A stretch of DNA of 64,000 nt, taken from IMG/VR virus record IMGVR_UViG_3300035703_000003; one strand, given 5' to 3'. The notes under the pieces are model-generated. The model searched no databases. It was not told the origin of the DNA and worked only from the letters and a program-made list of their open reading frames with translations. Numbering within the stretch: position 1 is the first letter of the stretch; each line of letters begins with the position of its first letter. This stretch comes from a virus (taxonomy: Duplodnaviria; Heunggongvirae; Uroviricota; Caudoviricetes). Shown one piece after another: positions 1 to 64,000 of the stretch. Position numbers and translations under genes: made by a program.

Positions 1-334
1 CAGTGTCGTTAATGTCGTCTACAATTAGGATCTTTTTTCTAATGTTAGGATCCCATCTACTTTTAAATGTTTCTTGGTCATCGACTAAACCAAATGCATC
101 ATCTGCCATCCAGCAGTTAGTTTCGCATTCTTCACCTGCAACACCATCTCGTAGTTTTACTTTTAGTGTTTCCATTCTGCAGTTAAGTTTGTGACTCAAC
201 AATATTGCCAATGGCAAACCGCCACGGGTAATACCTACAATGTAATCTGGCCGCCAGTTGTCTCTATACATTTGAAAAATAATAGAATTTGCTGCACGGT
301 CAACATCATCCCATGTGTAATATTTCTTTTTCAT
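1..334 (-). CDS. Purine phosphoribosyltransferase (Gpt-like), runs off the window edge
   Basis: Not in the ORF track. ATG at 334 gives MKKKYYTWDDV...YIVGITRGGLP...KKILIVDDINDT, which includes the PRPP-binding motif. Confidence 0.85.
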   Translation of the reverse strand, partial: MKKKYYTWDDVDRAANSIIFQMYRDNWRPDYIVGITRGGLPLAILLSHKLNCRMETLKVKLRDGVAGEECETNCWMADDAFGLVDDQETFKSRWDPNIRKKILIVDDINDT

Positions 335-708
335 TATTTGCCTTTATATGTTTCTTTCATTTTAGCAACAAGTTTAGCACTGTCAATTAAGTTTTTATAT
401 TCTGTGTATGCATCGAGAACTTCAGGATGCTCTTTCATAAACTTGTCTTCTTCTGCTTCTGCTAGCATCTTTTCATGTGCCCACTGTATAATTTCTGTCA
501 AACGATAGCTTGTGTCGATGTTAGTAGTTTGAATGTTGTCTACCTTTATCCAACAATTCCCATTCCATACAGCTATGTGGTCATTATTATACCATAGCTG
601 CCCGACTTGTGCAGTAGAGGGCATTTCTACTCCGCCGTTAATATGAATTTGGTTATCAAATTGCTGTATGAGAATATGTGGACTAAGACTAACTATTTTA
701 GAGTTCAT
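334..708 (-). CDS. Hypothetical protein with 'HPEVLDAY' C-terminal motif
   Basis: Translationally coupled ORF; its C-terminus resembles those of the two neighbouring genes. Confidence 0.7.
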   Translation of the reverse strand: MNSKIVSLSPHILIQQFDNQIHINGGVEMPSTAQVGQLWYNNDHIAVWNGNCWIKVDNIQTTNIDTSYRLTEIIQWAHEKMLAEAEEDKFMKEHPEVLDAYTEYKNLIDSAKLVAKMKETYKGK

Positions 709-1184
709 TGTTTATCGGATCCGTATAGTTTTTCTGCAATCATACGTTCACGATACAGTTCCATGTGTTTAAGATAAGATTCTTTTAGCTCTGGGTACTT
801 TTCTTCAAGCTCAATGTTACGTGTAACAAGAAGCAGTGTTGCTTGGATGTCTTCTAACGTTTGCTGGTATTTTGTTAGTGGATCGAGTGCCTTACGTTCT
901 TCGTCAGACGGCTTAACATAACCCTTAGAATTATCAGGGTAATAACTGTTTGCCGGAACAACACCGGCATCAATCCAATTGGCTCGGGCTTTGTCCATAC
1001 CTTCATGATTTATGTGTATATGAGGTCTGTTGTCACTGAACTTGCGTTCGCCACAGTCGCATTTGTAAAAACGCATCTGCCAATAAACTGTTTTTTTAGT
1101 ATCGGTATAGGTTGTGTGATACTCGTCGTTACAAGCAACAAGTTCCCAATCGTGTTCGTGTCGAGGTTTAAAAAGATTAAACAT
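705..1184 (-). CDS. Hypothetical protein with 'LEEKYPELKESY' C-terminal motif
   Basis: Start reassigned to MFNLFKP (1184), which overlaps the upstream stop. Confidence 0.7.
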   Translation of the reverse strand: MFNLFKPRHEHDWELVACNDEYHTTYTDTKKTVYWQMRFYKCDCGERKFSDNRPHIHINHEGMDKARANWIDAGVVPANSYYPDNSKGYVKPSDEERKALDPLTKYQQTLEDIQATLLLVTRNIELEEKYPELKESYLKHMELYRERMIAEKLYGSDKQ

Positions 1185-1656
1185 TGTCTTTGCCTGTGCT
1201 ATAGAGTTTTTCAGCGATACCAAGCCCACGCTTGATTTCCATGTAGTTGTCGTATGCTTCTTTAAGTTCTGGATACTTTTCTTCTAATTTTTTATCACGG
1301 GTAACAATTAGCAATGTTGCTTTGATTTCATCAAGTTCGTTAATAATATCACGACCATTAACTTCTAGTGCTGTCTTTACTTCGACTTTATTAGTATTAC
1401 CGTTGATATTTAAAATACTGCTACTAGCAGGATTAACGATAGCAGAACTAGAAACTACAGATGACCACTGTTTTTGATAAGTTTTTTGACTTAATTTTTT
1501 ATTCGATGCTGTGAGTGCTTTTTTGTAAATGTCATCAATTTTAGATTGACTTAAATTTGGAATTTTATATTCATACGTATATTCTGGATTAATGTATTTG
1601 TCTGTGTAATCTTCGGGTTCCACTGCAGTATCCTTTTTCTTAAACCATCCAAACAT
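1177..1656 (-). CDS. Hypothetical protein with 'LEEKYPELKEAY' C-terminal motif
   Basis: ORF with AGGA RBS directly behind a sigma70-like promoter. Confidence 0.75.
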   Translation of the reverse strand: MFGWFKKKDTAVEPEDYTDKYINPEYTYEYKIPNLSQSKIDDIYKKALTASNKKLSQKTYQKQWSSVVSSSAIVNPASSSILNINGNTNKVEVKTALEVNGRDIINELDEIKATLLIVTRDKKLEEKYPELKEAYDNYMEIKRGLGIAEKLYSTGKDNV

Positions 1657-1682
1657 GTCTGATCCTATAGTTTGATATACTT

Positions 1683-1710
1683 ACTATAACAAAAACGTGT
1701 AACAAGTCAA
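1683..1710 (-). promoter_or_regulatory. Sigma70-like promoter
   Basis: Minus strand TTGACT-N16-TATAGT. Confidence 0.6.
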
Positions 1711-1711
1711 T

Positions 1712-1736
1712 AAAAAAGCGCCAGTTAAGGCGCTTT
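1712..1736 (-). terminator. Intrinsic terminator
   Basis: AAAGCGCC/GGCGCTTT stem running into a U-tract on the minus strand, downstream of the operon. Confidence 0.75.
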
Positions 1737-1754
1737 GTTATTATGTGTATTAAC

Positions 1755-2051
1755 TTAGTTACCTTGCAACGCTTGCTCAACAACAATGTTTTTAACAGCA
1801 TCTCCGAGGTCTTCGCTATCACTTATTACATATAGCGATGTTCTTGAATTATCAGTTTTGCGATCATATTTGTGATACTGAACAACTCGTCCGCCACGTG
1901 CAGGAAAGACACGTAAAGTGTAACAATCTGCGTCGATATCTTCCATCGAAGAACCCTTACGACCACCTACCGATTGAACAAGAACACCTCCTCGCTCTTC
2001 GTCTCTGGCGTCGTTGACCCATTTAACTATAAGTTTCTTTAAAAATTTCAT
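1755..2051 (-). CDS. Conserved-type phage hypothetical protein
   Basis: ATGA overlap with the folE stop. Confidence 0.7.
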   Translation of the reverse strand: MKFLKKLIVKWVNDARDEERGGVLVQSVGGRKGSSMEDIDADCYTLRVFPARGGRVVQYHKYDRKTDNSRTSLYVISDSEDLGDAVKNIVVEQALQGN

Positions 2052-2731
2052 TTTGTAAATTCCTGTTGTAGCTTGATATTATCCATAAATTCTTTTTTGG
2101 TGCCCATATCGTCTTTGAATGCCCCTTTAAGCACTGTAGTTTGTGTCAATGAGCTATGTGCCATAATGCCCCTATTCTCACAACATCCATGCGTCGCCTG
2201 TATATAAACACCTACATCTTTACTGCCGGTTGCTTTGCTAATCTCACGAGCAATATCCATTGCAAGTTCTTCTTGTAGTGTGCCACGTCGAGCGCACCAC
2301 TGTGCAATACGTGTATACTTGCTTAGACCAATTAGTGTATCTGCAGCAATAATACCAATATATGCAACACCTTTAACTGGCTGGTGATGATGCGAACACA
2401 TGCTAATGATTTCACTACGAACTACTAACATGCCAGTATATGGTTCGTCTGTGTGATTAGGAAATGCTGTAGCATTTGGCATTGGATAGTAGCGACCAGA
2501 CATAAGTTCTTTAACATACATCTTAGCTAGTCTGCGTCCTGTTTCCATACTGTTAGGATCGTTTTTACGATCAATAACAAGACTGTCGAGGACATCTTCG
2601 AACTTATCAGTTAGTTCGTCAATTAGTTCATCTAGTTCACCCTCTTTGACGAACTTGCTGATATTGTCACCTGCCCAATATCTGCTGCCAGCTTCTTCAA
2701 TACGCTGTTTAATTTTTTTACTTGTTTTCAT
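2048..2731 (-). CDS. folE: GTP cyclohydrolase I
   Basis: Motifs SMCSHHHQP, GLSKYTR, LQEEL and ATHGCCENRG. Confidence 0.95.
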   Translation of the reverse strand: MKTSKKIKQRIEEAGSRYWAGDNISKFVKEGELDELIDELTDKFEDVLDSLVIDRKNDPNSMETGRRLAKMYVKELMSGRYYPMPNATAFPNHTDEPYTGMLVVRSEIISMCSHHHQPVKGVAYIGIIAADTLIGLSKYTRIAQWCARRGTLQEELAMDIAREISKATGSKDVGVYIQATHGCCENRGIMAHSSLTQTTVLKGAFKDDMGTKKEFMDNIKLQQEFTK

Positions 2732-2765
2732 TTTCTGCTCCTAGTTATAGACGGCGAGACGTCTT

Positions 2766-3860
2766 TTACATATTATCTTTAATAGTATCGTATAATTTAG
2801 CACCACTAAAGAAATTTGTCGATAGTTTTTCGACATTTGTATTTAGGTAATTGTGGTAGTTTTTATGCTTTTCCACATACTTCTTTAGTTGGTCTGCTAC
2901 CTTGTGCTTGTTTGCTTGATAGCTATCCCAATTTTCAGTCCACTCACTAGGATACTTAAACACATCGTCATACATTTCACTGTATGACAAACGATCGGGC
3001 ACCATTGGAATTGCATCGACTAGCATACCTTCATATGCACTAATGCCAAGTGTTTCTTGCAAGTTAGCACTAAACACAACCTTTGCTTCGCCTAGTAGAT
3101 TATGATATTCAATTTTTGTTAGATCACGTTCCTGACAAACAATGAATTCATACTCGGGCAGTAGTGTTGCAAGATCCTTAAAGATGTCTAGTTGCTTTTC
3201 AGGAGCAAGCCTGTGAGGAAATAGAACGATATCCTTCTTTTCCATGTTCTTATACGGAGTAAGTGTTGCTTCCATATATTCCATTGGCCAGCCTACGACT
3301 TTGACATTGTCTTGCTGTAGGAACCATTCAACTGGGGTCATACCAAACATGCTTTTAAATTGCAGCAAGTTTTCTGCAAAGATTTTAGCATGGAATTCTG
3401 TAGCAAAGAAGTTGTCATCATATGTAAAGAACATACTTTTCTCTGCATGACGAACCCAAGGTTTATCGCCAACAAGACGTCCTAGGAAATCTGCGGGATC
3501 ATAAGAGCCGGCATGCCATAGACCGCCAATCTTAATCTTTACTCCTAGCAGTTCTGCCATGTAACGTAGTTGAATAACGGTAGGGTTCCAAGCATCTGTG
3601 TAAAGGAAGTAGTCTCCGTCCTTTACTGTGCCTTTGCAAAACATTTCACCGATCTGCATAAGCTGATTTGATTTGTAAACGTTAGTGCCACCAAAGTTAA
3701 GGAAAGCCCCAGGCGTTGTAGCCTGAGGCGTTTCCCCACCGGAGATTACCACAACATCAGTGTCGGGTAAATGGTTCTTTAGTTGCACCGGTAGATGCGA
3801 CTTCCACTGTTTAGTGTAACGTGTATCTACTGCTTCGATGTCAACGATAAAGATTGTCAT
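2766..3860 (-). CDS. GT-B glycosyltransferase (family 4-like)
   Basis: FPHRLAPEKQ and ETLGISAYEG (ExxGxxxxE) motifs. Confidence 0.75.
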   Translation of the reverse strand: MTIFIVDIEAVDTRYTKQWKSHLPVQLKNHLPDTDVVVISGGETPQATTPGAFLNFGGTNVYKSNQLMQIGEMFCKGTVKDGDYFLYTDAWNPTVIQLRYMAELLGVKIKIGGLWHAGSYDPADFLGRLVGDKPWVRHAEKSMFFTYDDNFFATEFHAKIFAENLLQFKSMFGMTPVEWFLQQDNVKVVGWPMEYMEATLTPYKNMEKKDIVLFPHRLAPEKQLDIFKDLATLLPEYEFIVCQERDLTKIEYHNLLGEAKVVFSANLQETLGISAYEGMLVDAIPMVPDRLSYSEMYDDVFKYPSEWTENWDSYQANKHKVADQLKKYVEKHKNYHNYLNTNVEKLSTNFFSGAKLYDTIKDNM

Positions 3861-4168
3861 ACTGCTTTATTCACCCATGGTGCTTGAAACACACCGACGT
3901 GAATTTTTAGCTTTTTAGCACTGCGGTCTGCAGCCATTTTAACTGCGACATCATATGTAATTGCAGTGTCACGGATAGTGCTAAGAATAGTGTAGTCTTG
4001 AATTTTATCTTCGATTTGCAAATCCTTTAGATAAGCACTAAACAGATTGCGAATTTTGCTTTCGCTAGTAGGCTTCTGATCAAGAATACCATCATATGGT
4101 TCGATGATCTTAATAAGATCATACTTGATGTCGTTAATGCTTACACGGGTTTGGTCGAATTTATTCAT
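3857..4168 (-). CDS. Hypothetical protein
   Basis: Coupled ORF; start probably MNKFDQ (4168). Confidence 0.65.
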   Translation of the reverse strand: MNKFDQTRVSINDIKYDLIKIIEPYDGILDQKPTSESKIRNLFSAYLKDLQIEDKIQDYTILSTIRDTAITYDVAVKMAADRSAKKLKIHVGVFQAPWVNKAV

Positions 4169-4538
4169 AGCTGCACGATGCTCCATTTTCATTGTCTTCA
4201 CTTACTTTGATGTTGAGTTTACGGTTAGGATATTTAGAGTTGATAATTTCTGCGAGTTCATCACAAATCATTTCGCAGGACTTGTAATCGAGTTGCAAAG
4301 TTCCGTTTGCATAGAGACTTTCCAGCCATCTCTTGAATTGGATAAATTCAATGTCTCGATCGTTGTGGAACACTTCAATTTCAATTTTGAAGTGGAAAAT
4401 ATGACGATGTGGATAGCCTAAAAAGCTAACGTCATATTCGTCACCAGTAGCCAGACCAGGATCTGTTAGTGCTGCTGGATATTTGTGGATACCTTCTTTC
4501 TGAAAGGTAACCCAAATGCTGTTTGCAGTTTTGTTCAT
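4161..4538 (-). CDS. queD: 6-carboxytetrahydropterin synthase / PTPS-like T-fold protein
   Basis: HRHIFHF Zn-ligand motif, SCEM and VSEDNENG; lies next to folE. Confidence 0.7.
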   Translation of the reverse strand: MNKTANSIWVTFQKEGIHKYPAALTDPGLATGDEYDVSFLGYPHRHIFHFKIEIEVFHNDRDIEFIQFKRWLESLYANGTLQLDYKSCEMICDELAEIINSKYPNRKLNIKVSEDNENGASCSYE

Positions 4539-4539
4539 A

Positions 4540-4716
4540 TTACTCGTCGTCGTCGGATTCTGTAACTACAGAAAGTTTCTTTTCTAGGCGCTGCATAGTT
4601 TGTAGCAGTTCCCACATTTTCCAGTCCATTGCTTTTGCAAGTTCTAGAATTGTTTTGTTGAAGTCTTCTGGCACGTGCTCTTCGACTTCATCAATTACTC
4701 GAATCTTTTTAACCAT
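4540..4716 (-). CDS. Small hypothetical protein (58 aa)
   Basis: Below the ORF-track cutoff. MVKKIRVIDE...DWKMWELL, GGAG RBS, fills the operon gap. Confidence 0.7.
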   Translation of the reverse strand: MVKKIRVIDEVEEHVPEDFNKTILELAKAMDWKMWELLQTMQRLEKKLSVVTESDDDE

Positions 4717-4891
4717 TGTGTTCTCCGGTGATGTTTTGTTCGATTTTCGTTAGTTCTTGTTTAACTTGTAGTTTCTGTTTTTTCAACACAGTAATTTCAT
4801 TGTCTGTATTGTTATGTTTATACAACTCGTTAATACGATTGTCAAGTTCTTTATGTTTAGTTTGTAGGCTTTTTATTCGATCTTGGAGCAT
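4709..4891 (-). CDS. YdcH/DUF465-like coiled-coil protein
   Basis: HKELDNRI...LKKQKLQVKQEL pattern. Confidence 0.7.
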   Translation of the reverse strand: MLQDRIKSLQTKHKELDNRINELYKHNNTDNEITVLKKQKLQVKQELTKIEQNITGEHNG

Positions 4892-5312
4892 TTTCTACCC
4901 TTTCTCTCAAATCAGATGTGCTAAATCTGTGGTCACGCTTGTTAAAATACAAGTCGATGCCACGCTTGTTACAAATGTCCTTGCCAGTAAAATCTTTGTC
5001 TTTGTATTCTTCTCCTAGAATTCGGATATCGATTTCATACATATTTAGAATGTCTTTGAGATCTTGTTCTGTTTGATACGGAATAATTTCGTCAACATAC
5101 TTTACAGCCGCAAGTTGTGCATAACGTTCAACTAGTGTTTGTACAGGCTTATTTTTAGTATCTGCCCTGTCTAGAGTAGGGTCTGTTTGAATGCCAGCGA
5201 TAAGATAATCGCAGTGGTTTTTAGCTTCACGCAACATTGCCACATGACCTGCATGAAGCAAATCAAATGTGCTAAATGTAATACCAACTATTCTTTGACT
5301 TCTTTTTTTCAT
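4857..5312 (-). CDS. Glycerol-3-phosphate cytidylyltransferase-like (TagD family)
   Basis: FDLLHAGH (HxGH), VKYVDEII and RDHRFSTS motifs. Confidence 0.85.
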   Translation of the reverse strand: MKKRSQRIVGITFSTFDLLHAGHVAMLREAKNHCDYLIAGIQTDPTLDRADTKNKPVQTLVERYAQLAAVKYVDEIIPYQTEQDLKDILNMYEIDIRILGEEYKDKDFTGKDICNKRGIDLYFNKRDHRFSTSDLRERVENAPRSNKKPTN

Positions 5313-6436
5313 ATAGTTACAACCTCTAACGGAGGAAACCCATTAAATGCAACCGAACTGTATGTTGTTGTATATGCTCCGCAGTTCAACACAATAAATC
5401 TGTCACCTGATGCCAAGTCAGTTGGCAGCTCTACTTTGTTTTTCTCGTAAAGCACATCGGCACTATCACATGTAGGGCCAGCTAAAATACATGGTGCAGT
5501 ATCGTTAGCATCAGTATCTGGAGTTAAAAACTGATACTTAATAGCTTCTTGTTCTGTTTCTGCAAGTCCGTGAAACTTACCAATATTCAGATATACCCAA
5601 CGAACTGGATCATCATCATGCTTACGACTTACAAGCAATACTTCTGCAGCAATTGCACCGGCATTTCCTACTAGTCCACGCCCTGGTTCTGCCATAATGT
5701 ATTCTACATCACCGAATCGTTCTTTAACTGCATCGATGATGCTAGATCCATACTCTTCTGGCTCGGTAATGTCAACACCGTAGTATGCAGGAAAGCCACC
5801 ACCAATGTTTAACAGTGTAAGGTTAAATCCTTCTTCCTTTGCATTATTCCAAATGCCACTTACAAAATCCAAGATGTCATACCACATATGGGGATGTCTA
5901 GTTTGACTACCTACGTGAAAGCTAACACCGACTGGCTCTAGTCCTGCTTCTTTTGCAGTATGCATTAGTGGAATAACCATACTGCTACTACAACCGAATT
6001 TGCGACTTAGTGGCCATTCTGCTTCTGTGCTGCGAATAAGAATACGAATGAATACTTTACTGCCAGGTGCATATTTTGCAACTTTTTGTATTTCTTCTTC
6101 AGCATCGACTGAGAATAGTGTAATGCCTTTTTCGTGTGCAGAAACAACATCTTGCCAGCGTTTTACAGTATTGCCAAAACTAATGTGTTCAGGTTTTGCA
6201 CCTGCTTTCAAACACATATCAATTTCACCAATACTAGCTGCATCGAATCTACAGCCTAGTTTGACTAGTTTTTTTAAAATTTTAGGATGCGGGTTTGCTT
6301 TAACTGCATAATGAATATGAGCTTCTGGCATACCTGCTTTAAGCCGAACATAGTTTTCTTCTACTTGATCTACATCTAATACAAGTGTAGGACGTTCGAA
6401 TTCTTTTTTGTTAATGTGTTTAATGATCTTATTCAA
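5309..6436 (-). CDS. Ornithine/lysine decarboxylase (fold-type III PLP enzyme)
   Basis: YAVKANP, SRKFG, FHVGSQ, IGGGF, EPGR and GPTCDSAD motifs. Confidence 0.93.
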   Translation of the reverse strand: MNKIIKHINKKEFERPTLVLDVDQVEENYVRLKAGMPEAHIHYAVKANPHPKILKKLVKLGCRFDAASIGEIDMCLKAGAKPEHISFGNTVKRWQDVVSAHEKGITLFSVDAEEEIQKVAKYAPGSKVFIRILIRSTEAEWPLSRKFGCSSSMVIPLMHTAKEAGLEPVGVSFHVGSQTRHPHMWYDILDFVSGIWNNAKEEGFNLTLLNIGGGFPAYYGVDITEPEEYGSSIIDAVKERFGDVEYIMAEPGRGLVGNAGAIAAEVLLVSRKHDDDPVRWVYLNIGKFHGLAETEQEAIKYQFLTPDTDANDTAPCILAGPTCDSADVLYEKNKVELPTDLASGDRFIVLNCGAYTTTYSSVAFNGFPPLEVVTI

Positions 6437-6941
6437 TTACAGTGTCTCCTACGTAATCATCCCAATCAGTATAAACTTTGCGTTGTTGTAGTTGATGCAA
6501 GCTATGACACCACACACCTTGGTTACTGTGACCCCATGTAGTATCGTCTAGTTTAAGTGTAGCATTATAATTGAAATGCCTAATGTATGGCAACTTAACA
6601 CTAATCATACTGATAAAGGTGTTATACTCGTCGTATCCGGATTCTAGCACACCTTCTGCATATTTAACATCAAAGTCTAAGGTGCACCAATAACCTTCTT
6701 TTAGTAGAGGTTTAATCATATCTTCCCATGCCAAATATGCGCCAGGATGTTCGGGATTAAAACTTTGGCTTGTGCCAAAATATAGATGTTTAATATTATG
6801 TGCATCAGCCCGTTGCTTGATTTCTTCCCACGGTTCGATGCCAACTACGAACAATGTTTTTTGATTATACATTGCAGTGTGTTCAACTTCTGTGCCGATA
6901 AAATACACTACGTCTTGACGTTCTTCTGTGTTTAATCCCAT
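6429..6941 (-). CDS. Hypothetical protein in the modification cluster
   Basis: Overlapping, coupled ORF. Confidence 0.75.
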   Translation of the reverse strand: MGLNTEERQDVVYFIGTEVEHTAMYNQKTLFVVGIEPWEEIKQRADAHNIKHLYFGTSQSFNPEHPGAYLAWEDMIKPLLKEGYWCTLDFDVKYAEGVLESGYDEYNTFISMISVKLPYIRHFNYNATLKLDDTTWGHSNQGVWCHSLHQLQQRKVYTDWDDYVGDTVIE

Positions 6942-7846
6942 TTGATATAACCTCTATTATAGCCTGCCAGACGATTCACTGCATCAGCAAAGGCTTGTTT
7001 CCATTCTGTGTTTCTATTATAGCCACAAGTCCACGTATTGTCTACATTTAATTTACCAGACTCGATGTGTGTTACTGCTAGTTTCATCGACGGTAAGAAC
7101 TTCTCGCTTCTCGGACTAGGGAAACACATAGTAACATTTTTCCAAAGCCAATTACCAAACGTAGTTGTATAAGCAGATAGTTTTTCTGCAGCCATAATAA
7201 TCAATGCGTTTTCGGCAACATTTGCTTGTTGTAGTGTGTTATGTTCACTTAGGTCAATGATAACATCATATTCACAATCTGCAGGCTTGTGTAGCAACAA
7301 ATGCCAATACTTGATGTTACTGCTACCTACAACATCTATATCAAAGTGTAAATCTAAGTTTGATAGTGTTTGATGAACTACTTTAGCTAGAAAGCCTGTG
7401 CCAATAATGCATAGCCGTCCGCCATCACGTTTTTTAAATTCGTCTAAACTGTTTAAAATAATATTAACACCACATGCAACTGGTTCGATAATGTATTTAG
7501 GATCTAATTCTGGAACAGTTACATATGTTCCTTTCCTTGCAACATAATAGTCTGCATACGCAGGTTCACCACGTGTAGCTACATACTCGCCTGTTGCAAC
7601 ATTAATACCCAGACCTTCGTGACCATGCATACTTGCAGGTAACAGTTGAAAGTCACCTTGCATCATTGCAATGTCACTACGACACACACCTGTCATTGCT
7701 GCTTTGACAAGTATATCGCCGTCGTTTATTTCTGGTATAACATATGTGCTTTCGTAAAAAGCACCATTACCATCCGTTACTAATGCTCGGACAGTGCTTC
7801 CAACTGTTGGTGAATCCATAAATCCATATCCTTTTGTTGTTGCCAA
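6932..7846 (-). CDS. Zn-dependent (MDR family) alcohol/sugar dehydrogenase
   Basis: GVCRSD, GHEG, EPVAC and a GTGFLA Rossmann motif; start uncertain. Confidence 0.8.
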   Translation of the reverse strand: MATTKGYGFMDSPTVGSTVRALVTDGNGAFYESTYVIPEINDGDILVKAAMTGVCRSDIAMMQGDFQLLPASMHGHEGLGINVATGEYVATRGEPAYADYYVARKGTYVTVPELDPKYIIEPVACGVNIILNSLDEFKKRDGGRLCIIGTGFLAKVVHQTLSNLDLHFDIDVVGSSNIKYWHLLLHKPADCEYDVIIDLSEHNTLQQANVAENALIIMAAEKLSAYTTTFGNWLWKNVTMCFPSPRSEKFLPSMKLAVTHIESGKLNVDNTWTCGYNRNTEWKQAFADAVNRLAGYNRGYIKWD

Positions 7847-8643
7847 AACTCTTCGTTATTTTCGTTATCAAGTGCAGTTTGAATCATAGATTGATATGCT
7901 TCTTCTGGACATAGACCTAGTTCAAATGTTTTGTCATCTACGTGTATTGCGATATCATCGCCATTCATACTGCGCCAGTCTGCAACACAATTGTATTTTT
8001 CATTATATTGCAACATGCAGTAGTCGTCAACGTTATAAATTCCTTTTGGATCTACTTCGCCATAACCGCTATCGGCAACACTATCTAGGGTCCATCTTTG
8101 CTCTAGTTTACGATCAGTAACAGTGCTATCTTTCCAATCAGGATTTAGCATTTGATATAAACTTAGCATGTGTGGCATCAAGTCTCTGCTTACTCCACCA
8201 AATGCAGAATGTTTTGCAGTAAACCAACTACCTGGCTTTGGTATTCTATTATTGTTAATCCAATGAAAATTAATAACAGATGCATCGGTAGCTGCATCTT
8301 GCATTTCTTTGATGTTGCTACGATATTGATTGTTTTTAGTCATCATAATCCTAGTTTTAGAATTATCCTTTAGCAAATCTTCCCAATGGGACGATGTTGC
8401 TACACCAGGTTTTTCTACAAACACAAACTTAGATACTTTTGCTGCCTTGTCTGACAATACGTAATGTGAATAGTTTGGGGTGCAAATATGAACAGTATCG
8501 TATCTATCTTTGACGTCGTCAAAAGTTTTATAGTTTGCTTCTTTGTTGAATGGGTCAAGATATTCAATACCCCAACCCATATTTTTGTATATATTTCCGT
8601 ATAGAACTTTACCAAAGCCCATACCTACAATAAGTGTTTTCAT
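7780..8643 (-). CDS. Gfo/Idh/MocA family oxidoreductase
   Basis: IVGMGFG, ICTPNYSH, VEKP and GGVSRDLMPH motifs. Confidence 0.85.
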   Translation of the reverse strand: MKTLIVGMGFGKVLYGNIYKNMGWGIEYLDPFNKEANYKTFDDVKDRYDTVHICTPNYSHYVLSDKAAKVSKFVFVEKPGVATSSHWEDLLKDNSKTRIMMTKNNQYRSNIKEMQDAATDASVINFHWINNNRIPKPGSWFTAKHSAFGGVSRDLMPHMLSLYQMLNPDWKDSTVTDRKLEQRWTLDSVADSGYGEVDPKGIYNVDDYCMLQYNEKYNCVADWRSMNGDDIAIHVDDKTFELGLCPEEAYQSMIQTALDNENNEEFWQQQKDMDLWIHQQLEALSEH

Positions 8644-8646
8644 TTC

Positions 8647-10116
8647 TTACTCAAATAATGCGTTAAATTGTGCGCTACTGTTGACAGTTTTCTTACCAAC
8701 AGCACCTCTAGTTCCAACAACTTTCATCCATAGACGTTCGTGACTATCTACAAATGCTAGTGCTTCGTCACGATTCTCGAACTCAAAAGCTCGTGCAATA
8801 ACATCTTTAACTTCAGTTCTATCAAACTGTTCATCTACTAGCATGTTAGGATAAGTGCCGCCATCGTATGCACGATTTGCTGCTTGAACACTGTTAATAT
8901 GCGTATACACATTGTGATTCATCATAAGTGAATATGCAAAGCTATCCCAACTTGTTTTAGTTGACACACCCATACGATTTAAGTCTGTTGGATTATAGTG
9001 ACATATATCGTTAACTTTCAAACCATTAGTTATAGGTGTAGGCATCCAATCCGGATAAATTTTAGTTAGCAAGTCGTTATAAGGACTAGTATCAGTTGCT
9101 AAACCTTTGTCGTCTGGAGCATCGTTCATCATATAACTCCACTTGCCACCTTGCTCTAGACGATGACCTGTGTATACTTGACCATTAGCTGTGCATAAGA
9201 ATGGACTTGCACAATCGAATGTAATAGTAAAGTTTTCGTTATAGTTTTTACGAACTGCTCGCTGTATTGCAGTAAGCACCAATGCCCATTCTAGTTTACT
9301 TGTTCCGAGGAAGTGCATAAAGTCATGCACACCTTTTTCTAGCAAACCATCATGTATAAGTGTTATTACACGCTTAAGTGCAAGATGGATATCACACATA
9401 TTTTGTCCACCCATTGCCCAACCATTAAAGTGAGCATCTGGATATTTTTTAGGATCGCAATATTCCTTAACTTGACTATACCAGTCGTCTGCTTGTGCGA
9501 AGTTTTCGCCTTGCAATACGTTTAGGAATTTACAATTACCGTTACGATTTCTGATAAAGTAATCGTTATTAATACGTGTTCCATCAACAGCTTCTTGATA
9601 GCTGCTAATCTTACTTGCCTTAGCACCTTCCGGGCTACGGCTTACCCACGCAGGAATATCTAAGATCATACCATAGTCCATAAAGGCGTCCATCCATTCT
9701 AGAACGCCTTTACGCTTTTTCATTGCATTTGGGCAAGCAGGATCTTTCCAATCTCCTTCCCATACACCTTTACCAATTTGGAACCCTCCACTGTCTCCTA
9801 AGATCCAGCTAGTGTTTTTGTTTCGATCACGATACATGTCCTCACGAAACATATCTTTAGTAAGGTCTAGACTAGCATGACCTGCACTATGTAGACTCCA
9901 CTTGTATTGCCATAGGCCTTGAGGATCTAGCCAGTTTAGGCTTTCCACTCCGTTAGGCATACTTGCAGGGATTCGTGCAGGATCAATATATGGATTGCCT
10001 TCAATTAATCCACGACGCTGTCTCCCTACAAACAGCGCATAGAATGTGCTAAGTGCAGGGAGAAATATAGCGTAATCGTTTTGTGTTGAAGTTAAGTCAG
10101 TGTTTAGTTCATTCAT
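8647..10116 (-). CDS. dpdA: TGT-family transglycosylase, DpdA-like (7-deazaguanine DNA insertion)
   Basis: GDSGGFQ, LDIP, VLQG, HFLG and FDCASP TGT-like motifs; clustered with folE/queD and replication genes. Confidence 0.75.
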   Translation of the reverse strand: MNELNTDLTSTQNDYAIFLPALSTFYALFVGRQRRGLIEGNPYIDPARIPASMPNGVESLNWLDPQGLWQYKWSLHSAGHASLDLTKDMFREDMYRDRNKNTSWILGDSGGFQIGKGVWEGDWKDPACPNAMKKRKGVLEWMDAFMDYGMILDIPAWVSRSPEGAKASKISSYQEAVDGTRINNDYFIRNRNGNCKFLNVLQGENFAQADDWYSQVKEYCDPKKYPDAHFNGWAMGGQNMCDIHLALKRVITLIHDGLLEKGVHDFMHFLGTSKLEWALVLTAIQRAVRKNYNENFTITFDCASPFLCTANGQVYTGHRLEQGGKWSYMMNDAPDDKGLATDTSPYNDLLTKIYPDWMPTPITNGLKVNDICHYNPTDLNRMGVSTKTSWDSFAYSLMMNHNVYTHINSVQAANRAYDGGTYPNMLVDEQFDRTEVKDVIARAFEFENRDEALAFVDSHERLWMKVVGTRGAVGKKTVNSSAQFNALFE

Positions 10117-10118
10117 TA

Positions 10119-10850
10119 TTATTTGCTTTGAGCAGGTAGGATATATTCGTATACCGCAAGACCGTTATCTACGGTAATCATAGCTGCACCCATATCGCTA
10201 AACTGCATAGTGATATTTCCACTTAGTGATAGAATGCTCAATACTTCAACAATCGGATATTTCCATCCTTGCTTTAGTTCACCTGTAACGCTAGCTTGGA
10301 ATACAAAGTTACCAGTGTGACCGCTGTCGTCGCCGAAGTAAAACTTAAGATCACTACCTTCAGTCTTAGCAACGAATACAACTTCTTCACCGTTAGCTTG
10401 TGACTGGAATTTGAAGCGTTGTGTGCTAGCACTGCTTGGCTCTAGTGTAACATTCCAGTTTGCACCTTTAAAGCGAACACTTGCTAGTTTTTCTTCCATT
10501 AGTTCTTTTTGCATAAAGCGGAAGTCGTTCTTAAAGTCGCCTGTTGCATTTTCAAAGTGCATACCGAATGGTTCTTTTTCACCATTACGATCACGAGTAG
10601 TGACAGAGATCTTAGCATTTTCTTTGTATTCCGGAATGTTAAGAATAACGTTTAGTTTACTAAGATTAGGAAGACCAAATGTTCCTTCTAGACCTGGAAT
10701 TGGCTTTTTGTATCTTGCACGGACAACAACCTTATTGTCGTCATCCTTTGCTTCGACTGTAGTTGTTTCATCATTTGTGATTACTTTAACTGCTTCAATA
10801 TTGCTAACACCTTTTGTGTGTTTAACGATATCAAGTAGATAGTCTCTCAT
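10119..10850 (-). CDS. Putative DNA polymerase sliding clamp (gp45/PCNA-like)
   Basis: About 240 aa, FGLPNLSKL and C-terminal YEYILPA; near the DNA polymerase. Confidence 0.65.
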   Translation of the reverse strand: MRDYLLDIVKHTKGVSNIEAVKVITNDETTTVEAKDDDNKVVVRARYKKPIPGLEGTFGLPNLSKLNVILNIPEYKENAKISVTTRDRNGEKEPFGMHFENATGDFKNDFRFMQKELMEEKLASVRFKGANWNVTLEPSSASTQRFKFQSQANGEEVVFVAKTEGSDLKFYFGDDSGHTGNFVFQASVTGELKQGWKYPIVEVLSILSLSGNITMQFSDMGAAMITVDNGLAVYEYILPAQSK

Positions 10851-11083
10851 GTGTTTGTCCTCTTTATAAGTTTAACTTTGTAGCTGCCTAGTGTGCGTTC
10901 TAATGTAAATTCACGCACCTTTGTATTTAGACGAAGCCATTCTTCGATTTCGTCTTTTATAGCGCCTTGTCCGCAAATAACTCTACAATATGTATAATTT
11001 CCATAATAACATTCATTTATGAAATTAGCAATCTTTTTCCATGCTTCATGTATATGAAAACCATGTAAATCTATAGTAGGCAT
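10847..11083 (-). CDS. Stand-alone Smr domain protein
   Basis: MPTIDLHG...RVICGQG...GSYKV; start reassigned to 11083. Confidence 0.8.
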   Translation of the reverse strand: MPTIDLHGFHIHEAWKKIANFINECYYGNYTYCRVICGQGAIKDEIEEWLRLNTKVREFTLERTLGSYKVKLIKRTNT

Positions 11084-11084
11084 C

Positions 11085-11633
11085 TTAGAAACGAATGTTG
11101 AACTGCGCTCTGCGGTTAATTCTCCAGCAACCTTCATTAGAATCAATGCATATCGGTCTTTCTTTGCCGTATGACAACACACCGATGCGATCAGCGACAA
11201 CACCGTTGTTTACTAAAATTTGCTTAACTGATTCTGCTCTGTCTTTGCCCAGACCTAAGTTATATTCTCTTGTTCCACGCTCGTCTGCATAACCTTCGAT
11301 AATTACTGTTGCACTTGCGTTCTTCTGCAAGAATTCAATGACTGGGGTTAAGTTAGCAACTTCTTCTGCTGATAGTGTATTGCTATTAGAGTCAAAGTAA
11401 ACTGCAAAATTGTTTAGATTTGCTGCTTCGACCATAGCACTAAGTTCGGCTACTTGCTGCTCTAACGTTTTGATTTGGGTTTGCAGATCGCCGTCGGTCT
11501 TAGACAATTGCGTAACAGCATCGGTAATCTGATCGTTTACATATGCTTTGATATCTTCTTGTGTTGTAGTTGTTTGTGCAGATGCTACTGATGCTCCTAG
11601 TAGTAGTGCTGCAATTATACTAAGTTTTTTCAT
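11085..11633 (-). CDS. Secreted OmpA/Pal-type peptidoglycan-binding protein
   Basis: Signal peptide, coiled coil, VYFDSNS, IEGYADERGTREYNLGLG and NRRA motifs. Confidence 0.9.
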   Translation of the reverse strand: MKKLSIIAALLLGASVASAQTTTTQEDIKAYVNDQITDAVTQLSKTDGDLQTQIKTLEQQVAELSAMVEAANLNNFAVYFDSNSNTLSAEEVANLTPVIEFLQKNASATVIIEGYADERGTREYNLGLGKDRAESVKQILVNNGVVADRIGVLSYGKERPICIDSNEGCWRINRRAQFNIRF

Positions 11634-11648
11634 ATTTCAATCCTTTTA

Positions 11649-14348
11649 TTATCCGAAGTCAAACAAACTTTCGAAAGTAGTTTTATCTTCAGCCTTACTT
11701 AAATCCCAGCCCATAACACCTAGCAAGTTTTCAATCTTTTGTGTAATGATGCCTTCTTCCATTTCGTCTATATCAAATGGTAGTTCTTTAAACCATTCAG
11801 CTAAACGACCTTCGTCGGTCGGATAACCTATGCTTGTAAATCCCATTGGATTTGCTTTTAGTTTACAAACAATAGTTTTCATACCGTCCATAATTTCAAT
11901 GCTATACTTGTCGCCGTTTAATCTACGCAAACGGTTATAGTTGATTGCTGCACGGACATGACCTGGCATGTTAAATTTGCCTTTGTAAATTTCATTGCCT
12001 GTATGCGGATCTGTCATAAACTCTTGGCTGTAGTAATAAGTTAACTTGTTAACACGCTTAGGAGTTCCTTTAAGCCACGGAGGCATTGCTCTGAACTCTT
12101 GACGGAAATCAATGATACGATCAATGATATCGCTTTCCTTTGTGCCAGTTAGTGTTTTGAGCAGTAACTCACTTAAGAAGTCTTGCATAAACGCAGGCGT
12201 GTCACTTCGCTTAAGATCGAGACCCATAGCTTTAATTTTACCAGGCTTATCGTTTTGATCTTCTCTGTGACCTTCCGAATCATATACAAGAATAGCGTAG
12301 CGTTTTTTAGTAATGAAAATGCCTGCACTAGCACATACTTCACGACCTGCAGCAATAATTTTGCCTTGGTCTGGATTTATTACATTGTGTGCAGTTCTCA
12401 TGTAATCAGGGAATGTTGTATTTGCTTCGTTTGATACTGTGTCATACAACTCAGTTACTTTTTCTTTATTCCATTCAAACTCGCCCGATTCAATTTGCTT
12501 TTTGAATACCGGATAAGCACTAAAGTATACAGAGTCAGTATCCCCGTATATAATAGAATCGCCCTTATGGTCATATGCTCCGGTAAACAATTCGTTTACT
12601 TTTGCTGCCATGTGTCGTGCAATACAACGTCCTGTAAGTGTTGTAGATTGACCTAATCGTCCGTCGTTAAATCTTGATCCAGGATTGAGAACAGCGCCGT
12701 ATAGTGAGTTAAGGTTAATCTTCTTAACTAGCTGTCGTTTGTCCCAAAATGCAAATTGTTCGTCGTCTACACCTTTGAACTCTTTTGCTTTTTTCTGCAA
12801 CTGTTTACGTTCGCTATACCAGCGTTCTAGCAGTCCAGGAATAATACCTTTACGATCTTGTGTAACAATTGTCCCGTTAGCTGTTAACACCCAATTTTGA
12901 TCTCCATTGAAGATAATGTCGTATATTTCTGCTCCGGTTGCAGGTAGTTCTTCGCCATTTTCAAAATCAATATACAATAAGACTTCGTTGTCTTTCTCCA
13001 TCACAAGTTCGTATTCAGGACAAGCAAATCTGCCTTCCCATGCTTTTGCAACTTCCCAGTCGTGTTCTTGTAACAGCTTAACAGTAAGTGTGTGCCGCAA
13101 TTGACCAACAATAGTTTCTGTTGACATGTTAGTGCTACGCAAGATACTAGGATACAGCGAGTTTAAGTCCATTGAACCAATCCACTCGTGATAACCTTTA
13201 ACAGGAGTAGCAACATACGCACCTGCTGCAGTTACCGCCTGTGGATAACCTTTTTGAACTTTGTTATGTTCCTTGTCGGGAACAATGTAGCCACGCTGGT
13301 GTGCTTCGTTTACAATTGCTTGGTCGGTAACCGCAACTGCACCCATCGTAGTTTGAATAAGAACCGTATTATCGTGTGCAATAACGTTAGCTAAGTCAAT
13401 GAACTGTAGCTTTTTGTCTAGCTTAACTAATAGTTCAACGTCTTGCCTGTTATAGTCAATAAACGTAAAGAAGTCGTTGTTGTATAGTTGATCTAGTGTG
13501 CCTTCGTATGCAATTTTACGTTCGTTAAGTTCGTATTCACCGATTGCATCTAATGAATAGCTGTGCATTTCATGATACGTATACTTGCGATACAGTTGCA
13601 TATAGTCCAAATGTATTCTGCCAAGTGTATCAAACGTTTCCTGCATTTTACCAAAACGCTCAAACTCTCTGCGCTTAGGATATTGATGCCATAAACAAAA
13701 ACGACGAGTATGCTCTTTACCAAGAACTCTTGCTACACGATTAACGATATATGGAATGTCGAAGCCTTCCGAGTTCCAGCCTGTTAAAACGTCTGCATCT
13801 TCGACTAAGTTAAGAAATGTATCTAGCAGTTCTTCTTCATTTTCCATTAGTAGAGTGTCGTCAAACTTTTCTACAATTGTTTGTGCGTCTGCTCTACTAA
13901 GTGTTTTTGGTTTGCATACAAGACATATAGTCTTTTTAATCCAGTTTAAATGAACAGCAATAGCAGTGATCGGATTAAATGGATCACTAGGATCAGCAAA
14001 GCCTTTATCTTTATCAAAGTCAACTTCAATGTCGAAAAACGCAATGTTTAGCTTTGGCGGTTCTTTGCCTAGATAGTTTTCTTCAAAACAACGAAAAACA
14101 GGATTAATGTCACTTTCGTATAGTTTCTGGCCGCTATATAGTTTCTTTTCTTTTTGAAATGCTTTGTTACTAGATGTGATAACACGATCTAGTTTTTCGC
14201 CAAAGATACTTTCAAATTTACCACGACTATCCTTGTAATAGAAAATATAACGGGCAGGGTATTCTCTATAATCCCTGCGACCGTTATTTCTTTCAACAAC
14301 ATGGATTATGTCACGATCCCTATCGAATAGGGCGTCCACATATGACAT
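11649..14348 (-). CDS. Family B DNA polymerase (T4 gp43-like)
   Basis: FDIEV exonuclease motif, DLNSLYPS, KINLNSLYG, YGDTDS and KKRYA. Confidence 0.97.
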   Translation of the reverse strand: MSYVDALFDRDRDIIHVVERNNGRRDYREYPARYIFYYKDSRGKFESIFGEKLDRVITSSNKAFQKEKKLYSGQKLYESDINPVFRCFEENYLGKEPPKLNIAFFDIEVDFDKDKGFADPSDPFNPITAIAVHLNWIKKTICLVCKPKTLSRADAQTIVEKFDDTLLMENEEELLDTFLNLVEDADVLTGWNSEGFDIPYIVNRVARVLGKEHTRRFCLWHQYPKRREFERFGKMQETFDTLGRIHLDYMQLYRKYTYHEMHSYSLDAIGEYELNERKIAYEGTLDQLYNNDFFTFIDYNRQDVELLVKLDKKLQFIDLANVIAHDNTVLIQTTMGAVAVTDQAIVNEAHQRGYIVPDKEHNKVQKGYPQAVTAAGAYVATPVKGYHEWIGSMDLNSLYPSILRSTNMSTETIVGQLRHTLTVKLLQEHDWEVAKAWEGRFACPEYELVMEKDNEVLLYIDFENGEELPATGAEIYDIIFNGDQNWVLTANGTIVTQDRKGIIPGLLERWYSERKQLQKKAKEFKGVDDEQFAFWDKRQLVKKINLNSLYGAVLNPGSRFNDGRLGQSTTLTGRCIARHMAAKVNELFTGAYDHKGDSIIYGDTDSVYFSAYPVFKKQIESGEFEWNKEKVTELYDTVSNEANTTFPDYMRTAHNVINPDQGKIIAAGREVCASAGIFITKKRYAILVYDSEGHREDQNDKPGKIKAMGLDLKRSDTPAFMQDFLSELLLKTLTGTKESDIIDRIIDFRQEFRAMPPWLKGTPKRVNKLTYYYSQEFMTDPHTGNEIYKGKFNMPGHVRAAINYNRLRRLNGDKYSIEIMDGMKTIVCKLKANPMGFTSIGYPTDEGRLAEWFKELPFDIDEMEEGIITQKIENLLGVMGWDLSKAEDKTTFESLFDFG

Positions 14349-14369
14349 TATTATTCCTTAAAGTGTGAA

Positions 14370-14633
14370 TTATTCAGTTGCACGACCAACTGCATGAAGC
14401 ACTTCTTCTACTTCATTAAAACCGTCTTTGACTTTTGCAAATTCGTTTTTGTAAGCAATTTTGATTGCTTTATTGATAACTGCAGGCTTAAGGTCTAGTT
14501 CTTCTGAAATAGCCTTAACAGTATCCGACAACCCGCCACGTAGTGTTTCGAGCTCTGCCGTTACTTGGATACCTTCTTGGATGATTTGTTTAAGTTTTGT
14601 AATTTCGCTTTCGCTAAATGATCTGGTAGGCAT
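14370..14633 (-). CDS. Small dsDNA-binding protein (T4 DsbA/GapR-like)
   Basis: 87-aa helical protein with the pattern LSDTVKAISEELDLKPAVINKAIK. Confidence 0.55.
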   Translation of the reverse strand: MPTRSFSESEITKLKQIIQEGIQVTAELETLRGGLSDTVKAISEELDLKPAVINKAIKIAYKNEFAKVKDGFNEVEEVLHAVGRATE

Positions 14634-14662
14634 GATGACTCCTTTAACCTTGTATATCCTAC

Positions 14663-14691
14663 AATATATGTTATATTTGCACGGTTGTCAA
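14663..14691 (-). promoter_or_regulatory. Sigma70-like promoter heading the replication/modification operon
   Basis: TTGACA-N17-TATATT. Confidence 0.7.
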
Positions 14692-15512
14692 CTGTTTTTG
14701 ATTTTTTCATAAAACATATCTGCCAATGTTTTATTCACTTCTTTTCCTGGGTGAAGCAAGTCTCTGCCTAACGAAGGTCTGGCGTCTGGCCATATAACGT
14801 TGTTTTCGTTAAAAATAGTGTCTATTACAGTTAGATAATATAATTTTACATTGTTTTGCATACAAATAAGTTCTATAGCATATCTATTTTTTAAAGTTGC
14901 ATAATAAGTATTTTCTTCGTTTAACACCCAATCATCATAAAATTTTTTGTATCCTTCAAGTTCTACTTTTAATTCCGGATAAGTTGACAATGCTTCTTTT
15001 GTAAATTTATGCATTAATAAATTAATAGGTTCCTTAGAGTTATTATATATATTAAGAGGTTTTATTATTTCTTTTCTGGCAGGATCTGGTTCTAATATTA
15101 TTACAATTTTAGGTTTAATATAAGGTATCCAATGACTAGCTAATCTAAAAACAGTATCAAACGATGCTCCGCATACACCCATATTTAAACAAGTTAAGTT
15201 TAGTTGTTCAGCAAGTATATTACTAAAACGATTGCTCTCATGAATACCTTCGCCAAATGTGTGACTGCAGCCAAACGCCATTAATACATCGCTGTTTTTA
15301 AGATCATGCGTTATATCCCGAGTTCTAAAACCATAATTATTAAACTTGTAAGATATCTTGGTATCTAACCAATCTAAATTTTTTAGAAGTTTGTGTTTTT
15401 CCGGATTTTTTAAATTTCGGTTGTAGTGCTCTTCGCTATCGCCAAACAGCCATTCGAATTCAATGTTTCTGTGATAATAGGACCCTATTATCATTTTGTT
15501 TTCATCTAACAT
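14688..15512 (-). CDS. SGNH/GDSL hydrolase-like protein
   Basis: FGCSHTFG, NMGVCGAS and RDLLHPG motifs. Confidence 0.65.
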   Translation of the reverse strand: MLDENKMIIGSYYHRNIEFEWLFGDSEEHYNRNLKNPEKHKLLKNLDWLDTKISYKFNNYGFRTRDITHDLKNSDVLMAFGCSHTFGEGIHESNRFSNILAEQLNLTCLNMGVCGASFDTVFRLASHWIPYIKPKIVIILEPDPARKEIIKPLNIYNNSKEPINLLMHKFTKEALSTYPELKVELEGYKKFYDDWVLNEENTYYATLKNRYAIELICMQNNVKLYYLTVIDTIFNENNVIWPDARPSLGRDLLHPGKEVNKTLADMFYEKIKNS

Positions 15513-15516
15513 GCGC

Positions 15517-15801
15517 TTATTTTTTATTTTCTAGGTCTTTAATGCGAGCTTCTAAATCATCTATTTTTGCAACAATCTTAGGATACTTTTTCTTCCATGC
15601 ATCCTCTGGTTGTTCAAGCCAAGTCAAGCCCCAACGTGCAACTAGGTAATCTACTATGCGATCAAATTGTGCATATGCCCATAAACCTATTCTTGTTGTC
15701 CCTAGATATGCTACAACCATTGCACTAATAATACCACCGATGATTGCAGTGTAGATCCACAACCTGTCGCTAGCCATACGTTCCATCATATCCCAAAGCA
15801 T
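15517..15801 (-). CDS. Membrane protein
   Basis: N-terminal TM helix and C-terminal coiled coil. Confidence 0.7.
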   Translation of the reverse strand: MLWDMMERMASDRLWIYTAIIGGIISAMVVAYLGTTRIGLWAYAQFDRIVDYLVARWGLTWLEQPEDAWKKKYPKIVAKIDDLEARIKDLENKK

Positions 15802-15804
15802 AAT

Positions 15805-16095
15805 TTATCTCACTTTATTAAAACGTTCGACTGTTTGTCTAACAGTTTGTTGTTCATTTGCAATTTTTCTAAGATCACGGCCTTGCTCTATTACTAGAGC
15901 ATTTAGTCGACGTAGTTGCTCTTCCAATCCACGAACATATGCTTGTGTTGGTATAAGTTTTTCTTGCCCATGTTCGTCTAACATCTTAAACGAGTCTGCA
16001 CCTTGGCTTTTTAGACCACCAACAACTCTGTTTGGATTTTTTTCTTCGTCTATGGGTTTTTTCTTTTTAGCCCCATACATGTTATATATACTCAT
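15805..16095 (-). CDS. Hypothetical coiled-coil protein
   Basis: Coupled ORF. Confidence 0.7.
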   Translation of the reverse strand: MSIYNMYGAKKKKPIDEEKNPNRVVGGLKSQGADSFKMLDEHGQEKLIPTQAYVRGLEEQLRRLNALVIEQGRDLRKIANEQQTVRQTVERFNKVR

Positions 16096-16247
16096 CCGTG
16101 TTCAAACCTTGATAATGATTTTGGTATTGGTATTACATTTTTCGACTTTTCTAAGTTTTCCATGTATTGTTTCCAATACGCTGTTCTTTCATTGGTAGAA
16201 GCACGAGTTTCCTCGTGCTTCTTTAATATTTCAACATAATGTTTCAT
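16092..16247 (-). CDS. Small hypothetical protein (51 aa)
   Basis: Not in the track. MKHYVEILKKHEE..., ATGA overlap with the next gene. Confidence 0.6.
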   Translation of the reverse strand: MKHYVEILKKHEETRASTNERTAYWKQYMENLEKSKNVIPIPKSLSRFEHG

Positions 16248-16276
16248 ATCAATATTCAATTATTTAATTCCCAGTT

Positions 16277-16543
16277 TCATTTGTCACTCGCTCCAAAGAA
16301 GAAGTTAATAATTGTTGACACTGCGGTACCTAATAAAAATCCTAAAATAATATTAGCAAAATTTACACCGTCTGGTGGTAGTGGAAAGAAAGTAACGCAA
16401 AAGAAATATATTACACTTACTATTCCCCAAAACCAAGCGAACCAATATGTAAAATGTGATGCTAATTTATCACCACGTCTTACTAGTTCTTCGTGTGCAT
16501 CTCGCAAACTGTTGTCTGTTGTGTCCATATTATCGTCTGACAT
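16277..16543 (-). CDS. Putative holin (2 TM)
   Basis: TAATG overlap with the endolysin stop; two TM helices; FFFGAS end. Confidence 0.65.
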   Translation of the reverse strand: MSDDNMDTTDNSLRDAHEELVRRGDKLASHFTYWFAWFWGIVSVIYFFCVTFFPLPPDGVNFANIILGFLLGTAVSTIINFFFGASDK

Positions 16544-17415
16544 TATTTGATACCCATTGCTGCTAGTGTTTTTGGTCCTGCTACGCCGTCTGCTGTAAGA
16601 CCTTTGCTTGCTTGCCATTTTTTAAGTGCTGCTTCTGTGCCTGGACCAAAGTCACCATCGGCACCTACACCTAATACTGCCTGCATTTTCTTAACTAAGT
16701 CGCCTTTGCTGCCTTTCTTAAGTGTTGCTGTTGCTGCACTTTCACTTGCAGATTCTGCTACTGGCTTAAGTGTTACTTTACCACCGAACACTTCCATTGC
16801 TTTTTTATAACGTGATTGACGATCTGCTAACCCGATGTCACCGCCGTTGATGATTTTAGTCATCTTAACAACATCGCCTGTATCAGCAACATCATTCAGT
16901 TTCTTTGCGTTCCAGAACCAGCAAGCTGATTCAATTGCGCCTTTTTCTGTTGCAACATATTCTGCAGCTTGTTCTGCGGTCATATTAACACTCTTACCAA
17001 AGTTAGTGTAGTTCTCACGACCAGTAAGTTGTTTTAGACCACGACCACGGAATCTCCATCCGTCACCCTCTTTTACGTTACCCATCTTTGATGTGCGGAA
17101 TTCGTCCATGTAAACATAGTTTGCAATCTTTTCTGGATTCTTTGCATACTCGGCAGCATTACGCTTTCCTGCGCCAAAGTAACGTGGAAAAATCTTTAGT
17201 AGAGTTTCTTCTCTATAGTTCAAGTTTTCTTCTAGCGTCATAAAGTTTCCGCTTTCATGAGCGCATTGTGCGATAAAGCCAGCAACTCTTGCTTCTGTTA
17301 CGATATCATATTTCGGAAGAATGTCTGCAAGTGCATCGTACCACTCTTCGACTTTTTTATTTCCTGGTATTAATGCTGCTAAATGCTCTTTAGTAAAATT
17401 AAATTTAAATGCCAT
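16543..17415 (-). CDS. GH19 endolysin with C-terminal PG-binding domain
   Basis: AQCAHES, FRGRGLKQLTG, INGG and DGDFGPGT...DGVAGPKT motifs. Confidence 0.92.
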   Translation of the reverse strand: MAFKFNFTKEHLAALIPGNKKVEEWYDALADILPKYDIVTEARVAGFIAQCAHESGNFMTLEENLNYREETLLKIFPRYFGAGKRNAAEYAKNPEKIANYVYMDEFRTSKMGNVKEGDGWRFRGRGLKQLTGRENYTNFGKSVNMTAEQAAEYVATEKGAIESACWFWNAKKLNDVADTGDVVKMTKIINGGDIGLADRQSRYKKAMEVFGGKVTLKPVAESASESAATATLKKGSKGDLVKKMQAVLGVGADGDFGPGTEAALKKWQASKGLTADGVAGPKTLAAMGIK

Positions 17416-17450
17416 TATACTATTCCTTCTATAGCTTTAGTTCTTAGTAT

Positions 17451-18044
17451 TTATTTTACCCAGGCGCCGATCCGGCCGTGAATGTCTGGATAAACCCTAT
17501 ATTTGTAACCTTCTGGTGGATCAATCGATTGACCTTCCCATACAGGAATAAAATGTGTTGTGTTGCCTTCAAAGTCTTCGTTATGTCTAAAATGCACTTC
17601 AATGAGTTTACCGCCTATATATTCGCAGTTTATCCATTCGTATTTTTTTGAAAATTCTTTTAGTATAGTAGGCATCTTTAAACGGTCTGATACCCTAATC
17701 CAATGATCCCATTTTGTAAAAGTATTATTGCTTTTGTGTCCTTCTACTGCAAGAGTTTGTTTGCCCCAATGATAGTCTATGCTTAAATGTCTACCTTCGA
17801 ACCACTCACACCAAAAGTGTCCAACTGGCAAATGTGTAGTAGCTTTTTCTAACCATATTCTTTGTGCGCCTAAACCTAAACCCATCATATTAACACATGG
17901 TCTAACAATATAATAGCCTGGATGTGGAACCTCTAACCCCATCGGCCCGCAGTTATAATACATTTTTCTAGATAAGATAAGTTTGTCCATAACCCAAATA
18001 TCGTCGGGGTCTATATTTTTCCAAACTTCATCTTCTGCTGACAT
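17451..18044 (-). CDS. ATP-grasp-like phage protein
   Basis: YIVRP, HLSIDY and INCEYIGGKLIEVHFR resemble ATP-grasp elements. Confidence 0.5.
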   Translation of the reverse strand: MSAEDEVWKNIDPDDIWVMDKLILSRKMYYNCGPMGLEVPHPGYYIVRPCVNMMGLGLGAQRIWLEKATTHLPVGHFWCEWFEGRHLSIDYHWGKQTLAVEGHKSNNTFTKWDHWIRVSDRLKMPTILKEFSKKYEWINCEYIGGKLIEVHFRHNEDFEGNTTHFIPVWEGQSIDPPEGYKYRVYPDIHGRIGAWVK

Positions 18045-18224
18045 TTAAAATCCGAGTTCTATGCCGCTATCTTGCCAACCCCAATGTTGATCGTTGGTTT
18101 TTTTGCAATGATCGCAATCACAATTATGGCAAACATCGTTACGACAATCTTTGCATTCACCACCACAATGGTGGCTGCACCCACAATTTTTGCAGGTGCA
18201 GCTTGAATGTTCTGTTATTTTCAT
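18045..18224 (-). CDS. Cys/His-rich metallothionein-like peptide (59 aa)
   Basis: Not in the track. MKITEHSSCTCKNCGCSHHCGGECKDCRNDVCHNCDCDHCKK...; 11 Cys; GGAG RBS; fills the gap exactly. Confidence 0.75.
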   Translation of the reverse strand: MKITEHSSCTCKNCGCSHHCGGECKDCRNDVCHNCDCDHCKKTNDQHWGWQDSGIELGF

Positions 18225-18227
18225 GTA

Positions 18228-20768
18228 TCACTCCATTACATAAACACGATAAGCGTCTTGTGACTTAGCCCATTTTGCGGCAGCTTTTTTCGCATCTGCA
18301 AAGCTACCTTGGAATTTAAATATCTCATCATCATCTGGCATGCCGTATTCACGTGTTGTAAACATCCACAGTGCAGAGTATCCAGGATCACGTGGTTTAC
18401 GACCATGCGATCTCATATGACGTGAGTAGTCTAATGTAACTGCTTCTTTTACTCTATCTTTTTTATCGTCTTTTTTATCAGCATTTTTTTGACTTTGCTC
18501 AATGCTTTTACGAATAATGTCTTGCGCTCGTGCCATTGCTCTTGCGTTGTGTCCTGACTTGGCTTTTGCTTCGGTTGAATTCCATTTGAGTCCACTGCTA
18601 GTAAAGACCCCTTCGTTACCGTCTTCACCGTCAATGACTTTTAATCCAATTGGATCTACTCCGTTTTTCTTAGCCATATCGATAAACTTTTGTTGCAACG
18701 GGTTGCCTGTTACATTTGCGCCGAAGTAATCATTCCATTGGTCTACTAATTTACCATCAACATATAGTTCTAGCATTGCAAAGTCTTCGCTGTAGTCGTA
18801 CCATTGCTTCATATAGGTACCTTCTTCAGCTTCGTCAAGTTCGACTTCTTCGTTTGCAAACACATATTCTTTACTAGCAATTCTTCTTTTTATTTCTTTT
18901 TCTGCTGATCTGTCGTGCTTGGCTACCTTCATTAACTTGTTGTGCGACCAGTTTTTAGCAGTAGCCGATTTATCAGATCTCCAATCAGCTTTTGTATCTG
19001 TCAGATTCTTACCGTAATATTCATCGTCGGCTGCTTTGCGACGCTTTGCATGGTCGCTGCTTTCTGCTACACCTTGATTTGAAGTTTTGCACTTAGGGCA
19101 AAAGCCGTTGTTCTTTTCCCATGCTTTAGCAGTTGATACTTCGTCGCACTTGACACAAGCAATTTTTTCTACGGCTTCGTTAAATGTTGATTCTTCTAAT
19201 TTAGAAATGTCGCCTTTTAGTAAGTCAAACTCTCTAGCAGCATCTGCAGCACCTTTGCCTGTGCGTTTCATCCATGCTTTTGCTTTTCTAATTGCGACTT
19301 GGCGCTTTTGTTCTGCACGGTTAACGGCTGCACCTAGTGTAGCTTTGTCTTCTTTCATATCACGAGTATTCTTCATACCGCTGTAGTCATTGTCCAGCTC
19401 TTTGAATTCTTCGTATGAAAGATACATATCAGTGTCACGGTCATAATATGAGCCTTCCTTTGGATCGTAGTAAACAACTTTACCACTTAGTGTCATGAAC
19501 GGACCTTCTAGGCCAGGAATTTCGTCATAACGTTCTTTATCAATGCTCTTTATTGTTTTATAACCTTCTTTTTGGACACTTTCGAATCCACGGGTGCTGC
19601 CATCCATTACACCAGGAGTTGGTGACATTTCACGACGGCCAACATTTGACGCTGGTCGTCTTTGTGGTCTTATACTAGTTGTTGGTGCAAGGTTTGAGCC
19701 TGCAGCGGGTGTGTTTGATTTTGTAAGGTTGTCAGGTCTTGCTTTCGGACCTGGTATATCTGTCATAAACTTGGCCCCTGCGCCCGGCTCTACTGCACCG
19801 CTTGGCCATTCATAGCCGCCGCCCGGTAAACTTCTGCCAGGTCTTGCAACCGGGCGTATACTAGTTTTTGGTGCTTCTTCTGTTGCTGCCATTGGTCTAG
19901 GCATTGGTCTCGCACTTGCTGCAGGTGCATTTGATTTTCTGTTAGCCATATTAGTTCCTACTCTTGTTCCTATTTGTGATCCAATTGATCCGCCGATCAT
20001 TCCGCCTACTGGACCTGCAATTGCGCTGCCTGCCATACGTCCAATTTGACCGCCTACCATAGATCCTACCATTCCTGGTCTTTGATTAGGCATTCCAGTT
20101 GACGATGCTGCTGTGGATTTTCTGATAACTGATGGATTCATTGTAGGAGTAGGAGCTTCTGACATCACAGTAGTAATCATTTGTGTAGTGTCTAGTGTAG
20201 GACCTTCGTTTAACTGTGACCACCCTGTAACATTAAATGTATCGTTTTCAAAGATAGTTAGCATACGAAGTCTATCTTTGTCGTTTGCAGTTAGATTGGG
20301 ATATGATTCAACAACTTGCTTCCAATCAGCAATGTGTGCTATTTCTTTAACAGCACTTTCTGATAAGTTACGCTTATTGTAGTATAAATTACTTTGTTCT
20401 TTAGCAACGCTTTCGCTTATTTGATTTTTTACAACAATATTGCTTACCATTTTAGCTTCAGAAACTTTTTTGTATTCGTCGAGAGCGGGCTTGAATCTTT
20501 TTAGAGTATTTTCATACTCTGCTAGCATACGATTGCTTTCTATAACATAAAGTTTGTTATTATCTTTGTATAAGTTAAGATATTCTAAAATACTGTTGTG
20601 CCAGTATGTTCTTGCAGTGTTCCATTTAATAAGACCATGTGCATAACATTCAAAAATGCTATACATATGTGCAGCTACTTTATGATAATCTCTGCCACTT
20701 TCTAAGTATAAAGCTCTGGACTTTTTACTTTCTTTTATAATTTCGTATGCTAATTCTAACTTTTTCAT
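18228..20768 (-). CDS. Large modular protein (Gly zipper, Pro-rich segment, Zn ribbon); putative processed virion polyprotein
   Basis: 846 aa with a mosaic of compositions and many [ILV]xE junctions; upstream TAAATA. Confidence 0.8.
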   Translation of the reverse strand: MKKLELAYEIIKESKKSRALYLESGRDYHKVAAHMYSIFECYAHGLIKWNTARTYWHNSILEYLNLYKDNNKLYVIESNRMLAEYENTLKRFKPALDEYKKVSEAKMVSNIVVKNQISESVAKEQSNLYYNKRNLSESAVKEIAHIADWKQVVESYPNLTANDKDRLRMLTIFENDTFNVTGWSQLNEGPTLDTTQMITTVMSEAPTPTMNPSVIRKSTAASSTGMPNQRPGMVGSMVGGQIGRMAGSAIAGPVGGMIGGSIGSQIGTRVGTNMANRKSNAPAASARPMPRPMAATEEAPKTSIRPVARPGRSLPGGGYEWPSGAVEPGAGAKFMTDIPGPKARPDNLTKSNTPAAGSNLAPTTSIRPQRRPASNVGRREMSPTPGVMDGSTRGFESVQKEGYKTIKSIDKERYDEIPGLEGPFMTLSGKVVYYDPKEGSYYDRDTDMYLSYEEFKELDNDYSGMKNTRDMKEDKATLGAAVNRAEQKRQVAIRKAKAWMKRTGKGAADAAREFDLLKGDISKLEESTFNEAVEKIACVKCDEVSTAKAWEKNNGFCPKCKTSNQGVAESSDHAKRRKAADDEYYGKNLTDTKADWRSDKSATAKNWSHNKLMKVAKHDRSAEKEIKRRIASKEYVFANEEVELDEAEEGTYMKQWYDYSEDFAMLELYVDGKLVDQWNDYFGANVTGNPLQQKFIDMAKKNGVDPIGLKVIDGEDGNEGVFTSSGLKWNSTEAKAKSGHNARAMARAQDIIRKSIEQSQKNADKKDDKKDRVKEAVTLDYSRHMRSHGRKPRDPGYSALWMFTTREYGMPDDDEIFKFQGSFADAKKAAAKWAKSQDAYRVYVME

Positions 20769-20814
20769 TTTTGTTTCCTGTGAACTTGTTATTATTTATT
20801 AAAATAGTCGATTA

Positions 20815-21990
20815 CTATTTGCCCGAAACAGTTCTCGATAATTCTAATGGATCGGCAATCGGTAATAATGGGGATTTCAAAGTAGGTATATTCAATCCGC
20901 CGCCGCCAGCTGGTCTTTTCCTTGTATTACCTGGAGGTGTATTTTGCGTTTGTGTTCTAGGCGCAGTTTGTGTTCCGGGTGTAGTTTGTGTTCCGGGTGT
21001 AGTTTGTGTTCCGGGTGTAGTTTGCGTTCTGGGTGCAGGTACTGGTGTGATAGGTGCTGTCCCTGGCGCAGGTACTGGTGTAATAGGTGCTGGTTCTGGT
21101 GTAATAGGTTCGGGTCCTGGTGCAGGCTCAGGTTCTCTTACTGGAGGTGTCTCTATTTCTGGTTCAGGTTCTCTTACTGGAGGTGTCTCTATTTCTGGTT
21201 CAGGATCTCTTACTGGAGGTGTCTCTATTTCTGGCGCCGGTGAATCAGGAATAATTACAGGCGGCTCGTTTGTATTTGGAGATTCTGGCGGTGCTGTCTG
21301 CGGTATAATTACAGGCGGCTCATCTTCTCTGGGTAGAACCGGCGGTTCGTCTCGGGTTGGTCCTTCTGGTGCCTCAGGTTCAAATGGCATGTCTTCGGGC
21401 CACCAGTCTGGTTGAGTTACAGGAATGTCAACAGGTTCTGCGTCGGGAGCAAATGCAGTAGTATCTCTAGACAATATTCTACTAGCTTCTTCTGCTGCGT
21501 TATACTCATCGGACTGTCTAGGGTCAGGCCAATTACCGTCTTCAATTTGTTGTTTTTCTACTTCTGACATTGCAGCAACACTTGCATTAACCATATCCAC
21601 GTATGCTTGTGGATTATTTTTTAGAAGATCTCGCTGAAATTCATATGCAATTTGTGCCGATGAACCCAGATATTCACTGCCCTCACCTGCGGGATCCGGA
21701 GTAAGTATTAATCCGATTGCGCCTAATGCCCTACCCAATACACCTTTAAATAATGATCCTGAATTAACTCTTACATTGGCTCCTGGTGCTGCGTTCATAT
21801 TTGCGGCTGCTTGACGAGCTAAATCTGGATTGTTATTTAAAAATTGAGTTAATGCGTTTTGAACGGAAGGTGGCTTCAAACTAGGATTTTGAGTTCCCAA
21901 AAAGTTAACAATCTGTGCAACATTTGGTGCAGCTTGCTCTGCTAACTTTTTTTTATCTTTATTGTTTTCAAACAACTCGTTTATACGCAT
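20815..21990 (-). CDS. Pro-rich repeat protein with MRINELFE tag; putative internal head protein
   Basis: N-terminal tag, PEIETPPVR and TQTTPG repeats; paralog of the next gene. Confidence 0.8.
   Translation of the reverse strand: MRINELFENNKDKKKLAEQAAPNVAQIVNFLGTQNPSLKPPSVQNALTQFLNNNPDLARQAAANMNAAPGANVRVNSGSLFKGVLGRALGAIGLILTPDPAGEGSEYLGSSAQIAYEFQRDLLKNNPQAYVDMVNASVAAMSEVEKQQIEDGNWPDPRQSDEYNAAEEASRILSRDTTAFAPDAEPVDIPVTQPDWWPEDMPFEPEAPEGPTRDEPPVLPREDEPPVIIPQTAPPESPNTNEPPVIIPDSPAPEIETPPVRDPEPEIETPPVREPEPEIETPPVREPEPAPGPEPITPEPAPITPVPAPGTAPITPVPAPRTQTTPGTQTTPGTQTTPGTQTAPRTQTQNTPPGNTRKRPAGGGGLNIPTLKSPLLPIADPLELSRTVSGK
20960..21235. repeat. In-frame coding tandem repeats (18-bp and 36-bp units)
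   Basis: (TQTTPG)n and (PEIETPPVR[D/E]PE)x3. Confidence 0.85.
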
Positions 21991-22033
21991 TTTTAGATTT
22001 CCTCGTTCGGTATATTATTAACTATTCTTTAGA

Positions 22034-23413
22034 TTATGGTCTATTAGGAACAACTCTCGATAATTCCAATGGATCGGCGATCGGTAATAACGGAGATTTC
22101 ATATAAAGAGTCGGCATGCCAAACCCTCGAGTAGTGCGAGGTTGTGAACGAGGTCGTGTGCGTTGTGTTGTGCGATTTCTTCCGTTGGGGTTATTTTTCG
22201 GATCACTCTTCGTTCTCAGATCGGGCTGTTCTAGCGGGTCAGTCTTACGTGATGGATCATTAAATCTTACTGGGGGATTAAACTCAGTTGATGGCAGTGG
22301 CTGAGTAATAGTTCCCGGCTCTGCTGCGGGGTCCGGAGTTTTTTCGTCTGGATCGCCTTGGTCATCGTCATCAGTTTGTGGGTTAAATGGCACTGGCCTT
22401 AGCGGCAACGGAAAAGTCGGTATATTTGTATCTGGCTTTGTCTCATCTGGCTTTGGCTTTATTTCTGCCGGCTTTGGATCTGTCTCTGCCGGCTTTGTTT
22501 CGTCCGGCTTTGGATCCGTCTCATCTGGCTTTGGTTCATCTGGCTTTGGATCCGTCTCATCTGGCTTTGTCTCATCTGGCTTTGGATCTGTCTCTGCTGG
22601 CTCTTCGTCTTCTTTATCAGGTTTTCGTGGAATCCAACGCACCGGTGGCGGAATACCATCATCTGGCTTCGGTTCGATTCGGTTCGGGCCGGGGGTATTG
22701 TCTGGCTCCGGGTCTGGTTTTTGTGGCTCTGGATCTTTTCGTGTCGGACTGTCAGGTGCATCTGGATTGTAAGGTATACCTTCAGGCCACCAATCTGGTT
22801 TGACATCTGGTTTAGGAATTGTTATAGGGTCGTCTGGATAAGGTGTTGCAGGAGCATCAGGTGCATCCGGTTCTATTACTGGTGCATCGGGCTCTATTAC
22901 TGGTGCATCCGGTTCTTTTACAGGTGCTTCAAATCTTGATATTGTATTCCAGGCAGAAATAGCATTTCTCTGTGCAGGAGTTAGTTTAGTTGTCTCTGTA
23001 TTTTTTATGCTATCTAAATAGTCTTGTATGTTATCTATATCAATCTCTTTAGAATTTTGTAGTGCAGAAAATGTATTAACTGCCGTTTGAGATAACTTAT
23101 CAATAAATTCTTTATTAGCTTTTTTAGTTTCAGCATCATAATCAACATCTGGACCGGATATGTAATTATAGAGATTCACAAAGGCCTTTAATACACCGCC
23201 ATGCTTCCCTACATTACGTATTAGTGCCCGACGGCCTGCATACCCGAGTCCAAATGCTATTAATTCTAGTGTGCCTGCGATAATAGGTGGTACCGCTGCT
23301 ACCGCATACTCGTTAAGTTGACGACCTTCAGTTAATGAGGATTTTTTAGCGATCTTATTGCTCTTAATCGATTCATTTATGTTTTTTGTTTTGTTAAGAT
23401 CGCTTATACGCAT
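22034..23413 (-). CDS. Pro/Asp/Glu/Lys repeat protein with MRISDL tag; putative internal head protein
   Basis: Start reassigned to 23413 (GAGG RBS). C-terminal KSPLLPIADPLELSR is shared with the neighbour. Confidence 0.8.
   Translation of the reverse strand: MRISDLNKTKNINESIKSNKIAKKSSLTEGRQLNEYAVAAVPPIIAGTLELIAFGLGYAGRRALIRNVGKHGGVLKAFVNLYNYISGPDVDYDAETKKANKEFIDKLSQTAVNTFSALQNSKEIDIDNIQDYLDSIKNTETTKLTPAQRNAISAWNTISRFEAPVKEPDAPVIEPDAPVIEPDAPDAPATPYPDDPITIPKPDVKPDWWPEGIPYNPDAPDSPTRKDPEPQKPDPEPDNTPGPNRIEPKPDDGIPPPVRWIPRKPDKEDEEPAETDPKPDETKPDETDPKPDEPKPDETDPKPDETKPAETDPKPAEIKPKPDETKPDTNIPTFPLPLRPVPFNPQTDDDDQGDPDEKTPDPAAEPGTITQPLPSTEFNPPVRFNDPSRKTDPLEQPDLRTKSDPKNNPNGRNRTTQRTRPRSQPRTTRGFGMPTLYMKSPLLPIADPLELSRVVPNRP
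22430..22600. repeat. In-frame coding tandem repeats (ETDPKPDETKPD-like, 36-bp)
   Basis: Repeated tctggctttg/gatc units. Confidence 0.85.
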
Positions 23414-23414
23414 T

Positions 23415-23867
23415 TTAGATTTCCTCGGCTGGCAAGTCGTTAACAATTTGAGCAGGATATTCGTTCATTGCAAGATATTCCATATAATTTCTTACACTGT
23501 TGATATAATCTGATGCTTTAGTGATTTTTGATTGCACCCAAGGTTCTAAATTGTCAGTGTCTTGTATCATACCGTGTAACTGAATTGCATCTTTTGCAAG
23601 TTTGTATAACTCGCTCTTTGCCATCCAACCATCTTCGTCACCGTCATCTAATACGCCTTCCATGATTTCACTCATGTAAACTACTGGCTCACGACCTTCT
23701 TTTAGTTCTGCGCTGTGACGCTTCATCCAGGCTTTTGCAACATCGATGTCTTCGAACACTTTACGTTCGACGCCATTGATGTCTAATACTTTATATGTGT
23801 TAGCACTTTCTTTAATTAACATTGGTGTAGCAATGACTTTTGCTGTTTGAATTTTATCTAGTCTCAT
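23415..23867 (-). CDS. Putative internal head protein
   Basis: MRLDKI start; LEPWVQSKITKASDYI module; internal IKE/LKE/IME sites. Confidence 0.7.
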   Translation of the reverse strand: MRLDKIQTAKVIATPMLIKESANTYKVLDINGVERKVFEDIDVAKAWMKRHSAELKEGREPVVYMSEIMEGVLDDGDEDGWMAKSELYKLAKDAIQLHGMIQDTDNLEPWVQSKITKASDYINSVRNYMEYLAMNEYPAQIVNDLPAEEI

Positions 23868-24067
23868 GGGACTCTCCGAATCATATTTGTGTATACTGGG
23901 GATTGAACTGTAGCATCCTTGCTTTCAAGTCCGACAGCTTTGCGGGCAGCTTTGTGATGTGCTTTGCCTTTTTTACCTGTGAATAGAGGCATTGCAACGG
24001 CAGCAATACTACCTGCTCCTGTTGCACCTGCGCTTGCTTCTTCTTTTACAATTTCCCAGACTTTCAT
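23864..24067 (-). CDS. Small tagged protein (MKVWEIVKEE)
   Basis: Tag followed by ASAGATGAGSIA; upstream TAAATA. Confidence 0.7.
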   Translation of the reverse strand: MKVWEIVKEEASAGATGAGSIAAVAMPLFTGKKGKAHHKAARKAVGLESKDATVQSPVYTNMIRRVP

Positions 24068-24124
24068 ATACTTATTTATTCAGGTATAAGTATTTGATAT
24101 ATTACAAATCTTTAAGGACAACGC

Positions 24125-25201
24125 ATGAAAATAGCTATAATGTTAACCGGGCTTTTAATAGATAAGGTTGACACCCTGCCACATATTAAAAAAATGTTTG
24201 ATTACATAGCGGCAAAGAATAATTTAGCAATTGATTATTATTGCCACTTTTGGGCTCCGGAAAACATGTATCCATACCATATCGACTATCATGCAACAAA
24301 AATTGCTGTTCCGTGGGAAAATCAAGGTAGTATAAATCACGCAATAGATATTTTTAAACCAATAAGTTATAAGGTAAGCAAATATTCAGAGATATTGCCG
24401 TATTTTGAAAATTATACAATTAGCTTATCAAAACATGACAAATGGCTAAACGAGGCGTTTAGTGATGCAGAGATGTTTGTCAATCACAACATACACAAAA
24501 GATTCTTTGTAGATAATTTTGAAGACCCCATTACTATATTCAACAAATGGTGGACTTATCATATTAACTGGTGTCAGTTTATTCATTATACTGCTCAGGT
24601 ATACAGTGTAAGTGAATTGATGAAAATAGTATCATCTAGCAACACAGATTATGATGCTGTTATAAAATGGAGATTTGATGTACTGTTCGATTATAAAAGT
24701 TTCGAATCGATGATAGTTGATCTCATTCGTAATATTAAGGATGATAATGCATTATATACAGAACTCGCTTGGGAGGGAATACAATGGACAGCCGATCTGA
24801 GATCGGATATTAATAATGTCGATAATAAACTAATAAGCCTACACGATGGCTGGTGGATAACAAACAAAGAAGTTAATAAAATCATGGCTAATAATTATCT
24901 CAACTGTTATATGTCGGACATGTGTAACACAGTAGGAAAAGAAGCTGGAACACACACATGGCATTATAACGGCGTAGTTAAGTGTGGTCTATATATTAAA
25001 TTAATTGGTAGAATAAATCATACAATCATAAGATTTCCTGCTAAAATACCACACGACTGGCACGAAAATACATCTAGTTATTATCCTCACTTATGGAATT
25101 CGCAATTTATCGCCAAAAAAGATAGTGATTTTAAAATGTCTTTACAATATTGGGACAAACGATCTCAATATTATACTATAAAACATTTTGATTTTTATTA
25201 A
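24125..25201 (+). CDS. Putative glycosyltransferase-like protein
   Basis: MKIAIMLTG...YDAVIKWRFD; AGGA RBS; related to the convergent neighbour. Confidence 0.6.
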   Translation: MKIAIMLTGLLIDKVDTLPHIKKMFDYIAAKNNLAIDYYCHFWAPENMYPYHIDYHATKIAVPWENQGSINHAIDIFKPISYKVSKYSEILPYFENYTISLSKHDKWLNEAFSDAEMFVNHNIHKRFFVDNFEDPITIFNKWWTYHINWCQFIHYTAQVYSVSELMKIVSSSNTDYDAVIKWRFDVLFDYKSFESMIVDLIRNIKDDNALYTELAWEGIQWTADLRSDINNVDNKLISLHDGWWITNKEVNKIMANNYLNCYMSDMCNTVGKEAGTHTWHYNGVVKCGLYIKLIGRINHTIIRFPAKIPHDWHENTSSYYPHLWNSQFIAKKDSDFKMSLQYWDKRSQYYTIKHFDFY

Positions 25202-26054
25202 AATTTTCATAATCTTCTTTTAGTAACTTAAAAGTCATTTGACTCATATCGTGGTTATTCCTTAACACTGTTGAATCAAACGCAGTAGGCCATGTTACCG
25301 AAAAACTTAACCAGTTAGTTTTACTATACGCACTTGTTTTCATCCATACCCAGTGTTGTAATATTGATTTGTAGTCTCCGACTTTTAAATCATAAAACAA
25401 TGGTTTGTGCTCTGTTACCAACTTAAAACAATGTTCTTTAAGATTTTTGCTATAGTTATACCAAGGCGTCGGTAAAGAAATAAAGCAAAAATCTCCGATG
25501 TGTGGAGTTCCGCTTTCAATGTATAACCATGGTGCCATTACTTTATCTCTAAACACTGGATTTCTGTGCATATTACTAAATGCTGCTAGCCATTCAGATT
25601 CTGAAATGTTATTTAATATAGTATCACTCCGGGTTCGCAAGACAACATCGTACATACCTTCTAAATTACCGGTCATTGAGGTCATGCCGTTGATAGCTAA
25701 GTATTGTCCGAAAAAATTAAAGCTATAGTCTGATATATGAGCTTCGTTAGTTTCAAATAAAATACTATGCCTTACGTTGTCAGGAATAAGATCTAAGTAA
25801 CGATTATCCTTAACATTATACGCTTTTACATTTCTGATAAACTCAGTCATAACGCTTTTGTAATCAGCGACATGATAACGAACAGGAGCGTATGTGTTTT
25901 CGATACGTTGTTTTAGATTCGGAGAACCGTCGTCCCAAAAATAGCAATAATAATCAACCTTTATATTATTATTTGCAAATACTTTATTTTTATACCACCA
26001 AGAGCCTTCTTCTAAGAATCTCGGTTGACCAGTGACTAGTATTGCTACCCGCAT
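25176..26054 (-). CDS. Putative glycosyltransferase-like protein
   Basis: MRVAILVTGQPR...YDVVLRTRSD. Confidence 0.6.
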   Translation of the reverse strand: MRVAILVTGQPRFLEEGSWWYKNKVFANNNIKVDYYCYFWDDGSPNLKQRIENTYAPVRYHVADYKSVMTEFIRNVKAYNVKDNRYLDLIPDNVRHSILFETNEAHISDYSFNFFGQYLAINGMTSMTGNLEGMYDVVLRTRSDTILNNISESEWLAAFSNMHRNPVFRDKVMAPWLYIESGTPHIGDFCFISLPTPWYNYSKNLKEHCFKLVTEHKPLFYDLKVGDYKSILQHWVWMKTSAYSKTNWLSFSVTWPTAFDSTVLRNNHDMSQMTFKLLKEDYENFNKNQNVL

Positions 26055-26062
26055 ATAACCTC

Positions 26063-27253
26063 TTAATTTAACGGCAATTCGGGATTCGGTGTTGTGAAGT
26101 TCTTTTTACGCATTACTGTTTTAGCAACTAAGTCTAGCACTTGACTGTGTGAATCCCAATTTAACACAAAAGGAACGTTAATATCAGAACGCATGTCCTT
26201 GATAACAGCTTGTGCATCAGGACCCATTTGTGCAATCTTTTTACCATAATTAATATACGTGTCTTTGAATAAAATTGCAAGTTCTTTTATTGTGATTTGT
26301 TTCATGTTTCTTTCATCGTTAACACGGTCAAGGAAGTGACGTGTAAATTCTACGTCAATGCCTAACTTTCTAAACAGTTGGTCTAGATACTTTTCTAGTG
26401 TGTCTAACTGAACTTGTGTAATTTGCGGATTGTCTTCTTCATTTATGCCGTATTTGCTTACATATAGTTTTTCTAATTCACGTGGACTTAATCCAGCTGC
26501 GAAACTGTTTGCGATACGGAATGCATAATCACCTAACGAATGTCTTTCGCCCTTGCTTTTTACAAGTCTATGCATTGCTTCTAGTGCTGCATTGATTAGT
26601 TTTTCTTTTGCTTTTACGTTATATTCTTCTCTGTTCATTTCGCTTACATCTCTCACTGTTCTGATGCTACCATCATGGTTTACGAAATATGCTGAAAATT
26701 TCACATTAGGATATTCTTGTTGTAGTTTGTTAAACACTTTCAAGTTAGTCATACTATCGTCATACATTCTAACACGACCGTATTTTCCCGTATCCAAATA
26801 ACGTCTTACAAAAACAGCTTTTTTCTCTGCAGGTATTGCATTACTTCTAATATTACCCGCTCTATGCACATGTATTAAGTCTATATTAATACCATGTTGT
26901 CTAAATGTATCTAGGAAAAGATCTTTGTCATCGAAATCTTCTCTTGCAGTTAACATAATAACTTTACTATCGCCTGCGTTCTGCAATATAGCATTTAGTT
27001 TTGCTATCATTGGTTTCATAGGCTCGCTTTCTTTATTAAACTTCTCTGCATTTCTGAATTCGCCAAAGTCAAACTCTTCGCCGGGCTGCAATTCATAATT
27101 GTTGAATTGTTGATTGTCTAATGTTTTTACTACATTACCATCCTTTACTACTTTTATCTTAGCAGTAGTATGGAATAATGTATCATCAATATCAAATATG
27201 GTTAATCCTAAGTTAGAATCACCATAAGCCTCGAAAAGTTCTTTTAATCTCAT
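26063..27253 (-). CDS. Tagged (MRLKELFE) HAD phosphatase fused to further modules
   Basis: IFDIDDTLF, LTAR, K and YDD HAD motifs; C-terminal FTRHFLDRVNDERN module. Confidence 0.8.
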   Translation of the reverse strand: MRLKELFEAYGDSNLGLTIFDIDDTLFHTTAKIKVVKDGNVVKTLDNQQFNNYELQPGEEFDFGEFRNAEKFNKESEPMKPMIAKLNAILQNAGDSKVIMLTAREDFDDKDLFLDTFRQHGINIDLIHVHRAGNIRSNAIPAEKKAVFVRRYLDTGKYGRVRMYDDSMTNLKVFNKLQQEYPNVKFSAYFVNHDGSIRTVRDVSEMNREEYNVKAKEKLINAALEAMHRLVKSKGERHSLGDYAFRIANSFAAGLSPRELEKLYVSKYGINEEDNPQITQVQLDTLEKYLDQLFRKLGIDVEFTRHFLDRVNDERNMKQITIKELAILFKDTYINYGKKIAQMGPDAQAVIKDMRSDINVPFVLNWDSHSQVLDLVAKTVMRKKNFTTPNPELPLN

Positions 27254-27266
27254 TTATCTAAATCCT

Positions 27267-28166
27267 TTAACGGCGTGTTGTGTTTGATGGCGGTGTCAAC
27301 GGTCTAGATGTGCCGCCAGGTCTTGCGGCTTGACCTGGACCTGCTACTGTTCCGCTTGGATTGAATCTCGGAGTTCCGGGTAATGGATTTGGATTTATTG
27401 TTCCCCCAGGTCTTGCGGCTTGACCTGGACCTGCTACTGTTCCGCTTGGATTGAATCTCGGAGTTCCGGGTAATGGATTTGGATTTATTGTTCCCCCAGG
27501 TCTTGCGGCTTGACCTGGACCTGCTACTGTTCCGCTTGGATTGAATCGTGTAGGTGGTACATTACTGCTAGCTGGTGGTCTTGCTGCGTCTAAGCCATCT
27601 TGATAACCACGTCTACGTTGTAATTCTGTGTTGCCGTCTCCTCGCCCGCCTGTTGCTGGACTAGCTGCTGGCATACTACCCTGGGCGCCAACTGTTGGTC
27701 TTGCTCCGCCTTGCGCTCTGTTTAACGCAGACATAGTTTGATCACCGGCAATTCCGTCTACTTGTAAACCAAAATCTGTTTGAAATTGTTTAACCGCGGC
27801 GGCAGTTCTTGGACCAAATTTTCCATCTGCTCCGGTGTCTCCAAGATCATAACCTTTGTCTATCAACATTTGTTGAAGGCCGCTTACATCAGAACCAGAC
27901 GAGCCACGTCTTAGATTTGAAGTAGTTGTCCCAGGAGCTCGTACACCTGTGGGTGCTCCACTAGTCGATTGATCAGGTCTAGTTGGTTGTCCCCGAGTTA
28001 TAGGCCCGCTAACTTCTTGGCCTGGTCTAGCTGGTAATCCTCTGAATACAGGCCCGCCAGGTCTTGCACTTTGTCCTGGTCCAGCCACTGTTCCGTCGGG
28101 ATTAAAATTCGGAGTTCCCCTGCCGGCAGGTAATGCTGGTCTTTCAAATAAATCTTTCAATCTCAT
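27267..28166 (-). CDS. Tagged (MRLKDLFE) peptidoglycan-binding domain protein with 30-aa repeats
   Basis: LRRGSSG...DGKFGPRT...VDGIAG PG-binding domain. Confidence 0.85.
   Translation of the reverse strand: MRLKDLFERPALPAGRGTPNFNPDGTVAGPGQSARPGGPVFRGLPARPGQEVSGPITRGQPTRPDQSTSGAPTGVRAPGTTTSNLRRGSSGSDVSGLQQMLIDKGYDLGDTGADGKFGPRTAAAVKQFQTDFGLQVDGIAGDQTMSALNRAQGGARPTVGAQGSMPAASPATGGRGDGNTELQRRRGYQDGLDAARPPASSNVPPTRFNPSGTVAGPGQAARPGGTINPNPLPGTPRFNPSGTVAGPGQAARPGGTINPNPLPGTPRFNPSGTVAGPGQAARPGGTSRPLTPPSNTTRR
27316..27548. repeat. Near-perfect 90-bp coding tandem repeat (about 2.6 copies)
   Basis: Units start at 27316, 27406 and 27496 and encode PRFNPSGTVAGPGQAARPGGTINPNPLPGT. Confidence 0.9.
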
Positions 28167-28402
28167 TTTGTTTTTTTCTCCCGGACCAGATCGTCCTTGT
28201 ATTCTTCTATGTAGTATTCTAGTGATTTATCACCACTACATATTTCAAAGTTTTCATTATTTATTGTTTTGCCTCTTATAAGATTTTTAGTTTTTTTGTC
28301 AATACTCTTAACATGTATTACCATGTCCTTATCCTGATGCTTATAATAAATTATATGCTGCGGATTAAAGTATCTCCAAATCTTTTTAAAAAACAATTTC
28401 AT
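28163..28402 (-). CDS. Hypothetical protein
   Basis: ATGA overlaps on both sides. Confidence 0.65.
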   Translation of the reverse strand: MKLFFKKIWRYFNPQHIIYYKHQDKDMVIHVKSIDKKTKNLIRGKTINNENFEICSGDKSLEYYIEEYKDDLVREKKTK

Positions 28403-29811
28403 TTCTCACGACCTGCTTTCATATTAGCAAGCCAGTGTGCCATACGCTGCTTTTCGCCTGAACTATTTTTAGCTGTTTTTCGCAAATCACTAACACTGGC
28501 TTTGGTATTTACACCCATACGCTTTGCCAGACCTTTGCGCCCTGGATTTTTACCATCTGCAAAGTTTTCATTTGTTTTTTCTACAGGGAAATATGCTTTA
28601 ATAGTTTTACCCATACGTTGCGCTGCGGCTGCACGATGGTTGCCATCAATTACACTGTACTTACCGTCACTAAACTGTGGTCCTACAATAATTGGTGCGC
28701 TTAGGTCAACACGATGACTGTAGTCGATATCTACAATACGATCAAATGGATCATCATAGTCGAAGAATTCTTCCTCACTTGGGAACATGTCTGGGGTAAA
28801 GTTTCCAAGTTGCCAATCATGAGCTAAGATGAACCGATCCATGTCTTTGTTCATACCAGCATCGTGATGCATACCTCTGAAGATTTTCAGCATTTCTTTG
28901 CCAGATTCTTCAGCTAATCCTTCTCTAGCCGCCGCTGCTTTTTCATCACTAGTATCGCCGGTAACCTTGTATGTTTTACCGTTTACACTAAATTCTTTTT
29001 TACCTGCTTTGATAGCATTCATACGTGCATCAGTAAATGGGTTTGATTCGTTAATATTGTCTGATAATAGATTAACAATTTTAGGCAATAGAGACTGATT
29101 CCTTGTAGCTTCTGGCAAGTCGCTATCTTTCATTGGTCTAATGCCTTTTATTTTTACATGCTCATTCTTTTCAAAACGTTTAATAAACTTCTCAACGGGC
29201 AATGGGCCGTCATAGTCAATTAATGTGTTTCCAAGTTTAACTGCAGCGTGATCTGCGTTGCCACGATCATTAATAAGAACCACTATATCTCCACCGTGTA
29301 TTTTTTGTAATGCTTGTGCTACTAATACACATCCACCATCAAACGGACCACAATCTTCGGGTTCTAAAATGTCATAAATGTTTTCTTTTGCTTCATTAGT
29401 AAGATCATGTGCAACCTTAAGTGCTGCTGGACCTTGTGGATGTCTTGGATTGATACTAACAACATCGCCGTTCATAAGATCACTGACGCTGGCACTCTTG
29501 CCTATTTTGTCTAACAGTTGATGTAACTTATCCTCAGGATCATAACCGTTTGTCTCGTATCCTAGTTTACCACGCACTTCAGTTCGCTTGCCTGTTTGTT
29601 TGTTTAAAATATGTAGGACTAGCATACCTGCACGGTTGTCACGCTCCAGTTGTAACATGTAACTATTGCCACTGCTTTCTTTAAGATAAGGTAAACTGAA
29701 CCACAGCTTAAACCAATCGTCTGTTCCTGGCTTTACTTTCTTTTCACGCTCGATGTCACGCAAACGCTTGCTTGTATGACTAATATTTTCTGATATTTCG
29801 TTTATTTTCAT
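28399..29811 (-). CDS. Tagged (MKINEISE) multi-module protein including a ParB-like domain
   Basis: PIIV...VIDGNHRAAA ParB motif; GGC...HA...IDYDG possible Cys-His-Asp module. Confidence 0.8.
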   Translation of the reverse strand: MKINEISENISHTSKRLRDIEREKKVKPGTDDWFKLWFSLPYLKESSGNSYMLQLERDNRAGMLVLHILNKQTGKRTEVRGKLGYETNGYDPEDKLHQLLDKIGKSASVSDLMNGDVVSINPRHPQGPAALKVAHDLTNEAKENIYDILEPEDCGPFDGGCVLVAQALQKIHGGDIVVLINDRGNADHAAVKLGNTLIDYDGPLPVEKFIKRFEKNEHVKIKGIRPMKDSDLPEATRNQSLLPKIVNLLSDNINESNPFTDARMNAIKAGKKEFSVNGKTYKVTGDTSDEKAAAAREGLAEESGKEMLKIFRGMHHDAGMNKDMDRFILAHDWQLGNFTPDMFPSEEEFFDYDDPFDRIVDIDYSHRVDLSAPIIVGPQFSDGKYSVIDGNHRAAAAQRMGKTIKAYFPVEKTNENFADGKNPGRKGLAKRMGVNTKASVSDLRKTAKNSSGEKQRMAHWLANMKAGREK

Positions 29812-30173
29812 TTCGCCAGACCTAAGTTAAACAATGTATTTGTTGTGCTAGTATTTAACAGTTTTGGCTTGCCGTCGCCTCCGAAAAACTTTTTAGCTTG
29901 ACGCTCAGTTTCACCGGGCTTAACATCGACTGTAGTATTAACACCAGGAACAATTTTACCATCTTCATCTACACGCTTGCCACGCTTACCGTAAGCACCG
30001 CCTGCATACCACTCACACCATCCGTTTGGGTCTATGTTACCTGCAACTGCACTACATTTGTTAGGATCTCTCCACATTGTGCAGTTAATACATTTTTGTC
30101 CGTTCTTAGGATCAGGCTGATAACCTGCTTCAGCCTTAGACCCTTTCCCTTCAAATAGCTCATGTATTCTCAT
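29808..30173 (-). CDS. Tagged (MRIHELFE) high-potential iron-sulfur protein (HiPIP)-like
   Basis: AGYQ...CINC-x8-C-x10-GWCEWY, the four-Cys HiPIP pattern. Confidence 0.8.
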   Translation of the reverse strand: MRIHELFEGKGSKAEAGYQPDPKNGQKCINCTMWRDPNKCSAVAGNIDPNGWCEWYAGGAYGKRGKRVDEDGKIVPGVNTTVDVKPGETERQAKKFFGGDGKPKLLNTSTTNTLFNLGLAK

Positions 30174-31366
30174 CTTGGTCCTACTCCCATTGCCGTTGGC
30201 GGTGTTCCAGTTGATGGTTTAGGTTTAGGAGGAGTGATAGGCTTTGGTGCAGACTTGGGGGGAGTTAATCCGGTCCCTGTTCTATCTTGTGCGCCCATCG
30301 GTGTTGGACTTCCTGACCCTGTAGTTAGTTTAGGTATATTAGTCGGAGTAGTTGGGGCCACTCTCGGTGTTGGACTAACAGGTCTAGTAGGTAAACTTAC
30401 GTTGTTAAAGATTTCTCGCATAGCACTTAATGTTTGCACGCCTGCTATACCATCAACTTGTAGACCGTAATCTTGTTGAAACTTTCTTACCGCTGCAGTT
30501 GTATTCCCGCCATAACGACCGTCGACTCCCTGATCGCCTACAGTATATCCTAATGTTGTAAGACCTTTTTGTAAAGTTTTAACACTGTCTAATGGAACAC
30601 CTTCTGCTCTGTAATCTCTTTTAAGATTTATTGCTCCACTAGGACCTGGCAACTTACTAACATCAATTTTAGGGATAACTTTAGGTGGTATAACGTTTAC
30701 TCTAGCAGGAATACTTGTAAATGGATTTGGAACGGCATTCGGGGGAGTTAACTTGGGACGTTCTAAGTTCGGTGCGGACATAGTAGACACTGTTGTTCTA
30801 AACGCAGATGGTGATGTATAATTTGGCCCAGCTGTAGTTAATGCTCTATCTAATGTATTATATCCTGCTGATAAGTTTGCATATCCATCTGCACTGTAAT
30901 TAGGATCAGTGCGACGCCATCTAATATAGTTGTCTCCTAATACTTCTGCTGCAGTGTTAGGGTCAATATCAGGATTTCCTAAAAATTCGGTTGCAGTTCT
31001 ACGATATGACGGCTCGTTTTCCATTTCATATCTAACAAACTTTGCTTGTGCATCTAATGTTTCTTGTCCGGGTATAAGATTTCCGCTATTATCTATCCGG
31101 CCTTGGTCGTTCATAAATCTCATAAATGAATCATGACGTGGTCCTTGCCAGCTAATCATACCTGCATTGCTAGCACGATTGTATGGATCTGTATGCGTTC
31201 CATACAAATATCTGTCTTGAAAACTATTTTCTCTATTAACCTCTGCAGTAAGAGCTCTTGCTTGAGCATCACTAAATCCTGCATTAGTAAATGCATTATA
31301 AACGCCCAATGCGTTTGCTTCACGACTAGTTAATTCTCCTGCTTCGAACAGTTCTTTTAATCTCAT
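30170..31366 (-). CDS. Tagged (MRLKELFE) phage tail lysozyme-like domain plus PG-binding domain
   Basis: GFSDAQARALTAEVNRENSF, GMISWQGPR and LDAQAKFV; DGRYGGNT...VDGIAG. Confidence 0.8.
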   Translation of the reverse strand: MRLKELFEAGELTSREANALGVYNAFTNAGFSDAQARALTAEVNRENSFQDRYLYGTHTDPYNRASNAGMISWQGPRHDSFMRFMNDQGRIDNSGNLIPGQETLDAQAKFVRYEMENEPSYRRTATEFLGNPDIDPNTAAEVLGDNYIRWRRTDPNYSADGYANLSAGYNTLDRALTTAGPNYTSPSAFRTTVSTMSAPNLERPKLTPPNAVPNPFTSIPARVNVIPPKVIPKIDVSKLPGPSGAINLKRDYRAEGVPLDSVKTLQKGLTTLGYTVGDQGVDGRYGGNTTAAVRKFQQDYGLQVDGIAGVQTLSAMREIFNNVSLPTRPVSPTPRVAPTTPTNIPKLTTGSGSPTPMGAQDRTGTGLTPPKSAPKPITPPKPKPSTGTPPTAMGVGPR

Positions 31367-31370
31367 TTTA

Positions 31371-32006
31371 TTATCCTGCTAGTATAGTTAATAGTTGTAG
31401 TATTGCTTCTGGATGCATCGATTGTCTTGGTGTAGCTAACAGTTGAATTTCTGTTCGCATTTTGTCTGCGTCTTCTGGACTTACTCCACGGCTTTCTAGT
31501 TTGTCGATAAGATTGTTAATTTTATTTAAATCAATCGGGAGTGGTGGTTGCTCTTGTTCTCCTGCTTCTGTTGCAAAGGATCTTAATTTTCTTGCTATTT
31601 TAGGGTCTCTTAGTAATCTTAACGCTTTTACTCCTAGTTGGCCGACACGGCCATCGCTTATTCCCAATACATTTGCTATTTGTGTATTTGTCATAGGATT
31701 ATTAAATGGTTCAATTCCAAACTGTGCTTTAAGTATTAGTGCGTATCGGCGTGGTAATTGATCTATTGCTGCATGTATTTCTTTTGTTAGTTCTTCACGA
31801 TTTACTGTATCGAATTGGTCAGCATCATAGCTACCGGTGGGGAAATCAACTTGTGTGCCTTTAACAGTAATGTCTCTTTTACTAATACTTTTACTGTTAG
31901 GCACTCTGCCCCCGATAGTAGTGTTGCGGTATGTTTCGCTGTCTGGATTGTATAACGCCATTACCTGCTTATCACTAAATGTTTCTGATAAATCTCTTAG
32001 TTTCAT
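31371..32006 (-). CDS. Tagged (MKLRDLSE) sigma70 region-4-like HTH protein
   Basis: LPRRYALILKAQFGI...RVGQLGVKALRLLRDPKIARKLRSF aligns by eye to the RpoD C-terminus. Confidence 0.8.
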   Translation of the reverse strand: MKLRDLSETFSDKQVMALYNPDSETYRNTTIGGRVPNSKSISKRDITVKGTQVDFPTGSYDADQFDTVNREELTKEIHAAIDQLPRRYALILKAQFGIEPFNNPMTNTQIANVLGISDGRVGQLGVKALRLLRDPKIARKLRSFATEAGEQEQPPLPIDLNKINNLIDKLESRGVSPEDADKMRTEIQLLATPRQSMHPEAILQLLTILAG

Positions 32007-32560
32007 TTTTTATATTGTCCCAAATATTCAGCTACTAAGTCAAAGAAAGGTTTACCATCAATCATAGTATCGGCAGATACACCTGCAGCATCTGCAAATG
32101 CTTGTTTGTCTCCCATTGCAACCGCTGTTCTTAATGCAGTTGCACTACTTAATCTTGGTGTTGGCACTTGTGTTATTTTAGGGAAGTTATAACCACCATG
32201 TGCGCCCTCTTTGCCATTATATTGCTGTAATGTTTTTAAAACCCAATCTTCGTCGGTATAGATCCTCAATTCAACATCGCCGTGTTTTTGATAAATTTCG
32301 TTTGCAAGTGTAAGCCAGCTTTGACTAGGTGCAATATGCTTTGCTACTTCTGGCCAAATAGTTTCCATTGCTTTTATTTTTACATCATATGGTAACGGAT
32401 CTTTTGGACCTTGTGTAGATTTGTTTGTGCCAACATACCAAGCAGGATTTTCACTAGCCATTTGCCATGCAGCTTTATGACCTTTATGAGGAGGATTGAA
32501 TCGTCCAAATATTAATCCTACACTATTAACGTTTGCTTCAAATAATTCGAATAATCTCAT
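32003..32560 (-). CDS. Tagged (MRLFELFE) HxGH nucleotidyltransferase
   Basis: FGRFNPPHKGH, KDPL and SSATALR motifs. Confidence 0.85.
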   Translation of the reverse strand: MRLFELFEANVNSVGLIFGRFNPPHKGHKAAWQMASENPAWYVGTNKSTQGPKDPLPYDVKIKAMETIWPEVAKHIAPSQSWLTLANEIYQKHGDVELRIYTDEDWVLKTLQQYNGKEGAHGGYNFPKITQVPTPRLSSATALRTAVAMGDKQAFADAAGVSADTMIDGKPFFDLVAEYLGQYKK

Positions 32561-32587
32561 TTTACTGTTTCCTTGTCAACCTTGTCA

Positions 32588-32944
32588 TCACCAAGCCCTG
32601 CAACTCCAGTATCTTGCTTTAGTCTTAGGCCCAGGATTATCGCAATTGTGTCTTGCACGGAAACTACGGCGACGTGCTGGGTTTGATTTTTTAATACGCA
32701 TGTTTGGATCACCAAAGTTTACTTTTTTAACATTTCCTGTGCCAGGATCTTTTACATAAACTTTGAATTTTTTTACATCGCCTTGCATAGGCTTGTTGAG
32801 CTGCACATTGCGCCCTTGATATTCGGCTTCGAAGAGACCATCTTCGTCATATGCTAAGTAGCCAAATTCTTCGTGAAAATCTTGATTATCATCTAACGTG
32901 ATTTCGTTTTCACTATTCTCGGTTATAAGGTCTGAAAATTTCAT
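32588..32944 (-). CDS. Tagged (MKFSDLITE) basic protein
   Basis: Acidic leader, then LFE|AEYQG and a basic domain RRSFRARHNC...RYWSCRAW. Confidence 0.8.
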   Translation of the reverse strand: MKFSDLITENSENEITLDDNQDFHEEFGYLAYDEDGLFEAEYQGRNVQLNKPMQGDVKKFKVYVKDPGTGNVKKVNFGDPNMRIKKSNPARRRSFRARHNCDNPGPKTKARYWSCRAW

Positions 32945-32948
32945 AAGA

Positions 32949-32992
32949 ACACCCTCGGTAATACTTTAATATAGTATTTAGCCCGAGGGTGT
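32949..32992 (-). promoter_or_regulatory. Late promoter (TAAATA) within an RBS-sequestering hairpin
   Basis: 10-bp inverted repeat ACACCCTCGG/CCGAGGGTGT flanks TAAATA; the 3' arm contains the GAGG RBS. Confidence 0.7.
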
Positions 32993-33003
32993 ATGGTTTA
33001 CTA

Positions 33004-33921
33004 TTATGCGTTAGTAATTTTAGCAACAGTTGAAGTTGCAGTGCCTAGTGTCCACGGAACGCTTCTACCAGTTGTGAATACTGTACCTGTTCCCTGAGTC
33101 AATGTTGCTCTACGAGCAGTTAACTTAGTTACATAATATGTATCACCTGCAGCGTCTGTAGCAACAATACTGCATTCACCTGCCGCATTCGCTAATGAAG
33201 ATTGCAGTTGGACAATGCCAGTGCGAGTACCGTCTGTTACTTTATAACGGTTTGTGGAAACTTGACGCAATATGTCAACTTGTACAGCCGAACCACCGGT
33301 TAAGAAACCAATCATTGTGATTGAGTTTTCTTGGTTTCCTGTAGTTCCTATAATACCACTGTCAGTACCAAGTACGGCTGTAGCAGCACCAGTGCCACCG
33401 CTAAATGTGATAGCTGCATCTGCTGCATCAGTATAACCAGAACCTTGTTCAGTAATAGTAATGTCTTTAACACGATATGTGATAGTTAGTGTAGCACCAG
33501 TGCCGCCTGCTGGAGCAACTGTTGTTGTTTTAGCACCAGTAGTTGTTGCAGTGAATGTACCACGATTTAGTGGTGTTACTGTTGCAACTGCAGTAGTCGA
33601 CAATGTTGCTACTGTGAATGTAGCTGTTTGACCACCGTAAGTAACAGTTAGCACATCATTCACAGAGTAGCCTGACCCGCCTGCTGTTACAACTGCACTT
33701 AGTACTTCCATAACAGTAGTACCAGTAGCAGTAACACCGCCAACTGCTGCCTTGTCAGGTGCAGAAAACGTTACTGTTGGCTGGTCGGCACCTAGATATG
33801 AACCTGCAGTAGTAATAGTTACACTTGATACAAAACCACCGCCGATGCCGTTGTCTGCTGCTGTGCTTGCGGAACCGATATTGCGGTTACCGAAGAATTT
33901 CTTATTTAATGGACGCCCCAT
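33004..33921 (-). CDS. Virion structural protein (Thr/Gly/Ala-rich)
   Basis: GSGY repeats, strong AAGGAG RBS, late promoter. Confidence 0.75.
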   Translation of the reverse strand: MGRPLNKKFFGNRNIGSASTAADNGIGGGFVSSVTITTAGSYLGADQPTVTFSAPDKAAVGGVTATGTTVMEVLSAVVTAGGSGYSVNDVLTVTYGGQTATFTVATLSTTAVATVTPLNRGTFTATTTGAKTTTVAPAGGTGATLTITYRVKDITITEQGSGYTDAADAAITFSGGTGAATAVLGTDSGIIGTTGNQENSITMIGFLTGGSAVQVDILRQVSTNRYKVTDGTRTGIVQLQSSLANAAGECSIVATDAAGDTYYVTKLTARRATLTQGTGTVFTTGRSVPWTLGTATSTVAKITNA

Positions 33922-34002
33922 TTTGTTTCTCCTTAATTTGACGTTCTAGGTCCTACGGGGTGGGAGCCCCATAACGCTGCAATTATTACAGTTCCTATAC
34001 AT

Positions 34003-34010
34003 TATTTATA
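34003..34010 (-). promoter_or_regulatory. T4-type late promoter TATAAATA
   Basis: Exact match overlapping the upstream stop codon. Confidence 0.65.
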
Positions 34011-34506
34011 AGATTGGACGTCTTATACCCAATGCATAACTTGCAGGATATAACTTAAAACTAACACTGTTGTTTTGATTGCCGCCTAACACCCAATACC
34101 ATTTTTTGCCGTCTATATATACAGTGCTAGCATGTATACCTACATGTCCTTGCCAACTTTGACTTCCACGTGGAAATACAAGTATGTCACCGGACTGCGC
34201 TACATTGACCGGGTGACCCCATTTTAAGAAACTTCTAGCTAACAACGGATTGTCGCTTACAGTACCAGACCCTTGTATGTCGTTCATATCTAATACTGCA
34301 TTTACAAATGCAGCACACCACTCAGTTCTAACAGGATCCACACCAAGTGTTTCGGTCAACTGTCTTCTGTGATGCTTTTCTGAAAAACCAGTGAACTGTT
34401 CAGCAGTGCTGATAATTTCCTCGGAAGGAGTTTCTTTTGGTTTATCGAGTGTGAATAAAGGCGCACACCCTGTTATTAGTAAACAAAATAAAATCACTCT
34501 CATCAC
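34006..34506 (-). CDS. TIGR02594-like NlpC/P60 (CHAP-type) lipoprotein
   Basis: Lipobox ITGC; EWCAAFVN, GHVG and LGGNQ motifs. Confidence 0.85.
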   Translation of the reverse strand: MMRVILFCLLITGCAPLFTLDKPKETPSEEIISTAEQFTGFSEKHHRRQLTETLGVDPVRTEWCAAFVNAVLDMNDIQGSGTVSDNPLLARSFLKWGHPVNVAQSGDILVFPRGSQSWQGHVGIHASTVYIDGKKWYWVLGGNQNNSVSFKLYPASYALGIRRPIL

Positions 34507-34569
34507 ATGTATTTAAAGAAAAATCTAAAAATACACAGTGACAAGAGTGACGGATAAGCAAAAAGTTGC

Positions 34570-35406
34570 TTATTCAATAAACCAATTTTTGATTACTAAT
34601 AGAGGAACAGTGTTATCGATGTTAGTTCTGATTTCACTTGTAACTACGTTTACTTCAACTCCTTCGTTAATTTGTTTACTAAAATTAACAATAAATGGGC
34701 TGTGCTTACGATCAACATGAATTTCGACAGCACCGATGTTAGACTCGCAAATGTAGTAATGGTTGTTACGCTGCGAAAACTCAAATACATTCTTTACAAA
34801 CAATTTACGATTTTTGTATTCTTCAGGATCGTAAGCAAAACGTTCACTTCTTGCAAAGTATGATACGTAGTTGTTGTAAATCGCAGTTTTAAGAAAAGGT
34901 GCAGCATTTGTTAACATGCCCTCTACACTTACATTTTCACTAAGTCGATCACATGTAGTATCAATACGATACTGTAGTTCTAACCACAATGCAAACCTAA
35001 TCATTTTGTCGATTTGTTCATGTCGAGAAGTCTTGTTAGTTGTTCCGCTAAACACATCTCTATCGACATTTTTACTTTTTTCAAAAATAAAGTCTTTAAG
35101 ATTTTCTCTAAAACCACTAAGGCTAAATTGACACAACGTAGCTCGAATAAACTGTTCTCGATAATAGTTCCAAATTGTTTCTGCTTCAGATTTACTCAGT
35201 TTAGGATTGGATAAACAAAACAAATCAAAGTTAGTGGTTTTACTCGGAATACACTTAAATGTATGCCCAGTTCCATTAACTGTGTAAGTGTGCATCTCTT
35301 TGTCTATGCTATCATCAATTCCTTGTCCATACAACGTTGCACCAGGATTATTATACTGCCGAGTTACTGCAGTTACAGTTGCTACAGCTGGATTAAAAAA
35401 AGACAT
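34570..35406 (-). CDS. Hypothetical protein
   Basis: 278-aa ORF with GAGG RBS. Confidence 0.7.
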   Translation of the reverse strand: MSFFNPAVATVTAVTRQYNNPGATLYGQGIDDSIDKEMHTYTVNGTGHTFKCIPSKTTNFDLFCLSNPKLSKSEAETIWNYYREQFIRATLCQFSLSGFRENLKDFIFEKSKNVDRDVFSGTTNKTSRHEQIDKMIRFALWLELQYRIDTTCDRLSENVSVEGMLTNAAPFLKTAIYNNYVSYFARSERFAYDPEEYKNRKLFVKNVFEFSQRNNHYYICESNIGAVEIHVDRKHSPFIVNFSKQINEGVEVNVVTSEIRTNIDNTVPLLVIKNWFIE

Positions 35407-35413
35407 TATTCCC

Positions 35414-35851
35414 TCAAAAGTCGTCGTTGAAAATTAGATTTTGTTGTTTTACTGATCCGAGCTTTGCAGCAATTTTATAGTTGTTCCATGCTTCTTCTGC
35501 TGCGGGATTATCAGCAAGCCCATCCGGAGTCAAAATAAGATCATACCAATAAAAATCTAGCCTTGGAGGAAAAGCACCGAACTGTCTTGGTTGATGAAGT
35601 TTTCCTTGCTTTTTAAGTTGGATACAGATTTTCCTAAATGCTAGTTCGTCGGTATAACCCCACCACTCAGGGTGACTCCACATACTGCCTGAGGTATTAC
35701 CTCCGCCATAACCTTTCCAAATCTGTGTCCATTGGCTATCATTTTCGGGATCGAAATCAGTCCGTGCTATAATTGCAAGAACATCCTTTTCGTCTACCCG
35801 TTTATCGAAGATGTCTTTTACACAACGACTTAAACTTAACCCGACCTTCAT
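35414..35851 (-). CDS. Conserved-type phage hypothetical protein
   Basis: MKVGLSLSRC...KLHQPRQFG; coupled ORF. Confidence 0.75.
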   Translation of the reverse strand: MKVGLSLSRCVKDIFDKRVDEKDVLAIIARTDFDPENDSQWTQIWKGYGGGNTSGSMWSHPEWWGYTDELAFRKICIQLKKQGKLHQPRQFGAFPPRLDFYWYDLILTPDGLADNPAAEEAWNNYKIAAKLGSVKQQNLIFNDDF

Positions 35852-36081
35852 TCGTTAACCTCGTTTTGTTTACGGTTTTTACTGTAGTTTACAGTTGCGT
35901 TCCAAAACCAAACCAACCCATAACAAAAGATAGCCAACACTGTTGCTAAGATATTAACAACGCCAATGACTATAATTGTTGCTGCGATTGTCAACCACCA
36001 ATCGTTTTCGGCATAGGATTGGTAGTATACTATACCAAAGATTGCAGCATACAATGCCAAGTTCCAAATTTGTTCTTTCAT
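35848..36081 (-). CDS. Small membrane protein
   Basis: Two hydrophobic segments; coupled ORF. Confidence 0.7.
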   Translation of the reverse strand: MKEQIWNLALYAAIFGIVYYQSYAENDWWLTIAATIIVIGVVNILATVLAIFCYGLVWFWNATVNYSKNRKQNEVNE

Positions 36082-36434
36082 TTCACTTGTTCCTTTTTTG
36101 CCCAGTAATCGGCTTTGAATTGTTTTACATCTACAACTGCACTCTTAAGAGTCTCGGCATAATTGATAGCAACTTGTTCTTTCAAAACAATGGTTGTTTG
36201 CATTTCTGCATATCCTTTGGTAAGGATTTGCCAAATTTGCTGCCAACGATTCTTTTCCCACCACTTGGTATGGTTCTTTACATAGATGTGAACACTAACG
36301 TCAACATCGTCTGCTTCAACATTTAGTTCGTGCGAACAATCGTCGCCACCGCACTCGCATCGAATGTGATACCACTTGCTATCGCCCCACTCGCTGGTCT
36401 TTAGAATGCCTTCTGCTGGCTTTTCTGCGTTCAT
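36078..36434 (-). CDS. Hypothetical protein (CxC...CxH)
   Basis: Start reassigned to MNAEK, ATGA overlap with uvsE. Confidence 0.7.
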   Translation of the reverse strand: MNAEKPAEGILKTSEWGDSKWYHIRCECGGDDCSHELNVEADDVDVSVHIYVKNHTKWWEKNRWQQIWQILTKGYAEMQTTIVLKEQVAINYAETLKSAVVDVKQFKADYWAKKEQVK

Positions 36435-37465
36435 TTCATATTCCATTGATTGTAGAGTTGCTGGCTTGCTAGATTTTTCATCTTTGCTTCTACCATAATA
36501 TCGAATTCTTCCCAAAAAGTCAAGGCCCAATCGTTACATGCTGTATTCCAGCAATAGTCACTGTGGGCCCTTAGCTTCGCTTTTTTGTAACCTTCTTGGA
36601 GGAGCGTTTCGTAGTCTGGGCGTAGATTTGTTTTAGCTGTGGGAATAACGTCTTCACGGCTAATGCTATAATGAAGAACGGGCCTAATACCCCGCCAACT
36701 ATCAATAACTTTTCTAATACGTTCATCTGTTACCTCAATATACTCGCCTGTTTTAACCCAATGATGATGGATATCGACTACGAGTGCAACATCGTTCATT
36801 AGCTCTAAGCTAGCTTCGAGACCCCAACTGTTTTCGTCGTTTTCGATAGTGATACAGTTTCTTGCTTCTGGAGACAATCGTGGAAGGATGTTTTTGATAC
36901 CGGCTGGACCTCTTTTGCCGGAGATGTGGACGTTACACTTGAAGTCTTGCCAATTGCGACCGTAGCCCATCCACCTGATGATATCCGCATGATATTCAAA
37001 TTCCTCTAGTGAGTTTGCGACAATGCTGTCATTATCGGAAGCCAGAACGGTGAACTGCCCAGGGTGAAAAGACAAGCGAACATCAAGGCTACGTGCAATT
37101 TCGCCAACATACGAGTATTTTCGTTCGAGCCATGTTCGGACACTTTCTTGCCGATAAAAATAATCCCAATCACGGTGAGTATAAGCAGGAAGAAGACCTG
37201 AGCCAATACGAACCATACGTAGCTCGGGCTGTAGAGATCCAACATATCTGATTAGCCTTTCTAATGCTGCAACATTGTGTTCAATAATTTCTTGCAACCG
37301 CTGTTCTGCAACGTTGCGCTTTTGATTATTCAGCCAAGTGATAGTTGTAGTTTTTTCGTTATATGGTCGCTGAATATCTTCTAGTAGTTTAGACTTAAGA
37401 TTCTGGTTGTGATGCATATATTTACATGCAAATCCGATGCGCTTAGTCAACAGAGCTATCCTCAA
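36431..37465 (-). CDS. uvsE: UV damage endonuclease
   Basis: RIGFAC, SFHPGQF, IENDE, DIHHHW and AHSD motifs. Confidence 0.93.
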   Translation of the reverse strand: MRIALLTKRIGFACKYMHHNQNLKSKLLEDIQRPYNEKTTTITWLNNQKRNVAEQRLQEIIEHNVAALERLIRYVGSLQPELRMVRIGSGLLPAYTHRDWDYFYRQESVRTWLERKYSYVGEIARSLDVRLSFHPGQFTVLASDNDSIVANSLEEFEYHADIIRWMGYGRNWQDFKCNVHISGKRGPAGIKNILPRLSPEARNCITIENDENSWGLEASLELMNDVALVVDIHHHWVKTGEYIEVTDERIRKVIDSWRGIRPVLHYSISREDVIPTAKTNLRPDYETLLQEGYKKAKLRAHSDYCWNTACNDWALTFWEEFDIMVEAKMKNLASQQLYNQWNMK

Positions 37466-37519
37466 TATACTACGGTTACTTTATAAACATAGCATAAAAG
37501 ATAAGAAAGTCAACCTACT

Positions 37520-38074
37520 TCAAAATTTACTTGTGTTTTTACTATAGTAATCTACTAAGTCTTTATCGCTACGTTGCAAGTATCGTTTGTAACTTTCTGG
37601 TAAGTCATCCCATGGACGCATACATGGATGTGTTTTATTGGCGATGTCTAAATCTAAACCAAAGCGCCAACCTTTTTCCATTTGTTCAAGTATCCATGCA
37701 TTGTGTGCTTTTCTTGAAACTGCATCTAACAGTATATTTCTTGCTTCGTCATCCATTGAAATATCATATTCAAATGGAATTCCAAAGTTTGCATTTGCTT
37801 GATACACATTACTTGTTTCAATTTCAAAGTCATGTGTTGTAACACGCATATATCCTTCAACGATTTTCTCAGCTTCGTCTGCACTAAGATGTCTTACTAG
37901 AGGAATAATATATAGATATTTGTTTAGATGAATTCCTAGCATTAAGCTAGTAGTATCATCGTCTCCTGCTAATATGCCATCTGGTGCTAACAAGTTAACA
38001 GTGTAATACCACTTTTTAACTTCGTCTGCTTTTAACGGGCTGTCTGATCGTTGAAGGATATAAAAGTCTTGCAT
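37520..38074 (-). CDS. RyR-domain protein
   Basis: HNAW...GWRFG...KTHPCMRPWDDLPE. Confidence 0.75.
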   Translation of the reverse strand: MQDFYILQRSDSPLKADEVKKWYYTVNLLAPDGILAGDDDTTSLMLGIHLNKYLYIIPLVRHLSADEAEKIVEGYMRVTTHDFEIETSNVYQANANFGIPFEYDISMDDEARNILLDAVSRKAHNAWILEQMEKGWRFGLDLDIANKTHPCMRPWDDLPESYKRYLQRSDKDLVDYYSKNTSKF

Positions 38075-38089
38075 ATTGTTACTTATCTA

Positions 38090-38449
38090 TTAGGTTTCGT
38101 CGCTGCTTGATCTAGTGCTAGTGTATGCTTGTGAACCATAGAACGCTGCAACAATTGCTGCTACTGAAACGAAATATGTTGGTGCCATATCTCCTAATAT
38201 ACCAGGTGCTGCATCTAGTCCTAGCCAATTTGCTCCTATAACTGCCGCTGGATATAGTAGCATACCGAACAGTGCAAACCATGCCATGTTGCGTTGTGCA
38301 TCTTCACGCTTGTCTTGGTTTTCAATTTGTATCATTTTTTCCTGTGCTGCGATTTCAGAATCTGTAACCACACCATCACCGTCAACATCAAATGCTTCGT
38401 ATTTTGATCCTGACTCTAGTGTCTTTGGTCCTCTTGGTGCTCGTGCCAT
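38090..38449 (-). CDS. EF-hand plus 2-TM membrane protein (holin-like)
   Basis: DVDGDGVVTDSE loop followed by two TM helices. Confidence 0.7.
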   Translation of the reverse strand: MARAPRGPKTLESGSKYEAFDVDGDGVVTDSEIAAQEKMIQIENQDKREDAQRNMAWFALFGMLLYPAAVIGANWLGLDAAPGILGDMAPTYFVSVAAIVAAFYGSQAYTSTRSSSDET

Positions 38450-38504
38450 TGGGTGTCACTCCTTGTTTACTCTCTACTATATTTATTTGATTTACTGTAT
38501 ACAA

Positions 38505-38530
38505 TAAAAAAGGGCCCATACGAGCCCTTA
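38505..38530 (-). terminator. Intrinsic terminator
   Basis: AAGGGC/GCCCTT stem with U-tract. Confidence 0.7.
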
Positions 38531-38558
38531 ATTATGCGTTTTTACTGAATGCAGTAAA

Positions 38559-38891
38559 TTAGAATGTGTATGCTACAACTGTTGCTGCACTTGCATCATA
38601 GCTATTAGTTCCTACTGTAGAACCTAATGCTCTGATAGCAGTTTGTAATGCGGCTGCAGTCCAGCTACTAGTTTGTAACATTACACGGAAACCACCAGAG
38701 CTATCTTCTGCACCAACTGCAAGAATAGTTGCATCTTCATTGATAACTCTCATAATGTATTCCATAGCTTCGCCTGGATTTGTTTCATTTGCAAGTGTTG
38801 CACCGCCGTCGATTGTGTAGCACTGAATTTCGCCGCCAATGCCGTTGAAGTGTCCGAATGCAATTAAGTTATTAGGATTGCGTTCTACCAT
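38559..38891 (-). CDS. Small virion structural protein (paralog A)
   Basis: ALQTAIRALG motif, late promoter, AGGAG RBS. Confidence 0.75.
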   Translation of the reverse strand: MVERNPNNLIAFGHFNGIGGEIQCYTIDGGATLANETNPGEAMEYIMRVINEDATILAVGAEDSSGGFRVMLQTSSWTAAALQTAIRALGSTVGTNSYDASAATVVAYTF

Positions 38892-38922
38892 AATATATCT
38901 CCTTTAATATATTTATTGAAAT

Positions 38923-38951
38923 AAAAAAAGCCCCGCATGAAGCGAGGCTTT
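38923..38951 (-). terminator. Intrinsic terminator
   Basis: AAAGCCTCGC/GCGGGGCTTT stem with U-tract. Confidence 0.75.
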
Positions 38952-38973
38952 AGTATTTTTACTAATTTAGATA

Positions 38974-39330
38974 TTAGCTAACTGCTGCCGCTGTTAGGAT
39001 ACCTAGTTTAGTTGCAGTTACAGTTGCACCCGATAGGTCAACGCTGTCGTATGTACCTAGTGCTCTGATCGCAGTTTGTAGTGCAGTAAGTTCTGTTGAT
39101 GACATATCACGCTCTACAGCAAATGTTTGCTGGGTGTTAGTGTCTACAAGTGGACCTGCTGCGATGATTGTAGCAACGTTCATAATAGTGTTTAGAACTG
39201 CTACTTGTGCGCCTTCTGGACCTGCAGAACCGTTGATTGCGTTAATGTAGTCAACTGTGAAGAATGTGATTTCCTTACCAATTACTTCATAGTTAGTTGT
39301 AGTTGCTGTTGGGTTTACTTTAGTAACCAT
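38974..39330 (-). CDS. Small virion structural protein (paralog B)
   Basis: ALQTAIRALG motif, late promoter, own terminator. Confidence 0.75.
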   Translation of the reverse strand: MVTKVNPTATTTNYEVIGKEITFFTVDYINAINGSAGPEGAQVAVLNTIMNVATIIAAGPLVDTNTQQTFAVERDMSSTELTALQTAIRALGTYDSVDLSGATVTATKLGILTAAAVS

Positions 39331-39382
39331 AATTTAATCTCCTAAGATATGTTTGCGCTGTGCGCTTATATTTATTTATCAT

Positions 39383-41326
39383 TTACTGATGATTTATGCT
39401 AGTTGTCTTTACAAAAGCAGTCCATCTGACAGATTCGCCAGATTCACCTGTTACTTTTACCACAATAGTATCATTAGTATTGTCCGCTTCGACTACTACA
39501 CTCCAAGTATTATCTACTTGTGCAAAGATAGTTTGATTGTTTGTGTTTACTAATACAGTGTTATTACTAGTTTTATCCATAACACCCTGAATCTTAATAA
39601 CTGAATGTTTTGTTCCTGTGATATTTCTTCCGATAATATCTACTTCAAACATCATAGTTGAATTGTTAGCTAATGTTATTCTTGTGCTTGATGGATCTAA
39701 AAATAATTCTCTTTGTGTTCCGTTTGATGTGCTACCATATAGCACATGCATTGAATGCTCTATTAATGCAGCACTAGGATTTGTTAAAATTATTTCGCTT
39801 GTATTAAAGGTTGCATTTCCGCTAACAGTTAACGACCCGTTAGTATCTAAGTTTGTAGAAAATACAGTATCCCAACGCTTTAGCGATGAACCTAAACTAT
39901 AAGTTGATGTCGAGTCTGGCGTTATGTTGCTAGAAATATCAGCGTTAACAGTAATATTATCACTTGTATCGCTACCTAATATAACATCTCCACTAAATGT
40001 AGCAGTATTTGTTACGTCAAGCGTTCCAGTGACACTAGCATTAGCTACTCGAATGTTTGCATCAGTAAGAGTTAAGTTTCCGCTTGAACTACCAGTAAAT
40101 GTGCCAGTTCCGATGGTAAACACGTCGGCACTTTCGTCCCAACCGAAGAATACATTATTCTCGTCGCCACGCTCAATAATAACACCACTATCGCCGCCGG
40201 GTGCGCCTGTTGTGCCGGTAGCCAACTCGATTAGTTTATCAGACACTGTCATATTAGTTGTATTGATAATAGTAGCAGTTCCGCTTACAGTAAGATCACC
40301 TGCAACAGAAATGTTACCGCCAACTGTTAAGTTATCGCCAATACCAACACCTCCCGCAACTACAATTGCACCAGTGATTGCACTACTACTATTAGTATTG
40401 TCAGTAACGTTTATTGTTGAATTAAATTCTGTTGGGTTGTTAAATGTTTGTTCGGCATTAAATGTTTTTTCGCCAGTAATAGTTTGTGCAGTATCAAGTG
40501 TTACAAAGTTTCCTGATAAGTTGGTTACTGCACCACCTTGGAAATAAATTGCTTTAGATGAACTTAGTTTAAAGAAAGCCGGAACAACTCGTTGACCAGA
40601 TGTTGGCGCAGTAGTTGTTAGTTTTCCTGGATTTGCATTATCCCAATAAAAATATGGACCAGCACCTGCAAGTGCAAGGTCTACAATGCTTCCGGTAGGT
40701 CTATATCTAAAACTGCCAGTAATAGGATTGTCAATTTCAGTTACAGTTCCTACCCATATTGCATTTGTAGTTAGCAACTGGTAAGTGCTAGTTCCGGTAT
40801 TGTATGTAATTAAATCGCCTACTACAAATGAATGTGCTTGTGTAACATCAATCAGTTTACTTTGTCTTAAGTATTCAAATCTGCTTTGTATTTCACTAGC
40901 ATAATCTTTAATAAAGCCCACTACTTCGGTGCTTTGATCGCCATATGGAAATAGTATAGGCTTGCCTTCGATTACTTCAAATACAACACCAGTGTTGCTA
41001 GTAATATATGCATCACTGTTACCAGTCGGGTCTTGCTGTTGATTTTGTCTAAACTCGTCTTCTACAGTAACTGATGCTGCACTTGTGCTTTGACTTGCAA
41101 TCGCAACAATTTTCATTATACGACCACCGGGCTCTGTTGCTACATAATCACCTACATTAAGATCGGTTAAATCATACATGCCACCTAAACTTGCATCGCT
41201 ATGTATTTGTGGGTTAACCATTGTAAGAGAACCAGTAAACTGGTATATCTTACCGTCAACATCTGCAGCTTGCGGTGTTCCTAATGCAAAGTGGATTGGT
41301 AATAATTTCGCTGGTCTTATTAACAT
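39383..41326 (-). CDS. Tail fibre/virion structural protein
   Basis: GAIVVAGGVGIG, GDLTVSGT and YSLGSSLKRW fibre-type motifs. Confidence 0.75.
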   Translation of the reverse strand: MLIRPAKLLPIHFALGTPQAADVDGKIYQFTGSLTMVNPQIHSDASLGGMYDLTDLNVGDYVATEPGGRIMKIVAIASQSTSAASVTVEDEFRQNQQQDPTGNSDAYITSNTGVVFEVIEGKPILFPYGDQSTEVVGFIKDYASEIQSRFEYLRQSKLIDVTQAHSFVVGDLITYNTGTSTYQLLTTNAIWVGTVTEIDNPITGSFRYRPTGSIVDLALAGAGPYFYWDNANPGKLTTTAPTSGQRVVPAFFKLSSSKAIYFQGGAVTNLSGNFVTLDTAQTITGEKTFNAEQTFNNPTEFNSTINVTDNTNSSSAITGAIVVAGGVGIGDNLTVGGNISVAGDLTVSGTATIINTTNMTVSDKLIELATGTTGAPGGDSGVIIERGDENNVFFGWDESADVFTIGTGTFTGSSSGNLTLTDANIRVANASVTGTLDVTNTATFSGDVILGSDTSDNITVNADISSNITPDSTSTYSLGSSLKRWDTVFSTNLDTNGSLTVSGNATFNTSEIILTNPSAALIEHSMHVLYGSTSNGTQRELFLDPSSTRITLANNSTMMFEVDIIGRNITGTKHSVIKIQGVMDKTSNNTVLVNTNNQTIFAQVDNTWSVVVEADNTNDTIVVKVTGESGESVRWTAFVKTTSINHQ

Positions 41327-41327
41327 A

Positions 41328-42263
41328 TTAGAATATCACATTTACTTTTGCACTACCATTCGGGTCAGCGCCTGTTGCAGTTGAGTTAACATTTAGTTTG
41401 AATCGTGTTGTTTCGAAACCCTCTGGCACGGTGGCTTGGAAACCACTAGTAGGAAATCTTAACTGCCATCCATTTGTTGGATCAGACCCCCAATAACTAA
41501 TATTTTTGACCATAACACCTGCAGTATGTGTTATAGTAATGTTATTACCTGATACTGAAGAAGACCACCCTGTCGGCAATCCAGACACAGAAGATACATT
41601 GCCGCTGCCGTCAAAGCCGATTGTAAACTGATATGTAAAGCCTGTGTTTGGCGCACTGCCTGTTGCTATAGTTACTTCGGTGCTAGAGGATGTAATAGTA
41701 ACATTTGATCCTGCAACTAGACTTTTGAATTGTAAGTCGTATGTGCTTTTTTGGGCAAATAATCCAGTCCCAGTTCCTACATTGCTTGCAGTGTTGATTT
41801 CTGCAGTATTGACAAATTCAACTTCGTTGCCTGTTCCGCTTGCAGAGATTGTAAGATTAATATTGCCTGTTCCGGCTTTTAAAGATCGTAGCTGTATATT
41901 GTCGCCAGACTTACTAGTAAAAATTCCGGTTCCGGTTCCGATGTTTACTGCACTTGTATTTGCACCGCTTGTTGCTACTGTGATACCAGTTGCGCTCTGA
42001 GTTAGTGTAATACCGGCACCTGCAACTAGTGTTCTGAATTCTAAGTTGCCATTTGTTTCTTGTTTGAATACTTCATAACCTGCACCTAAGTTAGATGCAC
42101 TTAAAACAAATCCTGCACCTGATAATGTTAGTGCTTGATTTTCAAACTTACCAGTTGTTGCATTATATTGTAATATCTGGTCTTGTGCGAGTGTTGTTTG
42201 ATCTATGTCTACTAACGGTATCAGTAGATTTCTGAGTGTAGAACTTTGTGCATAAATGGGCAT
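41328..42263 (-). CDS. Virion structural protein (fibre-like repeats)
   Basis: Three repeats N[LIV]GxG...[FL][RK][ST]LxAG. Confidence 0.75.
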   Translation of the reverse strand: MPIYAQSSTLRNLLIPLVDIDQTTLAQDQILQYNATTGKFENQALTLSGAGFVLSASNLGAGYEVFKQETNGNLEFRTLVAGAGITLTQSATGITVATSGANTSAVNIGTGTGIFTSKSGDNIQLRSLKAGTGNINLTISASGTGNEVEFVNTAEINTASNVGTGTGLFAQKSTYDLQFKSLVAGSNVTITSSSTEVTIATGSAPNTGFTYQFTIGFDGSGNVSSVSGLPTGWSSSVSGNNITITHTAGVMVKNISYWGSDPTNGWQLRFPTSGFQATVPEGFETTRFKLNVNSTATGADPNGSAKVNVIF

Positions 42264-42297
42264 ATCTGTTTCCTAAACATTTACTGTTGTTATACAG

Positions 42298-42305
42298 TAT
42301 TTATA
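42298..42305 (-). promoter_or_regulatory. T4-type late promoter TATAAATA
   Basis: Exact match overlapping a stop codon. Confidence 0.65.
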
Positions 42306-42714
42306 GGTTTAGGAGGATCTTTTCTACCGTGCCGTGTTCTGAACTAACATATTGTGACGGTGTTGGATCAATATAACTACGATCTACTCTTGCTCTGATC
42401 CACAGTAAATTTGCACGGAATGTCCATGCTTCGGTGATAGTGTCACCTATACCGCCTGCGCCGCTAGGGGTATTTGTTACTGGATATTGTTTAAAACTAT
42501 TACCACTAGTTAAGTAGATAGGAAACCAGTCTGCCGCAGTTGGATCTGTTGCAAGACTGGCTTCAATGTGAATACGACCTACAAAATTGTTAACAGTTAC
42601 ACTAACAGTGTGAACACCGTCAGTCTTGCCATAATAGCCATCAGCTTTAACTGCTTCTCCGCTATAGCTGAGACTACTTTGATTTGTTAATAACGTTACG
42701 CTTGTTGCACTCAT
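42301..42714 (-). CDS. Putative structural protein
   Basis: Beta-rich; sits in a late structural operon. Confidence 0.7.
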   Translation of the reverse strand: MSATSVTLLTNQSSLSYSGEAVKADGYYGKTDGVHTVSVTVNNFVGRIHIEASLATDPTAADWFPIYLTSGNSFKQYPVTNTPSGAGGIGDTITEAWTFRANLLWIRARVDRSYIDPTPSQYVSSEHGTVEKILLNL

Positions 42715-42875
42715 TCTTTTATAATTTCTACTAACTTGCCTGGTCCAACTAATTCTTGAACAACTGCTTCAATACTATTTATTGTATCAGCGTCAAGAAT
42801 TAAAGTTGCTTCCTGCTCGTCACGTAGTAATTCACTTACTTTTATAACTACCATACTTGTATTAAGTTTAGCCAT
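42711..42875 (-). CDS. Small hypothetical protein (54 aa)
   Basis: Not in the track. MAKLNTSMVVIKVSEL..., AGGAG RBS, upstream TAAATA. Confidence 0.7.
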   Translation of the reverse strand: MAKLNTSMVVIKVSELLRDEQEATLILDADTINSIEAVVQELVGPGKLVEIIKE

Positions 42876-42902
42876 GCTATACTCCTATTATAGTAGTATT
42901 TA

Positions 42903-43601
42903 TTACGCTTCGCTAAACAATTCGACTTTTGTGGTTTTACGAATATCGTTTTTGTATATCATATGTATTGTGCATAAGTCTTCGTAATTTTTCAAATAAA
43001 CAGATGCAGCTATACGCCAAGGCATGTAAGCAGAACCAAATATACTAACAGGTGAGGATTGTGAGGATTTAAAATAATAATCGTATGATGAAAACCCGTT
43101 ACTGAACTTATAACTTCCTTCTTCAAAGTTCTCTGTTATAAAGTCTCTGAAGTTGTCAATAAAATCCATACCTTCTGATCGATAACAAACTATATCTACT
43201 TTATATCTATACAAGTTATAGTATAATTTATTTTTATAGATAACATTAATGTCTGCTAACATTGTGTCTTGTTGTTTTTCAGACATAGGTCCAGTGATAT
43301 GTTCGACAAAATTCCAACCCACTTCATTGGCAATTTTAAATACATCGTCGGCAGTTTTCAAATAAACGTTAAAGTATGTATCTGATCTTATCCTATATTC
43401 TATACCTGCAGATTTTTTCATAAACTTTCGCAATTGGCGCTGCATCTTAATAATATCATCGTTTGCAACACCAATACGACCGCCGTCCACTATCCAATAG
43501 CCAGACAAACTAAGCCTGTATGGGAATTTATTATACCAGACCTCTTGCGAGATCTGGTAATTTTTATGTGTCTTAAGATGTTCTAACGCAGAGTGTGTCA
43601 T
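42903..43601 (-). CDS. Hypothetical protein (internally duplicated)
   Basis: Two similar halves (YNKFPYRL/YNLYRYKV; VYLK twice). Confidence 0.7.
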   Translation of the reverse strand: MTHSALEHLKTHKNYQISQEVWYNKFPYRLSLSGYWIVDGGRIGVANDDIIKMQRQLRKFMKKSAGIEYRIRSDTYFNVYLKTADDVFKIANEVGWNFVEHITGPMSEKQQDTMLADINVIYKNKLYYNLYRYKVDIVCYRSEGMDFIDNFRDFITENFEEGSYKFSNGFSSYDYYFKSSQSSPVSIFGSAYMPWRIAASVYLKNYEDLCTIHMIYKNDIRKTTKVELFSEA

Positions 43602-45810
43602 TTTCTAGGACCAATTGAACTGTTGTAATATTGTCACCAAACAGTAATTCTTTAGCAAGCGGCTTTTTAACTTTTTCGTTAATTAACCGGGCCATTGGTC
43701 TAGCGCCCATACTTTCAGTGAACCCATTGGTAGTAAGCCATTCGAGAGCATCTTCATCGAATGTAAATTCAATGTTACGTGGCTTAAGCATATCGTCTAG
43801 TTCCTTTAAGAACTTAATGGTTACATTATGCATTAGCTCTTTGTCTAGTTTGCGGAATGTAACAATTGCATCGAGACGATTACGGAATTCTGGACTAAAG
43901 AAACGTTTTACTGCTTCGTCACTTGCAGACGTATTTGTGTTGTTTCCAAATCCAATAGTGTTACGTTCTGCATCACGGGCACCTAGGTTACTAGTAAGGA
44001 TAAGAATAGTGTTTCTTGCACTTACTGTTTTACCTTCACTGTTAGTAATCATACCGTTATCCATAAGTTGTAGCAACACATTGCTTACGTCTGGATGTGC
44101 TTTTTCAATCTCATCTAGCAGTAGAATACAGTTTGGATTTTCTTCTAGTTTGTTTACAAGAAGACCACTACCTTGACCACCTTCGCCATAACCTACATAC
44201 CCAGGAGGTGCACCGATTAGTTTAGCAACAGTGTGCCGCTCTTGATACTCGCTCATATCGAAACGAACAAGAGGCATAGTCATTGCTGTACTAAGTTGTT
44301 TTGCAGTTTCAGTTTTACCTACACCGGTTGGGCCTGTAAATAGGAAACAACCGATTGGCTTGTTAGGATCTTTAAGTCCTGCTTTTGCAATATAGATAGC
44401 ATCTGCAAGTCTTGTTAGTGCTTCATCTTGACCAAACACTTTTGTTTTAAGTGTAGCTTCAATATTGATAGGCTTTTCTTTTTTGTATTCGCTGTCTTTG
44501 GTAAGAACAAGCTGGTCAACAGGAATACGTGTTAGTTTGGCTACTTCAAAACGAATATCATCTAGTTCGAGAACATGCTTACGCTTATCCATCGGCAATA
44601 GCTTTTGTCTAGCTGCGGCTGCATCAAGAGCATCAAATGCCTTATCGGGTAATTGCCTGTTGTGCCAATATTGATGTGTAAGATCTACAGCACCGTGCAA
44701 TGCATCTTTTGTGTATGTGATTTCGTGGAATAGTTCGTATGACGGAATAGCATTTTCTACAATACGTTTTGCATCTGCTACACTTGGCTCGGGCACATCG
44801 ACTTTGTAAAAACGTCTTACAAGGGCCTTGTCCTTCTCGAAGTGTTCACGATACTCGTCGTATGTAGTAGACCCAATGCAACGTAGCTTACCCTTTTGTA
44901 GGGCAGGTTTGAGTAGGTTTGCAACGTCCATGTTGCCGCCGCCTGCACTACCTGCACCCATAATCATATGAATTTCGTCGATAAACAAAATTGCATCGTC
45001 ACGGTTTTCTAGAACGTCTAGCACTTCTTTAATACGTTCTTCGAAGTCTCCACGGAATTTTGTGCCTGCTAGTAATGCACCAATGTCTAGTCCGTAAATT
45101 GTGTGATCTTTAATAACATCAGGAACATTGTCCTCATTGATAAGATGTGCAAGACCTTCGACAATTGCAGTTTTGCCTACACCGCTTTCGCCAACAAGAA
45201 TGACGTTATTCTTTTTACGACGAGCAATAGTCTGGACTAGTTGTTCTAATTCATTTTCACGACCAATAATCGGATCAACAATACCATCTGCAGCTTGCTC
45301 GTTTAAGTTAACGCAAAATTTACGTAGCAGTCGATCACCTTTAATCGGCTTTGCTTTTAAGTCAACTTCGTCTGCAGTAGGTTTGTGTGTATCGCTAATA
45401 TAACCCACAAGCGAGTCACGATTAATGCCATAGTTGCCTAATAGGTAAACTGCAGGGCTACTCGACTCACTCAAAATGCTGATAAGCAAATCACGTGGAT
45501 CTAGTTTTTGCCTTCCGTTAAACAGTGCTTGTGTGAATGCACGATTGAATACACGCTCTAGCATAACTGTTTTTTTTGGCTGAACGTTTTCTTCGTTAGG
45601 TAAACTATCTACTTCATTTTCTAGGTAGGTTGTTAATGCAGTTAGAATTACTGATGCATCTTGATTAAAATCTGCCAAGATATCTTGAACTTCATCTGTA
45701 TCTAGCAAGATTGCAAGCAAGTGTTCTAACGTAACATATTCGTGTTTTAGGTCTTTTGATAGAGCAAATATACGTTCTACGAGTTGTTCAATTTTGTCAT
45801 TTTGCGACAT
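43573..45810 (-). CDS. clpA: ATP-dependent Clp protease ATP-binding subunit ClpA
   Basis: Two AAA domains (GESGVGKT, GPTGVGKT), IGF loop, no ClpB M-domain. Confidence 0.92.
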   Translation of the reverse strand: MSQNDKIEQLVERIFALSKDLKHEYVTLEHLLAILLDTDEVQDILADFNQDASVILTALTTYLENEVDSLPNEENVQPKKTVMLERVFNRAFTQALFNGRQKLDPRDLLISILSESSSPAVYLLGNYGINRDSLVGYISDTHKPTADEVDLKAKPIKGDRLLRKFCVNLNEQAADGIVDPIIGRENELEQLVQTIARRKKNNVILVGESGVGKTAIVEGLAHLINEDNVPDVIKDHTIYGLDIGALLAGTKFRGDFEERIKEVLDVLENRDDAILFIDEIHMIMGAGSAGGGNMDVANLLKPALQKGKLRCIGSTTYDEYREHFEKDKALVRRFYKVDVPEPSVADAKRIVENAIPSYELFHEITYTKDALHGAVDLTHQYWHNRQLPDKAFDALDAAAARQKLLPMDKRKHVLELDDIRFEVAKLTRIPVDQLVLTKDSEYKKEKPINIEATLKTKVFGQDEALTRLADAIYIAKAGLKDPNKPIGCFLFTGPTGVGKTETAKQLSTAMTMPLVRFDMSEYQERHTVAKLIGAPPGYVGYGEGGQGSGLLVNKLEENPNCILLLDEIEKAHPDVSNVLLQLMDNGMITNSEGKTVSARNTILILTSNLGARDAERNTIGFGNNTNTSASDEAVKRFFSPEFRNRLDAIVTFRKLDKELMHNVTIKFLKELDDMLKPRNIEFTFDEDALEWLTTNGFTESMGARPMARLINEKVKKPLAKELLFGDNITTVQLVLENDTLCVRTS

Positions 45811-45869
45811 ACTGTTGTTACCTTAAAGTTATAATATTTCTATAATAAACTATATGCAGTAGATGTCAA

Positions 45870-46700
45870 TTAGTTAAAAACATCACGCAAAGTTTTATCT
45901 AAGTCTTCTTCTGTTAAGCTAGGTATAATAACACTAACTTCTATATATAGATTTCCGTTGGGACTATTGCGTTGAGGCAAGCCGCCCTCTGGTATTCTAA
46001 GTCGTGTTCCTGTCTGTGTTCCTGATTTTATATGTAGTTTTAGTTGACGGTTGTCAAGTGTATCTACCACTTTTTCTGTTCCCAACATTGCTTCTTTTAG
46101 CGAAAGTCGGATTGGTAGAACTACATTGTATTCTTCTACTCTGAATTTTGCATGTGACTTAATTTGAAACGTAACTACAAGGTTACCTGGTTTACCTTGG
46201 TAAGTGTTATCACCAAACCCTTGATATCTTATTTGTGTTCCGTGAGTAACGCCCTTAGGTATTTCGATAGTTACTGCCCTTTGTGTTCCGTTTGGTAGAT
46301 TTATGTTTAGGTTTTTCTTAGCGCAGTTGAACACATCTTCTAAATCCACACTGTATGTAATATTTATATCTTGGTTACGTGAATTCTGTTTAAAATCAGT
46401 AAAAGGATTTCTGCCACCAAAGTGTTGTGCAAACAAGTCATTAAAATTTGCAAACGGGTCTGCGTCGGGACGCCTTGATTGATAGTTGCGAAATGCTTGT
46501 TCGGACGCTTGTTCTTCGTTGAACTTTTCTCTAGCATTAGCATCTTTGATACTATCATATGCTCCGTTTATTTCTGCAAACTTTTCGTGAGATCCTCCTT
46601 TATCAGGATGATACTCTTTTGCAAGTTTACGATAGGCAGCTTTAATTTCAGCATCAGACGAAGTCTTGCTAACGCCCAATACGCTATATGGATCGGTCAT
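45870..46700 (-). CDS. DnaJ-class co-chaperone (type II, CbpA-like)
   Basis: J-domain HPD, G/F region and C-terminal domain; no Zn finger. Confidence 0.92.
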   Translation of the reverse strand: MTDPYSVLGVSKTSSDAEIKAAYRKLAKEYHPDKGGSHEKFAEINGAYDSIKDANAREKFNEEQASEQAFRNYQSRRPDADPFANFNDLFAQHFGGRNPFTDFKQNSRNQDINITYSVDLEDVFNCAKKNLNINLPNGTQRAVTIEIPKGVTHGTQIRYQGFGDNTYQGKPGNLVVTFQIKSHAKFRVEEYNVVLPIRLSLKEAMLGTEKVVDTLDNRQLKLHIKSGTQTGTRLRIPEGGLPQRNSPNGNLYIEVSVIIPSLTEEDLDKTLRDVFN

Positions 46701-47095
46701 TGAGTAACGGTGTCGTTGAATTCTTGAATTGCTTGATCTGCGTTTTTGTAATAGTTTTCGTATGCAATAATAATTGCTTGTTGTTGTTGAACTAACGCTC
46801 TAATATCGCTAATGTTTAGCCCTAAGTTTTCATAACCTTCACCTGTTAGAACAAACATTGCTAGTGGTTTGCCGCCTGCAGTGAGTTCTGCAAGTTTAGC
46901 ATCGAGATTATCTTTGTTAATGATAATCCAGTTTACTTCACGTAAACGCAACTCGTCTACCGGAGGCAACGTTAGTTCTGGTTTGTCAATAGGCTTTGCG
47001 CTGACTTCAATTACTTGGGGTTGGAGTCGGTTGCATGCCACTAGTGTTAGGACCAGGCCAAAGCCAAGGACACTCTTTGTTAAAACTTTCGCCAT
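46697..47095 (-). CDS. Outer-membrane spanin (lipoprotein, Rz1-like)
   Basis: Lipobox LVAC, Pro-rich segment, overlaps the i-spanin 3' end. Confidence 0.7.
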   Translation of the reverse strand: MAKVLTKSVLGFGLVLTLVACNRLQPQVIEVSAKPIDKPELTLPPVDELRLREVNWIIINKDNLDAKLAELTAGGKPLAMFVLTGEGYENLGLNISDIRALVQQQQAIIIAYENYYKNADQAIQEFNDTVTQ

Positions 47096-47492
47096 CTTTT
47101 GCATTTAGTTCGCTTTCTGTTAACGGTGATCCTGACAGGATCTCAAAACATCTACCTGCGTTTACAGTGCCTCTATTAACTGCACGTTCGATTGATGTTG
47201 GTTTTTCTGCTGCTAATAGGCTTAAATCTATATCAGCAAGTTTATTAGCTAGTCTGCTATTTTCTCTACGGATATTTGCGTATTCTGTGTTTATACGATT
47301 AAGTTCGTTTTGTTGTGAAGCAAAATCTGCTTGCATTTGATCTATTGCTGCTTCGTTGGTTGCAACAGCAACTTCTAATTTAGCATTATTTTCTTGTAAT
47401 ATAGCCATACGTTGTTGTGTATCATTATAATACCAATAACCTATACCGCTCATTACCATAATAACTACTAAAAGAATACCTGCTAGTTTCAT
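47007..47492 (-). CDS. Inner-membrane spanin (Rz-like)
   Basis: N-terminal TM, long coiled coil, C-terminal Cys residues. Confidence 0.7.
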   Translation of the reverse strand: MKLAGILLVVIMVMSGIGYWYYNDTQQRMAILQENNAKLEVAVATNEAAIDQMQADFASQQNELNRINTEYANIRRENSRLANKLADIDLSLLAAEKPTSIERAVNRGTVNAGRCFEILSGSPLTESELNAKDGESFNKECPWLWPGPNTSGMQPTPTPSN

Positions 47493-47495
47493 GCT

Positions 47496-47714
47496 TTACT
47501 TGTATCTATATATGATACGTCCTCTACTTAAATCATATGGTGTCATCTCTACATCAACACGATCATGTTGCAGAATATTAATGTTGTGTTTTCGAATACG
47601 TCCGCTAATCGTAGCAGTAATAACCATATCGTTTTCTAATTTAACTTTAAAAATAGCATTAGGAAGACAATCAGTAACAACACCCGAAACTGTAATTACT
47701 TCTTCTTTAGACAT
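47496..47714 (-). CDS. infA: Translation initiation factor IF-1
   Basis: MSKEEVI...LPNA.F.V.LEN...ISGRIRK...[13 protein letters not shown]. Confidence 0.96.
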
Positions 47715-48193
47715 TAGATTTTAACACCAGCTAAGAGCTTAATCCTGTTAATAGATTCATTTGTATCTTCTACTGTTTTATACTTTAACACATATTGTTC
47801 AGGACTGTCAACTATTGAATTGCGTAAATTATCCTCGTTTAACTCAAGTGCAGTTGCACCTTTATAGAAGTTAAAATGCCACTCTTTTATACCAGTGACG
47901 TTGTTTACAACTTTCATGATACCTAAAATATTTTCGTGCAGTTTGTTGTTACGTTCAAATTCAACAAACACCATATACTTGCCATCATCGTTTGGACCTT
48001 GACTAATATCTACGTCGAGGCTTTCAATAACATCGGTCTCAATCAAGTTGCTTAAATCTTTAGCAGGCTGTTCAGACATAACTTCAAACGCAACCACTAC
48101 AGTTTCGTTAGCTTCTCCAATTTTTGGTTTATACTGGTCAATACTAATAACAGGTGTTACTAAATTTTCCATTTCTCCATATTTAACTGTCAT
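47714..48193 (-). CDS. Conserved-type phage hypothetical protein
   Basis: TAATG coupling. Confidence 0.75.
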
Positions 48194-48732
48194 TATAGTT
48201 TATCCGTTACTTCTGCTTTGTCTGGAGTCACGTCAGACTGATAGTCGTCATCATACGCACCGTCGACGTCTCCTAAGTCAATTTCGGTTCCGTTAATAGT
48301 AACTTTACTACTTTCGAACTCATCGACGAAATCACGTGGCATTTCGATAGTTACGAGCCAAATATTAGTTTCTTTTTTCTTTGGTTTTCTTACACCGGTA
48401 CGGGGATCTGTATCTCCTAAGTCATCCGGAGTAACAATTTTTACAGGTTCAATTAGTTTATCTTTTTTATAATAAACTTTTGCACCATGCTTTGTTAAAC
48501 GCAATGCACCGTCTGGGTCTGGCATTAGCTTTTCTGGATACAGTAATGTAACAGTAATCCAATAACGTGATACGTCTGGTCCCGCTATAACTTCGCCATA
48601 TTCCCAGTTCTTATATGCATATAAATGCAAGTTGTCTAATACTTCTTCGAATTCAAGCAGGATGCTTAGATCACTGGATGAATCTACTAAGTTATCGAGT
48701 GTTTGTTTTAATTGTTCTAATTCTGTTGCCAT
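48193..48732 (-). CDS. Conserved-type phage hypothetical protein
   Basis: MPDPDGALRL motif; upstream TAAATA; start probably MATELEQ. Confidence 0.75.
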   Translation of the reverse strand: MATELEQLKQTLDNLVDSSSDLSILLEFEEVLDNLHLYAYKNWEYGEVIAGPDVSRYWITVTLLYPEKLMPDPDGALRLTKHGAKVYYKKDKLIEPVKIVTPDDLGDTDPRTGVRKPKKKETNIWLVTIEMPRDFVDEFESSKVTINGTEIDLGDVDGAYDDDYQSDVTPDKAEVTDKL

Positions 48733-48809
48733 CTTAATACTATTTAGCACCTTTCACGGTAAATACTTATGCGTAGATACATTGGGCTCACACAACAATG
48801 GAGTTCTAC

Positions 48810-49529
48810 ATGACAAAACAAAGAGCGAGAAAACAAAATCGGAGTTCGTTTAACGATATGGTAGTTGAATTACAAACATACCATAAAAAGAAAATTAAAA
48901 TTTTGCCACGTAATGTTCATCAAGAAGATTACATAGACTTACTCAATGATACTCAAAAATCGATAGTATTTGCAACTGGGCCAGCAGGAACAGGTAAAAC
49001 AATGCTGGCTGTGCAAATGGGTATTCAAAAGTTAGACGCAGGCGAAATTGACCGTATCGTTGTAACAAGACCCGCAGTTAGCGTTGACGAGCAACACGGT
49101 TTCTTACCAGGCGACCTAAACAAAAAAATGGAACCTTGGACTAGACCGATATTCGACTTCCTAGAAGAACATTACACACCAAAGCATGTGTTGCAAATGC
49201 TAGAGAATAAAGAAATTGAAATTTCACCTCTAGCATATATGCGTGGTAGAACTTTTAAGCGTTGTTGGATTGTTGCCGACGAAATGCAAAATGCTACACC
49301 TGAACAAATGAAAATGCTACTTACACGTATCGGTGAAGGTAGTAAAATAGTTGTTACCGGCGACTTAGCACAACATGACAGAGGATACGAAGCAAATGGT
49401 TTAAAAGACTTCACTGATAGACTCAACCCAAATCATACTAGAATCGGCCTAGTGCATTTTACAAAAAAGGATGTCGAAAGACATCCTGTTGTAGTTGATG
49501 TACTTAACATTTATAACGACGAAATTTAA
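48810..49529 (+). CDS. phoH: PhoH-like ATPase
   Basis: GPAGTGKT, RGRTF, DEMQN and GDLAQ motifs; GGAG RBS favours the start at 48810. Confidence 0.95.
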   Translation: MTKQRARKQNRSSFNDMVVELQTYHKKKIKILPRNVHQEDYIDLLNDTQKSIVFATGPAGTGKTMLAVQMGIQKLDAGEIDRIVVTRPAVSVDEQHGFLPGDLNKKMEPWTRPIFDFLEEHYTPKHVLQMLENKEIEISPLAYMRGRTFKRCWIVADEMQNATPEQMKMLLTRIGEGSKIVVTGDLAQHDRGYEANGLKDFTDRLNPNHTRIGLVHFTKKDVERHPVVVDVLNIYNDEI

Positions 49530-50092
49530 GAGATAGTATTAACGATCTGAGCCCAATTATCTACCATCTTAACACCGTCGTAAGCAAAGTTAGCATTGTG
49601 AGGATGCCGAACTAGCAAAGACTTCAAACCAAAGTCTGCGCCAAGTTTTGCGTTTTCTGGTTTATCTTCGATCCAAAACATTCCGCTGTCTTTGAACGGC
49701 AGTAGTGCTTCGTCTTTATCTGCACCAGTGTCGATGCAAGTTACAAAATCAAACACATCGCCAAATACTTCCCGCAAGTTCTGTTCACGCAACTTAGCTG
49801 CAAACGGATCGTTGCTCAAACTGGTAATAGCACCAAACCGGTAACCTTTGGAATAAAGCGCAAATACTCCGTCTACTGCATCTCGTAAAGGTTTCAAGCA
49901 ACAAATCCAAGCACTCTCGTTGAACTCTCGAATTAGTGCTTTAATATGCGCTTTCTCTTTGTTGTAAACAATATGCATGTCGTAGGTTGCGATATTGTTA
50001 CGTTCAAAGCCTTTTGCTTCCATCCAGTCGTGGAATGCATCTTCCCAATTGAGCAAGACTCCATCTACGTCTGTGAGGATTAGTTTATTCAT
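49526..50092 (-). CDS. HAD 5'(3')-deoxyribonucleotidase-like
   Basis: LTDVDGVL and WIEDKPEN motifs. Confidence 0.85.
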   Translation of the reverse strand: MNKLILTDVDGVLLNWEDAFHDWMEAKGFERNNIATYDMHIVYNKEKAHIKALIREFNESAWICCLKPLRDAVDGVFALYSKGYRFGAITSLSNDPFAAKLREQNLREVFGDVFDFVTCIDTGADKDEALLPFKDSGMFWIEDKPENAKLGADFGLKSLLVRHPHNANFAYDGVKMVDNWAQIVNTIS

Positions 50093-50119
50093 TGTTTTCT
50101 CTCTTTTGCTTACAGTATT

Positions 50120-50148
50120 AATATAGTGTGTCGAAAGCAGAAAGTCAA
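50120..50148 (-). promoter_or_regulatory. Sigma70-like early promoter
   Basis: TTGACT-N17-TATATT. Confidence 0.7.
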
Positions 50149-50354
50149 CCGATAACTTTCTGCTCCAACATCTTTTTACACTCGATAATCACCTTACGTT
50201 GGAATGGAGTATAATCCTTCCAACGCATTGCAAACGGTGTATCCATCTCGGTAAGTTCTTCTCCAAGAAAGCTAAGAAGATTAGCTAGTTGATCGTCCTT
50301 TACTTTGAACGTGAGGTCCATCATAAAACGACCGAGTGCAGGTGCAGTTACCAT
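50145..50354 (-). CDS. Hypothetical protein
   Basis: Coupled ORF. Confidence 0.6.
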   Translation of the reverse strand: MVTAPALGRFMMDLTFKVKDDQLANLLSFLGEELTEMDTPFAMRWKDYTPFQRKVIIECKKMLEQKVIG

Positions 50355-50635
50355 GTTTTAGGCTCCACTTTTTTCCATTTAAGATTGCGATCCATCGTGC
50401 CAACAAGTGCATGACGACCATTTTCGTCGATAGCATAAACCATTGCACTACGAATACGATTTGCTTCTTGCAGCACTACCTTACTATATTCTTGTGCTGC
50501 AGCTATGTCTTCGAACGACTGATAAACACGACTAGTAGTCCCGGGTTGAAACATAACAACGTTGTAAGCAACTGCTCTATTTCGAATGCCTTCTTCCCAC
50601 GCATCCATCGGCTTAAGTTCGCCTCGTTTAGCCAT
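50348..50635 (-). CDS. Hypothetical protein
   Basis: Start reassigned to MAKRGE (TAATG overlap). Confidence 0.7.
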   Translation of the reverse strand: MAKRGELKPMDAWEEGIRNRAVAYNVVMFQPGTTSRVYQSFEDIAAAQEYSKVVLQEANRIRSAMVYAIDENGRHALVGTMDRNLKWKKVEPKTW

Positions 50636-50769
50636 TATACATCTTCCTCGACGACACATCCAGGATAACGAGCTTCAACTTCTGCAGCACTTTTACCAAA
50701 CGCAAACCACGGATACCAACGATACACGTGGGGAGGATTCATTATCGGCGAAACAATAAAAGTCTTCAT
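50635..50769 (-). CDS. Small early protein (44 aa)
   Basis: Not in the track. MKTFIVSP..., GGAG RBS behind a promoter. Confidence 0.6.
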   Translation of the reverse strand: MKTFIVSPIMNPPHVYRWYPWFAFGKSAAEVEARYPGCVVEEDV

Positions 50770-50785
50770 TCGGCATCTCCATCGC

Positions 50786-50824
50786 TTACATATAATATAT
50801 AATGCAAGATGTCTTGGATGTCAA
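50786..50824 (-). promoter_or_regulatory. Early promoter with palindromic spacer box
   Basis: TTGACA-TCC-AAGACATCTT-GCAT-TATATA. Confidence 0.75.
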
Positions 50825-50832
50825 TACAAAAT

Positions 50833-51438
50833 TTAACCAAAACACGGATTTGAATAGAAATTTGCTAGAGAAATTAAGTTTTTCATTGTAGGTTTTGTAA
50901 TCCTGAATGCCCACACTTCTGTTAATTCCCGTCTTTCGAAGTATGCTCCGGTAGAATCGCCCATCTTTTCATATGATTTTGGTTTTGAAGCAATTTTGCT
51001 TAGTATATCTTGTCTTGCAATTTCATAATAATCTTCGAGTTTTGATTGAATAATCGAGTTTGATAAATCTACTGTATCGATGGATGAAATTTCAACATAC
51101 CTTTTTACATCATAACCGACAAGAATCATAAATTTGCATTTATCAGATATAGGTATATCTTTGTATGTTGTAGTTAAAATGTCTTTTGTAGTAGAGGTTC
51201 CGATTGTCCACGAAGAGTTTTTGGAGGAAATTTCATACGATTTAGTTTCCCAAGGCATAGTGAAGATATTCATGTCTGCCCCTTTCCCGTTTTGATAATT
51301 CAAACAGCCTTCATATTGATCATGAATCCAATTTCCGATAGCACCAGAATGTCCGCCGAGATATTCCTTCATTACATTAGGTGGTATAGGATCACCTACA
51401 CGTGGACCATAATTAAGATATATTGTATTCGATCTCAT
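50833..51438 (-). CDS. Hypothetical protein, possible PD-(D/E)xK nuclease
   Basis: GADM...WETKS pattern; weak support for function. Confidence 0.55.
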   Translation of the reverse strand: MRSNTIYLNYGPRVGDPIPPNVMKEYLGGHSGAIGNWIHDQYEGCLNYQNGKGADMNIFTMPWETKSYEISSKNSSWTIGTSTTKDILTTTYKDIPISDKCKFMILVGYDVKRYVEISSIDTVDLSNSIIQSKLEDYYEIARQDILSKIASKPKSYEKMGDSTGAYFERRELTEVWAFRITKPTMKNLISLANFYSNPCFG

Positions 51439-51459
51439 TCTACTCGTCCTGTTATACTA

Positions 51460-51642
51460 TTAAGAAGAAACTTTAAAGCAGCCAACTACTTTATACAGAT
51501 TACCATATTGTGCTTGCACTAGACCACGTGCTGTATAATCATCACGTGCATCAATATGAACATCTTCTTGTAGTGGACCCATGTTATTGACAGTAGTTTT
51601 TACTTGGTTATTTCGTAGGATAGTAACACGATATGTAGGCAT
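51460..51642 (-). CDS. Small hypothetical protein
   Basis: AGGAG RBS. Confidence 0.65.
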   Translation of the reverse strand: MPTYRVTILRNNQVKTTVNNMGPLQEDVHIDARDDYTARGLVQAQYGNLYKVVGCFKVSS

Positions 51643-51653
51643 AATTTTCTCCT

Positions 51654-51845
51654 TTATAGCCCTAACACTTTTCCGACACTTTCATCTAACCCTTTATACG
51701 GGTTTTTATGCAGGTGATCAGCGACCTGTTCAAAGTAAAATGCAGCATCGTCTTCGCCTGCATCACGTAGCTTGTTAGCAGAAGATTGCATGAACTCGAT
51801 AAGTTGTTTAATGCTTACACGACCATCGGTAGGTTTATTCATCAT
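51654..51845 (-). CDS. Small hypothetical protein
   Basis: AAGGA RBS before MMNKP. Confidence 0.6.
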   Translation of the reverse strand: MMNKPTDGRVSIKQLIEFMQSSANKLRDAGEDDAAFYFEQVADHLHKNPYKGLDESVGKVLGL

Positions 51846-51990
51846 TGATATCCTTTTTAGAAAAATGTTGAGCCCATTCGAGCAAATCATCAAACCATGG
51901 ATGATTGTAGTTATTGAGAATATCTACAATTTCTTCCATTGTCAAGTTTTTAAATTGCTTTGGTTTTTTCGTTTCGATCACTGTTGTCAC
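51835..51990 (-). CDS. Small hypothetical protein (51 aa)
   Basis: Not in the track. GTG start overlapping the upstream TGA; fills the gap. Confidence 0.5.
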   Translation of the reverse strand: MTTVIETKKPKQFKNLTMEEIVDILNNYNHPWFDDLLEWAQHFSKKDINDE

Positions 51991-52235
51991 TTCTGCCCCC
52001 TAAGTTTACTTACAATTTTACGCTCACGAACTTCTTCTTCGTGCTGTTTTACAAATTCTTCTTCGCCTGCATATGTGCTGCACTTGTCGAGTTGCTCTTG
52101 CACAAACCACAATAGTTCATACAAGTCCTGTTTACAACCCCATGTTACAAATCCATCCATTCTGGGATCTGTAGCGGCCCAGGTTATTCTGGATATTTCT
52201 TGTTTGATATCCGACTTAGACCAATCGATTATCAT
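51987..52235 (-). CDS. Hypothetical protein
   Basis: DGFVTWGCKQDLY; coupled ORF. Confidence 0.7.
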   Translation of the reverse strand: MIIDWSKSDIKQEISRITWAATDPRMDGFVTWGCKQDLYELLWFVQEQLDKCSTYAGEEEFVKQHEEEVRERKIVSKLRGQK

Positions 52236-52519
52236 TATTCTTTCCAGCTAGATAGCCGTTCGATGACCTTTTTTTCTTGTTGAATTTCTACGTGTGCTTT
52301 GTCTTTGGCTGACGACCACATCAATGAACCGAACAGATATGTGATAAACCCTAGTGCTACAATAGCAAACTCACTACCTTCCATAAAGCCGAAATATTTA
52401 ACAACATGACCGAGAACGTAAACTATCACCGCAGTTGTAGTTGCAAACGCAAGACCTTTGCCTACGTTAATAGAAAAATGCTTGATGGTTAGTTTTTGTA
52501 CTTCTGTTAAGTTACGCAT
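52235..52519 (-). CDS. Membrane protein (2 TM)
   Basis: GGAGG RBS before MRNLTE. Confidence 0.65.
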   Translation of the reverse strand: MRNLTEVQKLTIKHFSINVGKGLAFATTTAVIVYVLGHVVKYFGFMEGSEFAIVALGFITYLFGSLMWSSAKDKAHVEIQQEKKVIERLSSWKE

Positions 52520-52688
52520 GTGCAGGTTCCTCCATTTCAGAATAAAGTTTATCCATTTCAGATTCATACTCGTTGATCTGATTTAGTAATGCCCGACGGC
52601 GAGTTCGGATCAGTTTGCGTTGAACGTTAGGATCAAGTTCTCCTAGTAGGGCTTCTAGGAAATCAACTTCTTCATACATTTCGATCAT
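52512..52688 (-). CDS. Small hypothetical protein
   Basis: ATGA coupling. Confidence 0.55.
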   Translation of the reverse strand: MIEMYEEVDFLEALLGELDPNVQRKLIRTRRRALLNQINEYESEMDKLYSEMEEPAHA

Positions 52689-52867
52689 TCGAGTGACTCC
52701 GTGCAATCACAGTCGCCGACCCACTCCATCCAAATTGTATCGTAAGCAACGTCTTTTTGAGCTAGCCAATGACCTACCCATTCCGGGTTCATTCGAGCAG
52801 TAACAGCTACTACAAGAACATACATCACTAACAAAAAGATTGCAAAGTCACGCATATTGCGGATCAT
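52685..52867 (-). CDS. Small membrane-anchored protein
   Basis: GAGG RBS; N-terminal TM. Confidence 0.55.
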   Translation of the reverse strand: MIRNMRDFAIFLLVMYVLVVAVTARMNPEWVGHWLAQKDVAYDTIWMEWVGDCDCTESLE

Positions 52868-52972
52868 GATATACCTCAGAACAAAAGATAAATGATTGCG
52901 AAGGCAGTAAGACAGTTTAGTATACCGCTAAGGGGTTCGATAACCAAACTGTTAAGCAGTTTCTTTTTCATG

Positions 52973-53122
52973 TTAGCCTGCCATTTCCAAGGTTTCTTCA
53001 CGGATAGTCAATGTTTTGCCGGTCATTTCTTCCAGCACCATCCACAGTTCAGCAGCATTACCAAAGTCAGGCTCTTCGCCATACACTTTATCAGTCTCGT
53101 CGACAATCACAAAGTTGGTCAT
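52973..53122 (-). CDS. Small acidic protein (49 aa)
   Basis: Not in the track. MTNFVIVDE..., GGAG RBS behind a TTGACA promoter. Confidence 0.55.
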   Translation of the reverse strand: MTNFVIVDETDKVYGEEPDFGNAAELWMVLEEMTGKTLTIREETLEMAG

Positions 53123-53185
53123 CAGTGTTCTCCGTCGTTTCCTACAGTATTTTTATAGCATAGCACAACTATACTGTCAACACTT

Positions 53186-53554
53186 TTATTTCACTACAAT
53201 CCGAATGTTTCCGCTGTTAACGTTATATTCTGCAGCAAAGCCAAGTTCTTCCATGGCGTTCAAAACATCGACCGATTTCACATAACGATTGGGCATGAAC
53301 TTGAACACTGTAACATCAGTGAACACACCCTTGCTTTTCTGATCCCGGGCAGTTTCAAAAATCTTTTCGTAAAAGCTAGTGTTATTCACACGAAGCATTG
53401 ACCGCAGTGTGGACACTGCAGTTTCAACTTTGGAGCGGTGCGACTGGCTTTCAAAAAAGTGACTGTTTGCATTATACGCTGCACGGGCCCGAAGCTCTGC
53501 ATCGACTGCAAAAAACTTGGCTTGCTTTTCGTCTTTGGCTGATTTCTGAAACAT
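53186..53554 (-). CDS. Early hypothetical protein
   Basis: GGAG RBS; own promoter. Confidence 0.75.
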   Translation of the reverse strand: MFQKSAKDEKQAKFFAVDAELRARAAYNANSHFFESQSHRSKVETAVSTLRSMLRVNNTSFYEKIFETARDQKSKGVFTDVTVFKFMPNRYVKSVDVLNAMEELGFAAEYNVNSGNIRIVVK

Positions 53555-53570
53555 AGTGTTTTCTCCGCTG

Positions 53571-53610
53571 TCTACATATACAATATAGTGTAAGAGCTCT
53601 TGGATGTCAA
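53571..53610 (-). promoter_or_regulatory. Early promoter with palindromic spacer box
   Basis: TTGACA-TCC-AAGAGCTCTT-ACAC-TATATT. Confidence 0.8.
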
Positions 53611-53618
53611 CCTATTTT

Positions 53619-53804
53619 TTACTCTTCGCCTTCTGCAATTTCTGCTAGCATTTCTTTAACATCGTAGCCATACGCTTGAATTGCAGCAACAATCTCTTTT
53701 GCACTTGCGTATGCGTCCCAGCTTTGCACGTCGTCTTCATCACTGTCGTCGTATGCGTTAGCAGCAATGTCGGTAATGTTAGCAAACAGTTCTTCCAGTG
53801 TCAT
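53619..53804 (-). CDS. Small, very acidic early protein
   Basis: Own promoter and AGGA RBS; D/E-rich. Confidence 0.7.
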   Translation of the reverse strand: MTLEELFANITDIAANAYDDSDEDDVQSWDAYASAKEIVAAIQAYGYDVKEMLAEIAEGEE

Positions 53805-53820
53805 TGTATCTTTCCTTTTT

Positions 53821-53860
53821 CTTACATATACAATATAGTGTAAGAGTTCTTGGATGTCAA
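53821..53860 (-). promoter_or_regulatory. Early promoter with palindromic spacer box (near-identical to 53571-53610)
   Basis: TTGACA-TCC-AAGAACTCTT-ACAC-TATATT. Confidence 0.8.
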
Positions 53861-53871
53861 TAGTCGATTAT

Positions 53872-53901
53872 AAAAAAAGTTGCCCCGAAGGGCAACTTTT
53901 T
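53872..53901 (-). terminator. Intrinsic terminator with UUCG tetraloop
   Basis: AAAAGTTGCCC-TTCG-GGGCAACTTTTTTT. Confidence 0.9.
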
Positions 53902-54505
53902 AATCATTGCTAGCTACAACAATTTCCTCGTTGTAAAAAACGTGATTATCAATTTGGACTACTCGGTTGAATTTTTTCCTCCAACCTGGTTTTGAATAGT
54001 CTGCGTGGAAGTAAGTTGATCCTTCTGTAGGATCTAACTCTGTGTGGTAGTTTTTGAGAACGTAAGTAGCAATATCCTTTGCCTTTTCCCACGCTTCCTT
54101 ATCTTTAGGTTTATCGCTCTTGCCATCATTGGTCCAGCTGAATTGACCTGATTGCCAAACAACATTACAAATAGTGTTTGGAAATTCGATGCTGAAAACT
54201 CTATTCATTGTGACCCAAGCAACGGCCTCTTGACCGATGGCACTTTCGCCTCTAGACTCAAAATAAATGTTTTGTGCTAGACAATAGAACTCGTTTTCAG
54301 ACGTTGTATCATATAGTGTAAGTATTGGTTTTTCTACTTCGATGTATTTCGGAACATACACTATCTGAATTGGTTGATACTGCGAGGCAATATCTTCTGG
54401 GGGTGCTGCAACAGCAGGACTCACCGAACCACTTAGGTATAAGCTAGTTGCTAACCCCAGTGCGATTCCAGTTGCAAATCCTCCCATTAATATAGACATC
54501 TTCAT
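53900..54505 (-). CDS. SleB-like cell wall hydrolase (Hydrolase_2)
   Basis: CLAQNIYFESRGE, NRV, QFSW and YFHA motifs; N-terminal TM/signal. Confidence 0.9.
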   Translation of the reverse strand: MKMSILMGGFATGIALGLATSLYLSGSVSPAVAAPPEDIASQYQPIQIVYVPKYIEVEKPILTLYDTTSENEFYCLAQNIYFESRGESAIGQEAVAWVTMNRVFSIEFPNTICNVVWQSGQFSWTNDGKSDKPKDKEAWEKAKDIATYVLKNYHTELDPTEGSTYFHADYSKPGWRKKFNRVVQIDNHVFYNEEIVVASND

Positions 54506-54560
54506 ACACTTCTCCTTTTCAGTAAGTTACTTATAGAATGTTGTGTGGTAGATGTCTACT

Positions 54561-54595
54561 AATAAAATAATCGTAAGCGGGTTTCCGCTTACGAT
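54561..54595 (-). terminator. Intrinsic terminator
   Basis: 11-bp stem ATCGTAAGCGG/CCGCTTACGAT, then a U-rich tail. Confidence 0.8.
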
Positions 54596-54603
54596 ACAGG
54601 GGA

Positions 54604-54888
54604 TCAAACAGCTTCTAGCATACCTGCAGGGACCTTATACGTAGTGGTCCCAAACATGCCGTGGTTAGCAACCTTAACGAGCACCGTTTTTTGGTTTACT
54701 TTGCTAACAGTGCCTTTGATAACAGCACCGCCCCGAGCAGTAAACTTAACAGTGTCGCCGATAACAAAGTTGCGAATGTTGCGGCGGCTCAGATAGGTCA
54801 TCTGTAGCTTGACAGCTTCGATAACTTGGTTGAGTTCGGTTTGCGTTTTAATGTGGCGGATCTGATCTACGAGAGTATTCACGCTCAT
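54604..54888 (-). CDS. SH3-like early protein
   Basis: IGDTVKF...GTVSKVNQKTV pattern. Confidence 0.7.
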   Translation of the reverse strand: MSVNTLVDQIRHIKTQTELNQVIEAVKLQMTYLSRRNIRNFVIGDTVKFTARGGAVIKGTVSKVNQKTVLVKVANHGMFGTTTYKVPAGMLEAV

Positions 54889-54917
54889 TGTACTTTCCTT
54901 TCAGTCGTTATGTTTGA

Positions 54918-55298
54918 TTAGCGCAGGTAGTGGGGACCGGTCCAGGCAATGCTGTAACCGTTAAACACGTTACCACGGGCGGCGGTCGACAATGAGGGGC
55001 TTGCCCAGCTAACAGCTTTAAGGATGTCACCTTGTTTAAACTTGGGACCGTTGTCTTTAACAATGAAGCCCCACACGCTGCCGTTCTGGACAATCTTGAT
55101 ATACTTTCTACCTTCCTCGACACGTAGGGTTTTTTCGAACCGCTCGATCATGTCTCGGTTGGTTTCGCTATATTCGGGACCATCTTCACGCTTGGCAGCA
55201 AGACCGCCGAACGAACGGTTCATCCAATCTCGGTAGTCAGTTTTGATAGCTTCGACAAGAACTTCGATAGCAACAGTCATATCAGTTAGTTTCATCAC
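54918..55298 (-). CDS. Conserved-type early phage protein
   Basis: GRKYIKIV...GDILKA...ARGNV; GAGGAG RBS. Confidence 0.75.
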   Translation of the reverse strand: MMKLTDMTVAIEVLVEAIKTDYRDWMNRSFGGLAAKREDGPEYSETNRDMIERFEKTLRVEEGRKYIKIVQNGSVWGFIVKDNGPKFKQGDILKAVSWASPSLSTAARGNVFNGYSIAWTGPHYLR

Positions 55299-55313
55299 AT
55301 CTCTCCTCTATCG

Positions 55314-55361
55314 TCTACATTATTAATATAAGATGTCTTGGTCAGAAGATCAAGAGTTATT
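55314..55361 (-). promoter_or_regulatory. Early promoter with palindromic box(es)
   Basis: TTGATC-N17-TATATT; AAGACATCTT abuts the -10 and a variant lies upstream of the -35. Confidence 0.65.
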
Positions 55362-55389
55362 TTGTCTTTTTTTGAAAAAAGATTTAAGT

Positions 55390-55713
55390 TTACTCTTCGA
55401 TATTTTCTGATCGAAATTCTCCGATCTCGATACGTTCGATCGAGTCTGGCGGATACCAAACGTTGTCGAGTTTGATACCGTTTTTAGCACGTTTTCTTAG
55501 CCACTCGTTAACATCGGAAGAGTCGTAACGATAGCTACCAAGTGAACCCATTCTAAAGTCGTCAAACTCGATGACCCGTTCAAACGGAGTTTCATTGCCT
55601 TTGATGTAAATTTTAAGTTCTTGGCTATGTCGCTGCAGAGGATTAGTCTCGTAACGCTTTTGTTCGTTGGTCCTTGGATCCCAGAGCCACTTTAGTGTAT
55701 CAACTAGTCCCAT
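55390..55713 (-). CDS. Hypothetical protein
   Basis: AAGGA RBS. Confidence 0.65.
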   Translation of the reverse strand: MGLVDTLKWLWDPRTNEQKRYETNPLQRHSQELKIYIKGNETPFERVIEFDDFRMGSLGSYRYDSSDVNEWLRKRAKNGIKLDNVWYPPDSIERIEIGEFRSENIEE

Positions 55714-55724
55714 TTTATATTTCC

Positions 55725-55946
55725 TTAGTTGTCAACTTTTTCAACAGTACCATCACATCGAACAAGCTCTATATACACAGCACCGCCGACGCTTTTACCA
55801 ATATAACGTCCTGCCCGTGGGGAAAACCCCAACCGTGCATAGTTTATTGCATGTGTTTTCGCATCTTTTTTGCTGCCAAATGTACGGTTCAAGTCTTCCT
55901 GTCCTGGCTTACATACACGATAAAATGAAATCTTTGCTTTTGACAT
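55725..55946 (-). CDS. Hypothetical basic protein
   Basis: Start probably MSKAK. Confidence 0.6.
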   Translation of the reverse strand: MSKAKISFYRVCKPGQEDLNRTFGSKKDAKTHAINYARLGFSPRAGRYIGKSVGGAVYIELVRCDGTVEKVDN

Positions 55947-55966
55947 TGTTAACCCTTCCCTCCTGA

Positions 55967-56242
55967 TTACGACCAATCCATATCAATTTCTTCAGTGTAG
56001 CCACCGCTGTTAACAACTTGACCACCAACGATCACCGAGTTGGGACCAGTGTAGCGCCAATACATTGAACTGCGAGTGGTAATTTTTTCTGCCCACCCGT
56101 AATCACGCAAGTCTCCAATGCAAACGGAATACGCAGATCCACTTGCATCAGTCAGTTCGACCGTAATACCGGCAGCAATCTTTGCAACTGCTTCGGTAAC
56201 CATTTCACGCTTTTCTTCACGAGTGGGCAGCTTTATCATCAT
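55967..56242 (-). CDS. Early hypothetical protein
   Basis: Directly behind a promoter. Confidence 0.65.
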   Translation of the reverse strand: MMIKLPTREEKREMVTEAVAKIAAGITVELTDASGSAYSVCIGDLRDYGWAEKITTRSSMYWRYTGPNSVIVGGQVVNSGGYTEEIDMDWS

Positions 56243-56256
56243 ATCTCTCTTCTTTG

Positions 56257-56296
56257 CTTACATTACGAATATAAAGTATGATGTCTTACTTGTCAA
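56257..56296 (-). promoter_or_regulatory. Early promoter with spacer box variant
   Basis: TTGACA-AGT-AAGACATCAT-ACTT-TATATT. Confidence 0.75.
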
Positions 56297-56757
56297 GTCT
56301 TTTTCTTGCCTAAATAGTCTTTTTCGGTATAAGTTTTTGCCATATGACACAACACACATAATGTATTAATATTATCTCCTGTGTCGGCGCCGCCTTGACT
56401 TTTTAGTTTAATATGATCTCCGTGCATTACGCCACGCATGGCACGAATTTTGTCATATTCGTTTTCTACATGTCCAAACCGTAATTCATCTTCACGTGGA
56501 TCGTAACCGCAATTTTTACAAATCCAACCACGATAAAATGTATAAGGGCGTTCTGGTTTACCCATCCCGCCGTATTCTACACATTCTAGTTGATGTTTAC
56601 GGCATAGCAAATTGCTACCGGGGCCGTCGTATGTGCTTAATGGTTCGCAACAATCTTCTAGCATACAAGTGGCCCCTCGGGCCACTTGCTCTTTAATTAC
56701 AGCATTACTTTTGCTTTGATCTTTTTTTAAGTCACGGATCGTAGCCATTAGTTCCAC
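56293..56757 (-). CDS. HNH endonuclease
   Basis: CKNC...DHIKLKSQGG...NINTLCVLCH. Confidence 0.85.
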   Translation of the reverse strand: MELMATIRDLKKDQSKSNAVIKEQVARGATCMLEDCCEPLSTYDGPGSNLLCRKHQLECVEYGGMGKPERPYTFYRGWICKNCGYDPREDELRFGHVENEYDKIRAMRGVMHGDHIKLKSQGGADTGDNINTLCVLCHMAKTYTEKDYLGKKKT

Positions 56758-57905
56758 AAGTCTGTTTCTGCTACAGTAAAACCGTTGTTAGGAATATACT
56801 TAGGTGTTGCTAGTTTAGTGCTCTTTTTAAGTTGAGCAATCAAAAACGGAATACCTGTCCGCATTTCTGTAGTAAATCCACGAACAATAACCTCGCCGTG
56901 TTCGTTAACATCGTCACTGTTTTCGTTTTTACTACGATACCAATTATTATACGCATTTTGCACTTTATTCCAAAACATGCCGTTTGGACTAAAGTCTGCT
57001 TCAAAGAACTCTTTGGTAAACGTAACAAACTCAGACATATACTTGTCGTTGACTTTGATATTTTGTTCATAACACAAGTTAAAGTATTCAAACAACTGAC
57101 GAGCCTCTTTTGCATCTACTGGGCGGTTTGCATTTAGCCGTGCCCAATAATCGCAAAACATACGAGTTACTTCCGGATTTTTACGGGTCTTTGCACTCTT
57201 ACTCATTAGTGTATCTGCAAGTAGGGTAAATGCGCCAGATTCATCCTCGTCGCCAAACTTACTGTTTGTAGCAAACAAATCTGCTGCAGCAAGATAATCG
57301 TTTTTTTGTGCAGCGTCCAACCATTCAGGATCATCAGCACCATCGACCTTAACACCGAACACCATTTGTTTATAAGTGTCAATGAAGTCGAGCGGTTCTT
57401 TTGCATCACCGTTGAGCAAAATAAAGTTACGACGAATTTCTAGTTTTTGACTTGTTGAGTATACAACAATTGGCACAATACACTTTGCTAGTCGTTCGCC
57501 ATATACAAGTGCAGCAATGATATATAAGGCTATCGCTGTATGCTGCCCGTCCCATGCTACGTATTTGCCGTCGCTATTTTGATAAACTTGCAACGACATA
57601 ACCATAGTTTCTCGGAAATTGTTAATGATATTGATAATATGTCGAATGTTCGGCTGTCGCTGCATACTTGTATCAACTAAGATACAGTCCAACGAAGATT
57701 CCAAACCTTTGCAGAGGTTAATGTCTGCAAACTTTCCCCAGTTTGGATTTCGACGTTTAAATTCGTCCACTGCTTGATCGAGTTGGACTTTAAAATGAGG
57801 CGCTTTATCTAGTGCTTCATTTAGACGCTGTTGAAGCGTTACGAAATTGGATTTGCTTGACTCGTATTCTTTGTTCACACGAGTAGCGTATGATAGTTCT
57901 GTCAT
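56748..57905 (-). CDS. ParB/Srx-like (DGQH motif) protein
   Basis: VDTSMQR and AWDGQHT motifs. Confidence 0.7.
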   Translation of the reverse strand: MTELSYATRVNKEYESSKSNFVTLQQRLNEALDKAPHFKVQLDQAVDEFKRRNPNWGKFADINLCKGLESSLDCILVDTSMQRQPNIRHIINIINNFRETMVMSLQVYQNSDGKYVAWDGQHTAIALYIIAALVYGERLAKCIVPIVVYSTSQKLEIRRNFILLNGDAKEPLDFIDTYKQMVFGVKVDGADDPEWLDAAQKNDYLAAADLFATNSKFGDEDESGAFTLLADTLMSKSAKTRKNPEVTRMFCDYWARLNANRPVDAKEARQLFEYFNLCYEQNIKVNDKYMSEFVTFTKEFFEADFSPNGMFWNKVQNAYNNWYRSKNENSDDVNEHGEVIVRGFTTEMRTGIPFLIAQLKKSTKLATPKYIPNNGFTVAETDLWN

Positions 57906-57969
57906 TTTAGTTTCTCCATTTTAACGGTCATCCTGACCTGTGGTTGCGAGCTTCTCTTGCTCAATTACT

Positions 57970-57998
57970 AATATAGCTTAACTTTATAGTTATGTCAA
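57970..57998 (-). promoter_or_regulatory. Sigma70-like promoter
   Basis: TTGACA-N17-TATATT. Confidence 0.7.
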
Positions 57999-58005
57999 CT
58001 ACTTT

Positions 58006-58362
58006 TTATCCCCAATCGAACAAATCTTTACCTGTAGCTACTGTTTCTTTCACAGTATTTTTTCGCATCTTAGATGCGGGATAATTTTTAGTCTTCGACA
58101 ATGATCTAACAGCACCTGCAATGATGCTCGGATATTCGCCTAAGAAACTGCCTGCTTCCAACATATCTTTTGAAAGCAAGTGTTTGTGATAATGTGCTAT
58201 GTTATCGAAATTTGCTAGTAACTGCTTAGACATACTGTCATACATAGCGTCACTAAGAATAGGATCATCCAACACATAGTATGCATATGATGCCATCAAA
58301 TACCACGGCACTAACATATTCTTATTGTCTGCTATGATCTTTGCAGCATAATCGTCATACAT
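58006..58362 (-). CDS. Stand-alone NAD-dependent DNA ligase domain Ia-like protein
   Basis: YAYYVLDDPILSDAMYD. Confidence 0.7.
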   Translation of the reverse strand: MYDDYAAKIIADNKNMLVPWYLMASYAYYVLDDPILSDAMYDSMSKQLLANFDNIAHYHKHLLSKDMLEAGSFLGEYPSIIAGAVRSLSKTKNYPASKMRKNTVKETVATGKDLFDWG

Positions 58363-58382
58363 CGTTTTAATCCGGTCATGTC

Positions 58383-58628
58383 TCAGATAGATTGAAACAA
58401 AAACTTGTATGCAGCAACATGCTCTGGACTTAGCTTAAACTTTGCATGTAAGTAATTCATATAATTTTCGTCTGTTTGCTCTTTATCTAAGTATACTATT
58501 GTAGCGTCATATTCTTTAAGAAATTTTCCTTTAGGATCACAACGCATCCAGTCTTGCAATGCAGTAAAAGGATCAACTATACCGTCGTTGTAATATACTG
58601 AAATGCTTATAGTATCAATACTCAACAC
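58383..58628 (-). CDS. Hypothetical protein
   Basis: Coupled ORF. Confidence 0.55.
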   Translation of the reverse strand: MLSIDTISISVYYNDGIVDPFTALQDWMRCDPKGKFLKEYDATIVYLDKEQTDENYMNYLHAKFKLSPEHVAAYKFLFQSI

Positions 58629-58861
58629 TTAACCCCGATACTAGTAAGCATCAGTTTTGCTACAGTAGTATCCATATCCTCACTCTCATCTTCTTCAATT
58701 GATGCCATGAGTGCTAGTCTAATAAGTGTTAGACATCGAGTCCGGACTCCTGGGGATTGTCTGTTAATCCACAAATGTAATTCTTCGTCTGTGTCGAGAC
58801 TCCACATATAGTCCAATAGCTTAACATCTTGCGGAGTTAGTCCTGGTATTTGAATTGTCAT
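58622..58861 (-). CDS. Hypothetical protein
   Basis: Coupled ORF. Confidence 0.65.
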   Translation of the reverse strand: MTIQIPGLTPQDVKLLDYMWSLDTDEELHLWINRQSPGVRTRCLTLIRLALMASIEEDESEDMDTTVAKLMLTSIGVKC

Positions 58862-59253
58862 ACTACAGTAAATCCTGTTCCTAGTAGGTCTTTGGCAAGC
58901 GAATTACGTTGTTCTAGTGACCAATTACCTTTAATAACGCCGTCGCCGCCTGCACATGCAGCATCAGTGACATCTTTCGATTCTTTAAGACCAAAGCCAG
59001 ACATGAATCTGATTGACTTGACGGCTTCGATAATCCTTACATCTTTACTGTTGTCACGACGAATTCTAATATTGCCAGACATTTCTCCGGTGATCAGACG
59101 AAACATCAGCTCATCACGAAGTTCAGGATCAAATGCATCCATCATTGCATAAACACGGTCAGCACCGAGATCGCCTGCCTCTTCTCGAGCAGTGCGAATA
59201 AACTCAAGTGCAAGAGTAGTTAGTTGGTCACTAAACCGGTATGTCATAATCAC
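58858..59253 (-). CDS. Ribosomal protein L7/L12 C-terminal domain-like protein
   Basis: IIEAVKSIRFMSGFGLKESKDVTD. Confidence 0.75.
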   Translation of the reverse strand: MIMTYRFSDQLTTLALEFIRTAREEAGDLGADRVYAMMDAFDPELRDELMFRLITGEMSGNIRIRRDNSKDVRIIEAVKSIRFMSGFGLKESKDVTDAACAGGDGVIKGNWSLEQRNSLAKDLLGTGFTVV

Positions 59254-59435
59254 GACTCCATGACGGGTTGCTGCCCGTCATTTTCCATCTCCGCCTCCTC
59301 CTCCTCTTCAATTTGACGAACTTTTGCTTCCAGTTGAGCAATATAGTGATCTAGTGCTTCCTGCATTGCAGATTCAGGAAGCTCGACAATATCGCCCAGC
59401 TTGTCGATGATTGCGATCAGTGTCAGGTAATGCAT
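59250..59435 (-). CDS. Small acidic protein
   Basis: GAGGGA RBS before MHYLT. Confidence 0.6.
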   Translation of the reverse strand: MHYLTLIAIIDKLGDIVELPESAMQEALDHYIAQLEAKVRQIEEEEEAEMENDGQQPVMES

Positions 59436-59506
59436 GGTGTCCCTCTTTGCGTTGTGTGTTAGTGGTAGCACATATGTTACAGCATGTCAAGCCAGTTTAT
59501 TGTATT

Positions 59507-59866
59507 TTACGACCCCATACAAAGAGTAAGCGAGCCGTCGTCTTCCATATGGAAGTCTTCGACAAAGGTGTGCCAGTCACCTTGTGCTTTAGCTTGTTGA
59601 TAGCAAGATTCTGCGGCACGCCAAAGGGCACGGACACCGCCGCTTTCTGCTACTGCCGACACAGTGATCCATTTTGCGGTCCCGTTCATCAACTCCTCTA
59701 TCGTAGCATCTTGAGAGATAAAGGAGTAGTTCACATTGCGGGGCTTATCAGTGAAGATTTTTGTATCTACGGATTGTGCTTCCCAAATGGACCAAACCGT
59801 TTCAACCCCAAGCTCAGCTTGGCAATCGGACCAGTATTTAACTTCGATCATTGCATCGGTTATCAT
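59507..59866 (-). CDS. Early hypothetical protein
   Basis: Start reassigned to MITDAM because a promoter and RBS lie in the tracked N-terminus. Confidence 0.7.
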   Translation of the reverse strand: MITDAMIEVKYWSDCQAELGVETVWSIWEAQSVDTKIFTDKPRNVNYSFISQDATIEELMNGTAKWITVSAVAESGGVRALWRAAESCYQQAKAQGDWHTFVEDFHMEDDGSLTLCMGS

Positions 59867-59882
59867 AGCTATCTCCCTCTGT

Positions 59883-59922
59883 CTACATTTATGAATATAG
59901 TGTATGAGTTCTTGCTTGTCAA
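59883..59922 (-). promoter_or_regulatory. Early promoter with spacer box variant
   Basis: TTGACA-AGC-AAGAACTCAT-ACAC-TATATT. Confidence 0.75.
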
Positions 59923-59925
59923 CCA

Positions 59926-60225
59926 TTATTTGTCTGTAGCTAGAACTACATCGTAACCTTGTAGCTTTAGTTGTATCATCTCGTCGTATGTAAGATAATT
60001 GTAATTAGGAAAGTATTCACGAGTAAGAGCAATCCAAAGATCATGTTGCCATTTCAACGGATCATTCGTTGCAATCTGAGACAAATTCGTTGCAATCTGA
60101 GACAATGGTTTTGTAACAATGTAACGTTTTCTGCCGGTTTTCTTTAGCATATCTTCGTTACGTTGTTTTAACCGTGATGCAAAGTTAGGTTCCCATTTAC
60201 GACTATGTTTATCCCATTTTGCCAT
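59926..60225 (-). CDS. Hypothetical protein ('QLKLQGY' family)
   Basis: Start MAKWD through a TAATG overlap. Confidence 0.65.
   Translation of the reverse strand: MAKWDKHSRKWEPNFASRLKQRNEDMLKKTGRKRYIVTKPLSQIATNLSQIATNDPLKWQHDLWIALTREYFPNYNYLTYDEMIQLKLQGYDVVLATDK
60064..60105. repeat. Perfect 21-bp tandem duplication
   Basis: attcgttgcaatctgagacaa x2, encoding LSQIATN twice. Confidence 0.9.
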
Positions 60226-60401
60226 TATAAGTGACTCCATACAAGTTTACAGTATACACCATCTTCGTAATTTTCAAACCAAATGGCGGTAAGGTTTTCT
60301 AATCGCCAACGCTTAGGTGGTCCGCCGTATGTTTCAAAAAGCCATGACACTAGGCTACAAAACTTTTCTTCTGATATTGGTTTTGTAAACTTTACTATCA
60401 T
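60225..60401 (-). CDS. Small protein (58 aa), 'FxxYxDxxxFKLxW' family
   Basis: Not in the track. Ends WFENYEDGVYCKLVWSHL. Confidence 0.65.
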   Translation of the reverse strand: MIVKFTKPISEEKFCSLVSWLFETYGGPPKRWRLENLTAIWFENYEDGVYCKLVWSHL

Positions 60402-60411
60402 AGCTTTTTAT

Positions 60412-60702
60412 TTAAAACAGTTGTTTATTTTTTACAGCTTGAATTCGTTCTTCCATAGTCATTGATTGTTGAACTGGCTGTCTGCCCCAGCGTCGTCGTT
60501 GATTTTCTTCGTAGGTTAGTTCTTTGCTGAGATACTCTCCACTCCAGCTATCAATTACATCTGCCATTTCTAACAGTGCTGCAATTACGCTGCTTTTGTC
60601 TCCCCACCCATGTTCTAAGTATGAATCAGATTGGCGAGCGTTGAGAAAGTCAGCACGTTCTCTCATCGCAGTTGATAAACTTTTTGGGTTGTTCATAGTC
60701 AA
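60412..60702 (-). CDS. Hypothetical protein
   Basis: ORF in a tight minus-strand array. Confidence 0.6.
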   Translation of the reverse strand: MTMNNPKSLSTAMRERADFLNARQSDSYLEHGWGDKSSVIAALLEMADVIDSWSGEYLSKELTYEENQRRRWGRQPVQQSMTMEERIQAVKNKQLF

Positions 60703-60711
60703 CTCGTGCTA

Positions 60712-60972
60712 CTAGACTGGTTGGACACTTTTGACATTTGCCACACGGAATGAACGCCATTCATTTTTATCTGTGCAATATACAACCATCACTTCTTCGT
60801 TAACAGCACGAACCTTTTTCTGTGATAGTGGGTCTTCTTTAACTGCAGGCGGAAGTAAATCTTCACGTAGTGTGCATGGCATAGTGCGCTCTGTTCCGTC
60901 TACTTTAGTAAACGTAACGTTATATACACCTGATTGTAGTTGTTCTGCTAGTTCTTGACGTGTTAGTAACAT
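60712..60972 (-). CDS. WYL_2/Sm-like SH3-barrel protein
   Basis: VTFTKVDGTERTMPCT...WRSFR. Confidence 0.75.
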   Translation of the reverse strand: MLLTRQELAEQLQSGVYNVTFTKVDGTERTMPCTLREDLLPPAVKEDPLSQKKVRAVNEEVMVVYCTDKNEWRSFRVANVKSVQPV

Positions 60973-60973
60973 G

Positions 60974-61264
60974 TTATATTCCTCTTGTTAATATTGTTAA
61001 TTTAAATTCAATCCCACGGTTGTATTCTGGGAATACAAGATAACGTTTTCCATTTTGTTGCACAACTGCTCCGCCTTGCTCCCATAACCAACCTTCAAAA
61101 TTTTGATTATATCCGGTTCTAGATACCCGTTGATATGATGTTTTGATTCCCCACTCACTCCAGTTGCGTCCTTCATGGTGTTGTTCAATTTTCCATATTC
61201 TATATACTTTGTCTAAATCATCTGGCTCTAGTGTAAACTGTTGATAGTTCATGATTGTTTCCAT
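60974..61264 (-). CDS. Hypothetical protein ('FKL' family)
   Basis: FPEYNRGIEFKLT. Confidence 0.6.
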   Translation of the reverse strand: METIMNYQQFTLEPDDLDKVYRIWKIEQHHEGRNWSEWGIKTSYQRVSRTGYNQNFEGWLWEQGGAVVQQNGKRYLVFPEYNRGIEFKLTILTRGI

Positions 61265-61473
61265 TTTAGTTTAAACGCTAAACTATCATTGTAGTCATTG
61301 AAGTAGTAACTTCCTACATAATCATAACCACTGACATCACTTGTATCTGCTACTTTATAAGTTACATAACTTTCACAACATTCAACTGCCCACTCGTGCA
61401 TGTTTTCAAACACTGCATACGGATCTGCCCATTCTATTCTATCACCTATGCTTATACGGTATGTCATGACCAA
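61249..61473 (-). CDS. Hypothetical protein ('FKLxW' family)
   Basis: FNDYNDSLAFKLKW. Confidence 0.65.
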   Translation of the reverse strand: MVMTYRISIGDRIEWADPYAVFENMHEWAVECCESYVTYKVADTSDVSGYDYVGSYYFNDYNDSLAFKLKWKQS

Positions 61474-61892
61474 ACTGTTTTAAATGTAATATAATCGTTG
61501 TAATCTTTAAACCCAAAAAATAGTTCGTCTGTACCACCTATGCCATTAGGCAGATATTGGCCTGCATGATCTTGTATTACTCGTTCCCAATGCCAACGAT
61601 ACTTATTGCGACAATTTTCCTTACACCATTCTTCAACCCGAGAGCCATTCCATACTTCTCCCCACATAGCATCAACTCTAGCTTCTAAATGTTTGTAGTT
61701 GACCACTGCTACATAAGGATAACCGAACAATTGATCTCTCACAGTGAGACCACGGATATTGAAGTCAGGATCGTTATAGCGTAGATAACTTTCCCAATGA
61801 TGATGTCCGCTCTTTTTAAGTATGCGGTCCCACTTCCACTCAAGAAACTTATACTTAATCGTCGTAATCGAAAACCATTTCAACAGTGTCAA
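61464..61892 (-). CDS. Hypothetical protein ('FKxxW' family)
   Basis: FKDYNDYITFKTVW. Confidence 0.65.
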   Translation of the reverse strand: MTLLKWFSITTIKYKFLEWKWDRILKKSGHHHWESYLRYNDPDFNIRGLTVRDQLFGYPYVAVVNYKHLEARVDAMWGEVWNGSRVEEWCKENCRNKYRWHWERVIQDHAGQYLPNGIGGTDELFFGFKDYNDYITFKTVWS

Positions 61893-62094
61893 TTTTATAG
61901 CCTTGTAATTTTAGCTGAACTAACTCAGTATGTGTTAGATATAAAAAATCATTTTTACCATCAGGTGATAGAACAAGATAACATCTACGCCTTCCTTTAG
62001 GACTAAACAAATCGTTGTGTCCGTAAGGATCTTTACTCTGTTTAAGTCGTTGTTCTAGACTTACTTCATACTTAGGTGCTCGATTTTTCTTCAT
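61855..62094 (-). CDS. Hypothetical protein ('QLKLQGY' family)
   Basis: ELVQLKLQGY. Confidence 0.6.
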   Translation of the reverse strand: MKKNRAPKYEVSLEQRLKQSKDPYGHNDLFSPKGRRRCYLVLSPDGKNDFLYLTHTELVQLKLQGYKIDTVEMVFDYDD

Positions 62095-62416
62095 TTACTG
62101 CATCAATTAGTTCTTGCGCCCGTTGCATTGACAAATAATAGTCGCTATACGGAACAGGTTTTCCTGTAAACAATATGCTAAACAATTCTTCGGCCGTTAT
62201 AGCAGGCGGATCTTTTCTAATATCCTTGATCGTTTCAAACCTGAAAGTCTTTTTATTCATCTTCCAAATACGATGAGACTGCCCGTCGAGATTTTCTTTA
62301 TTTTTTGCATCCTTATCAACAGGCATGAAATAGTATTCGTATCCGCTACGAGTTTTTACTTCGTAGTATTCAATATACAGCGTCACGAGTAGTGTACCAA
62401 GTTTACCAAACGCCAT
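62072..62416 (-). CDS. Hypothetical protein
   Basis: True start probably GTG near 62386. Confidence 0.6.
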   Translation of the reverse strand: MAFGKLGTLLVTLYIEYYEVKTRSGYEYYFMPVDKDAKNKENLDGQSHRIWKMNKKTFRFETIKDIRKDPPAITAEELFSILFTGKPVPYSDYYLSMQRAQELIDAVNEEKSST

Positions 62417-62760
62417 GGCTTTGAGTTAAGCCATTCAAAGTGTTCAGGATACAGTCGTTTAAACTTTGACATATAATCCCAACGCATTTGATCCAGCACA
62501 TTATGACTGATGTCAACTTCGTTTGAGTTAACCATTTCTCCCCAACGTGCATCGCCACTGTCATACAGACATTCTCCAAACACCATATACTTGCCCATCA
62601 TACCGTCCATAAGAACGTGTGCTTGAGCGTCTGCGGGTTCTTTGTTGTAGCCATAGGTATCGGTATTGGCTTCTTCTACAGCCTCGTAGGCATCGTAGAA
62701 CTCATTATTCCACTCAGTGCGAACACCCCAATAGCTATAGACGTGAACGTTAATTCCCAT
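62383..62760 (-). CDS. Hypothetical protein
   Basis: Coupled ORF. Confidence 0.7.
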   Translation of the reverse strand: MGINVHVYSYWGVRTEWNNEFYDAYEAVEEANTDTYGYNKEPADAQAHVLMDGMMGKYMVFGECLYDSGDARWGEMVNSNEVDISHNVLDQMRWDYMSKFKRLYPEHFEWLNSKPWRLVNLVHYS

Positions 62761-63182
62761 TAGAAAGCCACCTCATCATCTTCATAACGTTCTTTTAACT
62801 CCAAATACAGATCGTATTCGTTGTCGTTTTCGTATTTTGCTTTAAGTTTCAAAAATAGTTCGTAATCTCGATCTGGGCCGATTTCAGCAACCGGTTGTTC
62901 TCGATTTTCATAACGCTGTTTTGCATCTTCGATTACGGTATTGTAGTTACCTTTGATGGGATCACCCATCCATGTTAGGGTAGCAGTGTGCTCAGTGACT
63001 GGCGCCCAATCGATACGTTCTTGACCAGCGCCTTCGTATGCTTTAAGACTTTGATTCTCGGTGTTGTAAACTAAGTGCCAGCAACCATTTTCGACCCAGC
63101 CTCTCCATACCCCATCTTTAAAAGATACATCTGAGCAGTATAGCCAGCCGTGATCGTCGAATAGAAATACTTTGCCAGTCAT
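62760..63182 (-). CDS. Hypothetical protein
   Basis: C-terminal duplicated Y[ED]L[FY]LxLKx[KR]YE. Confidence 0.7.
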   Translation of the reverse strand: MTGKVFLFDDHGWLYCSDVSFKDGVWRGWVENGCWHLVYNTENQSLKAYEGAGQERIDWAPVTEHTATLTWMGDPIKGNYNTVIEDAKQRYENREQPVAEIGPDRDYELFLKLKAKYENDNEYDLYLELKERYEDDEVAF

Positions 63183-63619
63183 TGATACTTTGTGCTTTCT
63201 CGTTTACTTACTAGTTTGTGGTTTTTGCAGTCTTCAATAAAGACATTGAAATTTGCACTGTCTCTATTAACTGTGTAACATATCTGCCCACCAAAGTAAA
63301 CCAGAAATTCTCGAGTAGTGTAACATTCTAGAACAATAGTATATGCAGTAGTCATAGCAGCGCCACCCATGCCGCCATGCCCTAGCGCAGTGCTACCCCA
63401 TGTTTGAGGGAACATAGCATACACACCAAAGTCTCTAGTAGTAGGACGACGAAGTGCTTTTACTGTAGCACTCATGCTTGCTCGCTTTTCTTCGGCGGTT
63501 CTAGCATTGCGAACAGCATCGTAGTCCATTCGTTCGTATTCAATGTCTGAGAAGCCCACATACTGAGCGTGGGCGATGCAGTCTGCTAGATCTGTAATTG
63601 GATTTTCTACATACATCAT
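63179..63619 (-). CDS. Conserved-type phage hypothetical protein
   Basis: FPQTWGSTALG...AMTTAYT. Confidence 0.75.
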   Translation of the reverse strand: MMYVENPITDLADCIAHAQYVGFSDIEYERMDYDAVRNARTAEEKRASMSATVKALRRPTTRDFGVYAMFPQTWGSTALGHGGMGGAAMTTAYTIVLECYTTREFLVYFGGQICYTVNRDSANFNVFIEDCKNHKLVSKRESTKYQ

Positions 63620-63978
63620 TCTCTCGATTCTCTAAGATTCTGAATATACTTTTCCGCTTCTTCACGTGTTGTAAACCAGTCTTTGAAATCCTCAGGCCAT
63701 GAGGGTTCAGTTTCGCCGTGAATTTGCCCGTCAGGATAACGGAAGTGATATTCGTCTAGACGATCTTCATCGAATCGAACTTCACCTTCTTCTACAAATG
63801 TTACTTTGCCACAATATTCACGTTCTTCAATCAAATATACCCAAGTATCTTTATCATAACGGAACCATTCGACTCCGTCTGCATCCACCATTCTAATTTT
63901 AGCTTTAATAAATCTGTTATTTTCTTCTTTAACAACATATACTTTGTCGCCGAATGTTAGTTCTTCAAATTCTACCAT
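63616..63978 (-). CDS. Hypothetical protein
   Basis: GAGG RBS. Confidence 0.7.
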   Translation of the reverse strand: MVEFEELTFGDKVYVVKEENNRFIKAKIRMVDADGVEWFRYDKDTWVYLIEEREYCGKVTFVEEGEVRFDEDRLDEYHFRYPDGQIHGETEPSWPEDFKDWFTTREEAEKYIQNLRESRE

Positions 63979-64000
63979 TTAATAATTCCTCTTAATATCT

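What the first reader, a model, noticed from the sequence alone, without database searches (positions are those of the whole stretch)
31371..32006. Isolated sigma70 region-4 mimic carrying the cargo tag
Seen: the central domain ends KALRLLRDPKIARKLRSF, close to the RpoD C-terminus pattern KALRKL+HPSRS+KLRSF, but sigma regions 1-3 are absent. Known: region 4 binds the -35 element, the beta flap, activators and anti-sigma factors. Inference: an injected decoy or transcription modulator that acts before phage gene expression, or a binder of the phage early promoters.
Basis: partly seen in the sequence, partly recalled or inferred. Interest (0 to 1): 0.72.

Follow-up and report, generated by a model that had tools for sequence, protein, structure and literature searches.

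The report
Cargo-tagged sigma-70 domain-4 mimic
An uncultured giant T4-related phage encodes a 211-residue protein that keeps only the tail end (domain 4) of the bacterial housekeeping sigma factor. It carries the phage's head-loading tag, so it is probably injected with the DNA to sit on the host RNA polymerase where sigma's own domain 4 normally sits, but no experiment shows this yet.

Summary
ORF 31371-32006 (minus strand) is a real 211-aa gene. Residues 54-146 are homologous to the C-terminus of primary sigma factors (RpoD/SigA): end of region 3.2, then 4.1, 4.2 and the final helix. Regions 1-3 are absent here and in all 36 family representatives tested.

Three things are new. A 45-residue unstructured module precedes domain 4, is the most conserved part of the protein, and occurs only with this domain. 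The unit is bracketed by hydrophobic-x-Glu sites, both as the N-terminal tag and as internal joints in relatives' polyproteins. The window's clade has replaced the -35-reading residues (R584, E585, R588 equivalents) but keeps the flap-binding parts.

Best reading (about 0.4): late-made, head-packaged cargo that docks on the RNA polymerase beta-flap. It would act like T4 gp33 and be delivered like T4 Alt. Binding to the phage's TTGACA early promoters is disfavoured for this clade.

Packaging, cleavage and polymerase binding are all inferred. No cultured phage has the family.

The scan has noted cargo-tagged full sigma or sigma-2-like modules in other phage genomes. The look-ups listed a domain-4-only case only on this same stretch, read in other windows.

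The parts
31371..32006 (-). Whole gene, 211 aa plus stop. Its start overlaps the stop of the upstream tagged nucleotidyltransferase gene (ATGA), and the next gene starts 4 nt after its stop.
31983..32006 (-). N-terminal tag MKLRDLSE (residues 1-8), ending in L-S-E. This fits the T4 prohead-protease motif L/I-x-E.
   Evidence: PMC9026906 gives the motif. The internal joint ...VMGE|TFTDKQ in relative P0028 aligns with ...DLSE|TFSDKQ here.
31848..31982 (-). N-module (residues 9-53), with core YNPDSETYR ... PNSKSISK.DITVKG. Predicted coil, the most conserved part of the protein, not detectably related to sigma.
   Evidence: conservation; coil, pLDDT 55-61; hhalign E 0.49; of 43 hits checked, 35 carry domain 4 downstream; 2 more are short proteins that end soon after the motif; 6 lack both the motif and domain 4.
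31812..31847 (-). Linker (residues 54-65) beginning DFP. It is homologous to the C-terminal part of sigma region 3.2 (the GDFIED... segment).
   Evidence: the local profile-profile alignment becomes confident here; tblastn to rpoD starts at this point.
31569..31811 (-). Sigma-70 domain 4 (residues 66-146): helices H1 66-82, H2 86-96, H3 107-114, H4 118-132, H5 135-145, ending KLRSF like RpoD itself.
31611..31655 (-). Recognition helix H4 (residues 118-132) with the -35-contact positions replaced: D118 for R584, G119 for E585, G122 for R588. R120, Q123, K127 and R130 are kept.
   Evidence: Numbering comes from the E. coli chains.
31542..31568 (-). Acidic linker EAGEQEQPP (residues 147-155). Glu147 aligns with the cleavage-type Glu that follows domain 4 in relatives, but here the third residue before it is Ala, so cleavage is uncertain.
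31374..31541 (-). C-module (residues 156-211), three predicted helices, ending ILQLLTILAG. Found only at the C-end of genes of this family.
   Evidence: window plus 17 loci, nowhere else in their six frames; pLDDT about 70.
26063..32944 (-). Run of nine close-packed co-directional genes, eight of them tagged: unknown 118 aa, nucleotidyltransferase, this gene, lysozyme/PG-binding, HiPIP-like, ParB-like polyprotein, an untagged 79-aa gene, PG-binding, HAD/kinase-like.
34003..34010 (-). TATAAATA, a T4-late-promoter-like motif, 82 nt upstream of gene 33004-33921. That gene heads the co-directional run containing this gene.
   Evidence: ATAAATA is reported as the late motif of phages CBB and GAP32 in PMC5259590.

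Best explanation
The gene makes a late protein whose 8-residue N-terminal tag directs it into the assembling head. There the head protease removes the tag after Glu8, as for T4 internal proteins and Alt. The mature protein (residues 9-211, or 9-147 if the A-T-E site is also cut) is ejected with the DNA.

Its core is a copy of the last roughly 95 residues of the host-type housekeeping sigma factor. That is the part which in the holoenzyme runs out through the RNA exit channel and clamps the beta-flap tip helix. I propose it takes that seat on host RNA polymerase. Helices H1, H2 and H5 would grip the flap tip. The retained region-3.2 linker and the highly conserved, unstructured N-module would lie in or near the RNA exit channel.

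In this clade the protein no longer reads the -35 hexamer. It would therefore act as a DNA-blind domain-4 substitute, functionally like T4 gp33. It would keep host sigma factors from using the flap on whatever core enzyme it captures, most plausibly free core, blunting re-programming of the polymerase in the first minutes.

Shown: homology, domain limits, loss of DNA-contact residues, tag and joint pattern, gene context.
Inferred: late expression, packaging, cleavage, flap binding, the effect on transcription.
For: (1) True RpoD-type domain 4:
- Pfam 30.7 bits, PDB profile hits at 1e-20, fold match.
- Clade B member P0017 is 50-57% identical to real rpoD over about 75-100 residues.

(2) Homology starts at the end of region 3.2 and runs to RpoD's own C-terminus. 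The retained piece is therefore the core-binding C-terminal arm of sigma.

(3) Elements that bind the flap are conserved across the whole family:
- These are the H1/H2 region and H5 (PMC2988021; H5-flap tip hydrophobic contact in PMC3950348).
- The family keeps the (A/M)RFG motif, L73 (= L540), and KLRSF with L141 (= L607) and F144 (= F610).
- The HTH has decayed only in this clade.

(4) The N-module is the most conserved part (17 of 27 invariant or nearly invariant columns). It is predicted unstructured. In 1.84 billion proteins it is found essentially only directly upstream of this domain. This is the behaviour of a segment that folds on a conserved partner.

(5) Cargo evidence:
- Ten tagged ORFs are clustered.
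- A hydrophobic-x-Glu site ends 9-10 residues before the YNPD motif in 22 of 38 distinct contexts, against a 2.9% background.
- The unit appears as a cassette between such sites in polyproteins with PG-binding, nucleotidyltransferase, ParB and GNAT modules.
- The T4 tag and the L/I-x-E rule are documented (PMC9026906).
- T4 Alt is a packaged RNA polymerase modifier (PMC2988021).
- A sigma factor was detected by mass spectrometry in phage Arash particles (PMC10585845).

(6) Late-type motif upstream and tight gene packing.
Against: - No particle, cleavage or binding data exist, and no cultured phage carries the family.
- The head protease gene could not be examined.
- The phage's own early promoters are TTGACA-17-TATATT without an extended -10. 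They need sigma-70 domain 4 on the flap, so an injected flap competitor could harm the phage's own early transcription.
- A domain supplied in trans must compete with sigma's own tethered domain 4.
- Most of the family (clade B) keeps a near-canonical recognition helix (consensus 13 of 15). A pure flap blocker would not need that.
- One bead of these polyproteins occurs in cultured T4-like phages in a protein without a tag that is not annotated as a virion protein (phiM12 gp159).
- Hydrophobic-x-Glu motifs also occur inside the folded domain in some members, so the motif alone does not prove a cut.
Confidence: 0.4

Rival explanations
1. Decoy for proteins that bind sigma-70 domain 4. The injected free domain soaks up a host (or resident-prophage) factor that normally grips domain 4, such as an Rsd/AlgQ-type anti-sigma factor, an activator or a defence sensor. 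Host sigma-70 then stays free to serve the phage's strong -35/-10 early promoters.
For: - The similarity is specifically to group-1 sigma: RpoD at 1e-20 against RpoS at about 3e-8. Domain-4 chains from solved complexes with Rsd, AsiA and ORF67 are among the best PDB matches (2p7v, 1tlh, 4g6d).
- Surface residues used by regulators (K593, R596, R599, P601 equivalents) are kept.
- It resolves the conflict with the -35-dependent early promoters.
- T4 IPI is a precedent for an injected stoichiometric inhibitor (PMC9026906).
Against: - It does not explain why the region-3.2 linker is retained.
- It does not explain why a 45-residue unstructured module is the most conserved part and strictly coupled to the domain.
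- No candidate ligand is known in the unknown host.
- The clade of this window has changed much of the mimicked surface.
Confidence: 0.2
2. Trans-acting domain 4 of a split sigma. The protein docks on the flap and works with a sigma-2-type partner (host sigma-70 with its own domain 4 displaced, or a phage gp55-like factor). This forms a hybrid holoenzyme with changed promoter use or initiation behaviour. In clade B it would still read a -35 element; in this clade it would be DNA-blind, like gp33.
For: - T4 gp55 plus gp33 is regarded as a split sigma, and gp33 as a sigma-4 mimic (PMC2988020).
- The related jumbo phage CBB has a gp55-like gene but no detectable gp33 (PMC5259590).
- The clade B consensus keeps 13 of 15 recognition-helix residues.
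- The N-module sits where the sigma finger would be, with a weak language-model resemblance to Sigma70_r3 fragments (score 0.85, a lead only).
- Unchecked notes from this scan report gp55-like proteins with head-loading tags in other giant T4-like phages.
Against: - No sigma-2-like module was found among the tagged proteins scanned in this window.
- The family is rare (45 clusters at E up to 0.001 in 1.84 billion proteins) and absent from cultured relatives. It is therefore an accessory, not a core transcription factor.
- The C-terminus (…ILQLLTILAG) does not resemble the clamp-binding tail of this phage's DNA polymerase (…ESLFDFG), unlike gp33 and gp55 in T4.
Confidence: 0.15
3. It acts in the producing cell, not the next host. 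Made late, it competes with sigma-70 domain 4 for the flap and shuts off -35-dependent early and host promoters. This frees core polymerase for late transcription. The tag then reflects later disposal into heads or has another role.
For: - A late-type motif lies upstream.
- The early promoters depend on -35, so a DNA-blind flap binder would be an effective early-gene silencer.
- gp33 represses basal transcription and competes at the flap (PMC2988020).
Against: - The unit shares its tag and joint pattern with peptidoglycan hydrolases and other modules that only make sense as delivered cargo.
- It is rare and accessory.
- If it is also packaged, it would silence early promoters in the next cell.
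Confidence: 0.12
4. Generic DNA-binding internal head protein. The basic HTH domain (pI about 10.9) binds packaged DNA non-specifically, to condense it or to ride into the cell with it, with no role at RNA polymerase.
For: - The domain-4 segment is strongly basic.
- T4 internal proteins are basic and abundant (PMC9026906).
- ParB-like DNA-binding modules occur in the same polyproteins.
Against: - Non-DNA surfaces that serve flap binding (region 4.1, the H5 KLRSF tail) and the region-3.2 linker are conserved. The HTH is the part that decays.
- The whole protein is near neutral (pI 6.8).
Confidence: 0.08

Closest known systems
Domain 4 (regions 4.1-4.2 plus helix H5) of primary sigma factors RpoD/SigA, e.g. 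E. coli sigma-70 residues about 516-613
   Same: Clear sequence homology (profile E 1e-20; clade B member P0017 is 50-57% identical to real rpoD) and the same fold. It includes the end of region 3.2 and the KLRSF C-terminal helix that contacts the flap tip.
   Different: - Regions 1.1-3.1 and the sigma finger are absent, so it cannot bind the beta-prime coiled coil or open a -10 element.
- A novel 45-residue module, a head-loading-type tag and a 56-residue C-module are added.
- In this clade the -35-reading residues are replaced.
Phage T4 gp33 (late-transcription co-activator, described as a sigma-4 mimic that binds the beta-flap tip)
   Same: - Small phage protein proposed to occupy sigma domain 4's seat on the flap.
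- DNA-sequence-blind (in this clade).
- Belongs to a T4-related phage whose late promoters lack a -35 element (PMC2988020).
   Different: - gp33 has no sequence homology to sigma, whereas this protein is a real sigma fragment.
- gp33 carries a C-terminal clamp-binding tail like the DNA polymerase's. This protein does not.
- gp33 is not packaged.
- This family is rare and accessory.
Phage T4 Alt and internal proteins IPI-III (capsid-targeting sequence cargo)
   Same: - Short N-terminal propeptide ending in L/I-x-E.
- A set of otherwise unrelated late proteins.
- Alt is injected and modifies host RNA polymerase at time zero (PMC9026906, PMC2988021).
   Different: - Alt is an enzyme (ADP-ribosyltransferase) acting on the alpha subunit. 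This protein is a non-enzymatic structural mimic.
- Its tag is 8 residues, against 10-19 for the T4 internal proteins.
- Nothing here has been shown in particles.
Other phage proteins aimed at the sigma-4/flap junction: T4 AsiA, Thermus phage P23-45 gp39, Xanthomonas phage Xp10 P7, S. aureus phage G1 ORF67
   Same: They target the same small interface to switch off -35-dependent initiation (PMC3950348, PMC3985653).
   Different: None is homologous to sigma. All are made after infection, none is thought to be virion cargo, and they bind sigma-4 or the flap rather than imitating sigma-4.
Virion-associated sigma factor Gp10 of Salmonella phage Arash
   Same: A sigma-family protein detected by mass spectrometry in phage particles, together with a cell-wall hydrolase (PMC10585845).
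   Different: - Arash Gp10 is annotated as a sigma factor (RpoS) and travels with the phage's own polymerase subunits. This protein is domain 4 only, and its phage uses sigma-70-type early promoters.
- There is no detectable similarity.

Membership tests
Pfam PF04545 Sigma70_r4 (domain) | Score above the curated gathering cut-off (24.1 bits) | tested here: met
   30.7 bits, E 2.2e-7, residues 80-133. All 36 family representatives match, best E 2e-19.
Sigma-70 family sigma factor (functional sigma) | Region 2 (core binding, -10 recognition and melting) | tested here: not met
   No Sigma70_r2 or r3 for the window protein at E up to 0.1, and neither appears among the families listed for the 36 representatives. 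The N-module alone shows no similarity to the RpoD C-terminal 230 residues (hhalign E 0.49).
Sigma-70 family sigma factor (functional sigma) | Region 4.2 residues that read the -35 hexamer (E. coli R584, E585, R588, Q589; established knowledge) | tested here: not met
   The window has D, G, G, Q at these positions. H4 is 7 of 15 identical to RpoD and H3 is 0 of 8. The clade B consensus keeps E585, R588 and Q589 equivalents.
Group 1 (RpoD/SigA) origin of the domain | Best matches are primary sigma factors, including the C-terminal KLRSF helix | tested here: met
   RpoD/SigA at E 1e-20 to 1e-13 against RpoS at about 3e-8. The alignment runs to the last residues of RpoD.
T4-type capsid-targeting-sequence cargo (IPI-III, Alt) | Short N-terminal propeptide ending in L/I-x-E | tested here: met
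   MKLRDLSE with L-S-E at residues 6-8. The same kind of site serves as an internal joint in relatives. The motif comes from PMC9026906. The tag is 8 residues, against 10-19 in T4.
T4-type capsid-targeting-sequence cargo (IPI-III, Alt) | Phage has a gp21-type prohead protease | not testable with these tools
   No whole genome is held. PF03420 was not found in the one searchable relative fragment, which is about 10% complete. The DNA polymerase is T4-family, closest to Phosso, CBB and related jumbo phages.
T4-type capsid-targeting-sequence cargo (IPI-III, Alt) | Protein present in purified particles with the propeptide removed | not testable with these tools
   No cultured phage carries the family.
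T4-type capsid-targeting-sequence cargo (IPI-III, Alt) | Late expression | tested here: inconclusive
   TATAAATA at 34003-34010 heads the co-directional run. ATAAATA occurs 13 times on the coding strand and 0 times on the other, all between 17.4 and 46.4 kb, several within about 90 nt upstream of start codons. The total count is near chance. The motif is reported as late for CBB and GAP32.
T4 gp33-type late co-activator | C-terminal sliding-clamp-binding tail resembling that of the phage's DNA polymerase | tested here: not met
   The polymerase ends ...ESLFDFG and this protein ends ...ILQLLTILAG. The feature is taken from PMC2988020.
T4 gp33-type late co-activator | Binds the beta-flap tip | not testable with these tools
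   Only single-chain folding is available. The inference rests on conservation of the H1/H2/H5 elements.

The most novel reading that the evidence does not exclude
The family is an injected, trans-acting replacement for the C-terminal arm of sigma. The mature protein threads its conserved N-module into the polymerase where the sigma finger normally lies, and seats a sigma-derived domain 4 on the flap. It then combines with a sigma-2-type partner (host sigma-70, or a phage gp55-like protein that may itself be packaged). This builds a hybrid holoenzyme at the moment of DNA entry: a virion-delivered split sigma. Its -35 reading is kept in most of the family and lost in this clade.
Probability: 0.12. 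Interest if true: 0.85.

Novelty: new variant of a known kind. Interest (0 to 1): 0.62.

Why it matters
Phages are known to retarget host RNA polymerase in two ways. One uses small proteins that grip the sigma-4/flap junction (AsiA, gp33, gp39, P7). The other uses packaged enzymes such as Alt.

A piece of sigma itself, cut down to the arm that holds the flap, extended by a new invariant peptide and apparently shipped inside the head, would combine the two ideas. In the papers I searched I found no report of a phage-encoded domain-4-only sigma fragment.

It offers a natural, minimal probe of the sigma-4/flap/RNA-exit-channel interface. The family also provides a built-in comparison. Clade B should still read -35 DNA and the window's clade should not.

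It further adds a transcription-directed member to the growing picture of giant T4-like phages carrying large kits of tagged, protease-released cargo proteins.

Tried and rejected
- **Whole-genome access.** The window's own 313-kb contig is not in the scanned collections. I therefore could not look for the head protease, gp55, gp33 or a tagged sigma-2 elsewhere in the genome.
- **Head protease.** A PF03420 search of the only searchable relative record found nothing. That record is a 36-kb fragment, and the 14 control genomes also gave no hit, so the result is uninformative.
- **Cultured relatives.** tblastn of the protein against 50,697 phage records gave no hit. A clade B member hits only rpoD genes in those records.
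- **N-module as diverged sigma region 3.** Local profile-profile comparison is not significant (E 0.49). Forced global alignment places it opposite the sigma finger, but that is not evidence. The Atlas hit to a Sigma70_r3 fragment cluster scores 0.85, below the level that means anything.
- **gp33-like clamp tail.** Rejected.
- **T4 late promoter.** Exact TATAAATA is not enriched (3 found against 6.2 expected). The shorter ATAAATA is strand- and region-specific, but its total count is near chance.
- **Sigma-2-like partner.** None was found among the tagged neighbours by Pfam or PHROGs.
- **C-module.** No informative structural or feature match.
- **Literature.** Searches for a stand-alone or packaged sigma region 4 found nothing.
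- **Recent capture.** Gene GC is about 0.39, the same as the window, so there is no sign of recent acquisition.
Full report
**Observation**

The finding's coordinates are exactly one ORF on the minus strand, 31371-32006, 211 aa, beginning MKLRDLSE. Its start codon overlaps the stop of the upstream gene (ATGA). The next gene starts 4 nt after its stop. It is therefore embedded in a tightly packed co-directional run.

The quoted string KALRLLRDPKIARKLRSF is residues 127-144. Four results show that the domain is real:
- Pfam Sigma70_r4 matches residues 80-133 at 30.7 bits, above the curated cut-off of 24.1. PHROGs gives "RNA polymerase sigma factor" at 2e-8.
- A profile of 18 relatives hits domain-4 chains of RpoD/SigA in the PDB at about 1e-20. 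RpoS scores only about 3e-8, so the domain is of the housekeeping (group 1) type.
- AlphaFold2 with 61 relatives gives five helices with pLDDT 83-90 for residues 67-145.
- Foldseek's best matches are SigA/RpoD chains, with rmsd 1.0 A over 75 columns to a sigmaA region 4-flap chimera.

**The phage**

Nearly all large ORFs in the window are on the minus strand. The DNA polymerase is a T4-family enzyme. It is closest (43-48% identity) to the jumbo phages Sinorhizobium Phosso, Pectobacterium CBB and Salmonella Munch, among others. The protein's own cluster lies on a 313-kb contig. No whole genome is held for the window.

**Anatomy of the protein**

The family alignment and a profile-profile comparison with 66 RpoD C-termini divide it into five parts.
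- **Residues 1-8:** the tag.
- **Residues 9-53:** a module with the motif YNPDSETYR followed by PNSKSISK.DITVKG. It holds 17 of the 27 invariant or nearly invariant columns of the alignment, so it is more conserved than the sigma domain. It is nevertheless predicted as coil with pLDDT 55-61. On its own it has no significant similarity to RpoD (E 0.49).
- **Residues 54-146:** from DFP onward the protein is homologous to RpoD. It starts at the GDFIED segment at the end of region 3.2, continues through 4.1 and 4.2, and ends at the last helix. It finishes KLRSF, within a few residues of RpoD's own C-terminus. tblastn of a relative against real rpoD genes starts at the same point.
- **Residues 147-155:** an acidic linker.
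- **Residues 156-211:** a three-helix module (pLDDT about 70). It occurs only at the C-end of genes of this family, in the window and in 17 related loci, and nowhere else in their six-frame translations.

**The family**
- Near-length relatives number 27 clusters. Nine long forms of 604-1048 aa also exist.
- A profile of the N-module alone was searched against 1.84 billion representative proteins. It found 45 hits at E up to 0.001 and 12 at E up to 1e-10.
- I checked 43 of those hits. 35 have domain 4 downstream of the module, starting about 45-60 residues after the motif where the motif is recognisable. Two more are short proteins that end soon after the motif. The other six have neither the motif nor domain 4, and five of them match only as repeated short stretches.
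- All 36 representatives scanned in Pfam carry Sigma70_r4. No Sigma70_r2 or r3 appears among the families listed.

The unit [N-module + end of 3.2 + domain 4] is therefore a fixed cassette, and the family is rare.

**Tag and joints**

Ten ORFs between 20.8 and 33 kb start M[RK][LIFV]x[DE][LI]x(1-2)E. The pattern never occurs internally in any ORF of 50 aa or more in the window. The tagged proteins are unrelated to each other:
- a lysozyme with a peptidoglycan-binding domain;
- a second PG-binding protein;
- a HiPIP-like protein;
- a ParB-like polyprotein;
- a nucleotidyltransferase;
- a HAD/kinase-like protein.

In the long relatives the sigma cassette is internal and is bracketed by hydrophobic-x-Glu sites. 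Examples before it are ...VMGE|TFTDKQALSLYNPDS...VNE|AYPAQQ and ...IDE|AHPAQQ. Examples after it are ...KLRGFMDE|...LLGE| and ...SMIGE|. The P0028 joint aligns residue for residue with the end of the window's tag (DLSE|TFSDKQVMALYNPDS).

Such a site ends 9-10 residues before the YNPD motif in 22 of 38 distinct contexts, against 2.9% of positions in the same proteins. It ends within 4-14 residues in 30 of 38, against 15%. The sequences are related, so the binomial p-values overstate independence. No such site separates the N-module from domain 4.

T4's prohead protease cuts after L/I-x-E, and T4 internal proteins carry 10-19-residue targeting propeptides that it removes (PMC9026906). The pattern therefore fits the reading [quoted passage not shown].

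In the window protein the only clean site is L-S-E at residues 6-8. The Glu that follows domain 4 in relatives is present (E147), but the third residue before it is Ala. I cannot say whether the C-module is released.

Two cautions apply. Hydrophobic-x-Glu also occurs inside the folded domain in some members. One bead of these polyproteins occurs in cultured T4-like phages in phiM12 gp159, a protein without a tag that is not annotated as a virion protein.

**Expression timing**
- Exact TATAAATA is not enriched.
- ATAAATA occurs 13 times on the coding strand and never on the other strand. All copies lie between 17.4 and 46.4 kb, and several lie within about 90 nt upstream of start codons.
- The same heptamer was reported as the late-gene motif of CBB and GAP32 (PMC5259590).
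- A full TATAAATA at 34003-34010 precedes gene 33004-33921, which heads the run containing this gene.

Late expression is likely but inferred.

**What the domain can still do**

I used E. coli numbering derived from the chains aligned. It agrees with L540/T544/V547 and F563 as quoted in PMC3950348 and PMC2988021.

The window protein has D, G and G at the positions of R584, E585 and R588. It also has Y for E555 and L for K597. It keeps R586, Q589, K593, R596, L598, R599, P601, L607, R608 and F610.

| Helix | Window protein vs RpoD consensus | Window-clade consensus | Clade B consensus |
|---|---|---|---|
| H3 | 0 of 8 | 0 of 8 | 3 of 8 |
| H4 | 7 of 15 | 8 of 15 | 13 of 15 |
| H2 | 4 of 11 | 5 of 11 | 7 of 11 |
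| H5 | 6 of 12 | 6 of 12 | 7 of 12 |

R584, E585, R588 and Q589 are the -35-reading residues (established knowledge). H1, H2 and H5 are the parts that contact the flap (PMC2988021). H5 makes the hydrophobic contact with the flap-tip helix (PMC3950348).

Family-wide conservation therefore tracks the polymerase-binding half of domain 4, the 3.2 linker and the N-module. The DNA-reading half is optional and has decayed in this clade. It argues for docking at sigma domain 4's seat on the core enzyme.

**Mechanism and its problem**

The most economical model is a DNA-blind domain-4 substitute on the flap. This is what T4 gp33 is described as doing ("a sigma-4 mimic", PMC2988020). It would be delivered as T4 Alt is, inside the head (PMC2988021).

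The unstructured, invariant N-module lies where sigma's finger and exit-channel linker would be. It is the natural candidate for extra contacts inside the polymerase.

The difficulty is that this phage's early region has at least five TTGACA-17-TATATT promoters without an extended -10. These need sigma-70 domain 4 on the flap. One possible resolution is that the injected protein captures free core rather than pre-formed holoenzyme. It would then block sigma exchange without stopping the first rounds of early transcription. That is speculation.

The rivals remain open:
- a decoy for domain-4-binding proteins;
- the trans half of a split sigma;
- a late silencer acting in the producing cell;
- a generic DNA-binding head protein.

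The gp33-type clamp tail was tested and is absent. The polymerase ends ESLFDFG and this protein ends ILQLLTILAG.

**Comparison with what is known**

This is not a sigma factor, because it has no region 2. It does contain a bona fide Sigma70_r4 domain.

It resembles gp33 in proposed action but not in sequence or tail. It resembles Alt and the T4 internal proteins in proposed delivery. It targets the same interface as AsiA, gp39, P7 and ORF67, but by imitation rather than binding.

A sigma factor has been detected in particles of phage Arash, alongside that phage's own polymerase subunits (PMC10585845). My literature searches found no phage protein consisting of sigma domain 4 alone, and none described as packaged.

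Earlier notes of this scan (unchecked AI notes) describe the same tag cluster and the polyprotein joints in this genome. They also describe cargo-tagged full sigma or gp55-like modules in other phage genomes. The look-ups listed no domain-4-only case on other DNA.

**Verdict**

This is a new variant of known kinds (flap/sigma-4-directed phage factors, and T4-type head cargo). It has a testable internal contrast between clades. Everything downstream of the sequence remains inference.

Noticed in passing
window 17454-46367, minus strand: ATAAATA occurs 13 times on the coding strand and 0 times on the other. All copies lie in the structural/cargo part of the window, and several sit within about 90 nt upstream of start codons. 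The same heptamer is reported as the late motif of the jumbo phages CBB and GAP32.
   Followed up: partly
window 32949-32992, minus strand: A 10-bp hairpin (ACACCCTCGG ... CCGAGGGTGT, 24-nt loop) lies between gene 33004-33921 and the first tagged gene. Its 3' arm contains the GAGG that would serve as the ribosome-binding site 7 nt before the ATG at 32944. This may be translational control of the cargo run.
   Followed up: no
window 58006-58362, minus strand: A 118-aa early-region protein ends ...KDLFDWG, resembling the clamp-binding tail of the phage DNA polymerase (...ESLFDFG). It is a candidate sliding-clamp partner. It matches phrog_19233 (unknown function) and shows weak similarity to DNA ligase N-terminal segments.
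   Followed up: partly
window 32003-32560, minus strand; also P0030, P0032, P0036, L019, L022, L024-L026: A tagged nucleotidyltransferase with a GRFNPPHKGH motif lies next to the sigma cassette here. In several other lineages it is adjacent or fused in the same polyprotein. This recurrent pairing may mean a functional link.
   Followed up: partly
L027 2540-4348 (Sinorhizobium phage phiM12 gp159) compared with P0030 and P0032: The cultured phage phiM12 has the same long protein (nucleotidyltransferase-like start, basic repeat region, C-terminal FTKHFGERMSD... bead) without the sigma cassette and without a tag. In P0030 and P0032 the cassette is inserted between two hydrophobic-x-Glu sites just before the last bead.
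   Followed up: partly
window 37520-38074, minus strand: A 184-aa protein in the structural region carries a RyR domain (Pfam PF02026, 43.7 bits). It is conserved next to the same neighbours in relatives (L001, L003, L012).
   Followed up: no
window 15517-17415, minus strand: Likely lysis genes separate from the tagged lysins: a GH19-like plus PG_binding_1 protein (16543-17415) and a small protein with a sub-threshold XhlA-like match (15517-15801). The tagged PG-binding proteins are therefore probably not the endolysin.
   Followed up: no
proteins P0016-P0035 (relatives); not in the window's sigma gene: A recurrent hydrophobic bead (…PPL.ELI.MAV……KTGKG..KLKK.A..AGVKL…GE) separates modules in many of the polyproteins, sometimes twice in one protein. 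Its role is unknown.
   Followed up: no
one search hit list: The bacterial RpoD proteins scoring highest against the family profile are from Betaproteobacteria (Polaromonas, Ottowia, Rhodoferax, Burkholderiales). Score differences are tiny and candidates were pre-selected by shared words, so this is only a weak hint about the host or donor.
   Followed up: no
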